A DNA stretch of 64,000 nt from Mobula birostris (Eukaryota). A program made the position numbers and the translations under genes. The stretch spans positions 44,525,590 to 44,589,589 of the forward strand of contig NC_092387.1 of the NCBI RefSeq assembly GCF_030028105.1. Reading direction: 5' to 3'. Position 1 is the first letter of the stretch. Each line of letters starts with the position of its first letter. Below are positions 1 to 64,000 of this stretch, one piece after another. The notes beneath the pieces were generated by a model. That model ran no database searches. It saw nothing but the letters and a program-made list of their open reading frames with translations, and was not told the origin of the DNA.

Positions 1-630
1 CGTTAGGTGTTTGAGGAGACCTGGTATGTCACCAAAGACACTCGCAAATGTCTACAAGTATAGTGTGGAGAGCATTATAACTGGTTGCATCACCATCTGG
101 TAGGGAAGGGCACTGCACAGGATTGGAAAAAGCTGCAGAAAATTGTAAACTCACCCAGCTCCATCATGGGCACTAGCCTCCCCAACAACTAGGACACCTT
201 TAAAAGGTGATGCCTCAAAAAGACGGCATCCATCATTAAGGACTCCCATCACCCAGGACACGGCCCTCTTCTCAATGCTACCATGGAGGAGGAGATAAAG
301 GAGCCTGATGACACACACACTATGTTTTTAGGAACAGCTTCTTCCCCTCCGCCGTCATATTTATGAATAGACGATGAATCCATGAGCACTACTTCATTAT
401 ATTTTCTTCTCTTTTNNNNNNNNNNNNNNNNNNNNNNNNNNNNNNNNNNNNNNNNNNNNNNNNNNNNNNNNNNNNNNNNNNNNNNNNNNNNNNNNNNNNN
501 NNNNNNNNNNNNNNNNNNNNNNNNNNNNNNNNNNNNNNNNNNNNNNATACATTGCAATATACTGCTGCCCCAAACAACAAATTTCATGACATATATGACA
601 TATGCCAGTGATAGTAAACCTGATTCTGGG
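1..630 (+). mobile_element. Rex1/Babar-type LINE 3' fragment interrupted by an assembly gap
   Basis: Decayed ORF end (VESIITGCITIW...SIIKDSHHPGH) and 3' tail (gatagtaaacctgattctg) matching the copy at 1520-3160. Confidence 0.75.
416..546. other. Assembly gap (131 N)
   Basis: Run of N. Confidence 1.
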
Positions 631-1519
631 TCAAAGAATTTTACCCTTAGCTGTTCCTTAAATATTTCACCTTTCACCCTAAACCTATGAGCTCTAGTTC
701 CAGCCTCACCCATCCTAAGGGAAAAATGCCTGCATGCATGTATTTACCCTACAGTTTTGTATACCTCTGTAAGATCTCCCCTCATTTTCCTGCACTCCAT
801 GGAATACAGTCCATGGAATTAAGCCTTTCCTTCCAACTCGGGTCTTCAAGTCTTGGCAATATCCTTGTTCATTTTCTCTGCATTCTTTCAAGCTTATTTC
901 AAATAAAGGATAGCTTTTCACATTTGAAAAGTTGGGTAATGGTTTACAGGGATCAGTTGTAGGATCACCGTCAGTTACAGTTTAGCAATGATGATTTATA
1001 CTCTGGAATATTTGTGATTAATATCAGTTAGGGGAGGAGGGGATGATTGTATAATGAGGAATATAGCAACAAATTACAGAATATATCAATAGACTTCCAG
1101 AATTGCCGTATGATGGGCAAATTAAGCTCAACATAACTAAATCGGAGGTGGTATATTTTGGTTTGAAGAATACTAGGTAATTTGCTTTCATCCTTGCTGG
1201 TCCTTATCCACCGCACTTGCCAACCCAACCTCCACAGATGTACAGTACTTTGTTGCATATCTATCTCATTGGCCTACGAACGTGGAGTGGAGTCCAAGAC
1301 TAGTGAATAGTTTTGATTCCTTTAAGAAAAGGCGGGACCTGCAGATGTGTCAGAATGGAATACAATAAAGTGTTATGCTGTTTCAAGAGTGCTTTCAAGA
1401 GCAAAGAAACAATTCTGAGCAGGGTTGGATGCAACATCGGGTGCATGTCAACGCTGGCAGGGTTTGCAGGATATTGTTTCCTACAGAGAAATAACATGAT
1501 GAATAACAGGGAGGCTTCA

Positions 1520-3160
1520 CTACCATACGAGCTCAGTGCCTTCTACTATGCCCGCTTTGAAAGAGAGCATAACTACACCTGTGAAGATTCCTGCTGCACC
1601 TGGTGACCCTGTGATCTCTGCCTTGAGGCTGAGGTCAGACTCTCTTTCAAGGTGGCAGGCCCCGTTGGAGTTCCTGGTAAGGCTCTGAAAACTTATGCCA
1701 ATCAACTGGCAGGAGTATTCAAGGACATTTTCAACCTCTCACTGCTATATCTACTTCAAAAGAGCAACAATTATACCATTCCCAAATGAGTAGTGTGAGC
1801 TGCCTTAATGACTATTGTCTAGTAGCACTCTCATCTACAGTGATGAATTGCTTTGAGAGGTCAGTCATGCCTAGAATCAACTCCTGCCTAAGCAAGGACC
1901 TGGATCCACTGCAATTTGCCAATTTCACAGTAGGTCTACCGAAGAAACAATCTTAATGAATCTTCACACAGCCCTAGATCACCTAGACAATACAAAGACC
2001 TACATCAGGATGCTGTTGGTTGACTATAGCTCAGTGTTTACATCATCATTCTCATAGCCCTGATTGATAAGCTACAGAACCTGGGTCTCTGTGCCTCTCT
2101 CTGCAATTAGATCCTCCACTTCCTAAGTGGAAGACCACAATCTGTGTAGATTGGTAATAATATCTCTTCCTTGCTGATGATGAACACTGGCTAACCTCAG
2201 GGATGCGTGCATAGCCTAGTGTTCTACTCCCTCTATGCCCATGACTGTGTGGCTAGGTATAGCTCAAATGCCATCTATAAATTTGCTGATGATGATACAA
2301 CCATTGTTGGTAGAATCTCAGACAGGGCGTACAGGAGCGAGGGATACCAGCCAGTTGAGTGGTGTCGCAGCAACAACCTTGCACAATGTCAGTAGACCAA
2401 AGAACTGATTGTGGACTTCGGGAAGGGTAAAATGAGGGAACACAAACCAATCCTCATAGGGGGATCAGAAGTGGAGACTGTGAGAAATTTCATGTTCTTG
2501 GGTATCAAGATCTCTGAGGATCTAACCTGGTTCCAAAATATCGATGACGCTACAAAGAAGGCAAGGTGGTGGCTATATTATGTTAGGAGTTTGAGGAGAT
2601 TTGGTTTGTCACCTAAAACTCTCGAAAATTTGGACAGATGGACTGTGGAGAGCCTTGTGACAGGCTGCATCACTGTCTGGCATGGGAGTGGGGGTGTGGC
2701 TACTGCACAAGATAGAAAGAAGCTGCAGAAAGTTGTAAAATTAGTGAGGTCCATCTTGGGTACTAGTCACCGTAGTATCCAAGACATCTTCAAGGAACGG
2801 TGTCTCAGAAAGGCGGCGTATGTTATTAAGGACTCCCATCATCCAGGACATGCCGGCTTCTAATTGTTACCGTCAGGAAGGAGTAACAGAAGCCTGAAGG
2901 CACACACTCAGCGATTCAGGAACAGCTTCTTCCCCTCTGCCATCCATTTCCTAAATAGACATTGAAGCCATGAACACTACCTCATTTTTAAAAATATATT
3001 ATTTCTGTTTTTGCACAATTTTATTTTAACTACTTAATATCATATATACTTACTGTAATTGACTTAATTTTTTTTCTGTATTATCATGTATTGCATTGTA
3101 CTGCTGCCACTAAGTTAACAAATTTCATGATATATGCCGGTGATATTAATCCTGATTCTG
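1520..3160 (+). mobile_element. Rex1/Babar-type LINE, 5'-truncated and decayed RT
   Basis: Frameshifted RT motifs (FYARFE, DCVARYSSNAIYKFADD, WCRSNNL, ESLVTGCITVW) and 3' tail ending cctgattctg. Confidence 0.85.
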
Positions 3161-4284
3161 CTAGAATTACTTGAAAGAGGAGATGAATGGATCATAAAAG
3201 CTAGCTTGATTTTGTTGGGCTGAATAGTCTGTTCCTCTCCTGTGTATTTGGATGACCTTGCAATTTGTTTTCTAAATAGAATAGTGCAATTTATGCAGCA
3301 TCTTGTATTCCAATGAGCTATTTATAATGTTCCATTTTAAATGTTTGCTTTCAGCCCTCATGAAGCAATGGTAGTTTAAGTACATTCAATGGGATGAATG
3401 ATATGGAAAAGATCATTATTATTGTTTTAGAATTTTTAACGTAATACTTCAGGAAAATATTACAGAAACTGGTTTGTGTTACACTTTGTGAATAATATAA
3501 ATAGCTTCCTTAAATCTGTTAAAAGTATGTTCAAATTATTTGTATTTTTTCAACCTACATGCTTAAAATAGAATTTTTACAATAGTAACTTACTGTGGTT
3601 CCAGTCGCTGCCTTTATTAACACTCTCCTTCTCTATTTAGCATGTCAGATGTGATAAATTTCTGTGGTGTTTCCATGCAGGTACATGTGCCTCCATGCAA
3701 ACTTGTGCTGCACCAGTAAGTCAATTTTGTTTTGTAAATAAAATATATTTGCTCCAGATTGTTAATTCTCTCCAAGTTATCGCTGTATTGTTCTGTGGGA
3801 TCATGCCTATGGAGAATTACGTTTAACTTGGCTAAACTCACTTAATAAGTTTTAACTGAGGGATCTTTTATTATGTTTGTTCAAAGATGTTCGTCTTATT
3901 TTCACACTGAGCTGTTTTAATCCATTTTATTCCTGGATTTTTATTTGAATAATAAAAAGTAATGGGTTGAGCTATGCCTCTGTTTTATTTGAGTGATTAA
4001 TCTTTTTGGGATAAAATTTAGTTAGTTTCACCTTTTGGAACAGACAAAGCAAACCATTTGAAATAGTTTGTCATCCTTCCTCTACATTGTTTAAACTTAA
4101 TTACCATTTGGAAGCAATTGACTTAAAATTGTGTCCCATTATGACTGGTTTCTTTTCATTCTTGAATGTGGGTGAGGCAGGCAAGACTGTCATTTATTAC
4201 TCATTCTTTGTAGCATGATAGCAGTGGGTTGCTTCAGTGTATTGATTTGAAAGAACCATGTAGGCAGTTGTGACCCACTTAAAC

Positions 4285-4735
4285 ACAAGACATTCTGAAG
4301 ATGTTCGAAATTTTGAGGAGTACACAGAAAATGCTAGAGGAACTCTCTTAGTCAGTTATCGTCTATGGAGGAGAATAAACAGGGGTGAGATGTCCTTTCC
4401 TCCTTACCTGCCCATCATCTCCCTCCGGTTCCCTTCCCTTTCTTCCATGGTCCACTCTCCTCTGCTGGTAGATTCCTCCTTCAGTCCTTTACCTCTTCCA
4501 CCTATCCCCTCCCAGCTTATTCCTTCAACCCCACCCCACTCACTGACCCACCTTCCATGTCACCTAGTTTCACTTATCACCTGCCAACTTGTACTACTTC
4601 CCTTTTCCTCACCACCTTATTCTAGCTTCTGACCCCTTTGTTTCCAATTCTAATAAAGGGTCTTGGCCAGAAATGGCAACTGTTTATTCCCCTCTGTAGC
4701 TGCTGCCTGACTTGCTGAGTTACTCCAGTATTTTG
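4285..4735 (+). mobile_element. Old Penelope-like 3' fragment with a short inverted arm and decayed hammerhead motif
   Basis: Pyrimidine-rich tract, then ctaataaagggtcttggccagaaa...gctgcctgacttgctgagttactccag; the left part is a degenerate reverse complement of the same terminus. Confidence 0.6.
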
Positions 4736-6888
4736 GACTGGAGTCATGTTTAATTTAGATTTAAGGACAGAAAGTTTTCCCTTAAAATACAAGAGCCTGT
4801 TGGATTCTTGCTGGTAAGTAATCCAGTTATTTCAGACACTCCTTCAGTTATCAGTTTTTAATTTTCTCAAAACTATCATGGTAGGATTTGAACTATTTTT
4901 TATAACTCAGGTCTCTACTAAAATTCTGTTAATATGAACACTGCATTGTTTCGGCAAGTACTTGCACTTTTTGGACAGCTTAGTTTTCCCAAGTATTTTT
5001 AGATTAATTTCAGATGTTAAAGTATGGATTCTCATGATACTAAATAATGAATAAAATTATCCTTCTCCTCCTCCCCTCAAAAATAATCCGTGAAATACTT
5101 ATTACATTTTTTAAAATGTCCATAATGGAGAAATAAATGTAGACGCCCTCTGATTGTTGTGTGGTTGGAATAGTTGATCGCAGGGATGAGCAAAAACAAC
5201 TCCTCTCAGGAGATCATTAAGCAATTTGCACTGAACTGAAACTTCCTTTCATGTTTGTTCAAGCACATGATCTTTAATCCAGCAAATGAATTCATATTGC
5301 ATATTTTGATAATCGTTTGTTTAGATTTTGTTAAGTAATCATACATTAATAAGTTCTAACATTCATTGAGATATTGCATTTTTAAGATTCCAAGGAAGCT
5401 GCTGCTGTCTTCAGGAGTGGGGTTGTTTTACCTAACTATTAAACACATTGCAGTAATTAGTCTTTTAGACCGAGAATGAAATACTGAAAATGTATTTATT
5501 GGGTTAATTATAGATGGAGAGATGATTGGAGGCTGCAGTGCTCATTAACAACTGATCAACGAATTACTAAAACAAAATAAGTCTTTATTTTATTTAAATT
5601 TTATACCTCCATGCCATCAAAGCGTAGAAGGCTCTTCAATAAGTGCTTCTGTGAATTGTAGTTACTGTAGATTGTAGTTTTTGTGTAAATTGTAAAATGT
5701 TTCAGTCTGTTGCATCAGTAGGAAGATTGTAGGTAGATCGTTTTGTAGGATCACCAGTGTTCACTAAATAACGATGAATGTGACATTTTTAAAATTTCCA
5801 CTCCCCCCAATTTGGTTACTGAGACTGTTAATTTCTGTGGAATTAACTTTTCAGTCTTGAATGACCAAACTCTTGAACCATACTAAAATGCTAAGTAATA
5901 TTCAGTCTATTTATCCTACCCCTGCATTCTTGAGTATTTTAGGCTGCTGTGTGATTCTTTTGAGAGGTGTGGTGTGATGGGTGTCAGGGACAAGTGCCTC
6001 CACAATCATGTGCTTTGGCTTTGTAGGTTTATTTCTATGGTAACTGTGTGCGTTTCGCAGGGACTTAGTCATTTGGTATGAGCTGTGGCCAGTCTATTTC
6101 CCAGGTTAATACAGTAATCCAGCCTGTGCAATATTAGAATTCTATGTACCAAGATATTGGTGTGTCTAAATATTTGGCAAAAAAAAAGCACTCGAACAGT
6201 AACCATGAAGGATTTTTGTATTGACCAAGGAAAAATTATTCCTATTGTAATGTGCATTATTCTGTTTGAAATAAACCGCATTTCTACTTTATTTGTATTG
6301 TATTTGATTGGCATAGCAATATACTAAGCAAACTATCGTCTTGTGTCCCAGTTTTCTAACAAAGTATTTTTTTCTCTGCTGGTAGTACAAAAATTTCATT
6401 TATTTCCTTCTGTCTGTTCCATCTCCATGTTATTATTCAGTAGCCTTTACCATCCCTTTAGCCAGTAGAATAACCTGCTATCCCTCCTATTACATACTTC
6501 CCTTTTATTCTTTTCCTGTAATTCTCAGCAAATTAGAATAAATTTCCTCCCAGCTTTCCACTTCAGATGAAAGGTCATTATCTCTGTGTTCTCTCCCTTG
6601 ATCTGCTGTATTACCCGAGTATTTCCAGCATTGTTTTTAAGTATCATGGAATTGATCGACTGTGGGCTTTAAAATCAACTTGTCTGTATTCTCAAGTGTT
6701 TCATGGTGGTGCTTTCTGCGAACACAAAAATAAGGGCTTAATATTCCAGTTTAGTCACTAATTTTAGATGAAAATTAGTATAATCAAATAAAACAGCTAA
6801 TATTTCTTTTGGTTGATAAAACTAAAAGATTAAGTTACAGGATGTGAATTTTGGCTTTTTTTGTAAGTCACTTTAAAAGTGGAAAATA

Positions 6889-8524
6889 CAGTGCCTATAA
6901 AAAATATTCACCCCCTTGAAAGTTTTCATGTTTTATTGCTTTACATCATTGAATCTCAGTGGATTTAGTTTGGCTTTTTGACACTGATCAACAGAACAGA
7001 CTCTCATGTCAAAGTGAAAACAAATTTCTACAAATTGGTCTAAATTTATTACAATTATTGAACACAAAATGATTGATTGCTAATTACTCAAACCTTCAAG
7101 CCAATATTTAGGAGAGGCAGCTCTGGTAGCAGTACACCCTTGAGTCTGTGTGGATAAGTCTCGATCAGTTTTGCACATCTGGACACTAACTTTTCCTCAT
7201 TTTTTTTTTCTTTACAAAACTGCTCAAGTACTGTCAGATTGCATGGGGATCGAGAGTGAACAGCCATTTTCAAGTCCAGCCACAAATTGTTAATTGGATT
7301 AAGGTCTGGACTCTGACTTGGCCATTCCAGGACATTAACATTGTTGTTTTTAAGTTATTCCTGTGAACCTTTAAATCTGCTAATTAAACTTGCTGACGAT
7401 ACTACACTGACAGGCCTAATCTCAAATAATAATGAGGCAGCCTACAGAGAAGAAGTCATCACCCTGACACACCGGTGCCAAGAAAACAGCCTCTCCCTCA
7501 ATGTCGCAAAAACAAAGGAGCCGTTTGTGGACTACAGGGGGAATGGAGACGGGTAGATTGGAGCTGTGGGTGGCGACACAGTCATGGGTATACAGAGAGT
7601 AAATGGAGATCACTAGTGTACAATCAAGGTGTTTCTGTTGATTGTTGTAAAAATACACCTGTATCTGAAAGGTTCAACTGCTGGTGAGTCAGTATCCTCA
7701 CAAAAACTACACCATGAAGTCAAAAGAACACTCCAAGAAACTCTGAAAAAAGGTTTTTGAAAAGCACAGACCATAGCCCCTGTTGACATCAATGGATCTG
7801 GGGTTGGGATGGTTGAAGAAGTTTGGTATGGGCCTCAAAATCCTAAGAATTTAGGATTCTGCAGAGTGGTGCGGACAGCCCAGTGCATCTGCAGATGTGA
7901 ACTTCCCACTATTCAGGACATTTACAAAGACAGGTTGTAGAAAGGGCTCAGGGATCATTGGGGACCTGAAGAACCCTATCCACAAACTGTTCCAGCTGCT
8001 ACCATCCAGGAAACGGTACCGCAGCATAAAAGCTAGGACCAACAGGCTCTGGGACAGCATCTTCCACCAGGCCATCATACTGCTTAATTCATGCTGATAC
8101 AACTGTATTTCTATGTTATATTGTTGTACATACTATTTATTATAAAATTACTATAAATTGCACATTGCACATTTAGACGGAGACATAACTTCAAGATTCT
8201 TACCCCTCATTTATATGAAGGATATAAGTAATAAAATCAATTCAATTCAATTAATTATGTGACTTCTTAAACCAATTGGCTGCACCAGTGATGATTTGGT
8301 GTGTCATATTAAAGAGGATGAATCTTTATGCAATCAATTATTTTATGCTTTATGTTTGTAATTAATTTAGATAATTTTGTAGAGATCTGTTTTCACTTTG
8401 ATACGAAAGAGTCTTTTTCTGTTGATCAGTCAAATAAAGCCAAATTAAATTCACAGTGATTCAATGTTGTAAAACAACAAAACATGAAAACTTCCAGTAG
8501 GGTGAATACTTGTTACTGGCACTG
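6889..8524 (-). mobile_element. Tc1-like DNA transposon, internally deleted, long inverted repeats, with nested Rex1 insertion
   Basis: TA|cagtgcctataaaaaatattcaccc ... gggtgaatacttgttactggcactg|TA; transposase C-terminal remnant on - (SRCAKLIETYPHRL, ORF 7088-7285). Confidence 0.85.
7369..8250 (+). mobile_element. Rearranged Rex1/Babar fragment nested in Tc1
   Basis: NLLIKLADDTTLTGLISNNNEAAYREEV; LFQLLPSRKRYRSIKARTNRL; tail (caatt)n. Confidence 0.8.
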
Positions 8525-10113
8525 TATGTGTGCCAACCAGATTTGCAGTACACCGAATGAATGTGTTTTCCCAATATTTACTCATTTAAGTGTGGCTTAT
8601 AGCATTAAATCATGTTTATGCTCCTTTTGGTGCTTTGTTTACCAATGAGATGGGTGAAAATCTAGGACTGGTGTCAAATAATCACTCATCAGGGATTTGT
8701 GCAGAGTGCTTATTTTACTGTTCGATCCCATCACATATTAAGCTTATTGCTGAAAATCATCAGTAAATTGTACTTTTTAGTAATGTTACTACAGCACCTG
8801 CTAAAGCGTTAAATAACAAGTCATTTGAGAGAGAGAGAGATTATTATGAAAGAAGATATGGAATTATAAGAATTGTGATTTAGGCTTCTGGTTGCCGATG
8901 ACATTGGTTGAGTTGATCTTTTGGCTTGTTAACGTTGATTTCACCCTTATGGGCAAAGCATTGCAGATTGGCTGAGATTTGAGTGTTGCATTCTGTGTGA
9001 GTACTAAGTGAAAGTATTTTAGTAAAAATTAAACATACAAACAGTATGCCATTCTGTAAGACCCTTTTAACAATCACATATCCTGAGGCTCACAGTTGAA
9101 GAGGTATACGTGGTGCTATTTGCTGTCAACCTGAGTGGGAAAGATACAGAAGTTCTTGATTAGCATTATTTTTAAAATGGTGTCAAGTGTGACCACACCA
9201 ATGCTGTAGTCAAAAAATCTTAAAATATACAGTGAAACAGGAGTTTGACTCATTGTGCAAGCAAACAACTTTGATCACTAGTCCATCAGGCACTGTGGTC
9301 AGAATAGAGCATACTGTAGGCATTGCAGAACAGGAATACTATGGATTTTGTGGGTTTATTTCTTGAGCAGACGATCAAAACTATCTGTACCAAAGACCTT
9401 ACTCAACTAGGTGTGAGAGGTGCCCTCCCAGTCAAACATAATATCCCCAATATATGCTTCCCTCAGGACAACTGTGTTGGAGATGAAATAGTCACCCACC
9501 TCTTAGCAAACTGGATTTTCTTAAATGGTGTGGAGACAGGTGCAAAAGTACATTCCTCTTTTCATCCATGGTATCTGCGCAACAGAGGACTCCGATCTGT
9601 GGACTATTCTTGGGGTGGGGGGGGCAATAAATGGGAACACATCAAAGTCAAGTGCTGCTGGAAGGTCATCAACTCAGTGAAGGATACCTTTGGTGTGCCC
9701 AAAACTTAACTGTTCTTCCAGCACAGTGAGATGCCTGCAAAAGAATGCTGCAGACTGGCACAGACCAGCCTGCAGGAGTACGTACTGAGGCATGCACTGA
9801 AGCTTGCTGCTGCTAATGTAAAGGTTCTGTGAGGAAGGACCACAGTATTGGCTCATTTCACTACACATATGGAAGAAAGAAGTTCGTTGGTGAAGCCCCC
9901 CCCCACCATCAATGAAAAGGGTAAGATCTTAAGAAAACCATGTGAGTGACAATGGTGCTCTATTTGTGTGTGTTGTCTAAAGTTTATACTACTAAAAGTG
10001 ACAACCATTTTCATTGTTTCTTCCTTTGCATATACTGTATATTTTTTATGAAGTCTACTTTTGAAATTAAAATAATTGTGCTTGGCTTGGTCTTTGAAAT
10101 AGTTTTTCAGGTA

Positions 10114-11261
10114 CAGGTTTTCCCCTGCCATCCGAAGGTAGACCGTCCCTGTGAAACAGTTTGTAAGCCAGAATGTCGTAAAGTGAAGAAGCAATTAGCA
10201 TTTATTTATATGGGAAAAATTTGTGAGCGTTCGCAGACCCAAAAAATAACCTACCAAATCATGCCAAATTACACATAAAACCTAAAATAACAGTTACATA
10301 AAGTAAAAACAGGAATGATGTGATAAATACACAACCTATATAAAGTAGAAATACTTTTCTACAATCGTTGCCGCACTGTTCTCCGTAGCGAAAATCTCGC
10401 ACAAGCACTCTCGGCAGAAACACAGCGCAAGCACTCTTGGCAGAAACAGGGCGCAAGTGCTCTCGGCAGAAACACCCTCTCCAGTAACCTTTAAGCTGTG
10501 AATCTGCCAAATCATACCAAATAGCACATAAGAATACACAGCCTATAAAAAGTAGAAATAATGTATGTACAGTGTAGTGTCAGTTACGGGAATTGGGAAG
10601 ACAGTGCCGAGCACACTGATGATGGTGTGTTAGGCTGAGTTGTCGGAGGTGGGGGTGGTGCAGTGGTCCCCAACCTCCGGGCAGCGAACTGATACCGATC
10701 GGCGGAGAATGCAGCGGTAGCCGGGACGCACCCAGCACATCTTTAAGAAAAAAGCCGAAATAAACAAGCTAATTAATTAGGTGCTGCCTGGCACGTGATT
10801 AATTAGCTTGTTTATTTCGGCTTTTTTCTTAAAGATGTGCTGGGTGCGTCCCGGCTACCACTGCATTCGCCGCGCAATGTATCGGTCTGCGGCCCGGAGG
10901 TTGGGACCACTGGGGTGTCATTTCATCGTCGTCTGTTTCCATCAGGGCAGGCAGATCATCTTCTTCTATCTCGAAACGCTTAATTATGTTTAGTTTTACA
11001 CTAAGTGTAACACCCTTACGAGCTCTTTCAGGCTTTTCCAATACCTTGGAACTCATCTTGCTAACGACTGCTCACAGGCACATGTTTAAGCAATGCCAGC
11101 TAGAATGCGGTTCCGGGGAGGAACTCGGCTGCTCGGGGTGAGTGATACCTTTTTTCGTAATGGTGAAAACACCTTCTGTTAGTGAAAACAGGTAACTAAT
11201 GTAGGTCTTCCGTAACAGCGAGGTTTTGTAAAGCGAACGTTCGAAAAGTGGTGGACACCTG
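10114..11261 (-). mobile_element. Tigger/pogo-like non-autonomous DNA transposon
   Basis: TA|caggttttccc ... ggacacctg|TA; - strand remnant RARKGVTLSVKLNIIKRFE resembles the CENP-B-type N-terminal HTH of Tigger transposases. Confidence 0.75.
10661..10912. mobile_element. Near-fully palindromic MITE with hAT-like termini nested in the Tigger-like element
   Basis: cagtggtccccaacc ... ggttgggaccactg; the arms are reverse complements for about 120 bp; only a partial TSD (gggtg). Confidence 0.75.
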
Positions 11262-12289
11262 TAACGCTTTTTAAAGATTATCTGTCAACACAACAATTTC
11301 TCTCCCCCAGTTTGAGTATATCAAATTTCCTGAATTGTGGAAAGAGATTTCTGATAGGTGTTTGGACATTTCTCACATTGTGGGTGGAATATAAATGCAT
11401 AAGGTATACTGCCAGATGACCATAGCAGATCAGGCAGCATCTGTAGAGGGAAATGGGCAGTCAACATTTCGGGTTGAGATCCTTCACCTGAATATAAATG
11501 TATGTTGTTGTTGAAGCAATAACCTTCTGAGATTATAACATACTCCTTAGTGACCCCATTTTAAAAAGACAAGGCACCAAAGAAATCGAGATACCAGTTA
11601 GTTAATAAATTCTTTTGAGTTATACATATTATTTTACAGAAAGGGCTTAATTTTGCTGCTTGTATTTTCAACTAGGTACCAGAGTTGGATTTGGTGAATC
11701 CAGCAGAAGGAGAATCACAGTTAATGTTTGTACTGCTAATCCTTTCCACTTATCTCAGTTATAAGAAACTAATGAACTTGCATTTCTATAAGTACTCTGT
11801 TGTGTCTGCATTTTAGTAAATTAAGATTTTATTTTACTGTAATTAGATTTCAAGTTGGGTCATGAAGGTGGATCAATTTGAGCTGTTTCTGCATTTATTT
11901 TCAGACTCCACTACATTTGTCTTACAACAAGCTGCACCTATGGGTTCTGTTCTGTCATTTTCCCTGCCACTTTGGCTTGTGCATAATTTTAAAGCACAAT
12001 GTTTGTGGCAATTTTCTGCCTTGAACCATAGTTGTGAAGCATAATGCAAGTATACAGTGTTGCAGTAAGCACTCAGCTCACATTGGAACAACACTACGCA
12101 TAGAAGATCTGTTTTAAAAACAGCATTTAGATGTTTGTTTTATAGTTTGCAGGTGAGAACTGTAACCACCGAAGCAGCATAAAGGTCATTGAAATAATCA
12201 GTAATTTATTTTGCTAGTTGGAGAAACATGGAGCAGAACAATAAGCCTTTTGTTGTTTTTCAATATTGCCCTGGAATATTTATTGGGTA

Positions 12290-12460
12290 CACTTGAAGTG
12301 GAGGTTGATAGTTTCTTGATTAGTAAGGGCATCAAAGGTTACGGTGAGAAGGCAGGAGAATGGGTTGAGTGGGATAATAAATGAGCCATGATGGAATGGC
12401 AGAACAGACTCGATGGGCCAAATGGTCTAATTCTGTTCCTGTGTCTTCTGGTGTTATGGT
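12290..12460 (+). mobile_element. CR1 LINE 3' end fragment
   Basis: gaggttgatagtttcttgattagtaagggcatcaaaggttacgg...gatgggccaaatggtctaattctgttcct resembles the CR1 3' ends elsewhere in the window. Confidence 0.7.
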
Positions 12461-13257
12461 GTTGTGTTTCTTCTTGGACAGTCCCAGAGGATCAAGGGTG
12501 ACTTGCTTCCACTCTGGTTTTGCGGTCTTGAATGAGACTAATGTAGGAATGATGGACTCTTTGTGCTGAAGGGGTTGGCAGATGGCTAAGTTCTGAGGCA
12601 GTACATGGTCTCCAGGCATGCACGGGGTTCTGTGCTCCTGATGCATGATATCGAGACTTTTAAACCCTCTGAATGCTCCTTTACTTTGAGTGGTCATGAT
12701 TCAGAGGTCCCCAGGAATCAGAGATGTTGCATGTCTTCACAGAAAATTTGAGAATATCCTTGAATCTTATTTCATTTGGCCTTGTAATTTCCCTTGAATA
12801 GAGTCAGTTAGTCTTAGGAGTCTTATGTATGCAAATATCATTGCCAGCCTAGTGTAGCTGACTGAAATAAACTAGGGTCTCAATACTGAGAAGGTTTACC
12901 TAAGAAAGGTCCCAGAGGTTGATTAGCCTCTCCTTCAGTAGATCTGGAGGATTTTGTGGGGTCACTAAAGGTGGTATTTTTCAGAGCCTGAAGATATTTC
13001 TATGCGTAACTGTGATATCTGTCAATATTGTAGCCAAGAATTAGTTGTTGGGGACAGCACTGGGAGTTAGTGGTCAGGTTAGGGTTTAAGGGCAGGTTAT
13101 GGGGGGAGTTAGAGGTCAAGAGCAATAAATGTCTGGGTATGAGTTGAAGTCCAGGTTGGTGCACTCTGCAGTCGAATGTTAACAATAGTGAAGGTTGAGT
13201 TGGTAGGTACTGTGAAGACCAAAAATGGCTGGAACAGATGCCAGATGGTAAAGAGGC

Positions 13258-13832
13258 CTACTACTATTGCATCGACTCAGGCCTAGGGGGCTGGCGTCGG
13301 GTATGATGACAGACTCTCCACTTCTCCCTCTCCCTCATTGGTGTGTTCAGTTCATCTGCATTAGCTGCACCACTGTCTTCTGGGAGCGTATTGACCATAG
13401 TCTTGGGAGGGTGCCCAGGGTTCATCCTCCTGTGCTTAGGCTCCCATATGATGACTAGGCTGGCAGGTAGCTGAGGGTGGTGTAGACAGCGCCCCGCTAG
13501 TTGCAGTCTTCTTGCCTCGATTTTAGTGGTGAACATTGGTAGGTCGTCACAGAGCTCGATGTTCGTCATGTGCTGTTGCCAACTCACGTCAAGAGCCACC
13601 CGGAGCATTCGTGTACAGCAACCATCTAGAGACTTCTGCATAGCCTTGAGTGTCCATGTCTCATATCCGTACTCTATAACTGCTATGAAGATTCTCTTTT
13701 TAAGCCCTCTGGTCAGGTTCGACTTCCAAATTTCTTTCATGTCATTCATAGCCCTCCATGCCTGTGTCTTCCGTATCTTTATATCCTTCTCCAAACTCAT
13801 CGTTGTTGACCCTAAGTACTTGAAGCCATATA
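13258..13832 (-). mobile_element. RTE-clade LINE 3' fragment
   Basis: ORF 13264-13800 (EKDIKIRKTQAW, YGYETWTL, RRLQLAG, IWEP) preceded by FKYLGS; short (TAG)n tail. Confidence 0.8.
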
Positions 13833-14390
13833 CTGGAGTATAGAAACAGATTGGTTTGCATTTACATGTTTGTATTCAAGCTCAGTCCTTTTCAGAAAAA
13901 TTACAATCACCATTTTTTAGAAAATTAACACAAGTGAAACGTATTAAATAACCATAGAGTGAGTGGAAAAGAATAAACACAATTTCATTCATACTATCCC
14001 TAGGGATCTTCTGTGCTGTACCTTATAGGAAGGATAATTTTTGTTTCAACGTAAATAACTGCATAACACAGGGAACCTGTAATTATCAGTTGACTGATGA
14101 GAAAATTGTTTCAGAGGGATAGAAACATGTTTTTAATCCCAGGATTACTTGGTCTGACTTTGTTTTAAAATATAATTTTTTCTTGAAGAAAGTTAGGCCC
14201 AAGGTGTTGTTGTGGCTTGTCTGAAAGCTGGCAAAGCAGATTTACTGTAGTTGGGTGAATTTTAAATTTTACTGTTTATTATTGCAATAGTACTTCAAAA
14301 CAAAGTTGGTAATATGATTAAAGATCAGTTTCTGAAATTTAAAGGTAAATTACTTAATTAAAAATAACTAAGTGTTTTCATCTTATAATG

Positions 14391-14580
14391 CAGGGATCAG
14401 CAACCTTTTTGCCTCTGTGGGCTGGATCGCGTATTAATGAGCGGACGGTGGGCCAGATAAATGCCATAAAAACTTGAAATATGGGAAATATCCACTTAAA
14501 TACATCTAGTTATGTTTTGCCTCAAATTAATGAATAACACATGCTAGAAAATCATTTGTACTTAAGGTTGCCTACCCCTG
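14391..14580. mobile_element. hAT-type MITE
   Basis: TIRs cagggatcagcaacctt / aaggttgcctacccctg; perfect 8-bp TSD ttataatg at 14383-14390 and 14581-14588. Confidence 0.9.
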
Positions 14581-15119
14581 TTATAATGGAATGTGGTTGA
14601 GATTTCTTTGAGTGTTTATTTCCAACTTTGGAATTTTCCTGTTAGTGAAATGAGAAATCAGGCACTAGCACTAAAATTTCAGTCAGTGTTCAGGTGATTG
14701 CATGAGATGAAAACAGAGGAGCTGCACATTGTTTAAGTAGCAAATTATGAGTAAAGCTATTTATTAACTGCATTCTCCTTTTGGTATCTTGTGTCTAGAC
14801 AGTATTAATTTTCATCTCACCTTTCCATTCCATGACCTGTGGAACTCTGGTTCTATACTTCATTACTACTGCTTCCCGAGTCACACTGTAGAAGGTATTG
14901 GTGGTTTGGGGGGAAAATATCAGCATTTCACTTGGCAAACTGGAGAATGTAAATTTTGATTTATTTAATTTTTAATAATCTTTAATTTTTTTAATATGGT
15001 AATTACAGCTCTGTAGAGCACATATACAATTTGCTGCTCGGCTGTCAAAAAACTTTAGTTTGTTGATCTGTGCAATTTCATTACAACTGTGCAGCATATT
15101 GGTCTTGGAGTTGCATCGT

Positions 15120-16260
15120 AAATGGGATCCCAACACCAAGCACATCTTTCCCTGCCCCCCACGTTATCCTTAACACAGGGATCACTCCTTACACGACTCC
15201 TTTGTCCATTCGTTCCTCCCCACTGATCTCCCTCCTAGCACTTATCCTTGCAAACGGAATAAGTGCTATATTTGTGCTCGTACACCTCCTCTGTCACTGC
15301 CATTCAGAGCTCTAAACAATCTTTCCAGATGAGGCAACAGTTCACCTGTGAGTCTGTTGGGGTCATTTTCTGTATCCATTGCTCCTAGTGTGGCCTCCTG
15401 TTTGTCAGTAAGGCCTGACATAGATTGAGAGACAGCGGGATCTCCCAGCAGCCACCCATTTTAATTCCACTTCCCATTCCCATTCCGATATGTGAATTCA
15501 TGGCCTCCTCTACTGTTGTGATGAGGCCACACTGAGGTTGGAGGAACAACACCTTATATTCCGTCTGGGTAGCCTCCAACCTAATGGCATGAACATCAAC
15601 ACAGAATAATCTGCAGATGCTGGGGTTAAAGCAACACTCACAACACGCTGGAGGAACTCAGCAGGTCAGGCAGCATCTGTGGAAAAGATCGGTCGTCGTT
15701 TTGGGCCGGAACCCTTCCTGGCGAAGGGTTCTGGCCCGAAACATTGACCGATCTTTTCCACGGATGCTGCCCGACCTACTGAGTTCCTCCAGCGTGTTGT
15801 GAGTGTTGGCATGAACATCGATTTCTCAAACTTATGGCAATGCCCTCTTCTCCCCTCCCCTCACCTTCACTTTTTCCCCCTCTTTCATCTTATCTCCTTG
15901 CCCAGCATCGTCTCCCTCAGGTGCTTATCCCCCTTTACTTTCTTCCATGGCCTTCTGTCCTTTTCTATCAAGACCACCCCCCTTCTCCAGGCCTGTATCT
16001 CCTTCACCAATTAACTTCCCAGCACTTTACTTCATCCCTCTGCTTTCAGCTTCACCTATCACCTTGTGTTTATCTCTCCCCTCCCCCCACCTTTAAAATC
16101 TATTCTTCAGCTTTTTTCCTCCAGTCCTGCTGAAGGGTGTCGGCCTGAAAAGTCAATTGTACTCTTTTCCATAGATGCATCTTGTCCTGCTGAGTTCCCC
16201 CAGCATTTTCTGTGTGTTGCTTGGATTTCCAGCCTCTGCAGATTTTCTCTTGTTTGTTAT
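15120..16260 (+). mobile_element. Penelope-like element 3' portion (decayed GIY-YIG region and terminal repeat) hosting a fold-back insertion
   Basis: Homologous to the - strand copy at 43743-44762; decayed hammerhead near 16122-16160 (ctgctgaagggtgtcggcctgaaa). Confidence 0.85.
15598..15808. mobile_element. Fold-back mini-element derived from a Penelope terminus
   Basis: Inverted arms 15632-15717 and 15723-15808; duplication tggcatgaacatc at 15585-15597 and 15807-15819. Confidence 0.85.
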
Positions 16261-16761
16261 AAAATATACTACTCCTTTTATATAAGTATTTCCAAATGAG
16301 TATCCAACTATATTTTAAATAAAATAGTACATTTCCATTCCTGGCAAACTTTTCCCAAAAGTAAAGAATAATAATTCATTGAGGGCAATTTGGAAAATAC
16401 TTCTAATAAGTCAATATCACCCAGGACCAGAATATGTTTAAGATGCAACTCCAAGACCAATATCCTGCACAGTTGAAATGAAATTGCACAGAATTATTTT
16501 GTGTGTGTTACTATATTTTCTAAATGAAGTTATCATCTTTCCTTCTGATTTAACTGTTTGCTTTATACTTCCACACACTTGAGGAAAAAGAAGGCAAAAA
16601 ATGAGAAACTACATCATTACTCTGCCAGGCTAAAACCAAAACAAGCTAAAGTCCATTACCAGCGTGGCCAACAAGAGTGAAAGGGAGGATTTTGACCTCT
16701 GATGTTCTATTTGAAGCAAATGGCTAAATTTCTTGCCTCAGCCAATGAGTACCAAGGATTT

Positions 16762-16970
16762 AAACACGAGGAATTCTGCAGATGCTGGAAATTCAAGCAA
16801 CACACATCAAAGTTGCTGGTGAACGCAGCAGGCCAGGCAGCATCTCTAGGAAGAGGTACAGTCGACGTTTCGGGCCGAGACCCTTCGTCGACGCTTGACT
16901 TGAAACGTCGACTGTACCTCTTCCTAGAGATGCTGCCTGGCCTGCTGCGTTCACCAGCAACTTTGATGTG
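16762..16970. mobile_element. Young fold-back mini-element derived from a Penelope terminus
   Basis: 69-bp perfect inverted arms 16803-16871 and 16902-16970; TSD tgagtaccaag(g/a)att at 16746-16760 and 16969-16983. Confidence 0.9.
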
Positions 16971-17119
16971 AGTACCAAGAATTGTTGATTTTCTTTTTAA
17001 AAGGCAGTGAAAATTTTATCTTTATAGTATCTGGAAAAAGTCAAACTAAAATTGTAACAATTTCTTGAGATTTATCGTGCTTCATAGAGGCTGGAACTTG
17101 GGACTCAGAGGTTGGAGGA

Positions 17120-17235
17120 ACGTCCCAAATGTTGACTGTATTTTTTTTTCCATAGATGCTACCTGGCCTGCTGAGTTCCTCCAGCATTTTATGTGTGTTG
17201 CTCAGATTTCCAGCATCTGCAGATTTTTGCTTGCT
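17120..17235 (+). mobile_element. Short Penelope-terminus fragment
   Basis: aaatgttgactgta...gatgctacctggcctgctgagttcctccagc...ttccagcatctgcag matches the family 3' end. Confidence 0.75.
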
Positions 17236-17585
17236 TGGGGACTGTCCCATTAATTGCTTCCAGTAATTGTTTTTAGTTCTGTGCAGAATCATTTTAGATC
17301 AAAAGTTAGATCTATACTGACCAGGAATTTGTGAGAAACTGGAGCAAAGAGACCAAACAATGTGATATTTGCAGATGGTTAAATATATAATACAACTAAC
17401 TCCTTAATTTAGAAAACAGAAAGGGCTGCAATTTTCTCTCCCACTAGAACTGCAAAGATGGGTAAAACATGAAAAGATAATAAAATTGCATCTTTACAAT
17501 GTTACTTGCTTTGACTAATTTAATTTATTGGATAATTTCCAAAAAATAATGATTGACTGTATGAAGAGTAACCTTCATGGTATTA

Positions 17586-17708
17586 GCCTGCTGCGTTCAC
17601 AAGCAACTTTGATGTGTGTTGCTTGAATTTCCAGCGGCCTGCTGCGTTCACCAGCAACTTTGATGTGTGTTGCTTGAATTTCCAGCATCTGCAGAATTCC
17701 TGTTGTTT
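17586..17708 (+). mobile_element. Penelope-terminus fragment as a partial tandem repeat
   Basis: About 50-bp unit gcctgctgcgttcac...ttccagc repeated directly; TSD tggtattagc at 17578-17587 and 17708-17717. Confidence 0.85.
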
Positions 17709-18367
17709 GGTATTAGCTGTGCCTGTTTTTTTAAACCAAGTGAAACATTGGGAAGGTGTGGAAGGTGTTACTGAACTAACAATGTAAGGAAGTTGAATTG
17801 TTGTAAAAATAATACAGTTGGTGCATTATGAATATAAATGATTGTTGAATTCTCTTCACCTGTCACTTTGTGGTTTTTGTGTTCATGATGCTTTGATGTT
17901 TGTGTCCCCTTTTGTTTTTGCAAGAGTCATCTGGTGTTGCCATAGTATCTGGCATTGCTATTGGTAAGCATGCATAGGTGTATTATTCTTGGTGTAACTG
18001 GTATCGTCAACTATTATAAATGATGACCTCACCATAGAGTGATTGCCATCTCTCTGCTCTAATGCCTGAGTCATTTGTGTTTAAGTGTTTAATTGTTTTC
18101 TGTGGAGGCTGACCTCCTTGCAGGAAGTGTGAGTAATACATTGTTTTTCATTTCATTGGATAATGAAGCACTATTGTTCCGGTAAAAATTTCAATGGGTT
18201 TTGAATTGTTCGTGTATTTTTGATTGATACGGGATACTTCACAGTAAGCACCGAAGAATGTAAGAAGTGTAACTGTATGCATTCATCTGTGGAATCTCCT
18301 GAAGCTAATCTCATTTAATCATTAAGCTTGGGCACAATCTAATTGTATTTTTCTCCTTTGTTTCCAG

Positions 18368-19162
18368 ATTTTTGTCTGATAAGTGACAGCTGAACTGAAC
18401 AATTTAGCAGAAGAACGAACCACTGGGTAAGAGGGAGACTGCTCAGCGTGTGCTTACAGAGCCCATGTAAGCTTCAAATACTTGATTAATGGTCGAGAAA
18501 AGGATTAAGTAATATTTTGGAGTTTCTGGCTGCTGATTCAAAACAGCGTGTTCATAGCCGTCTTATCAAGGAAGCTTAATCAAAAGCAGCATGCTGAACA
18601 ACTAGGAAAACATGATGCAACAGTTAATGAACTGCTCTAGCAGAAGCTGACGTGTTCGCATTTTTCAGAGATCTCCGTGCTGCTTTACAATATTTGAAGA
18701 ATTCTGCACTAAACTCTTGAGTTCAGTATAATTATGACTTCTCTTAGACTTTCAGTTACTGCTAAGTGATGGAAATCTGCACTTTAAGATTGTGAGTTAA
18801 ATTCTGCTGATCGTGTTGTGAAAGGTTGGGCGCTTTTATGTGAGTCTAAAACATTGGAGCTGGATTCACGACTCAGATCAATTGCTTATGGAATTATACA
18901 GAAAGTTTCTAATACATTACTCCCAGACAAATTGAAGCTATTCTAGACACTATTTTAAGACATGTTGGAGCAAAAGGAAAAAGTACTTTGTACTGGTGTT
19001 TGGCTGCCGTCCTGCAATGGAATTTTGAGAAACGGGTACTTGTGGCCAGCCGCTTAATGACCATTCATGGGACCTCCTGATCGAAGTCAACTTTGTACTT
19101 TATAATCTGATGTGAGATGATCTGCCACACGTAGCAGCCGAGTGTGAAAGTTTTCAGCCAAG
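18368..19162 (+). promoter_or_regulatory. USP54: Probable USP54 5' UTR part of the first coding exon, containing uORFs
   Basis: Strong acceptor tttttctcctttgtttccag ending 18367; repeat-free sequence up to ATG 19163. The exon start is inferred; a donor-like gtaag after 18426 could split it. Confidence 0.5.
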
Positions 19163-19306
19163 ATGTCCTGGAGGAAGAATTATTTCACACCAAACAATAA
19201 TCTGCAGGGGATGTTTATGCCCCGGAGCACAACTTCTATTGCAGCAAGTAAGGGACTAATGAATGAACCTGGGCAAAACAGCTGCTTTCTCAATAGTGCG
19301 TTACAA
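19163..19306 (+). CDS. USP54: Ubiquitin-specific peptidase 54, coding exon 1 (Cys-box)
   Basis: [48 protein letters not shown] then gtaagt; matches the vertebrate USP54 N-terminus (MSWKRNYF...[19 protein letters not shown]) as I recall it. Confidence 0.95.
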
Positions 19307-19719
19307 GTAAGTAGCTGTTATTGTGCATAACTAACACTGCAAGATAGATACATAATCAATTGATCACCTTTTTAGTTTTAATTTTTACTAGGTTAATTTA
19401 TTTTTGTTATCACCTCTTTCACTATAAAAAATAAAGAATGACTTTTTCCTTCATGCATGTCAGACCTTTGCTATTATTGTACTATGTTCTTATACTTCAT
19501 TATCCAAATATGTGCTCAGATACTTTGAGAAAATCCCAGTATAAAGGAAAATTCTTGTCTTAAAATTCAAATTGCAATTGCAACTAATGTGTTCACTTTT
19601 TAAGTCTTCTTGATTAAGCTTTGGTTTAAATTTTGGTTTTGATCATTCTCAGCCATCAATCTGAGCCTTGCATGTCCTCAGTGACTAAGTATTTGTGATC
19701 TTCAATGAAAGATAGCCAA

Positions 19720-20085
19720 AGTTCAAAGTGAATTTATTATCAAAGTACATACATATCACCATATATAACGCTGAGATTCATTTTCTTGTGGGCTTTCGCA
19801 ATAAATATGAAGAAATACAATAAAATCAGTGAAAGACCACATAGAACAAGTTATCCCCTCTGGTTCAAAAGCCCAGTAATTGAGGGGTAATAACTGGTCC
19901 TGAATCTGGGGTGGTTTGGGTCCTGAGGGTCCTGTACCTCTTTCCTGATGGCAGCAGCGAGAAGAGAACATGGCCTAGATGGTGGGGATTCTTGATGATG
20001 GATGCTTGCGACAACACTCCATGTAGATGTGCTCATTGGTGGGGAGGGCTATACCTGTGCTGGACTGGGCTGTATCTACTACTTT
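19720..20085 (-). mobile_element. Rex1-type LINE 3' fragment
   Basis: Reverse strand: ASIIKNPHHLGHVLFSLLPSGKRYRTL; tail aagttcaaagtgaatttattatc. Confidence 0.75.
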
Positions 20086-20471
20086 GTGATAAATAACACT
20101 CTGAATAAAGGATATTTTTTCACATTACACTCCTAATTTGCTGACTCCTGAATGTTGACACCATTACCTATCCCAGAGGCAGCAGCTTATTCGTTTCAAG
20201 CGTACGGATACTTCTGATGTGTGATGTTCTCGCCCCACAGTCATCTTTTGGGTGGGAAGGGGTTTGGAACTCATTTTATGGTTGTGCTATCAAAATCAGA
20301 TCTAAAGAAGGGTATACAAGAACAGCTACAAAAGGTACCAGAGTGAGAAGATGATACAGTTGGAACTATAGGAACACTCAACGTTGCTCAATTAAACCAA
20401 ATAGCTTAAAGGAACCTGTAGTGGAAATCCATAAAATAATGTTGAATTTTTAACAAAGGATTGAAGTGCCA

Positions 20472-21110
20472 TACATGAGGAATTCTGCAGATGCTGGAAA
20501 TTCAAGCAACACACATCAATGTTGCTGGTGAATGCAGCAGGCCAGGCAGCATCTCTAGGAAGAGGTACAGTCGACGTTTCGGGCCAAGACCCTTCGTCAG
20601 GACTAACTGAAGGAAGAGCCAGTAAGAGATTTGAAAGGAGGAGGGGGAGATCCAAAATGATAGGAGACGACAGGAGGGGGAGGGATGGAGCCAAGAGCTG
20701 GACAGGTGATTGGCAAAAGGGATATGAGAGGATCATGGGACAGGAGGCCCAGGGAGAAGGAAAGGGGGTGGGGGGGAAACCCAGAGGATGGGCAACGGGT
20801 ATAGTCAGAGGGATAGAGGGAGAAAAAGGAGAGAGAGAGAGAGAGAGAGAGAAAGAATGTGTGTATATAAATAAATAACGGATGGGGTACGAGGGGGAGG
20901 TGGGGCATTAGCGGAAGTTAGAGAAATCAATGTTCATGCCATTAGGTTGGAGACTACCCAGACGGAATATAAGGTGTTGTTCCTCCAATCTGAGTGTGGC
21001 TTCATCTTTACAGTAGAGGAGGCCGTGGATAGACATATCAGAAAGGGAATGGGATGTGGAATTAAAATGTGTGGCCACTGGGAGATCCTGCTTTCTCTGG
21101 CGGACAGAGT
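20472..21110 (-). mobile_element. Penelope-like element 3' fragment (young)
   Basis: End of GIY-YIG ORF (VATHFNS...LEEQHLIFRLGSLQ) plus terminal region; possible TSD agtgcca at 20465-20471 and 21108-21114. Confidence 0.9.
20568..20605 (-). ncRNA. Minimal type-I hammerhead ribozyme motif with intact core
   Basis: - strand UAGUC-CUGACGA-A-GGGUCUUGGCCC-GAAA-CG-UC-GACUG: stem I, core boxes, stem II, palindromic ACGU in place of stem III, GUC cleavage triplet. Confidence 0.8.
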
Positions 21111-22742
21111 GCCAACATTGGTTCTGTGGCCAGTAGAATTTTTTTCATCACTTCCTGAGTACAATGTGTAATTGTTGAAATAGCTTCACTCAGTGGTGTT
21201 AAGTGGGTGTATAATAAACAATTGAAGCAGGAATAATTGAAAACAACCAAACTCAGCAAAAAGGTGGGATGAGAGATCCATATCAAGCCAGCAATAGTGT
21301 CCAGTATTGGCAAGAATTGTTTTGTTTTTTGTTTTGTGCTTGGGTTTCCCTGCGAATTAGCAATCCTAGGTATGATTTTATTGATTTTATTCATCTGTTC
21401 TGATCCTTTCCTGTTCAGCATCCTGGAACATGCTTTAAAGGTGCCATTTAAGTGCACTTTGCAGGTTAATATTTAACTAATGTAAACCCTATTTGTATGT
21501 CTTGGGGGGAGGAGCTTGACTGAACTGGTGATGGAAAATCCACTTTAAGGAGGGGCTACTAGAGTCACTAGGAAATGTTACTAAAATTGTGCAGAACTGG
21601 ATTTTTAAAGTAGTAGATGAGACAAAATTGAGTGGAAAATTAAAAAAAAAATCATGGTAAGCTTTTACAGTGGTGGCGCTGTTTTGTCTATCCAGACATG
21701 GAGAATATTTGATGAAATTTATGTCTTAACTTTTTTCAACTCTGGAAGTGTTCTGGGGAGCCACTGGCAGAATACCCAGAACTGTGACCTTTTTCCTGAA
21801 GCACTATTACTTCTGAAATTTAATACATGTTACTACATTCATATTTTCATCACATAATTTCCTTTAAAGAATATGATTTAAAGATACCATTGCTGGTGTA
21901 TAAAATAAATGCATTTCATTCTTGGTAGATCTGCAAAATAGCAGGGTGATGTATGTTCAGTGTTTTAATCTAAAAAAAATCTGTTAATATATTGAATAAG
22001 ACAGACAAAATGAAGTGAATACTAAATGTGCCAAGAACCCTTCCTCTCCTTATCATTTCTCTATTCAATTATATTCTAGATTTTTAACCGTGAATGCAAG
22101 CGAATGCTGGTGCAATGCAATCTGTTTTATCTAAACAGTTAATGTTTTAGAATTTGAGTTAAATTTATTGCTGAGCTCACTGCTTGAAATGTAAGAAAAA
22201 AAATCAAACTTGGAATAGTGTTCAGGATTAGAAGTGAATATTTTTCTTATTACAAGTGACAAAAAATTTAAGGAGAATTTAATAAGTTTGTTTGAATTGT
22301 CAAGATTCAAGTAGACAGCATGCCATAGAGAATATAAGTCTTTGGTTAAGGTCAGAAATCAGTATGTTAAATATCATATTTAGCTTGTCTGAGTGGGTTG
22401 TTGTATTTTGGAAAGGAATGAATTCAGAAATGTTGATGGTTAATAGAAAATTTAGGGCATAGCAGTGTTTTCCTGAAATAACCACTTTCTCATCCAGAAT
22501 GCTGTATAAGATCTTTCATATTTCTGAAGACAAGATATGATTCTTTGGCAAATATTAGCATAGATTTAACAGGCTCTGCAAAGTAGCTTTTTATTTTGCA
22601 AACATGAGAGGGTTGTTCAGTTGAAAGCAAACAATTACTTCAAGCTATATATCTGTATTTAATTAAAATGTTTCATTAATTAAAAAAATAATATTTAAAA
22701 CGTCATTGAAAGCCACTTACTTTCAAATATCTTCCTCCATAG

Positions 22743-22835
22743 GTTCTTTGGCACCTTGATATTTTTCGAAGGAGTTTCAGGCAGTTGACTACTCACAAAT
22801 GTATGGGAGATTCCTGCATCTTCTGTGCTCTCAAG
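22743..22835 (+). CDS. USP54: USP54 coding exon 2
   Basis: ag|[31 protein letters not shown]|gtaag; 93 nt, phase 0/0. Confidence 0.96.
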
Positions 22836-23634
22836 GTAAGAGCTTTGCACAGTACTAATTTATTGTATTTTTTTGTAATATTATTTTGAAATTCTTAACC
22901 ACTGTTGTTTGTTTTATTTTATAACCATGATTTATTATGTTCTGTTGCACATTTAGAAAACTACTCCTCTGTAGTTGTTGGTCTAACAGGTGTTTTGAAC
23001 AGCTAACAAAGGGATGCCTGATTGGCTAAATTGGTGAACTTGGGACATAACCTATTATCAAGGCCATCACCTTGTCATCTTTGGTCTAGGAACTATGTTG
23101 CTCTCTGTAAAATGCTTGGAAGTCTGCCATTAGAGTGGATTCTGGTTAATTGGACCATCATTTAATCGTGGCAGCTGCTTACTTGGGACAATTCTTAAAG
23201 AACAAAAATTAATCAAGAAAATAGTTGGAATTCACTTTGTTTATTTGGGATATTGTGGCACTTAATTGGGACAGGGGACTGTTGCCAAACAGTTTCTAAC
23301 TGGTATCAGTCATGTGCGCCTGTGTGGCTGTAATATGTCATACTGTGCTTAGGTCGAACACTTTTTAAATTGGGTCAGTTGCGAGAGTTTGTATTCAAAA
23401 AGCAGTGTTTTTTGTCACTGATAATTGATTTAAAAAAAATAAGCAGTAAGCCAGTTCAGAATTGATTTGCTCACTGTGGTTTCAAGCACTGAGGCTTGAA
23501 GATGCCAGAAATAACTGGGAGTGAAAATTAAACTATTTTTTGACTTTTAACAAGTTAGGAACTATGAAGAATTTGAAGGTTTCAACCATCACCTTGTTTT
23601 TTTACAATGAAATTGAAGATTTGGAGGATGCCAT

Positions 23635-26267
23635 TGTTGATATCAGTATGGAATGGTGCAAGAACTCTGTGCTGGTTTCCAGATACTGTTCATCGCTAGT
23701 GGACTTTGTGACTGTTAAATGCAGACCATTTTATTTACCACGGGATTTTACCACTGTCCTTATAGTCGGTGTCTACATTCCCCCCAGATCTAGTGCTAAG
23801 GAGGTGCTCTGTGAACTGTATGAGGCTATTAGTGAACTGCAAAACGCACACCCTGATGGACTGTTTATTGTCGCCAGAGATTTTAACCACGCAAACCTTA
23901 AGTCAGTGCTCCCCAGATTCCATCAGTATGTGGACTTTGCAACAAGAGGGGAGAACGCGTTGGACCTTGTTTACACAAACATTCCCGACATTTACTGGGT
24001 GGAGTCCCGCCCCCACCTCGGTTACTCAGACCACATCTCTGTTATGCTGATCCCAGCATACAGACCGCTTGTCAGGTGCTCCAGACCAGTTCGGAAGCAG
24101 GTGAAAACCTGGCCAGCAGAAGCCATCTCTACTCTTCAAGACTGCTTTGAGCAAACTGACTGGAACATGTTCAGGGAGGCTGTAACCAATGGTGACTCTA
24201 CCAACTTAGAGGAGTACACGGCATCAGTGACTAGCTACATCAGCAAGTGCATTGATGACGTCACTGTGGCCAAGACCATCACTACACGCGCTAACCAGAA
24301 GCCATGGATGACTGCAGAGGTGCGTGCGCTGCTGAGGACCTGTGACTCTGCCTTCAGAGCAAGTGACAAGGCAGCCCTAACAACAGTGAGGGCTAAACTA
24401 TCCTGGGCCATCAGAGAGGCAAAGCATGCACACGCCCAGTGAATCCACAGCCACTTCCAGGACAACGGTGACACGCGGCGCATGTGGAAGGGCATTCAGG
24501 ACATCACCAACTACAAGACAACATCACCTGCCTGTGCTGGTGATCCTCCCTCCCAGATGCGTTGAACAACTTCTACGCTCGTTTTGAGGCGGAAAATGAC
24601 GTTGCGGCAAGGAAGACCACCCCTCCTCCAAACGACCAGGTGCTGTGTGTTACCATGGCCGATATGAGGAGAACCCTGTGCAGGGTCAACTCACGTCCTG
24701 CCAGAGTGCTTAGAGGATGTGCAGACCAACTAGCAGAGATTCTCACTGACATCTTCAACATCTCACTGAGCAGCGCCGTTGTTCCTACGTGCTTCAAGGC
24801 CGCCACCATCGTCCCGTGCCGAAGAAGTCTTCAGTGTCCTGTCTCAACGACTACCGTCCCGTCGCACTTACATTCATCATCATGAAGTGTTTCGAGAAGC
24901 TCATCATGAGGCACATCAAGACCTTGCTGCCCCCCTCACTGGACCCCTGCAGTTCGCGTACCGTCCCAATCGTTCAACAGACCACGCCATTGCCATCACC
25001 CTCCACCTGGCCCTAACCCACCTGGACAAAAAGACACGTACGTCCGAATGCTGCTCATAGGTTTCAGTTCAGCATTCAACACAATCATTCCTCAGAAACT
25101 GATTGGAAAACTGAGCCTACTGGGCCTGAACACCTCCCTCTGCAACTGGATCCTAGATTTCCTGACTAGGAGACCTTAGTCAGTCCGGATTGGAAGCAGT
25201 ATCTCCAACACCATCACACTGAGCATGGGGGCCCCCCAGGGCTGTGTTCTCAGTCCACTGCTGTTCACTCTGCTGACCCACGCCTGTGCTGCAACACACA
25301 GCTGGAACCACATCATCAAGTTCGCCAATGACACGACCATGGTGGGTCTCATCAGCAAGAACGATGAGTCAGCATACAGAGAGGAGGTGCAGCAGCCAAC
25401 GGACTGGTGCAGAGCCAACAACCTGTCTCTGAATGTGAACAAAACAAAAGAGATAGTTGTTGACTTCAGGAGGACATGGAGCAACCACTCTCTGCTGAGC
25501 ATCGACGACTTCTCCGTAGAGATCGTAAAGAGCACCAAATTTCTTGGTGTTCACCTGGCGGAGAATCTCACCTGGTCCCTCAACACTAGCTCCATAGCAA
25601 AGAAAGCCCAGCAGCAGCTCTACTTTCTGCGAAGGCTGAGAAAGGTCCATCTCCCACCCCCATCCTCACCACATTCTACAGAGGTTGTATTGAGAGCATC
25701 CTGAGCAGCTGCATCACTGCCTGGTTCAGGAATTGCACCATCTCGGATCGCAAGACCCTGCAGCGGATAGTGAGGTCAGCTGAGAAGATCATTGGGGTCT
25801 CTCTTCCCGCCATTGCAGACATTTGCACCACATGCTGCATCCGTAAAGCAAACAGCATTATGAGGACCCCATGCACCCCTCATACAAACTCTTCTCTCTC
25901 CTGCCATCTGGCAAAAGGCACTGAAGCATTCGGGCTCTCACGACCTGACTATGTAACAGTTTATTCCCCCAAACCATCAGACTCCTCAATACCCAGAGCC
26001 TGGACTGACACCAACCTACTGCCCTCTACATTGCTTATTGTCTTGTTTATTATTTATTGTAATACTTGCACTGTTTTGTGCATTTTATGCAGTCCTGGGT
26101 AGATCTGTAGTCTAGTGTAGTTTTGTGTTGTTTTACATAGTTCAGTGTAGTTTTTGTATTGTTTCATGTAGCACCATGGTCTTGAAAAACGTTGTCTTGT
26201 TTTTACTGTGTACTATACCAGCAGTTATGGTCGAAATGACAATAAAAAGTGACTTGACTTGACTTGA
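23635..26267 (+). mobile_element. Rex1/Babar LINE, about 2.6 kb, partial APE endonuclease plus RT, disrupted
   Basis: [29 protein letters not shown]; [32 protein letters not shown]; (gactt)n tail. Confidence 0.92.
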
Positions 26268-26334
26268 AGGTGTTGAATGAAGGCAGTCCATTATCTGCAC
26301 GTGGTGTCTACGCTGATTTTGTTCTTTTGGTGGT

Positions 26335-26812
26335 TATCTGTCATACCTGATGATGACAGGAAACCTGTGCGAGCGAGTTTTTAAAGCGGGAAAAGCTATT
26401 GCACTGGGGTGGTTGCACTTTGTCGACCTTGAAAGTCCGGGTCCAGTGTACAAGTAGTCGTCACAACTGGGGTCGTCTTTGGTTGCAGTAGATGACCATG
26501 AGTTCTTCTGAACCTTGACATGCACTTTGCTCTCCTGGCCATTGTATCTTACTGTAAAACTCATCTGCCCAGTCTGCCAGAGCTGACTTTGCATACCAAG
26601 ACAGGCATATCCATATCTCATTGGGAAATGATGCCTGCCTGTTGAAGCAGTGTACTGGGGTGTGGGTGCTGTTTTATGCAAACAGCTACGTGGAGCCACA
26701 GGTGAGAGCTGAGTGTCCGGTGAGGACCAAAGGTGAATGAGCTGCTGCAGACAAGTCATGACAAGCCCTTTCACCAGAAGTGCTACCCCTCCCTGGACAC
26801 CCCAGACACCCC
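26335..26812 (-). mobile_element. Non-autonomous retroelement fragment, probably RTE-related
   Basis: GC-richer insert interrupting the Tigger-like element; - strand start ggggtgtccagggaggggtagcacttctggtgaagggcttgtc resembles RTE-type 5' UTRs. Confidence 0.4.
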
Positions 26813-28351
26813 ATTGTTCAGTTACTGTCAACCGAAAAACAGGACAGTGTACATGAGATGAATTCCTCCGTCAATAAACATTAAGAACTAATATACAGTT
26901 TTATAATACTGTAGTGGCATTGTTTGTATTCCAATTTGTTCTGTATTTCATTTAAATAGTTAATTTGTTACTCAGTTAAACAGAAGTTTATCTTTTTTAT
27001 GCCTTTTTAACTATTTTCATGAAACTTTGGCTAATTGGAGCAGCTGCGTACTTGGACCAAAATGTACTGGTCCCAATGTGTCCCAATTAAACAGAATCCA
27101 CTGTACTTGGTGTAAAGGATTGGATTATAATGTACTGCGTTTCCTCTTAAGAAAACTTTTTAGAATGATGCCTGGAGGACTAACTTATTCATGTTTGTAA
27201 TATTGCAATTTCATTATTTACAGATTGGACTTTAAGAGTGCTGAGGAATATAAAAAAGTCTGAGAAAGCTTGCATTGAAACTCTTTAAAACCTGATTTGT
27301 TTGAAATTTGTGTTTAAAATGTATGAAATACTGCTGTATTATCACAGTTTCATCTATTGTGCAAGGTGACAATTTTTAGAATATGACTGGATGCAGTGTT
27401 ATTTTGTTATTTGACCTTAAATATTATCTACAAGTGCTTTGACTGCAAGCAGAATAGTGTCTTTTGTACTTTTTTTTTCTAGTTTGTCCTACATTTACTC
27501 TTGCTTCCAAGTATTAATTAAAACATCTAAGTTTTTTTATCTATGTCATTTAATGAAAGATGTTGCAGTTCTAATTTTCACATAATTTAATACTTGCTTT
27601 TGAAAAAATGTTACCCTGCTAGTTAATGTTGTGGCTCTGAAGTATGACATACTGTCTGACTTTTTTTCATTAGGTCCTGAGTTTGTTGCATAATAGTTCA
27701 ATTGTAGTGATTTTAACTCAGATAGTTATGTTCTCTCACTACATCATATACCCTAATTTTTCACACTCGAGAAACCTCCAAATTTTCATGCACAACTGTG
27801 ATTTGATACTGAAATATGTCTCCCTAGGGGCCACTTCTGTCCCTTATTTTTTCTATATTTAAAATATCAGTAACACTTATTAGACTTTGACTTTGATATG
27901 GTACACAAGCTTGCATTTCTATATTTTTGGATGGTACAACGTTTGTAATTGTGAAGACAGTAATAGACTGCAAGAAGACATTGTTAAAGTTAAAAGTAAA
28001 TTTATTATGAAAGTACATATATGTCCTCATTTTCATTTTCTTGTGAGCATTCACAGTAAATACAAGAAACACAATAGAATCTATGCAAGACTGCACCTAA
28101 CAAGTTGGAGATGAAATTTAATACAATGCAGTAAAGTGCTGTTCTTGGGGAGTATGAATAAAGACAAATTTATGGACTAAATGTTATCTTTGCCGCCATG
28201 TGTGAAGAGCTGTGTGAAGTGTATTTCCTGTATGTTGCATATGAATGGTATCTGCAAGTCTTCAGAATAACTATGAGCTTATCTGTAAATATTTGATAAG
28301 GAAATGAATGCATTTCTGCCACTTGACTAACTCTGTTTATTTTTCTATATA

Positions 28352-28635
28352 CACTCAATGACCGCTTTTTTGGTACCTCCTGTGTTGTTTGTGACCTGCT
28401 GCTGCTCTTGCCCATCCACTTCAAGGTTTGATGTGTTGTGCATTCAGAGATGCTCTTTTGCACACCACTGTTATAATATGTGGTTATTTGAGTTACTGTT
28501 GTCTTTCTGTCAGCTTGAACCAATCTGTCTATTCTCCTCTGATCTCTGACTAACAAGGCATTTTCACACACAGACGTTTCTTGTTTGTTGCACCATCTTC
28601 TGTAAACTCTAGAGACTGTTGTGCATTAAAATCCT
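28352..28635 (-). mobile_element. Tc1-like fragment
   Basis: RLVQADRKTTVTQITTYYNSGVQKSISECTTHQTLKWMG (Tc1 HTH region); TA|cactcaatgacc terminus. Confidence 0.75.
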
Positions 28636-28639
28636 TTGC

Positions 28640-29025
28640 TTCCTGTAGTAACTTGAGGTATATCCCTTCTGGCCCCAGGGACTTCTAATGTTTTTCAGAA
28701 GTTCCAACATATCCTCCCTCCCATCAACATGTTCCAACAATTTAGATTGTTCTATGCTGTCCTCTCATTTGTCGAGGTCCCTCTCACTGGTGAATACAGG
28801 TATTCATGCAGCTAGTTATTCATTAAGGACCCTTCCCTGCCTCCAACTCTAGCCATATGTTTCCTCTTTTATCCTTGATTGGTTCTACCTCACTCTAGTC
28901 ATCCTGTTCTTCATGTACATGTAGAACACTTAGGGATTTTCATTTATCCTACTCACTAAGGCCATCTGTCCCCAGAGCTGACCTAAGTCCTTTCTTAAGC
29001 TGCTTCCTGGCTACCTTATAACTCA
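28640..29025 (-). mobile_element. Decayed CR1 internal fragment
   Basis: Reverse-strand similarity to the endonuclease-RT linker of the CR1 at 61259-63615. Confidence 0.5.
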
Positions 29026-30407
29026 ATTTGGAGGAAAAAGTATTTTTTTATTGCACCTTATGCATTTGCTGCCTTAAATGTTACCACTCATTTTGTCAAT
29101 TATTTAATTAGTTCAACCAACCCCACACAATAGCTTATAACATTGATCCTGTTGCTTATTTCTGTAATACTGCTTGAACCTTCCAGCACTTTTTTTGTTT
29201 TTATATTAGTAAATGTACATCTTGGTCGATTGCTGATAGACTGGTAGGTTTATAACAAGAAAAATTGGATTTTCCTATAGACAGCTTCTAATAGTTTTAA
29301 GCTTCTGGCTGAATACCCATTAGGAATAATACTTCTATTACAGTAAGTTTTGACATTGAAAGATCCAAGATTTTGGACTGCCTTAACTAAATCCATATTT
29401 ATAGTGCACTGGAGACAAGACGAATAAAGTCATTGCTTTTGCTAAATTGCCTATTAAATGTAGTTAAGTTACAAGTCAGTTACTCAGCATGACTCTGATC
29501 TGCACTATTAAATTAGCCAGGCTTCAAAGTGGTGCAATAAACTCAAAACTTGGAGGGACTTGAAATAACCACACCAATTCAAGCCTCACTGCCCATCGGG
29601 ATTAATCCTTGAGATTCAAGAAAGTAATTAAGTAAGATTGAAGATTGGTACAAATTTGCTGATTAAATTTTGTTGCAGCTGATCAAACTACAAGATCCTG
29701 ATGTTCTGAAGAAATTGCACTTCAGTTATGTGATGAAGGCTAAAGAAGTCAATGGAGCATTGTGTAATTACATGGGAACACTGAGGGTTACTGCAGAGAA
29801 ATTGACTTGCTGCTGAGAGAAGTAAAAAGGAAAGATGAAAAATACAAAGCAAATATTATTTACTTATGGACCCAAGGATTACCTGAACATTTTTACATTT
29901 TATGTGGACTTATTTCTCTTTCTCAGTTTAAAGAAAACTCCGAATTCATTTTTTCTTTAACCATCCTTCAGGTCACTTTTTAAATATCAATACCAAGGGC
30001 TCCATCTTCCTCTCACATATCCTGAGAGCACCTGATATGTGATATGCAGTAGTTTGAGATAGTTAATGACTCAATCATTATCCAAAAATATACTTAGATT
30101 TTCTCGTGTTTGCAGTTCATGGTTATAAATAAACCTTTGTTATTTGCTATTGATCATCATCATTAAGGCACATTTGCGTTTTTTGATGATAAGGAACTGT
30201 TAGAATGAAAGTTTTATATGTCAATAGTTGTTAACGTTAACACAGAATAAAATCCTATGTTGAGCTCAGAACTAGGAATTCAAAGGGACAAGCATTTGTT
30301 GTAAGGAAGTTCAGCTGATTTCACAGTATTCAATCTTTTAATTCAAGGCACTATAACTCACGAAGAAAATAATTGCTGTGAGAGGTTGTTCAGGTTTATT
30401 AGGATGA

Positions 30408-31501
30408 CTAGACAACGGGGTGACTCGTTGGGGCACCCTTTGAGAGAAAGGTAATGCAGTCTGATGTGACCAGAATGAACATTAAATTTTCCTGAATGCT
30501 ATTGGTATCTCTTTGCTTTAGAAACTGAAGTAGAAAACCTCAGTTTATTAAAGAAGAAAGACGCATAGCAAAGCAAATATAGCTGCTCTTCATTTAAGGA
30601 AGGTCACTTTTGATGGCATTATTTCTAGTTTATCTGCCACCCTTGTGCCTCTCATTGTCATTCTGGAGACATTCAGCCCTTTCATCCCCCGTCTCTTCAT
30701 CTCTTCTGCTGTTTGTTGTTTGTCTCTGATCCTGGAGACGTGCATGCCTCTCCTCTGTCTCTTCTTCTCTCATCATTTTTTGTCCTGACTTTTTGATCCT
30801 GGAGTTGTGCGGCCCTGGCCTTATCCGATTCTTGTTCTCTCCCTGTCCTTGCCCCTTCCCGACGACGTTTGGCGTCATCTCTTGACCATAATGTTCCCCT
30901 TCCCTTTCCACACGGCATAATTAGCTGACCTTTTTTTTTAACCCTAATGCTGGGTAGAAGGTACGAAGCAGTAACACCAAAGGATGCTGATTATTCTTGA
31001 TGATGTGGTTGGCGCTCTCCTAAATGGATGTGATATAGTCACCGCTGTCTTTTGACTGCAGCAAAGGGTTTTATGGGTGTCTAAAAGTATGTCATTATAA
31101 TAGGATTTAATTATCTCTTATTGATGGGTGGCAGTTAGATCTGTCCCAATCCTGCACATGCTGATGGTAGTGATTAGCAGAATGTGACCCCGCGAAATAG
31201 AGCTGCCCTGCCCTTTTGCTCTGCTTTTGTAGGTGTCGCTGCTGAGACTGGCCGTGCGCATGCGTCGGGCTGTTGCGTCCCGATTTCCATGATGGCCAAT
31301 CGGGTCTTGGGTTAAAAGGGAGCCTGTCTATTTTGGTGAATGAGCAATTTTATATGAATATATAACCCTGAACTTTGCATTCTGTAAGTTAGCGCATTTT
31401 AATTCAATTTAGCCAAAAAAGTGCCACTGTAATGCATCGTTTGCACTAATTGGCGGTGACAAACAGACAGACAGAGCATGAGAGTTTTAGTAGTATATAG
31501 A
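30408..31501 (-). mobile_element. Non-autonomous Helitron with both termini
   Basis: - strand 5' A|TCTATATACTACTAAAA...(CTGT)n; 3' hairpin GGGTGCCCCAACGAGTCACCC then CGTTGT-CTAG|T; A|T insertion with no TSD; internal frameshifted ET-ER-ARL repeats. Confidence 0.88.
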
Positions 31502-32851
31502 TACTGGGGCTTAAGGTTTAAATTATAAGATAGAACATAGGTATTTTCCATGAATTTAAACACGAGTCTAGCTGAGGTGTTTAGGACTATAAAATGATTA
31601 GGTAAATGATGGTAAGTGACACAGTCTTGAGCTGGGTCATTCAAGAGTGAAGTCAAGAATAACTTTCTCGGTAAAAGTGGGGCAAGAATTAAAACCCGCA
31701 CACAAACTCCCACCAGCTTCACTCAAATAAAAGGCCAGTTAATATTTTCAAGAGCAGCTTGCACAATCTTTTTGTTAGCTAAAGATTTCAAAGATAGTGA
31801 ATCAAAACATGAAAAGCATTGAATGTACAAGCTGTGTGATCTGTTGTGCATTTTAAGTGGTGCCCTTTTATATAGTCATGTTATGGGTGGTTTTGTGGGT
31901 ATTGTTTTACTGGAATCTTTCTTAATGCCTTGTATGAAATAAGTCTTGGTTAGAGAGTGAGGATGGTGTGAGACAATATAAATATTTTAGGAGGGTTACA
32001 TCTTATTATTTTTGACTGTTAAAAATTATCTGCTGGATTGAAATCTTCTGTGACTTGAAAGATTTCCAATAATAAATAATGTTCCAGATGTCATCTATTA
32101 ACTTTTACCAAAATACAGCCATTAGAGGAGGAATGATATTGTTGTACAATGGGAAGAATTCCTGTTTGTAAATTATAATTTGGAAGGGTATGTATGGGTG
32201 CAGTGACCTTGGATTGATACTGATGAAGATGCCATGGCATTCGCCTAATAATTCTAAATTGCCAATTATGTTAGTTTTCATGTTCAGTTTATGTATGGCA
32301 GAAATGAATTCTATTGCATATAAACTGCATTTAAGAGCCTTTTTTTTATTGATCATCTAAGATTAATGCAAAATGCATCAATTCTGTAAGATCAGATGTA
32401 GGATCCCTTCCACTCCCTGAATCTCAAATCATGAATGTGTGGCCAAGTACCTGTAAGGGCACTCGTAATTAGGCACAAGTGCAACAGATGGGAGAGTAGA
32501 CCAGCAGTCTCTAGCTTCTAATGGGCTTGTCTCAGCCAGAATATGCACTTATTATCCATTAATAGTGTTAGTCTGTCTTAAGCTGGAAGGTTTCCAGTGA
32601 CTACATGACAGCATGTATATTCAACTGTAGCAGGACTAGCAACTGAACCCAAGTCTCTCCCCATTTGACACTGGAGTAGAATAAAACAAAACATCCACAA
32701 AAGGAGCTCTCACTATTTTGTTTACTGTTTCTTATAACTTGTAAATGCAAAAACTAATCATGGAGCAAAATAAGTTGCATTTATATCACACTTTTACTGT
32801 GGAGGTTTCATGATGTTTCTCTGCAAATTGAAAACTATTTTAGAAGGAAAC

Positions 32852-33490
32852 AAAATCAGGTTTATTGTCACTGGTGTATGTCCAGTAATTTGTTGTTTTA
32901 TGGTGGCAGTATAGTGCAAGAAATAAGAATTACTGTAAATTATACGAAATAAATAGTGCAAAAGATGAATAGTGAGGTAGCATTCATGGACTGTTCAGAA
33001 ATCAGATGGTGGAGTGGAAGCAGTGTTTACAAAACCATTGAGTGTGGGGCTTCAAGCTCTTGTGCCTCCTCCCTGATGATAGTACTGAGAGGAGGGCATG
33101 CCTTGGATGGTGAGAGTCCTTAATGATGGTATCACCTTCTTGAGGCACTGTGTTGTGAAGATACCCTCGTCGGTGGAAAAGGTTGTGCAAGTGAAGGAGC
33201 TGGCAGAGTCTATAACCATCTGCAATCTCTTTTAGTTTTAAGCCCCACACTCATTGGTTGTAGAAACACTGCTTCCACTCCACCATCTGATTTCTGAACA
33301 GTCCGTGAATGCTACCTCACTATTCATCTTTTGCACTATTTATTTATTTAGTATAAATTACAGTAATACTTATTTCTTGCACTATACTGCCTCCATATGA
33401 GGCAGTGATGCAAGCAGACAAAATGCTTTCCGTCATACATCTTTAGAAATTTGCTAGTCTGGTGATGTACCAGATCTCCTCAAACGACAG
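32852..33490 (-). mobile_element. Rex1-type LINE 3' fragment containing an inverted self-duplication
   Basis: IIKDSHHPRHALLSVLSSGRRHKSLK on -; 33240-33397 is the reverse complement of 32899-33052. Confidence 0.8.
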
Positions 33491-36400
33491 AAGGTAATCA
33501 CGATTTAGCATGGGAAGATGTGAACAGAAAGGAAAGTTATGTATGTGTTGCAGTAGAGTGCTATTCTCTTGGACTGTAATCCTGAAAGAGATGATTCTGA
33601 TGGAAAAGAAATAGGAAACTGGGTAATGTGCACCATTCAGCTCAGTAGAAGCATTGAATTACTAGAAAAAATTGTCCTTTGAATAAAACCTTTATATTTT
33701 GTATCTATTGATTAAAGTTGCAGATTATGTTTGTAGATTACTCTTGTATTTGTACTATCTTCAAATGAGTTTAAAACAAAAATGTAGGCCTACCCTGCTT
33801 GTGCTCATGGTGCAGGGTGGATCATGGGAATATGTAATATATAATTCTGTTTTCATTTTTTTTTGAAACAAGGACAAGTAAATGGAAACTTCATCAAAAA
33901 TAATCAGCAAAATTTCTTGACTTGTATTTCCCAATTAAAAGCTTGGTTTGTTCTTAGAGTTTGGACAAAACATGCAAATTATGCAAATTGAATGCAGATT
34001 GTGTAAGGAATAGTTTCTGCAGACATTTTTAATATAGTTACACTTACAATTTGCATTTGAACATGTGGATCAATTGAAAACAAATCTGCAAAGTCCTATG
34101 ACTAATCTGTTAAATTTCATTTCAAAATTTAAATTGTATGAATTGGTATTATCTTCTCACTAATAGTTTGTATGAAATACATAAAGAAACACTTTTATTT
34201 TCATATCTGGAAGGTACTTTTGTGCAATTTTGAATTGGAGTATGAAAGGGGTAAAGCAAGGTCACTTAATTTATATGAAGCTAGCTCGCTGTCAAACCTT
34301 TCTCTGGAATGCCCTTGGCGCATCAAGAAGCTAGGTATTTATATTCTTGATTTTGATGCTACGGCAATAATTGCTGTTTAGTATTATTCAGATTCAAGAT
34401 CTATACCAACAAAGTCTTAGCACCAGCTAGTGAGTTAAAATTCTCTTCCAGTTCAAGAAGTGTTGTTATTTAAATTTTGTCAGGATCTTGGTGAAGTTTC
34501 AGAAATAGCTTGTGTATTCATTTGCCTTTATTTTCTTTGTGTTAGTATTTGCTACTGACCTTTTCATTTGGATTGTTCCGTTCTGTCAATGTGGAAAATG
34601 TTCTGTGGTTCTGTGCTGATTGTTTTGAGCAGCGATTTGTTTCCAGTGCAAGATATTTAACAGACACAAGAATGTTCTTTGGCAGGAAGGGCAAAGAGAT
34701 CCATTGATTCAATTGATCTTTTGTTGTTATTAACCTTTTCCTGTAAGTTAATAGAGATGGTAAGGTTGAGCTTATGGCCTGGTTGGTATATGCCAGAAGG
34801 TATCATCAATATTGTAATCTAAAGCAAATGTAATAGTACGTGTCATTTTAAACTATCTGAAAATGAAGTGGAAAGGTTTGACATGATTGAGCTTGGCAAA
34901 AAACTATTTTTAACTGGACTTTCCAATTGACTGATTTAGGTGAACACAAACATTAATCTTTAAATTATTGAGTTCTGTAAGACTGGTCTATCTAGTTTGA
35001 TTACAATCGCCGTTGCATTTGTTTATGCTAGTATTCAAAAGCTCTCTCTAAAATTCGTAAGGGCTTGCATTCCAGTCTGAAGTCCCATTTTGTTTACTTC
35101 CAGAATTTTGCACCCATAACCAAATTGCATGTGAAATCTTAATTAGATGGGAGACATAATTACGGTTAAAATGAAAATTGTCTTTACTTTCATTATACAG
35201 AAGTTCTTTGTGATTATATTAAGTTTCACAATTTAATAAAATAACATTTTCAAAATTTTTTTGTATTTATTTCTTTTTCAGGATATGCATCATTTATTGG
35301 CCCTTCTTAAAGGCCTTTGAGGATATGATAATAGGCCACCTTCTTGAACCACTGCAATCCTTTTAGTAAAGGCACTCCTGCAATTCTGTTCTGTTGGAAG
35401 TACCAGGATTTAGGAGTAGTTATGAATAAGGAAAGGTGACATATTTCTAAGGAAGAGAGTTGGCTTGGTTGGATGTTCCCTTTGTGCTTGCTGTTCATGT
35501 GCTCCTTGGTGCCAGAAGCTGTAGCTTTTCTTAGTGCTTCCAGAATAGCCTCAGCAGGTAGTTTCTTGCACTGTTCTGCAGATCTAGAACACTGGTTGTG
35601 CCACAGATATGAGCAAGTGTAGAATATTAATTGTGTCAGATTCTTGTGTTTTGAGTTTTGATTTCTGAATGGTCCATTAATTCAATGATCCACAAACACC
35701 ACCTGCTTGTTCCTATTTTTGCAGTATTTATTTATTTTGTAATTTAGAGTAATTTTATAATTGGAAGCAAAAACAACCAATTTCACAGCATATCAGACAG
35801 TAATAAATCTGATTCTGACTTGAGCTACTTTTGTAGCGCAATTGAGTTTCTAGTGTATGGTGATCCTCTGGGATGATGATGGCTGATAATTTGATAATGC
35901 CACTGAATATCTATTGTGTTTTTACTGAATATCAAATTCAGTAAATACACAGTGGATCTGTCAGGATTGGGATGTCCTGAATGTTATTTTTTTGACAGAT
36001 GCTGTGATATAAATCTTTCTAAACTTGTAACAGTGATTCTCAGTATTTTGCTGTTGTGTCTTAAAATTTGGACTGGAAGGGCCTGTTTTGTGCTCTATCT
36101 CTAAGTGACCTTGTGTAATGGAATTCTGAAACAAAAGAAGAGCTGTATAGCACGAGAACCTTTAGAAGTGATGGTAAAAAATGAGAATGAGGTTTTGTTG
36201 AAGAATGGTAAAGTGGCAAGAATTACCAAGTTGGAGAATCTTAGCATTAGACTATGGAGCGGAGGGCTGAGTGGGAAAAAAAGGGTCAAGCAGCAGATGG
36301 TGCAAAGGATCTTGTAGGAGGAAAGAATATGCCTAGTTTGTGGGTGAAAGCTTGAGAGAGTACTAATCTGCAGGAACTTGAACAAGAAAGTTGATGCATA

Positions 36401-36514
36401 TTGTTGAGGGTCAAGACAAAAAAGGAAATGGCTGTGGGTACCCTAAAAGAAGTGGCTTCTAGGGTTGTTTTTGTGGGTGGTTTAAATCAATCACTACTAG
36501 GTCCAGGAAAAATC

Positions 36515-36908
36515 ACTATCCTTCAACCATCAGGCTCTTGAACCACTGGGGATAACTTCATTCAACTTTGCTTGCCCCATCACTGAACTGCTTCCACAAA
36601 CAATGGACTCACTTTAAATAACACTTCATCTCATGTTGGCGATATTCATATCACTAAACTGCTTCCACAAACTATGGACTCACTTTAAATACCACTTCAT
36701 CTCATGTTGGTGGTATTCATTGCCTGCCTTTGTTTTGTTCCTTTTGTATTTGCATAGTTTGTTGTCTTTTATTCATTAATTGTTTGCCTGCCTTGTTGGT
36801 TGCATTCTTTATTGTTCTTGAATTTACTGAGTATGCCCGCAAGAAAACAAATATCAGCATTGTATATAGTGACATATATGTACTTTGACAATAAACTTTG
36901 AGCTTGAA
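36515..36908 (+). mobile_element. Rex1-type 3' UTR fragment with a 71-bp tandem duplication
   Basis: Same tail family as 50545-50880; units 36579-36649 and 36650-36720. Confidence 0.75.
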
Positions 36909-37049
36909 ACAGCAGAGTTTTGAATTTGACTCAAGTCCATAGTTTGAAGCCTGTTTAGTGATCGGTGGATCCTGTGATTGAGGCCCAAGGATCAAATCAG
37001 AAGTCCTGGAAGTTGAGACTAGTTGGCTGGAGCCTGGGTCTACAAACCT

Positions 37050-40000
37050 TTGCAAGTTTGGGTAGTCAAAGGCCAGAAATTGATGAAAGCAAGCCTTATG
37101 AAAGCTGGGAAAATGAAATTGGAATAAGGACTTGTGTTACAGAACTGGAGAAGACGAAGCAAGCCTTGATTGTTGCGGTATTGCTTTCAGGAAGAGCGAG
37201 AAAGACCTCAATGGGAATTTCAGTGGCAGACTTGAACAAAGATGATGCTATGAATACGCTAATAAATACACTTGACTCTACTTTTCTGAAACAAAGACAC
37301 CTGCGGCGTTTAGTTCTTGGAGTGATGAATTTCTGGAGCGATACAATCAAATGCTTACTGAAATAATGCTGAAAGCAAAGAAAAGCAACGGCTGTGATTG
37401 GAATTCAGCCCTGGATTGGGGCCTTATGGTGAAAAATATCATGCGCAATGTACATGGCTATAGCTTGTATCAATTGATGTTCAGCCAGAATCCCAATTGC
37501 CCCTCCTTGCTGGTTGACAGACCACTTGCTGTAGAGGGCACTTGGGAAACCTTTCAGCACTGCATGCATTGAGGAAGGCTTTCACTGAAGCATAGTGCTC
37601 AGAAAGAATTTGAAGAGCACTGAGCACACAGGTCCATCCTATAAATGGCAAATATGACTTGGGACAAAGGGTATTATGAAAGAGCAGACTGTACAGAATG
37701 GAAAGGTCCTGGAGTTGTCATGGGTCAGGGTGGAGTTGTGGTATTCGTAAGACATGGAGGTACGTGTGTGAGAGTGCATCATTCCAGATGATGTAAAGCA
37801 CAACCCGTCAGAACTCCATGGAGAATGACAGAAAAAGTGAAAAGCATTTACCTGGGACACGGTCACATAGCACAGAGATGAAGAGATTGCAGCTAAGTAC
37901 TCAACAGAGATGCTTAACAGTGGCACAGACAGTGCTGAAGAGAGTGCAGTTGGGAACTCAACAGGCTTGCCTGAACAGAAATGATCAGGAGTGCAAACAA
38001 AATGGAAGTTTCAGTCGTAAAACAGGGCGAACTGTTAGCTTTGTAGACCAAGACACTGGTATCTCATACAAAGCTGAAGTCTTAGGATGAGCAGACAAAG
38101 CCACTGGGAGAAACAAAGTTGGTAAAACTTGAATTACTCAGAACTAGTCACAGTTGCTGGTACTGCAGAGTCAGTCGACAAGTCACATGTCAACAGACTT
38201 CATATTGTTCAAGTATGGATCAGGCCAGACCATCTGAGAAATATCAAGATGAATATGTCCTAGTAACTAAAGAGGTGTCGTTTGAATCTGTAAAACAGGA
38301 TGAAATCAGAAATTGACGAAGTATTGGAGTGTTTCAGGAAGCTAGAGACATTGGCCGAAAGGCAGTGTCTACAAGATCGGTGTGTACACAGAGAAAAATC
38401 CCAACAACAATTATACCAACAGCATGTCTGTTGGCAAGAGGTTTTGAGGAACTGAACATAGAAGAAGTCCAAAAAGACTTGCCAACATGGTGCATCAGAG
38501 TCTCTCCGGCTGCTTCTCTCAGTGATATGCTAAAAGCATTGACAAACCCATTGCATGAACATAAAATTTACATTCTTACAGGGAATGGAGCTGTCACATG
38601 ACATTTACATTAAAGTCCTGCCTGAAGCCAGAAGCGAAGAGCAACTCAAAAAGTGTGTGTATGGTCTAGCAAATGCATCACTCAACTGGTATAAAAAGAT
38701 CAAGGAAATAATGTTGAAAACAGGTGGAAAGATGTCACAAGTGAATCCAGCTTTCTTTTTACTGGCAAGATTCAGGATATTGTGATTGGAATGTCTGCCT
38801 GTCATGTTGATGACTTCATATGGGGAGGCTCACAAATCTTTGCCACAACAGTTAGTCCTCAGCTAAACTCTGCCTTTCAGGTCGTTTGGAAGGAACATGA
38901 CAGATTCTGTTAGGTAGGTATTGACATTCTTGCTGTTGAAGGAACAGTACAACTGCACCAAGAAAGCTACATCAGGAATCTTCAGACAATCTGCGTGGAA
39001 TCCTCACGTGCCACACAACGTGATGCACCCCTCTGTGAAGCTGAAGCGGAGCAATTTGAGTCAAAGATAGGTCAGATTCTATGGGTGGCAAGGCAGAGCA
39101 GACCTGACATCATGTTTGGTTCCTACAGCTTGGCATCCAACACAAAATATGCTACAGTACAAACTTTACATGAGGCAAACAAGATAGTGTGCAGAATTCA
39201 ATCTGAAAAGATAGTCTTGAAGTTTCAACAGCTTTGAAAAGATAGCTCACTGAGGCTCGTTGTCTTCAGTGATTCCTCACTTGGAAATCTTCCTGATGAA
39301 GGTACTCAAGGGTGGCATTTTATTGTACTGATGGGAGAAGAGGGAAGATTTTTACCTCAAAAAGTATCAGAAGAGTTATGTGGAGTATGCTGGTAGGAGA
39401 AATCCTTGCAATGTCTGAAAGTATTGACAGTGCTGTTTTCCTGGCCACACTCTATTCTGAACTCTTCCATGGTGACCCAAAGAAGGACAGTCTACTGATA
39501 ACTTGATTCACAGACAACTATTCTTTGGTTGATGGCATCAAATCCACCAAGTCAGTTACAGAGAAGAGGCTTCATCTAGAGATGAGCAGGATCAAAGAAC
39601 TTGACCAAGCACAGAAAATTCATCACGTGCTATGGTCAGCTACAAAGGAATAACTAGCTGAGTGTCTCACAACGAAGGGAGCTCTAGCTGTTGTTGAAGG
39701 CATTTGGTACCTTAAGAATTGTATTAACTTCCAGGGATAGACTAATTCCCATATTCTAATGGACTTCTGAATTGTTTGGACATTTGTATTGTCTTTAAAA
39801 GTTTTTCAAATTTAATTTTTTAATTGTATACTTAAAAGAGATGGGAGACTGTTGGGTTCTGTTCATTTGGACTACGTAAGTATTTAGTATGCATGTGTAC
39901 TCTCCCTGTTACGTGCGTGCGTGCAGTAGGAGGGAAGGGGATTGGGGAATGAAAAGGTGGCAGCCCTTAAGCATTGAATGGAGGCGTTGGAAGTAAAGTT

Positions 40001-40067
40001 GTTTAAACAAAAGAAAAACGTGTTCTTGTTTGGGCGTTAACACTGGCTTCTTAAACCTAAGTCAACA
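37050..40067 (+). mobile_element. Decayed Ty1/Copia LTR retrotransposon, GalEa-like, internally deleted
   Basis: Order gag (KPYESWENEI..VTELEKTKQAL), integrase C-half (LERYNQMLTE, NVHGYSLYQLMFSQNP), RT (LLARGFEE, FLQG, KKCVYGL, HVDDFIWGG), RNase H (SRPDIMF, FSDSS, KSTKSVTEKRL); PPT and LTR follow. Confidence 0.88.
39850..40067 (+). repeat. Putative 3' LTR (218 bp) of the Copia element
   Basis: TGTTG...CAACA immediately after purine tract aaaagagatgggaga (39834-39848); no matching 5' LTR seen. Confidence 0.75.
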
Positions 40068-42049
40068 ATTAATCTCATAACTTTTATGAATAGGGACCTG
40101 GAGCCAGTATGGTTGAGTGGTTGACCAATTGTTAGTGCACCAATGGAGGTGAAATATGAACAGCAGGTCAAACAATAAATTGCAGAAAATTCTGTTACGT
40201 TAATTCAAGTAAATATTAATGTTGTTAAACTAGTTATACTTTAAATATTTATTATTGTCTCATTGGGAATTTGTTCTGTGAGTTGATCAATTCTGCCATT
40301 TTAAAAGTTATAGAAAGGATAAACTTTGTAAAGAAATGGATTTCCAGTTCGTGCTTAAGCTAGTTTCACATACTCAGTTGAAAATTATTTTTCTATGGTA
40401 CACTGCATATCCATTTAATTCAGACAGTCAAAATGTCTTCTGAAGTCCAGAGATCAAGAATTTTTTTATTTTTATTAGTTAAAGAAATTTCAAAATGTTT
40501 TTCAAGCTTCTTGTAAAGCTGTGAATTTTTAATGTAATATTAAAGATACACAAAAGTATGTTTTTTTAAAATTTGGAATAGTTGTAATCATATTGGTAAA
40601 TTTGATCAGAACAGTAATGTATGATATTATAATTAAAGGTGAGGAGGTTATGAAGCAAGCCTTTACTACCAGGAAGTTAAATACCAGAGGAAAAACTGGT
40701 CTTCATTTCATATTGTGAATATATTGCTTCTGATGATACCAGAACTGATTGGTTTATTTGTGTGTAATGTTGAATTGTCTCATTGACCAAAACCTGAAAA
40801 GTCAAGGTCAGATGAGAGCATTAGAGACAGAAGCAAGAGTGGGCAATTTGGCTCCTTGACTTTGCTGCACCTTTTATTAAGATTATGGCTGATCTTGTTA
40901 CTGTGATTGAAGTCACTGGAGAGATACTGGAGTTCTGGATATGAAAGTCTTCATTTATCATGCAAAATAGACATTCTTGTGGAGACACTTGTGGTAGTCT
41001 CCCAAACCCAAAGTACATCACATTCTCATACCCTTAAAATCATTAGATGATTCATTACAGTTTCAATAGTTACAATGACATCATTTACTTTGGATGGGTA
41101 ATGCTTCTTTAGAAATTGCATATCTACAGTGGGCGTCACCTCTAAATGTACAAATAGCTTGGCTGAGACAAACTAATTGCATACTTCCCTGAACTTGCAC
41201 AATGTTACAATGGTGCAAATTCCTTGAATTTTAAGGCTTAAACCAAACTTGATGCAAGGCAATTAACAAAACCCCATTGTCTTAACATTTGGCTTATGCA
41301 ACCATGATTCACGATCACCATTTTGCAAAGGTCTTTTTTTTAAATTCAGATTATTGCTTGTAATTTACAATCTATATTAAGAGCTGAATTATTATCTGCT
41401 ATATTCACATAACTCCATAATATCCCCTAACACTCTGATGTTGGCTTCAGCTCGACCTTCCTCTGTTTCCTATTATCTTTGAATCTCTTTTAGTTTGTGA
41501 ATATCTTTCTTGCCCTTGAATATATTTGAAATTGTCTTGCGTTGAGAGACAATTCCAAAGATTCAGGTTCCTCCAAGAGTAGAATTTCCTTCATTCTGTC
41601 TTATGATTCTGAAAAATACCCTCTATATGTAGATTTCCTGAATAAAACACTTTCTCATCATTCTCGCCCTTCTCAATATAGCATGTTTAATTTAGATCGC
41701 CTCTTATCCTTCTAAACTCTTGAGTGTAGCTTCAATCTGCTCATCTTTTCCTTGTAGGTCAGTCAGTCTCTTTATACTTGGAATCAACTCATCACTAGTT
41801 TTAATAAAAGATTATTTACCTGAAATTGTCCACATGTTCTTACAACCCCATGTGCTGTCTGAAGAACATTATTGTGTTATATTTTGTTCCAATACTTGCA
41901 CCCTTTCGTAGATAGAGCTCCTGAAAATGTATAAACATCCAGAGCAACTTGGAACATCAAACTAAATGATCCAGTCCAATTGCTAAGGTTATACCTCTTC
42001 CCCACCCACCCTAAACTGGCTGTAGACAAGAGGTATGACCATTCCCCTC

Positions 42050-42280
42050 AGTGCCATTTCTCTATTTATATACATATATATTTCATAAGCTCATCAATCT
42101 GCCCCTCCTATCACCCACCAACATGAGGGATAATTTACAGTAACCAATTAATTGATTATTATCTGTGAGATGGAGGAAATTATAATACCTGTGGAAACCC
42201 ACTCAGTGGTAGAAAAGGTACAAATTCCACAGACACATCACTCACGATCAGGGTGAAATCTGGATTGCTGGAGCTGTGTT
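42050..42280 (-). mobile_element. Decayed HE1/V-SINE-like fragment
   Basis: aatttacagtaaccaattaa...ggaaacccactcagtggtagaaaaggtacaaattccacagaca, similar to 42840-42940 and 48590-48740. Confidence 0.55.
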
Positions 42281-42573
42281 GCATGCAAGGAATATTGAAT
42301 CTCACCAAATTCAAATGTTGATACAGGTCTTTATCTTCAGAATTTGTTGTTTAAAACAATAATGACAACAGTGAGAGGATTTAGCAGGCAGTCTATCATT
42401 CTGTGGTATTTTCATCTTGATGGTTTAAATGTGTAATGGAAGATACTACATTCAAATCTCATGTTTGTGTTGAATGACTGCTTTTTTGGATGCAGTTAGG
42501 CATTTTAGGTTAATTAAGTATTGTGTGTGTGTATATGTAAATATAGATTAATTTAGAGATACAGAATGATAAT

Positions 42574-42794
42574 GCTGGCTGGTGGTGTAGTGGCATCAGC
42601 GCTGGACTTCGGAGCGAAGGCTCCCGAGTTCGAATCCAGCCGGCTCCCTTGCATGCTTTCCATCCGTGCTGGGTTGAGCGTCGAGTTAGCAACTTGGCCT
42701 CATAAAAATAAGAAAGCCCGTTAAAAAAACGCCGTCCTGACGGCGTCCAGATGACTCCACTCAGAGTTAAGGGGTTTCTTCTTTCTTCTTCTTC
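42574..42794 (+). mobile_element. Young tRNA(Arg-like)-derived SINE
   Basis: A box tggtgtagtgg, anticodon-like gacttcgga, B box gagttcgaatcc, (ttc)n tail, 13-bp TSD acagaatgataat (42561-42573 and 42795-42807). Confidence 0.9.
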
Positions 42795-42807
42795 ACAGAA
42801 TGATAAT

Positions 42808-42950
42808 AGGCCCTTCTGGCTCAAAGAACCCATGCCACCCAATTACACCCATGTCACCAATTAACCTATGTGTCTTTGGAATGTGGGAAGAAACAAGAGC
42901 TCCCCGGGGAAACCCATGTGGTCGAACTTCTTACAGGCAGCAATGGATTG
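42808..42950 (-). mobile_element. HE1/V-SINE-like element interrupted by the tRNA SINE
   Basis: Reverse complement of a V-SINE-like core (ttcccacattccaaagac, gggtttccccgggga). Confidence 0.65.
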
Positions 42951-43742
42951 ATTTTGATTGACCAATATCTAACATAGATGATTTGATTTTTAATTTCAGG
43001 CCTCTGGTGAATGGGTTTTTTTTAGAACAGTCCTTGTTTTCAGAAGCTTCAAAATTTCTTTGATGTGTTAATGTGAACTGCTGTTTTAAATCCTATCTCT
43101 ACAAATGTTTGTTCCAGGGGAAAATATTTTAAGTGTTATATGTGCTTACCGTCAGCTTTCCATATTTATGGTCTAAATCTTTTTAATGGTGTGAGAATGT
43201 ATGGTTCCAAAGGTCTTTTCTGAACTCTGGACTCTTTGTCCTATCTTTTTTTTCATTTCCTATTTTTTTTCTTGAGAAGTACTAACAGGCAAATTAAGTA
43301 TGTTTTACATAATGTAAATAAAGTGGGAGATTGATTCAAAGCTGTCTTTTTAGTCATTGAATTTCAGTGAACCTCTTGAAGTGCAATTCTGGAGAACCAG
43401 GTTAGGTTTTACTGGGCTTTCCCAATTCATTGTTCTGCATACCAAATTTGTAGGAGGAGGATCTGGAATTATCACAGGACTCGTGAATATTTCAAGGTTT
43501 AGGCAATATTTTTCACTAAGGTGTGAAGAAATATTACGCGAATAGAAAAGCTTTGTATTCTCTGTGCCACATGATTTTGTTGATTTTGGCAACAGATGCT
43601 TGCCCACAACACCCACAACAGTTAAAGTTTTGCTACAAGGTCATGGTTAACATTGCAGAACTTCTAACCACACCCTTTATGTCGGTGACGCCTGATCTTC
43701 ACAAATACATTACATCATTTCAACCAATACAAATATATCGGC

Positions 43743-44762
43743 AAACAACAGGAATTCTGCAGATGCTGGAAATTCAAGCAACACACATCAAAGTTGCTGG
43801 TGAACGCAGCAGGCCAGGCAGCATCTCTAGGAAGAGGTGCAGTCGACGTTTCAGGCCGAGACCCTTCGTCAGGACTAACTGAAGGAAGAGTGAGTAAGGG
43901 ATTTGAAAGTTGGAGGGGGAGGGGGAGATCCAAAATGATAGGAGAAGACAGGAGGGGGAGGGATAGAGCCAAGAGCTGGACAGATGATAGGCAAAAGGGG
44001 ATATGAGAGGATCATGGGACAGGAGGTCCGGGAAGAAAGACGGGGGGGGGGGGGACCCAGAGGATGGGCAAGAGGTATATTCAGAGGGACAGAGGGAGAA
44101 AAAGGAGAGTGAGAGAAAGAATGTGTGCATAAAAATAAGTAACAGATGGGGTACGAGGGGGAGGTGGGGCCTTAGCCGAAGTTAGAGAAGTCGATGTTCA
44201 TGCCATCAGGTTGGAGGCTACCCAGACGGAATATAAGGTGTTGTTCCTCCAACCTGAGTGTGGCTTCATCTTTACAGTAGAGGAGGCTGTGGATAGACAT
44301 GTCAGAATGGGATGTGGAATTAAAATGTGTGGCCACTGGGAGATCCTGCTTTCTCTGGTGGACAGAGTGTAGATGTTCAGCAAAGCGGTCTCCCAGTCTG
44401 CATCGGGTCTCGCCAATATATAAAAGCCCACATCGGGAACACCGGATGCAGTGTATCACCCCAGTCGACTCACAGGTGAAGTGTTGCCTCACCTGGAAGG
44501 ACTGTTTGGGGCCCTGAATGGTGGTAAGGGAGGAAGTGTAAGGGCATGTGTAGCACTTGTTCCGCTTACCCGGATAAGTGCCAGGAGGGAGATCAGTGGG
44601 GAGGGATTGGGGGGGACGAATGGACAAGGGAGTTGCATAGGGAGCGATCCCTGCAGAATGCAGAGAGAGGCGGGGAGGGAAAGATGTGCTTAGTGGTGGG
44701 ATCCCGTTGGAGGTGGCAGAAGTTACGGTGAATAATATGTTGGACCCGGAGGCTGGTGGGGT
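43743..44762 (-). mobile_element. Penelope-like element 3' ~1 kb with GIY-YIG endonuclease
   Basis: ORF 44172-44627: NKCYTC linker, GVIHCIRCSRCGLLYIGETRCRLGDRFAEH, LEEQHLIFRLGSLQPDGMN; terminal region with hammerhead. Confidence 0.93.
43840..43877 (-). ncRNA. Minimal hammerhead ribozyme motif with intact core
   Basis: - strand UAGUC-CUGACGA-A-GGGUCUCGGCCU-GAAA-CG-UC-GACUG; stem II closes with G-U. Confidence 0.75.
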
Positions 44763-45342
44763 TGTGTTTCCCTTATCTGTACTGTTATCTGTGCTGTTAT
44801 CTTTGGCTGGGAATTTTCCCTCTTGACATGAATCTTAGCTTTGTTCATAAAATGTGAAATTTAGTCCTCATGTCCTGCTGAGTTTCAGGTTTTTAAGTTG
44901 GTGCTAAAAGGAAAAAGGAAAGGATAGACTAATTATAGATATAGTTTTGCTTTGGAGTTCAATATGTTGTAAGTAAAAACATGCTGCAATAAATTTCAAA
45001 GTTTAAAGTTCAAAGTAAATTTATTATTGAAATACGTGTAGGTTACAATATACTACCTTGCAATCACACTTAAAATGTTGGAGGAACTTAGCAATCAAGC
45101 AATATCTATGGAGGAGAATAAACAGTCAACATTTCAGGGCAAGACCCTTCATCTTGAGATTCAGTTTCTTGCAGATATTTTCAGGGAAATATGAAATACA
45201 GTAGTATTTTATGAAAAGCAATACATAAAGACATACAAACTCAATGTGCAGAAGAAGACGATTGTGTAAATAAAAATAATATTGAGAGCAGGAGTTGTAA
45301 TGAGTCCTTGAATGTAAGTCTGTAGGTTGTAGAATCAATTCA

Positions 45343-46497
45343 ATAGACAATAGGTGCAGGAGTAGGCCATTCAGCCCTTCGAGCCAGCGCCACCATTCAC
45401 TGTGATCATGGCTGATCGTCCACAGTCAGTACCCTTTTCCTGTCTTCTCCTCATATCCCTTCGCTCCACTATCTTTAAGAGCTCTATCTAACTCTTTCTT
45501 GAAAGAATCCAGAGAATTAGCCTCCACTGCCTTCTGAGGCAGGGCATTCCACAGAACCACAATCCTCTGTGTGAAAAAGTTTTTCCTCAACTCCGTTCTA
45601 AATGGTCTAGCCCTTATTCTTAAACTGTGGCCTCTAGTTCTGGACTTCCCCAACATCGGGAACATGTTTCCTGCCTCTAGTGTGTCCAATCCCTTAACAA
45701 TCCTATATGTTTCAATGAGATCCCCTCTTATCCTTCTAAATTCCAGAGTATACAACCCCAGTCGCTCCAATCTTTCAACATATGACAGACCCCGCCATCC
45801 AGGGAATTAACCTTGTGAACCTACGCTGCACTCCCTCAATAGCTAAAGTGTCCTTCCTCAAATTTGGAGACCAAAACTGTACACAATATTCCAGGTGTGG
45901 TCTCACCAGGGCCCTGTACAACTGCAGAAGGACCTCTTTGCTCCTATACTCAATTCCCCTTATTATGAAGGCCAATATGCCATTAGCTTTCTTCACTGCC
46001 TACTGTACCTGCATGCTTACTTTCAGTGACTGATGAAGGACACTTAGATCTCGTTGTACTTCCCCTTTTCCTAATTTGACACCATTCAGATAGTAATTTG
46101 CCTTCCTGTTCTTGCCACCAAAGTGGATAACCTCACATTTATCCACATTAAACTGCATCTGCCATGCATCTTCCCACTCACCCAACCTGTCCAAGTCACT
46201 CTGCATTCTCATAACATCCTCCTCACATTTCACACTGTCAGCCAGCTTTGTGTCATCTGCAAATTCGCTAATGTTACTTTTAATCCCTTCATCTAAATCA
46301 TTAATGTAGATTGTAAATAGCTGCGGTCCCAGCACCGAGCCTTGCGGTACCCCACTAGTCACTGCCTACCATTCTGGAAAGGACCCGTTAATCCCTACTC
46401 TTTGTTTCCTGTCTGCCAACCAATTTTCTATTCATGTCAGTACCCTATCCCCAATACCATTTGCTCTAATTTTGTACTCTAACTTCCTATGTGGGAC
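45343..46497 (-). mobile_element. CR1 LINE 3' 1.15 kb nested in a Rex-type tail
   Basis: TSGVPQGSVLGPQLFTIYINDLD, FADDTKL, LVRPHLEYCVQFWSP, IRGDLIETY; (ctattgt)n tail. Confidence 0.93.
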
Positions 46498-48449
46498 AAT
46501 TGTGAAGTTATTATACAGACTGAGCAGTTGAATTTATTAAAGAATTGTCAGATACAAAATCAAGAGGGAAAAGCACAATTTTTTAAAATACTTTTTTAAC
46601 ATTTTGAAAACATACCAGGATTGGAGCAAGTCATTCAGGTTAACTTAATGTTATTTAATTCCATTTTGAAATATTCCTGCAAAGGAATGTTGATGCGTAC
46701 ACAGAACCAGGGTGGTTGTTATGCAGTGCATATGGTAAGTTATGCCATTACAAACTCACTTTAGTCTCCTGAAACAATGCAGCATTTCACGTAAGACTAG
46801 TTATTTAAAAGTTTAATTTGGCATTTGTTCACTGATTTTGCTCGTTTCTTTGGAGAAGGTTGCACACAGTGCAGTCTCATTAGATAATTTAAGAAGTTTA
46901 TGTTATTTTACTTGTGAAAACCCCAAATCTCCTGCTAAATTCACAGAGTACTGTAAGTAAATGCCAATAGTTTTGTCAAAAACTGGATTAATACATGCTT
47001 TCATGGGGTACCAGAGGATGGCTCAGCAAGATATCAGTATCTTCAGAACGAATTGGAGGAGGAAAATTGTGGAAGATGAACTTAATTTTTTTTGAGCCAT
47101 CTTTAGAATTTTATCTTTTAAGCTAATTTTGGTGAAATTTCAGAACAACTGAAAAATATAAGCTGTTTAGAATGATTTGTGTATCAATATATTTAGGACA
47201 ATCATATTTCTACAATTAATCTACAAATTAAAAAAGTGCTCCTTTTTCTTCCTGTTTTGGTCATCAGAAGCAAATGCCTACATTTGTGACATATTAAGTT
47301 TTAGAAAACTGGCTTGTTATTCTAAATTCAAGAACTTAGTTTCCTAAAAATGCTTAACTTTCAAGCCTTTTTTTTTGTAATAAATGTAAATCTCCTTATA
47401 GCCGCTCAACCCTTCAAGTGGTCATTTAATACTAAGGCATGTAAGAACTTCTCATTGATGTTGATGCATGTCTGGAAGTCTTCAGCTTGGAGACATGTGG
47501 AGGCTGGAACATTGGGAGCATTTAAAGAGGTAGTAACTCCATTTTTTGAGAGATTGGGGAATTTGAGAGTTGTAGGGAGCTGGCATAGAAGTGGGGATAC
47601 GGCAGATCAGAGATGACAGCACTGAATGTTTCAGGTGCCAAATCGTCAACTTCTGCTCTCATTTTCTTCTGTTGCCAGGAATGATTATTATCAGTTTATT
47701 GAAGCAAATTTATGTTAAGATTTGAATGCACCTTGGAAATAGTGCATTCCTTTGTGTATTTGAATAGATTGGTTCAGTTTTCCAAAACTTAACATGTTAT
47801 AACTGCAGTCGTTTGTTTCTGATGACAAATACTTGTGTAATGGGCATATTGCATGGCAATTAACATTGCCTTTAATCTGGTATCTATGTCCCCTCAGTTG
47901 AAAATCTCCCTTTACTGAAATTGTCTTGCCATCTACCCTGTCACGTGTTTTTAGGACAATTAGATCACTGTACTGTCCTCACACTGTTGTTGTGTGCAAA
48001 TCTAGGCAGGGAGTTAGACATCTTCTCAAAAATCACCCGACCCAGAAGCTTTCTTCGGGATTTTTAATGTGAAAACTTCATGAAACTGCAAAAATGAAAT
48101 AAAGCATGTATTAGATTCAATGCGGAATGTTTGCACGCTTGAATATACCAATATTTTTGATTATTCTCACATCAGTGTTAAACCAGGTACACATACAACA
48201 TTCTACAGCTATGCCTTGCACTAGAGTGAACTCATGGTGCAATGCAGACCTAATTTCTTTAGCCACTTATGATAGGACAACTATCTATCCCCAAGAATTA
48301 ATTGACGAATCTCTTTGAGACTGCCCCCAATGCCAGTACATCCTTTTTTTAAAATAAGAGGACCAGTACTGTACACAGTATTCCAGGTATGGTTTCAACT
48401 CCAAACCACTTGCAATAAAGATTGGTATATCATTAGTCTTCCCATGCAT

Positions 48450-48750
48450 AAGATTTAAAGATTAGTTTTATTTGTCACATGTATGTCAAAACACACAGTG
48501 AAATGAGTTGTTTGTGTCAAATCAAATCAGTGAGGATTGTGTTAGGCAGCCCGCAAGTGGTTAGGCAGCCAACATGGTATGCCCACAACTCACTAACCCT
48601 AACAATACGTCTTTGGAACGTGGGAGAAAACTAGAGAACCCAGAAGCAACTCACACAGTCACGTGGAGAACATACAAACTCCATGCAGCAGTTGGAATTG
48701 AACCCCAGTCTTACTGCTGGCACTGTAATAGCATTGTGCTACCATGCTGG
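48450..48750 (-). mobile_element. HE1/V-SINE-like fragment
   Basis: ctaaccctaacaatacgtctttggaacgtgggagaaaactagag...ggaattgaacccc (B-box-like on -). Confidence 0.6.
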
Positions 48751-50544
48751 ACTATGTCCAGAAATCTATTTTTAATCAATTGACCAACTTGTGCTTGCAT
48801 TTGGTTTATGATATTCAATTTAAATCACCTTTTTGGAATGTTGACTAGAATTACTATTTAATGGAGTTGTATTGAATGAAAGAAAGAGAATTTTTTTTTG
48901 CTGCTTAATCCATTTCCGCTGAAAAATTGAGTGTAAAGTACTGAGTCTAGAAACATAATGTTTTTTATCCTCAGTGCCATTACTTCTAAATGAACTTGTG
49001 TTAAGCAGAATTCCTGTTCTTTGATATTTATCACTGTCACAGCTGATATGTCACTGAAATGCTAGGAAGAGGAAAAAATTGTCTTTGAATTATTCAAGGT
49101 GCTGGGGATGTGTTTTCTCAGTAAGCACATAATACCTTATTACAGATTTCTTGTTGCCATTGAATTTCAGTGTGTCAGGATGAGCTGTTTAATCCAGGCA
49201 CAGGATTGTTTGTTTCCCAGAAAAAAATATGGAATTCAGGTGAAGAGTGCCAAGACCATGAAATGTTTCTGGTAGGAGTAGTTGAAGAGGATAATGTACT
49301 TATGGTGAAACAAGACAAATGCAATGATCTGCTGGTAGCTTTGGAGCATTGGTGTATAGCAAAAACACTGGCATTGATCAGTTAAATTTAAATGGCCTGT
49401 TCCTTTGCTGTGTACTTATGTAACATGGTGCTGAAACTAAACCTTGTTCTATTCTGCTTTCTCTTGGTAAAAAATTATTATGTTTTCAACTTTGAATTAG
49501 TATGCTGTATCTTCTGGTTGTTTGACAGTAATTGATATTACTTGAACTGCTGGTGCTTGCTTTGTTCAGTTGATAATTTGTGTACAGTAAGCTTCTTCAC
49601 GTGGCAATGAAAATAAATGTTTCAGGTGTTGTCTGAGTAAGTGTTGGCTTTGCACTGTATCAGAGTTGCAGCTGCGTCTATGTTGAAATCTGTGAAGTGG
49701 GATTTGAAGCCACAAGCTTCTGAAACTGCAGTTGGGTACTATCTACAGAGCCACAGCTGGCACTCTAGTTGTTGACTTAATCGATGTCAATGAAATAACA
49801 TAATTGAAAATGATAGGGCCTTTTAAGTTTTATTCATAGTAATCAATTGAAGTAATACAATTGTTGGATGACAAATTTAGGAGCTAATATTTTTTCTTGA
49901 AGGATATGATTGCAACATGTATATCTTCAGGATGATAATGAGCTGATCTGCAATATTAAAAAAAGTAGAAGTTAATAGCTTCAAATATATTCCATGTAAT
50001 ATTACCAGTGTAATACTGGGACCAAAAGTGTTAAATTTCAAGCAGACTAGTTTTATGTTCACTTGAATGTAGATTAAGGGTTGATCTAATTGAGAAGTGT
50101 AAGATGATTAAAGGATTTGATTTAGTGGGCAGATGCATCTGTGATGTGGATTAGTCTTGAGGTCCGTTGGATTTTACTCTGCTGCTAGTTCTGTCGCTGC
50201 CTGGATTGGATTTCTTGGTACATTTCAGGCTGGAGGCACTTATAAATAAGGAGGCATGAAGCCACAAAGGGATATAAACACTGAGATTTAAATTTTGAAG
50301 TTGAGATATTAGATAAAATTAAAATCAACAAGCACATCACAGATTTTATAGGTTGTAAAATGGATGGGATGAAGGATAAGCAGGAAGCTAGCAGAAAATT
50401 GGAATGTTATAGTCTTGGGAGGGCCAGGGCGTGAATGAGGATTTTCTCAGAAAGTGGGCAGTGGAAATAATGGAGGAGATGATGGGTCGGACACTCAATG
50501 TGATATTTCATATTTTTCCTCTTTAAAGCATAGTTTCTAAGGTC

Positions 50545-50880
50545 ATTATTACCCCTCAACCATCCAGCTCTTGAACCAGAGGGGAAAACTTCACTCAACT
50601 GCACTTAACCCATCACTGAACTGTTGCCACAACCTGTGGACTCACTTCCAAGGGCTCTTCATCTCATGATCTCAATATTTATTGCTTATTTATTTGTTAT
50701 TATTATATTTATTTTTGTGTTTGCTCAGTTTGTTGTCTTTTGCACACTGGTTGCCTTGTTGGTGCGGTCTTTCATTGATTCTATTATGGTTATTGGATTT
50801 ATTGAGTATGCCATTGAATCTCAGGGTTGCAATTGGTGACATATACGTACTTTCATAATAAATTTACTTTGAACTTTGAT
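50545..50880 (+). mobile_element. Rex1-type 3' UTR fragment
   Basis: tattacccctcaaccatccagctcttgaacc...aataaatttactttgaactttga. Confidence 0.7.
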
Positions 50881-51554
50881 TCAATCTGAAATCTTGAAGG
50901 GGCAAGGGTTAGGATTGTTGCCCTAACATAGTTCGTTGTGAAATCTTTCTCCTATTTCCTTATGAAATAGTAGAAACTATACTTCTGAACTGATAATCAA
51001 AAGATGGAAAGCATAAATCCCTTTAAGTGACTCAAGTCGAACAGAAACTTGGTTGTTCTTTGCTGCTTTTTGAAATAATCTAGCTTGATTTTCTCTAACT
51101 TTGTTTTATTTGTGTGCATCACAGATATTCCCTTTGTCTGATTGTCTGTACTGCCTCCTTCCCTACAACTGTAAACCATCTCTGTTTAAAATCTATTTCC
51201 TATACTGATAAAGCTGTGAAAAGAGAAACAAAGAATTTAATGATTTGGCTGCTTTTGACGACTATGGCCAATGTTATAAATCTTTATTTTGCTAGTGTAA
51301 AAGCAGTTAATACTGGTGTGTGTTATCCATTCCTGATACTCTGATGCAAGATATAAGATAAGCCATTATCTTTCTGAGTAGTCTTGAGTGGCTACATGGC
51401 TAACTCCTGTTCCTAGTTTTCATGCTTTTGAATGAGAGGAGAGTTCAGGCAAAGCTGTCAGTAGTAAGGAAAGGTGGAGATGGTGAAAATGTAAGAAACA
51501 CTCACAAAGTGTTGAGCATTATTTGTGGAAAGAGTTGCCTCTACTGCTAACACC

Positions 51555-52752
51555 CAGTCGCACTCAGATTTACTGTGATGAGTGCTTTCAGACATTCACA
51601 ATGGCTAAGATTATCTCCAAACTGAACAAGGATCTGGACCCACTGCAACTTGGCTACTGCGACAACTGGTCTACAACAGGCACAATCAAGCTGACTCTTA
51701 ACTCTGCTTTGGAGTACCTAGACATCGGCACAATGTACAATTGGCTGCTGTTTATCAATTATAGTTTGGCATTTAACACCGTTATCTCCTCTGTGTTAAT
51801 CAACAAGCTTCAAAATATAACCCTCTGTATCTCTCTCTGTAACTGGAACAACAAATTTGTCATCAGGAGACCATAGTCAGTGTGGGTTGGTAATAACATC
51901 TCCTTTCCACTGACAGCATAAGTGTACATCAAGGATGCATGCTTAGCCCACTCCTCTACTCTCTCTCTACACTCATGATAGTGGCGTAGCACAGTTCAAT
52001 TGTGATCTATAAATTTGCTGATGACTCTATTGATGTTGGTAGAATCTCAGATGGCAATGAGTAGTGAGATATTTTGGCTGGTTAAATGGTGTTGCAACAA
52101 CAACCTCACACTAAATATCAACAAGACCAAGGAATTGATTGTGGACTTTAGGAAGTGGAAGTTGAGAATACTCATTGATAAGTCAGTGTAGAAAACTTCA
52201 AGTTCCTGAACATCAACATCTCAGCGGATTCATCCTTGTCCCAACATATTAGAGCAATCACTAAGAAGGCATGACAGCAGCTCTACTTTGTTTGGAGTTT
52301 GAGGAGGTATCACTAAAGACTCTTGTAAATTTCTACAAATGCAGCATTCCGACTGGTGTTGGCACTACAGTGCGCAAGATTGAAAAAGGCTGCAGAGGTA
52401 GGCTCAGCCAACTGCATCATGGGCACAACCCTCTCCAATACTGAGGACATTTTCAAGAGGCAGTGCCTCAAAAAGGTGGCATCCATTTCTAAAGACCCTC
52501 TCTCTTCGTCACTACCATCAGGAAGTAGGTACAGAAGTCTGAAAACTCATGCTTAATAACTTAGGGGCAGCTTCTTCTCCTCTCGCCCCACTGTCAGATT
52601 TGTGAATGATCCATGACACTACTTTCTTTTTTTCCTCCACTTTTTATGTATTTTGTACTTTGTGGTAATTTTTATGCCTTGTACTCTGCTGTTGCCGTAA
52701 AACAATACATTTCATGACGTTTGTCAGTGATAATAAACCTGATTTTGATTCC
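51555..52752 (+). mobile_element. Decayed Rex1/Babar LINE
   Basis: DLDPLQLGY, LFINYSLAFNTV, IYKFADD, LPSGSRYRSLKTH; tail aataaacctgattttgattc. Confidence 0.85.
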
Positions 52753-53236
52753 ATCACATCGAAAATCCCTTGTCGGAGTTAGAAAGAGATTTATTTAAAA
52801 GAAAAAGTAGTTTTCAGTTGCAGGAAGGATGAATAGAATAAAGGGAATATCTGTGATGCAGAGACAAAGTATGTGAGTTACCTAAAGTTGGAGAATTCAT
52901 TATCATCTAGAAGGCTGTGATGTGTATAGATAGGAGATAACAAGAGATGAAATGTTCCCTTGCAAGGAATCACAGACAGGTCAAAGTGATAGGTAACCAG
53001 AAGCTCAGGGTTGCATCAAATTAAAAACAGTTGTTCCTGGAAGCAGTCCTCTGTAGAAGAGAATTTACATTTGCTTTATCTACTATAGTGGAGACTACAT
53101 TGTGTACACCAAATGTGGTACACTATGCTGGAAGAAGCCCAAGTAAATTGCTAATTCACCTGTAAAGGCTGTTTGGCTCCTGAGATGTTTGGAGGGGAAG
53201 AGGTGAAGTGCATCTAATGGGAATAGCTTCCCTCTT

Positions 53237-53665
53237 GTTTTTTTAAATACTTTATTTTCAAAATTTTCAAAAAACAATAAAATCAACTGGAATATATAAG
53301 CTCAGACACGTGTGAAAATAAAATGAGCAAAAAAAAGAGAAAAAAAGGACATAACATTAGAGCGATGCCTGTTGTACAGAGTGCCCAAAAGTGCTAAACA
53401 TTAAATCTCGAAAGAGGGCTGTGAGAGATTAGCTGGAGGGAAGTTGTTCATCTGCCCCCGGCCTAGTCTAGGTAGGCAAGAAATGGATCCCAGATAGCCG
53501 AAAATTTTATAATTGAATTGGTTCTCAAGAACCTAAGTCTCTCGATCTGTATGACTGAGATCATGTCAGTCATCTGTCTCCAGAAGGAAGGGGGAGAGGG
53601 TGATTTTCATTCCCTCAAGGTAAATCTTTTAGCAACAGTCATCCCCAGCATCAGAGACTATTGTA
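53237..53665 (-). mobile_element. L1-clade LINE 3' end
   Basis: - strand VAKRFTLRE*KSPSPPSFW..MISVIQIERLRF..KFSAIWDPFLAYL resembles the fish L1 ORF2 C-terminus; AATAAA and A-rich tail on -. Confidence 0.7.
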
Positions 53666-53942
53666 TAGCTGTAGGGTCCATGACCAGTCACGATCTTGTA
53701 CACCTTTATCAAATCTCTTCTCACCTTTTTTGTTTGAAGGAGGACAACACGTAACTTCTGTGGTTTACCTTGTAGATGAAAGCTGTCATTACTGGAACCA
53801 TTCCATTACATTCTCTTCCAAATTAGGGTTCCTTTCAAAGTATACCAGTGTTCTTAAATTTTCTGCCCCGTTAATGTTTCTAGGTGCCATTATTTATTGA
53901 AGGTGGCTGGTGTAATGCACTGACTTTTTTTTTGCCGTTTAG

Positions 53943-54077
53943 GGAATCTTCACTCAGTTTCAATACAGCAAAGAAAAGGTACTACCATCCGATGCTTTGC
54001 GGAGTGCTCTTGCCAAGACCTTTCAAGATGAGCAACGCTTCCAGATGGGGATCATGGATGACGCAGCAGAATGTTTT
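53943..54077 (+). CDS. USP54: USP54 coding exon 3
   Basis: ag|[45 protein letters not shown]|gtaagt; 135 nt, phase 0/0. Confidence 0.96.
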
Positions 54078-54111
54078 GTAAGTTAAATGACTACCTGATT
54101 CACTATTTTGA

Positions 54112-55662
54112 CTAATTGCTGATGCATTTTGCAGTAAAGGAGCTAATTTGGAAAATCCAAGATACTGTGCCCAGGACCTTAACAGGGAGAAAGTGGTGTC
54201 CAGCAAAGTCAGTAAAACAGGCAAAAGCAGCACTCAGGTTTGCAGACATGGTGGGCCAGGTGCAAATAGGCCCATTTGGCAAAAGGCGACAACACAAAAG
54301 CAAGGGTGAACTATGGTGGTAGAGGAAGTTAGGCGACAGGAGGAGCAAATGAGATATGCAAGTGCAGTGTCTCAGGCAAAACAGGGACAGTAGACAAGGT
54401 GGGAAAGCAGTGAGAATAGAAAATTCAGCTGGAAGGACTAATGGGAAAAGGAAGGAAGAAAGATTAGCTTCCTTATAAGAGCTGTTTATGATGTTCTCCC
54501 AACTCCCAAAAATCTGAACCAATGGCTCAGTGGAGACCCAGCATGTCCACTCTGTGGAAGAACAGCAAACCTCAGTCACATCCTCTCACCTTGCAAAGTA
54601 AGCCTCACTCAAGGAAGGTACATGGAGGCAAAACCAGGTCCTCAGATGTTCCGCATCCATTGTGGAGAAGCAAAGGCTGAATAATAACTAAGCCTCATCT
54701 GACTGGAAGAACCATCATCTCCTTTGTCTGGCAAGGACAGAAAGTGCCTTCCTCAGTGACACGGTTGGAGTCAGGCATACTGGAGTCTGCTTGTGGCTGG
54801 AACATGGCTGTCAACCTTGACAAAAGGCCAATATTTCCCCCAGAGATAGCCATTGCCACCCTCATACCATATTTGGTCTTGTGGTCCAGCAGTCTGAAGG
54901 CTGTAGTATTCTCAGAGCTGACAGTATCCTGTGAAGGTGCAGTCCGCGAGACATATGAGCAGAAACATGTAAAATACGTTGAGCTGGCCACAGATGCTAA
55001 ACAGCGTGGATGGAAGGTGCAGAAACCTGATATGGAAGTTGTCCTGTCCAAGACCAGAAGAAGCTGCAGAAGATCGTGAACATAGCCCAGCACATCACAC
55101 AAACCAATCTATCCTTCTATCCTTCTATCCTTGGACTCACTTTACACCCATGCTGTCGGAGCAGTGCTGCCAGGATAATCAAGGACATGACTCACCCAGC
55201 CAACACACTTTTTGTCCCTCTTCCCTCTGGGAGAAGGCTCAGGAGCTTGAAGACTCATACGGCCAGATTTGGGAACAGCTTCTTTCCAACTGTGGTAAGA
55301 CTGCTGAACGGATCCTGACCCGGATCTGGGATGTACCCTCCAAATATCCGGACCAGCCTCTTGGTTTCTTTGTTCTACCTTACTTTCCCTTTTCTATTTT
55401 CTATTTATGATTTATAATTTAAATTTTTAATATTTACTATCGATTTGTACTCCAGGGAGCACGAAGAGCAGAATCAAATATCGCTGTGATGATTGTACGC
55501 TCTAGTATCAATTGTTTGGCGACAATAAGGTATAAATAAAGTATAAAGAGGTTGGCTGCAGAAGATTTGTGGCTACTACCATGGTCAGTTTGCTGAAGGG
55601 ATTGGGAGTCCGAGCTCAGAGCCAGCAGCAAGCTATAAAAGAGCTCTTGGTGGTCGCTGAAC
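54112..55662 (+). mobile_element. Hero-like (R2 superclade) non-LTR retrotransposon with restriction-like endonuclease, decayed and split by a Rex insertion
   Basis: TGRKW..ALRFADMVGQVQ; CPLC..HILS.C knuckle; GRYTWR.NQVL; FPPEIA..LVLWS..ELTV..KYVEL; resumes near 55548 with EVGCR.FVA...AIKEL. Confidence 0.8.
55025..55540 (+). mobile_element. Rex1-type 3' fragment nested in the Hero-like element
   Basis: RIIKDMTHPANTLFVPLPSGRRLRSLKTHTARFGNSFFP; tail gacaataaggtataaataaagtata. Confidence 0.8.
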
Positions 55663-56322
55663 ACCTACGCTCTGTCCGCTAGAGAAAGCAGGATCTCCCA
55701 GTGGCCACACATTTCAATTCCACGTCCCATTCCCATTCTGATAAGTCCATCCATGGCCTCTTCTACTGCCAAGATGAAGCCACACTCAAGTTGTAGGAAC
55801 AACACCTTATATTCCGTCTGGGTAGCCTCCAACCTGATGGCATGAACATTGACTTCTCTAACTTCTGTTATTGTCCCTCCTCCCCTCTCACCCTATCCCT
55901 TATTTATTTTATTTATCTATCTATCTATCTATCTATTTATTTATTTATTTATCCCTCTCCTCCCCCCCCCCCCTTCTTTCTCTCTCTTTTTTTCTCCTCC
56001 GTCCCTCTCACTATATCTTCCTCTGGTGCTCCCCTCCCCCTTTCTTTCCCCCTCGGCCTCCCGTCCCATGATCCTCTCCCTTCTCCAGCCTTGTATCCCT
56101 TTTGCCAATCAACTTTCCAGCTCTTAGCTCCATCCCTCCCCCTCCTGTCCTCTCCTATCATTTCGGATATCCGCCTCCCCCTCCCACTTACAGATCTCTT
56201 ACTATCTCTTCTTTCAGTTAGTCCTGACGAAGGGTCTCGGCCCGAAATGTCGACTGTACCTCTTCCTATAGATGCTGCCTGGCCTGCTGCGTTCCACCCG
56301 CATTTTGTATGTGTTGATTGAA
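55663..56322 (+). mobile_element. Penelope-like element 3' fragment
   Basis: Reverse complement of the family at 20472-21110; internal (tatc)n microsatellite. Confidence 0.9.
56219..56256 (+). ncRNA. Minimal hammerhead motif with mutated stem-III palindrome
   Basis: TAGTC-CTGACGA-A-GGGTCTCGGCCC-GAAA-TG-TC-GACTG (ACGT changed to ATGT). Confidence 0.65.
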
Positions 56323-57019
56323 ACATCTTCTCCTATGAGCTCGAACTATGGTCACTGCAGCTTTCCATAGTTGTAGATTAAAGTAGTATGGAAAATTTTA
56401 ATTATATTTGTTAGTATCATCAGTATGATATGTAACCTGGTTAATATTTTGATGATATGGGTATTTTAGTGGAAATGAGTCAGGCTGATGAAAGTAACTA
56501 AATTAATCTGCAGAATTCCCTTTCCTTAATGTCATTTGCATGCTTTGTTAGTGTTTGCATGTTTTTGACTTGCAGAAAGTCCACTGAAAGAAATAGCCCT
56601 TGTTGCTCCAGGTGCTTACATCAGTAGTAGATTTTTCACTCAAAAATCAATATTTTATCTAACAGTAAAGATACTGGAAAATGCAAACAGAAAATGCTGG
56701 AAATACCTCATGGATCAGAAAGCTTCTAAGGAAAGAGAGTTAATACTCCAGGTCAAACCTTCCTGTCTTCAGATAAGCTATGCAGCTAATTTTAAACATT
56801 AACTCCATTGCTTTCTCCACAGGAGCAGTCTGATCTGCAGGATATTTGCAGTGAATACTTTTGACATTTTTGTTCAGGAAAATAGGTTTGAATTCAGTCT
56901 AAGCAGGTGGTTCTCAACCTGCAGTGCATGATCTACTTGTGGAGCTTCCAAGCATTGTTGGAATCCGTGAGTCTTTAATACTATTGAGATGTTTAAAGAA
57001 AAGTAAAATCAAATACATA

Positions 57020-59326
57020 CAGTTGCAAGAAAAAGTTTGTGAACCATTTGCAATTACCTGGTTTTCTGCATTAATTACTCACAAAATGTGGTCTGATCTT
57101 CATCTAAATCACAATAATAGGCGAACACAAACTGCTGAAATTAACAACACACAAAAAATTATACTACTTCTCATCAATGCTAAGTACATCATTTAAACAA
57201 TCGCAGTGTACCGCAGTGTAGGTTCAAAAAAAGTATGTGAACTTCTGGGGTAATGCCTTCCACAAAAGCTATTTGGAGTCAGGTGTTCCAATTAATGAGA
57301 TGAGATTGGAGTTGTGGGTTGTAGAGGCACCCTGCCCTATAAAAAAGAGACACAAAGTCAGGTTTCTATCATAGTCTGCTCTTCTCAAGAAAGGTCTGTT
57401 TAGGTGCACCATGCCTCGAACAAAGCAATTTTCAGACGACCTTAGAAGAATTTTAGAGGTGCATGAAACTGGATACCTGAGTGTTCATCAGTCCACAGTA
57501 AGGAAAATTGTCTACAAATGGAGGAAATTCAGTCCTGTTGCTACTCTCCCTAGGAGTGGTCATCCTGCAAAGATCACACCAAGAGCACAAGGTGCAATGC
57601 TGAAGGAGGTGAAAAAGAACCCAAGGGTAACATCAATCTCTAGAACTTGCTAAAGCTTTGTTCATGTGTCCACTATAAGAAAAACATTGAATAAGGATGG
57701 CATTCATGGAAGGACATCACAGAGGAAATCATTGCTCTCCAAAAAAAAACATTGCTGCCTGCCCCAAGTTTGCAAAATACCACCTGGATGTTCCGTAATG
57801 CTTCTGGGACAATATTCTGTGGACAGATGAGACAAAAGTTGGATTTTTTGGCATAAGTGCACACCGCTATGTTTGGAAGGTACACCAACACCAAAACCTC
57901 ATCCCAACTGTGAACAGTGGGAGGTGCATCATGGTTTGGGGTTGCTTTGCTGCCTCAGGGTCTGGACAGCTTGCAATTGTTGAGGGAACAATAAATTCCA
58001 AAGTGTATCAAGCCATTTTACAGGAGAATGTCAGAGTAGCGGTCCATCATCTGAAGCTTTATAGAAGTTGGATGATGCAACAAGACAATGAACCGCAACG
58101 CAAGAGTAATCAACAGCAGAATGGTTTTAAAAGAAGAAAATTCATGTTTTGGAACGGCCAAGTCAGAGTCAGACCTTAACCCACTTGAGATGCTGTGAGG
58201 CTGTAGTTACATATCCCGTGAGCATGATGTAATTATCTTGTGAGCATTACGTCAGTATCTTGCGATGGGCATGATGTAATTGTCTTATGACCGTGAGGTG
58301 ATGTTATGTCACGTGATGGCATGTTCCAAACAGTATTTAAACAAAGCCCACCAATGTGATGCAGTTCTCATTTTTATTTTTAGTGCAATGTTGTTGTTGC
58401 CGGTCAGATGTTTGGAGACACCACCGGTTTTGTTTGTTGCACATTTATTTTTCCCTTTCAGCCCAGTATCGGAGAGTGAAGACATTACTAGAGTTATCCG
58501 AGCAAAGGATTGGGTAAAGTTAATGTCGTTCAGCGTCTTGGGAATGATCAACCTTTTTGAATTTGTTCGGGAATTGTGGCTTGCACATTTGAGTTAAACC
58601 CCTGCAAGGTCGGGAAGGTTTGTGCAGTGACCACCCTCCAGTCAAAAGGTCAGTTCCTGTATTTCTTTGTGATTCCTTTGGACAAGGCATCTCTCAGCTG
58701 TGATCGGCAGATTCGTCATTACTTCGAAGGAATCGTTGTTTTGGGGAAATCTGTCCTTAATGACTGAATAAATCACATGGACTTTTGAATTTACCACTTT
58801 AAGACTGTGCTTGGATGAGAACTCGTTAAGAACAGTTTATAAGTTTGACTGTTTTGTTCGATATAGTTGCCTAACTGTTAACTTCCGGTTAAGTTAGTCG
58901 CTCGTTTACTTTTCGATGTTTTGAGCAGAGATTATTAAATGTCCTTGTTTATTTTATGAAAACTGGACTGAAATTTATCTCTATTGCTGCTGATTCATAA
59001 CACTGTTCATGCAAGGTATTCCAGAAATATTGATGAACTGAAACAGTCTTGTATGAACGGAGGAATGGTGTAAAATTCCTCCTCGTCATTGTGCAAGTCT
59101 GATCAGCAACTACAGGTGGAGGTTATCGCTGCTGAAGGAGGTTCTACCAGTTATTAAATACAGGGGTTCATAAACATTTTCCAGCGAGGACTGTGAATAA
59201 TTAAACAATACGTCCAATAAAGACATGAAAAGTACAAGTATTTGTGTATTATTAGTTTACACAGATTATGTTTGTCTGTTATTGTGACTTAGATGCAAAT
59301 GGTCCACAAACTTTTTCTTGCAACTG
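57020..59326 (+). mobile_element. Tc1 transposon, near full length, decayed, interrupted by a solo LTR
   Basis: TA|cagttgcaagaaaaagtttgtg ... cacaaactttttcttgcaactg|TA; MPRTKQFSDDLR, LWTDETK, MVWGCF, QQDN, LNPLEML. Confidence 0.93.
58205..59002. mobile_element. Probable solo LTR (798 bp)
   Basis: Inserted in Tc1 with 4-bp TSD ctgt (58201-58204 and 59003-59006); ends aGTTA...TAACA (first base mutated); short internal repeats. Confidence 0.7.
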
Positions 59327-60311
59327 TATATTCTTCTTTGAGTCACTGCCCTAGACTTGAGGCTGCTAGTAATCTCCAGGACAAACTTCAAACATCATCC
59401 GAATGGTTCACCTGATGCATTATCAGAGATTTACAGGGAATGAGGCTAGATATTTTACTAAATGTAGTCAAGTGGGGCTGTCACTCAAGAGTTTTGAGAC
59501 CCATTTCAAAGTAGTGCTTCTTTTGTCCTTCCCTTGTTCCATTAATTACTAAAAGAAGTTTGGTTGTCACATTTACTCAAAGCACTTCATGAAGTAAAGT
59601 CAATGTATTTAACTTGGATGGTTAGCTGACTTTGCTATTCACAGTACTTGCGGATTTTAGTTTGAAACAATCTAATGTTTTATTGATTAATCCATTGGTT
59701 CATTTGAAAGATACATGCTGAACCATGCATTGAAGGTATGTATGACAATGTAGAAATATCAGGTGCTACCTTGTTTTTTGAAGGCGAGAGATGAAAGTCT
59801 GTTTAATCTGTTGTAATGAACTGAATATTGAGTTTTGATTGCAGGTATCAGTTTATCAGTTGATGTAAATGCTGGTGCTTAGTGTTTTTGTCAAGTTGTG
59901 AACGCTGTTTTCATTTTATTACAGAATGTTTACAGCATGGAAGGAGGCTATTCAGCTTCATGACTCAGTACCACCAATGCAAATGCAATCCAGCTATTGT
60001 GCCATTAATTGAACCTTACTCAGAATGTTGAATCAGGCGAAGAGATTAGTAGATATCTACCTGTTGTGTGCCATTGAATATTGAAGTTGCATCCTATTTA
60101 TTGCAAATCAATATCTGCAGTTATGCACTCAAGGTTCCTAACTGGTATAATGTAGCTTTATGGATCTAACCCATAGTAATAATTGTGAAAACTTCTGCTT
60201 TAAGATGGTAGCCTTATGCGAGACGTTGTTGTTGTTCCTTTCCATGCCATGTGGTGCATCAGGTGGTAACCATGCCACTCCTTCTTTAGCACTTTTTGTT
60301 TGTTTTTTCTG

Positions 60312-60365
60312 TGTGAGGCTGAGTTGCTAGCTTGACGCTCAACCTGGCATGGATGGAAAGCATGT
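60312..60365 (-). mobile_element. Fragment of the tRNA-SINE family seen at 42574
   Basis: Reverse complement of catgctttccatccgtgctgggttgagcgtcgagttagcaacttggcctc with few mismatches. Confidence 0.7.
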
Positions 60366-60461
60366 GACATTACTAACAGCGTATTGCAGTTCAGATTTGA
60401 TTATTCTATCTTCTGTTATGTAGAACATAGTACAACAAATAATAATTAATATTTTTCACAG

Positions 60462-60575
60462 GAAAACATCCTCATGCGAATACACTTTCACATTGCTGAT
60501 GAAACAAAAGAAGATATTTGCACTGCAAAACACTGTATTCCTCATCAGAAATTTGCTATGACTTTGTTTGAACAG
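60462..60575 (+). CDS. USP54: USP54 coding exon 4 (gene continues beyond window)
   Basis: cag|[38 protein letters not shown]|gtagga; 114 nt, phase 0/0. Confidence 0.96.
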
Positions 60576-61258
60576 GTAGGAATAATTCACTTTTCCAAAG
60601 TTTTTAAACTATTTTCCATTATGTTTTACATGTTTGTCTTTGTTTCCAATTGCTTACTCTTCTCCCTCCTCATATCCATTTCTCTCCCTCACTTTTCTCC
60701 CACCTTGCTCCCCAGCTCTCACTTGTGTCCTCCCCCCTACCCTCCAACCCTCCCTACTTATGTCTCTGTGGCCCATACTGATGCATCTGTCCCTCATGCA
60801 GACATTTTTGTAGAGAAGCAGCTTTAGCTGCAAGTCAATCATGCAGAAGTCTGTGTAGAATATTCTCGAGGTCCTGTGGGAAGAGGTGATGGTGGATCTT
60901 ATCAGATAGTTCCCTGAGCAGAATGTCAATGTTGGCAGAACACTTCATCAAAATTTCCAAGCAGACTCAAATCCTTGCTGGGGTGTTGTCAAGAAAGGCC
61001 TTCTCTGTCAAATCCATTATTACAATTGTTGTCTTAATACAACTGCATTCTGTCATTAAGGAAGAAGATTAAACCATTATCTATCGCAAAGTTCAAACTT
61101 CAAATTTTTTATGAAAGTATGTATAATCTTATACAACCTTGAGATTCATCTTCCAGGCACTCACAAAAAAAGGAAACACAATACATTTCACGAAAGAAAA
61201 ACACACAGCAAAGACTGCCAAGTATCCAATGTGCAAAAGAGGACAAAGCATGCTAGTA

Positions 61259-63615
61259 GTATATATAGAGGGACCAACTAGAGGGGATGCAATATTGGAT
61301 CTCCTGTTAGGAAACGAGTTAGGACAAGTGACGGAAGTCTGTGTAGGGGAGCACTTTGGTTCCAGTGATCATAACACCATTAGTTTCAACTTGATCATGG
61401 ACAAGGATAGATCTGGTCCTAGGGTTGAGGTTCTTAACTGGAAGAAGGCCAAATGTGAAGAAATGAGAAAGGATCTAAAAAGCGTGGATTGGGACAGGTT
61501 GTTCTCTGGCAAGGATGTGATCGGTAGGTGGGAAGCCTTCAAAGGAGAAACTTTGAGAGTGCAGAATTTGTATGTTCCTGTCAGGATTAAAGGCAAAGTG
61601 AATAGGAATAAGGAACCTTGGTTCTCAAGGGATATTGCAACTCTGATAAAGAAGAAGAGGGAGTTGTATGACATGTATAGGAAGCAGGGAGTAAATAAGG
61701 TGCTTGAGGAGTATAAGAAGTGCAAGAAAATACTTAAGAAGGAAATCAGGAGGGCTAAAAGAGGACATGAGGTTGCCTTGGCAGTCAAAGTGAAGGATAA
61801 TCCAAAGAGCTTTTACAGGTAAATTAAGAGCAAAAGGATTGTAAGGGATAAAATTGGTCCTCTTGAAGATCAGAGTGGTCGGCTATGTGTGGAACCAAAG
61901 GAAATGAGGGAGATCTTAAATAGGTTTTTTGTGTCTGTATTTACTGAGGAAACTGACATGAAGTCTATGGAATTAAGGGAAACAAGTAGTGAGGTCATGG
62001 AAACTGTACAGATTGAAAAGGAGGAGGTGCTTGCTGTCTTGAGGAAAATTAAAGCGGATGAATCCCCGGGACCTGACAGGGTGTTCCCTCGGACCTTGAA
62101 GGAGACTAGTGTTGAAATTGCAGGGGCCCTGGCAGAAATATTTAAAATGTCGCTGTCTACAGGTGAGGTGCCGGAGAATTGGAGAGTGGCTCATGTTGTT
62201 CCATTGTTTAAAAAAGGATCGAAAAGTAATCTGGGAAATTATAGGCCTGTAAGTTTAACGTCGGTAGTAGGTAAGTTATTGGAGGGAGTACGAAGAGACA
62301 GAGTGTACAAGCATTTGGATAGACAGGGACTTATTAGGGAGAGTCAACATGGCTTTGTGCGTGATAGGTCATGTTTGACCAATTATTGGAGTTTTTCGAG
62401 GAGGTTACCAGGAAAGTGGATGAAGAGAAGGCAGTGGATATTGTCTACATGGACTTCAGTAAGGCCTTTGACAAGGTCCCACATGGAAGGTTAGTTAGGA
62501 AAATTCAGTCGCTAGGTATACATGGAGAGGTGGTAAATTGGATTAGACATTGGCTCAATGGAAGAAGCCAAAGAGTGGTAGTAGAGAATTGCTTCTCCGA
62601 GTGGAGGCCTGTGACTAGTGGTGTGCCACAGGGATCAGTGCTGGGTCCATTGTTATTTGTCATCTATATCAATGATCTGGATGATAATGTGGTAAATTGG
62701 ATCAGCAAATTTGCTGATGATACAAAGAATGGAGGTGTAGTAGACAGTGAGGAAGGCTTTCAGAGCCTGCAGAGGGACTTGGACCAGCTGGAAAAATGGG
62801 CTGAAAAATGGCAGGTGGAGTTTAATACTGACAAGTGTGAGGTATTGCACGTTGGAAGGACAAACCAAGGTAGAACATACAGGGTTAGTGGTAAGGCACT
62901 GGGGAGTGCAGTGGAACAGAGGGATCTGGGAATACAGATACAAGATTCCCTAAAAGTAGCATCACAGGTAGATAGGGTTGTAAAGAGAGCTTTTGGTACA
63001 TTGGCCTTTATTAATCAAAGTATTGAGTATAAGAGCTGGAATGTTATGATGAGGTTGTATAAGGCATTGGTGAGGCCGAATCTGGAGTATTGTGTTCAGT
63101 TTTGGTCACCAAATTACAGGAAGGATATTAATAAGGTTGAAAGAGTGCAGAGAAGGTTTACAAGGATGTTGCTGGGACTTGAGAAACTCAGTTACAGAGA
63201 AAGGTTGAATGGGTTAGGACTTTATTACCTGGAGCATAGAAGAATGAGGGGAGATTTGATAGAGGTATATAAAATTATGATGGATATAGATAGATTGAAT
63301 GCAAGCAGGCTTTTTCCACTGAGGCAAGGGGAGAAAAAAACCAGAGGACATGGGTTAAGTGTGAGGGGGGAAAAGTTTAAAGGGAACATTAGTGGGGTCT
63401 TCACACAGAAAGTGGTGGGAGTATGGAATGAGCTGCCAGACGAGGTGGTAAATGTGGGTTTTAACATTTAAGAATAAATTGGACAGATACATGGATGGGA
63501 GGTGCATGGAGGGATATGGTCTGTGTGCAGGTCAGTGGGACTAGGAAGAAAATGGTTTGGCACAGCCAAGAAGGGCCAAAAGGCCTGTTTCTGTGCTGTA
63601 GTTTCTATGGTTTCT
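61259..63615 (+). mobile_element. CR1 LINE, 2.35 kb, 5'-truncated, young, nested in a - strand Rex-type tail
   Basis: PTRGDAILDLLL, GSSDH, GNYRPVSLTSVVGK, VPQGSVLGP, KFADDTK; one stop (61820) and one frameshift (~62380); (tttctatgg)-like tail; possible TSD ctagta. Confidence 0.95.
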
Positions 63616-64000
63616 CTAGTATAAAAGAAAGTAAACAAATAGCACATGGAATAAGAACTACAGAGTCCTCAAAAGTGAGTCCATGGCTGCAGAGCCAGTT
63701 CATCACTGAGGTTAGTGAGGCTCGTCCAGGAGACATGGGACCAAGACTCCTACAGCTCCCTTCTGATGGTAGTAGCAAGAAAAGAGAGAGACTGGTCAAA
63801 TGCAAGGAGATGGCGCTGAACACCTGTTCGTTTTCTGCTCTCAGCCTTGACAATTTAAATCTTGCCCAAGTCTTTAATTAGTGTGAAGTAGTGGAGTGGA
63901 GTATGGGTTTATTTTTTACCTTCAGGCCTCGACGCAGCATCCATCTCCAGTGATGGCCGTACCAGCACTCTGGAGAGTCTTGTTCACTGAATCCGCCAGG

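What the first reader, a model, noticed from the sequence alone, without database searches (positions are those of the whole stretch)
15598..16983. TSD-flanked fold-back mini-retroelements joined head-to-head at the hammerhead core
Seen: two independent ~210-bp insertions of different subfamilies (15598-15808 and 16762-16970) share one design. A complete Penelope 3' end on - is fused at the hammerhead core to an inverted, 3'-truncated copy of the same sequence, flanked by 13-15-bp duplications. Older degenerate versions appear near 4285-4735 and 56685-56860. Established: Penelope-like elements form tandem or inverted terminal repeats and carry hammerheads; L1 twin priming inverts different segments rather than duplicating one. 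Inference: recurrent turn-around at the structured ribozyme suggests RT fold-back there, or a non-autonomous hairpin family. The breakpoints are near but not at the predicted GUC cut site.
Basis: partly seen in the sequence, partly recalled or inferred. Interest (0 to 1): 0.7.

Follow-up and report, generated by a model that had tools for sequence, protein, structure and literature searches.

The report
Back-to-back Penelope retrotransposon stubs
These two 210-base mirror-image inserts are real stubs of a Penelope-type jumping gene, in a layout already described and present thousands of times in this genome, and they were likely built at insertion from two separate copies of the element's RNA end, one from each cut DNA strand, rather than by the copying enzyme turning round at the ribozyme.

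Summary
The two inserts are real. Each is one tailed and one tail-less 3' end of a Penelope-like element (PLE), joined head to head between 13- and 15-bp target-site duplications (TSDs). Empty sites exist for both. One subfamily alone has 8,910 exact-anchor copies. The layout is published for endonuclease-bearing PLEs, and long and full-length copies here share it. Junctions are nearly all unique, so this is not a propagating hairpin family. Simple fold-back fails in 51 of 99 mapped copies, where the tail-less arm holds 5' sequence that the tailed arm lacks; this asymmetry is present in the youngest copies too. Arm ends pile up at the hammerhead's 5' edge (-34 to -27), not at the cut site (28 of 8,910). 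Best reading: both nicked strands prime separate cDNAs at two start sites, and the two are end-joined. Whether the hot spot is an RNA start or a stall is unresolved. The scan has noted this before, in this genome and at least 34 genomes.

The parts
15585..15597 (+). E1 left TSD copy (13 bp)
   Evidence: D12; single copy in three paralogous host copies
15598..15717 (-). E1 tailed arm: PLE 3' end from -23 to +97; tail 15598-15631; hammerhead remnant lacks the CUGA box
15716..15808 (+). E1 tail-less arm, -30 to +63; 2-nt overlap with the other arm; decayed hammerhead core; starts 7 nt further 5' than the tailed arm
15807..15819 (+). E1 right TSD copy; first 2 nt shared with the arm end
15181..16260 (+). 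Older PLE copy (endonuclease C-terminus, 3' UTR, hammerhead end) that hosts E1
16746..16760 (+). E2 left TSD copy (15 bp)
   Evidence: D10; empty site in runs X9 and X11
16762..16889 (-). E2 tailed arm, -26 to +102
16890..16901 (+). E2 junction: 4 nt that mirror the end of the tailed arm, then 8 nt that resemble decayed stem II; readable as a 4-nt insertion or as a palindrome centre plus a 6-nt deletion
   Evidence: read by eye
16902..16970 (+). E2 tail-less arm, -8 to +61, identical to the tailed arm over 69 nt
16969..16983 (+). E2 right TSD copy (one mismatch)
4281..4737 (.). Older head-to-head pair; minus arm 4281-4382, plus-strand ribozyme end 4650-4737; asymmetric
56669..56841 (.). Very decayed possible head-to-head pair (weak)
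   Evidence: E 1.6e-4 and 0.047; no match above shuffles to the young reference
43743..44765 (-). Longer 5'-truncated copy of the E2 subfamily, used as the mapping reference

Best explanation
The two inserts are short head-to-head insertions of an endonuclease-bearing Penelope-like retroelement, likely built afresh at each insertion when both strands of a staggered cut prime separate cDNAs from the element's RNA and the two truncated ends are then likely end-joined. Shown: the anatomy, TSDs, unique junctions, arm asymmetry, the hot spot at the ribozyme's 5' edge and the same layout in long copies. Inferred: (1) a cut staggered by about 14 bp; (2) one strand primes near +96 to +110 (tailed arm), the other near +56 to +71 (tail-less arm); (3) templates come mostly from one source locus, sometimes from two variants; (4) both cDNAs often stop at -34 to -27, either by running off an RNA that starts there (about 0.5) or by stalling at the ribozyme (about 0.35); (5) joining uses microhomology or short templated insertions. 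Ribozyme cleavage is not needed.
For: TSD in 101 of 108 loci, 11-18 bp, mode 14; 0 of 200 in mismatched flanks. Outer ends fall in two windows, +56 to +71 (98 clean loci) and +96 to +110 (90 of 91), about 35-40 nt apart. Tail-less arm reaches at least 5 nt further 5' in 51 of 99 (41% weighted), tailed arm in 29 of 99 (38%); only 11 of 99 are symmetric within 2 nt. Asymmetry does not grow with age (rho -0.06, p 0.52; youngest third 24 of 33). Arm stops look independent (both at the hot spot 8.3% against 10.2% expected; 4 loci). L289 has an 850-bp tailed arm against a full-length tail-less arm, and L290 1.7 kb against 2.4 kb, each with a 14-15-bp TSD. Two loci pair two different common haplotypes (L144, L183), and 14 of 62 differ at one or more diagnostic sites. 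Insertions of 5 nt or more match nearby element sequence better than shuffles (12 cases). In vitro the anole PLE cuts and extends both strands, starts at two RNA sites that bound the tail, is predicted to be a dimer and does not need ribozyme cleavage (PMC11167929).
Against: Arms share subfamily alleles far more than chance (49 of 54, 54 of 59, 61 of 64, 42 of 44), which fold-back also predicts; E2's arms are identical. E2 and the 48 of 99 copies without extra 5' reach in the tail-less arm are compatible with fold-back. Microhomology at the two outer ends is similar (means 1.3 and 1.45 nt), so no first or second priming order is shown. No cap-derived G excess at -33 (by eye). 5' ends of 12 long copies that start in the 5' repeat are scattered (8 within -45 to +49, 4 further up) and do not separate an RNA start from a stall. 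Loci are the first 20-30 per bin on one chromosome, 11 of 110 complex ones were dropped, and spacers over 240 nt were not counted genome-wide. No biochemistry on this element.
Confidence: 0.72

Rival explanations
1. Fold-back or self-priming: one cDNA (or an antisense RNA, as proposed in PMC3846280) turns back near the ribozyme and copies itself; later deletions at the palindrome centre make the arms uneven.
For: Arms mostly share haplotype; 4 rare variants shared by both arms against 0.64 expected, though shuffles reached 4; E2 has a 4-nt mirror at its centre; self-priming is the proposal in print (passages).
Against: Neither arm contains the other in 51 of 99; asymmetry is strongest in the youngest third; the tail-less arm is 0.7-2.8 kb longer in L290 and L289; two loci mix haplotypes.
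Confidence: 0.13
2. A non-autonomous hairpin family that is copied as a unit.
For: Thousands of similar-sized copies; a few junctions recur (5, 3, 2, 2, 2 and 2 times).
Against: 89 distinct junctions in 99, 29 in 30 in the main bin; three of the four recurrent groups examined mix haplotypes between or within loci, as does the fourth, and three sit on 3-6-nt microhomologies; the best genomic matches to E1 and E2 are 92% and 96% identical, with other junctions.
Confidence: 0.03
3. Ribozyme cleavage sets the junction: self-cleaved RNA gives templates that end at the GUC site.
For: 6-8% of arms end within 3 nt of the cut; 9 of 100 listed rows join a -32 arm to a partner starting at +1 (by eye).
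Against: Exact cut-to-cut joints are 28 of 8,910, 8 of them in one local cluster; most arms contain the cut site and continue 20-35 nt past it; the +1 joints sit on a 4-nt microhomology, and a weaker one gives 15 rows.
Confidence: 0.05
4. Two unrelated insertions at one site, or later inversion or recombination between neighbours.
For: PLE ends are dense (238 in 1.15 Mb) and insert into each other (E1).
Against: One TSD flanks the whole unit; orientation is 27 head-to-head against 1 and 2; arms share haplotype; empty sites lack both arms.
Confidence: 0.04

Closest known systems
Typical insertion unit of endonuclease-bearing PLEs: pLTR, adjacent inverted 5'-truncated copy, one-sided 30-40-bp tail, TSD (PMC3846280, PMC8557442, PMC2377424; passages)
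   Same: Head-to-head arms, tail at one end, single TSD, partner ORF with RT and C-terminal GIY-YIG; L289 is the full-size form.
   Different: Here both arms are often only about 100 nt, there are thousands of copies, the TSD mode is 14 bp (8-10 bp in the rotifer examples) and the stops peak at the ribozyme's 5' edge.
Minimal hammerheads of metazoan PLEs (PMC4209133, parts 1-2 of 4)
   Same: CUGANGA, stem II, GAAAC-GUC with palindromic helix III; that paper notes pairs on opposite strands 100-700 bp apart.
   Different: No junction mapping in the parts read; cleavage activity was not tested here.
Anole Poseidon PAc in vitro (PMC11167929, parts 1-2 of 4)
   Same: Both strands cut and extended; two RT start sites bound the tail; cleavage dispensable.
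   Different: Other clade; the parts read do not show or model head-to-head products.
L1 twin priming, and L1 bridges of two 5'-joined inverted copies in tumours (PMC10191854, 10.1101/2024.08.27.596794; passages)
   Same: Both nicked strands prime, and cDNA ends are joined.
   Different: Twin priming inverts adjoining segments of one RNA (established knowledge); two-copy L1 bridges are rare rearrangements, whereas here the same segment is copied twice at one site as a routine outcome.
Non-LTR retrozymes (10.64898/2026.07.22.740005; passages)
   Same: Small PLE-related units with a type I hammerhead.
   Different: Retrozymes are tandem repeat families; these are inverted, with unique junctions.

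Membership tests
Endonuclease-bearing PLE insertion | Partner ORF with RT and C-terminal GIY-YIG | tested here: met
   L288 open frame of 1,047 aa: RVT_1 E 1.2e-5 and GIY-YIG E 0.0074, both below Pfam cut-offs; CxxC between the GIY and YIG boxes read from the sequence; its 3' part is 96% identical to the E2-subfamily reference. No partner ORF was sought for the E1 subfamily.
Endonuclease-bearing PLE insertion | Inverted 5'-truncated copy at the 5' end | tested here: met
Endonuclease-bearing PLE insertion | 30-40-bp tail at one end only | tested here: met
   Outer ends at +56 to +71 and +96 to +110; one locus of 109 distinct had both tails (L114/L115); the search pattern required a tail on one side
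Endonuclease-bearing PLE insertion | TSD around the whole unit | tested here: met
   101 of 108 loci; 0 of 200 controls
Neptune/Nematis-type PLE | CX2-5CxxC linker before the GIY-YIG domain | tested here: met
   C-x4-C-x2-C in P0001; definition from PMC8557442 passages
Neptune/Nematis-type PLE | RT phylogeny | not tested
   No tree was built
Minimal hammerhead of PLEs | Core boxes, stem II, palindromic helix III, short helix I | tested here: met
   Read from the reference copy; Rfam gave no hammerhead hit; cores in E1 and E2 are truncated or decayed
Minimal hammerhead of PLEs | Self-cleavage | not testable with these tools
   Needs a bench assay
Non-autonomous hairpin or MITE-like family | Shared junction among dispersed copies | tested here: not met
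   89 distinct junctions in 99; recurrent ones mix haplotypes
Fold-back product | One arm contained in the other | tested here: not met
   Fails in 51 of 99, including E1; not excluded for the rest
Non-LTR retrozyme | Head-to-tail tandem units | tested here: not met
   2 tandem against 27 head-to-head pairs

The most novel reading that the evidence does not exclude
The minimal hammerhead is a pairing scaffold, not mainly a cutter: two RNAs that begin at helix I dimerise through the palindromic helix III and trans helix I inside a protein dimer, each is copied from one nicked strand, and the stubs are double strong-stop products. Head-to-head integration would then be the default Penelope mechanism and would explain why these ribozymes keep a dimer-only fold.
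Probability: 0.12. Interest if true: 0.8.

Novelty: new member of a known kind. Interest (0 to 1): 0.42.

Why it matters
How Penelope-like elements make their inverted ends is described as undefined in PMC8557442 (passages), and the proposal in print is self-priming (PMC3846280). Thousands of independent junctions here favour two-strand priming, tie the genomic tail to the two start sites seen in vitro, and give a sharp prediction: stops at the ribozyme's 5' edge. The existing in vitro system could test this. The layout itself is known. A rough extrapolation gives about 90,000 short hairpins in this genome (27 in 1.15 Mb), a possible large source of double-stranded RNA; that was not tested.

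Tried and rejected
Rfam scan: no hammerhead family hit; the mir-5681 match at E2 (46.8 bits, cut-off 88) is rejected as a generic hairpin. Cap-G test: first letter beyond arms ending at -32, in 100 listed rows of 539, was C 42, G 32, T 26 on the antisense strand (A excluded by the pattern); after removing 15 and 9 microhomology rows it was 27, 23, 26, so no excess (counted by eye). Spliced-exon idea (pyrimidine tract plus AG just before the ribozyme): no shared upstream sequence among junction insertions. Shared A-to-G changes in both arms: 1 of 4 shared rare variants, not reproduced. 5' ends of long copies: inconclusive. Folding one element end alone gave no unusual stability (z -1.2) and not the hammerhead fold. 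No RNA holder listed; guessed-RNA contigs were swamped by repeat copies, so expression, small RNA and editing were not assessed. Not in print in these searches: two-strand priming as the cause of inverted pLTRs, or a junction peak at the hammerhead edge (open-access library only, no supplements read, older PLE reviews not seen).

Full report
Positions below are relative to the predicted GUC cut of the hammerhead (0); CUGA starts at -28 and the 5' strand of helix I spans about -33 to -29.

Observation. Both inserts are present as described. E1 has arms 78 of 86 nt alike and an exact 13-bp TSD; E2 has arms identical over 69 nt and a 15-bp TSD with one mismatch. They belong to different subfamilies (97 of 118 aligned letters). 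E1 interrupts the endonuclease end of an older copy, and three paralogues in the window show the unsplit site. For E2, contigs of two other organisms join the flanks across one TSD copy, and contigs of two further runs hold both flank junctions. The inner junctions were not seen in the listed contigs. The site at 4281-4737 is head to head but asymmetric, and 56669-56841 is only weakly supported.

What it belongs to. The E2 subfamily is the 3' end of a 3.6-kb element. One copy has an open frame of 1,047 residues with RT and C-terminal GIY-YIG matches below Pfam cut-offs, and a CX4CxxC linker of Neptune/Nematis type. L289 is a full-length tail-less copy preceded by an inverted, tailed 850-bp copy within a 14-bp TSD; L290 has arms of 1.7 and 2.4 kb within a 15-bp TSD. 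The stubs are therefore the short end of a continuum.

How common. With one tail anchor and one inner anchor matched exactly, head-to-head units number 313, 2,396, 5,141 and 1,060 for spacers of 0-60, 61-120, 121-180 and 181-240 nt; reversed-pattern controls gave 0. Longer spacers were not counted. A separate core-to-core pattern gave 1,313. In 115 systematically spaced 10-kb stretches, 238 ends of all ages gave 27 adjacent head-to-head pairs, 1 tail-to-tail and 2 tandem. Among young copies, 29 of 53 end-bearing fragments had an inverted mate, some of them doubtful, and by my tally about 10 of 20 events had two short arms. Unpaired copies exist: 6 of 25 end at -45 to -15, 12 further up and 7 further down; a recheck of 21 of them found an overlooked mate for at least two.

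Junctions. I mapped the first 20-30 loci of each bin (110 in all) and dropped 11: nine with more than 20 unassigned letters and one two-tailed locus listed twice. Of 99, 89 junctions are distinct. Weighted by bin size, 35% of tailed and 29% of tail-less arms end in the 7 nt from -34 to -28, several times the per-base rate of most other intervals; 8% and 6% end within 3 nt of the cut. Genome-wide, 539 copies end at -32 and 162 at -36 under similar patterns, and exact cut-to-cut palindromes are 28 of 8,910. Joints are 20% microhomology of 2 nt or more, 24% blunt or 1 nt, and 56% with inserted letters; longer insertions resemble nearby element sequence.

Fold-back or two primings. A fold-back arm must be contained in its template arm. 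The tailed arm cannot be a copy of the tail-less one, and in 51 of 99 loci (41% weighted) the tail-less arm reaches at least 5 nt further 5' than the tailed arm. E1 does so by 7 nt. Later decay at the palindrome centre does not explain this: asymmetry is uncorrelated with divergence and holds in 24 of the 33 youngest loci. The two stops look independent, on few loci. Against this reading, arms share subfamily alleles at 90-95% of diagnostic sites, so templates usually come from one source; 14 of 62 loci differ at one site or more and two pair different common haplotypes. E2 alone cannot decide. Outer ends lie in two windows about 35-40 nt apart, and 101 of 108 loci have an 11-18-bp TSD. This fits the anole element, which cuts and extends both strands and starts at two sites that bound the tail (PMC11167929, parts 1-2 of 4).

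Why the ribozyme edge. Two readings remain. Run-off from an RNA that starts there is plausible, because 16 of 28 copies that continue past the tail stop within +170 to +349 of the ORF leader, which suggests the 5' repeat serves as a template; the A at -32 also sits in an initiator-like word (consensus recalled, not from a call). But no cap-G excess was found, and long copies that start in the 5' repeat have scattered ends. A stall at the ribozyme structure is the alternative.

Comparison and novelty. The inverted copy, tail and TSD are the typical PLE unit (PMC3846280 passages; PMC8557442 passages; PMC2377424 passages), and opposite-strand hammerhead pairs were noted in PMC4209133 (parts 1-2 of 4). 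L1 comparators were seen as passages, and the retrozyme preprint likewise. I found no paper giving two-strand priming or the edge hot spot; supplements and subscription reviews were not seen and may hold such a model. The scan's own notes report the same thing many times (242 notes in at least 34 genomes; 199 fit in this genome). My reading was recorded before that look-up, and those notes are not independent support. Verdict: real, known architecture, with a useful mechanistic clue; interest 0.42.

Noticed in passing
L326-L353: 16 of 28 copies that run past the tail stop in clusters at +170-183, +212-220, +262-273 and +345-349 of the ORF leader; these may be further RT start sites. Four of them have an inverted mate that includes the element end.
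   Followed up: partly
window 10669-10905: A second palindrome (83-nt arms, 95%, 6-nt spacer, outer 27-nt arms) with no match to the PLE end profile; looks MITE-like.
   Followed up: no
window 15067-15122 and 16437-16492: A 56-nt, 95% inverted pair encloses the older PLE copy and E1; possibly a DNA-transposon remnant that received them.
   Followed up: no
window 32899-33397: Inverted repeat with 112-nt and 57-nt arms (93-94%).
   Followed up: no
window 17586-17708: Young PLE end with a 50-nt piece duplicated in tandem.
   Followed up: no
G000:C17:31870266-32588043: 8 of the 28 exact cut-site palindromes lie in 0.7 Mb, probably a segmental duplication of one insertion.
   Followed up: no
L288 (5' repeat): The copy with the open 1,047-aa frame has a 5' repeat only 75% like its 3' repeat, so it looks chimeric between subfamilies.
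   Followed up: partly
101 TSDs: TSDs tend to start with T (49 of 101) and end with A (51 of 101), a symmetric preference that fits cutting by a dimer; ends overlap element sequence, so this may be biased.
   Followed up: partly
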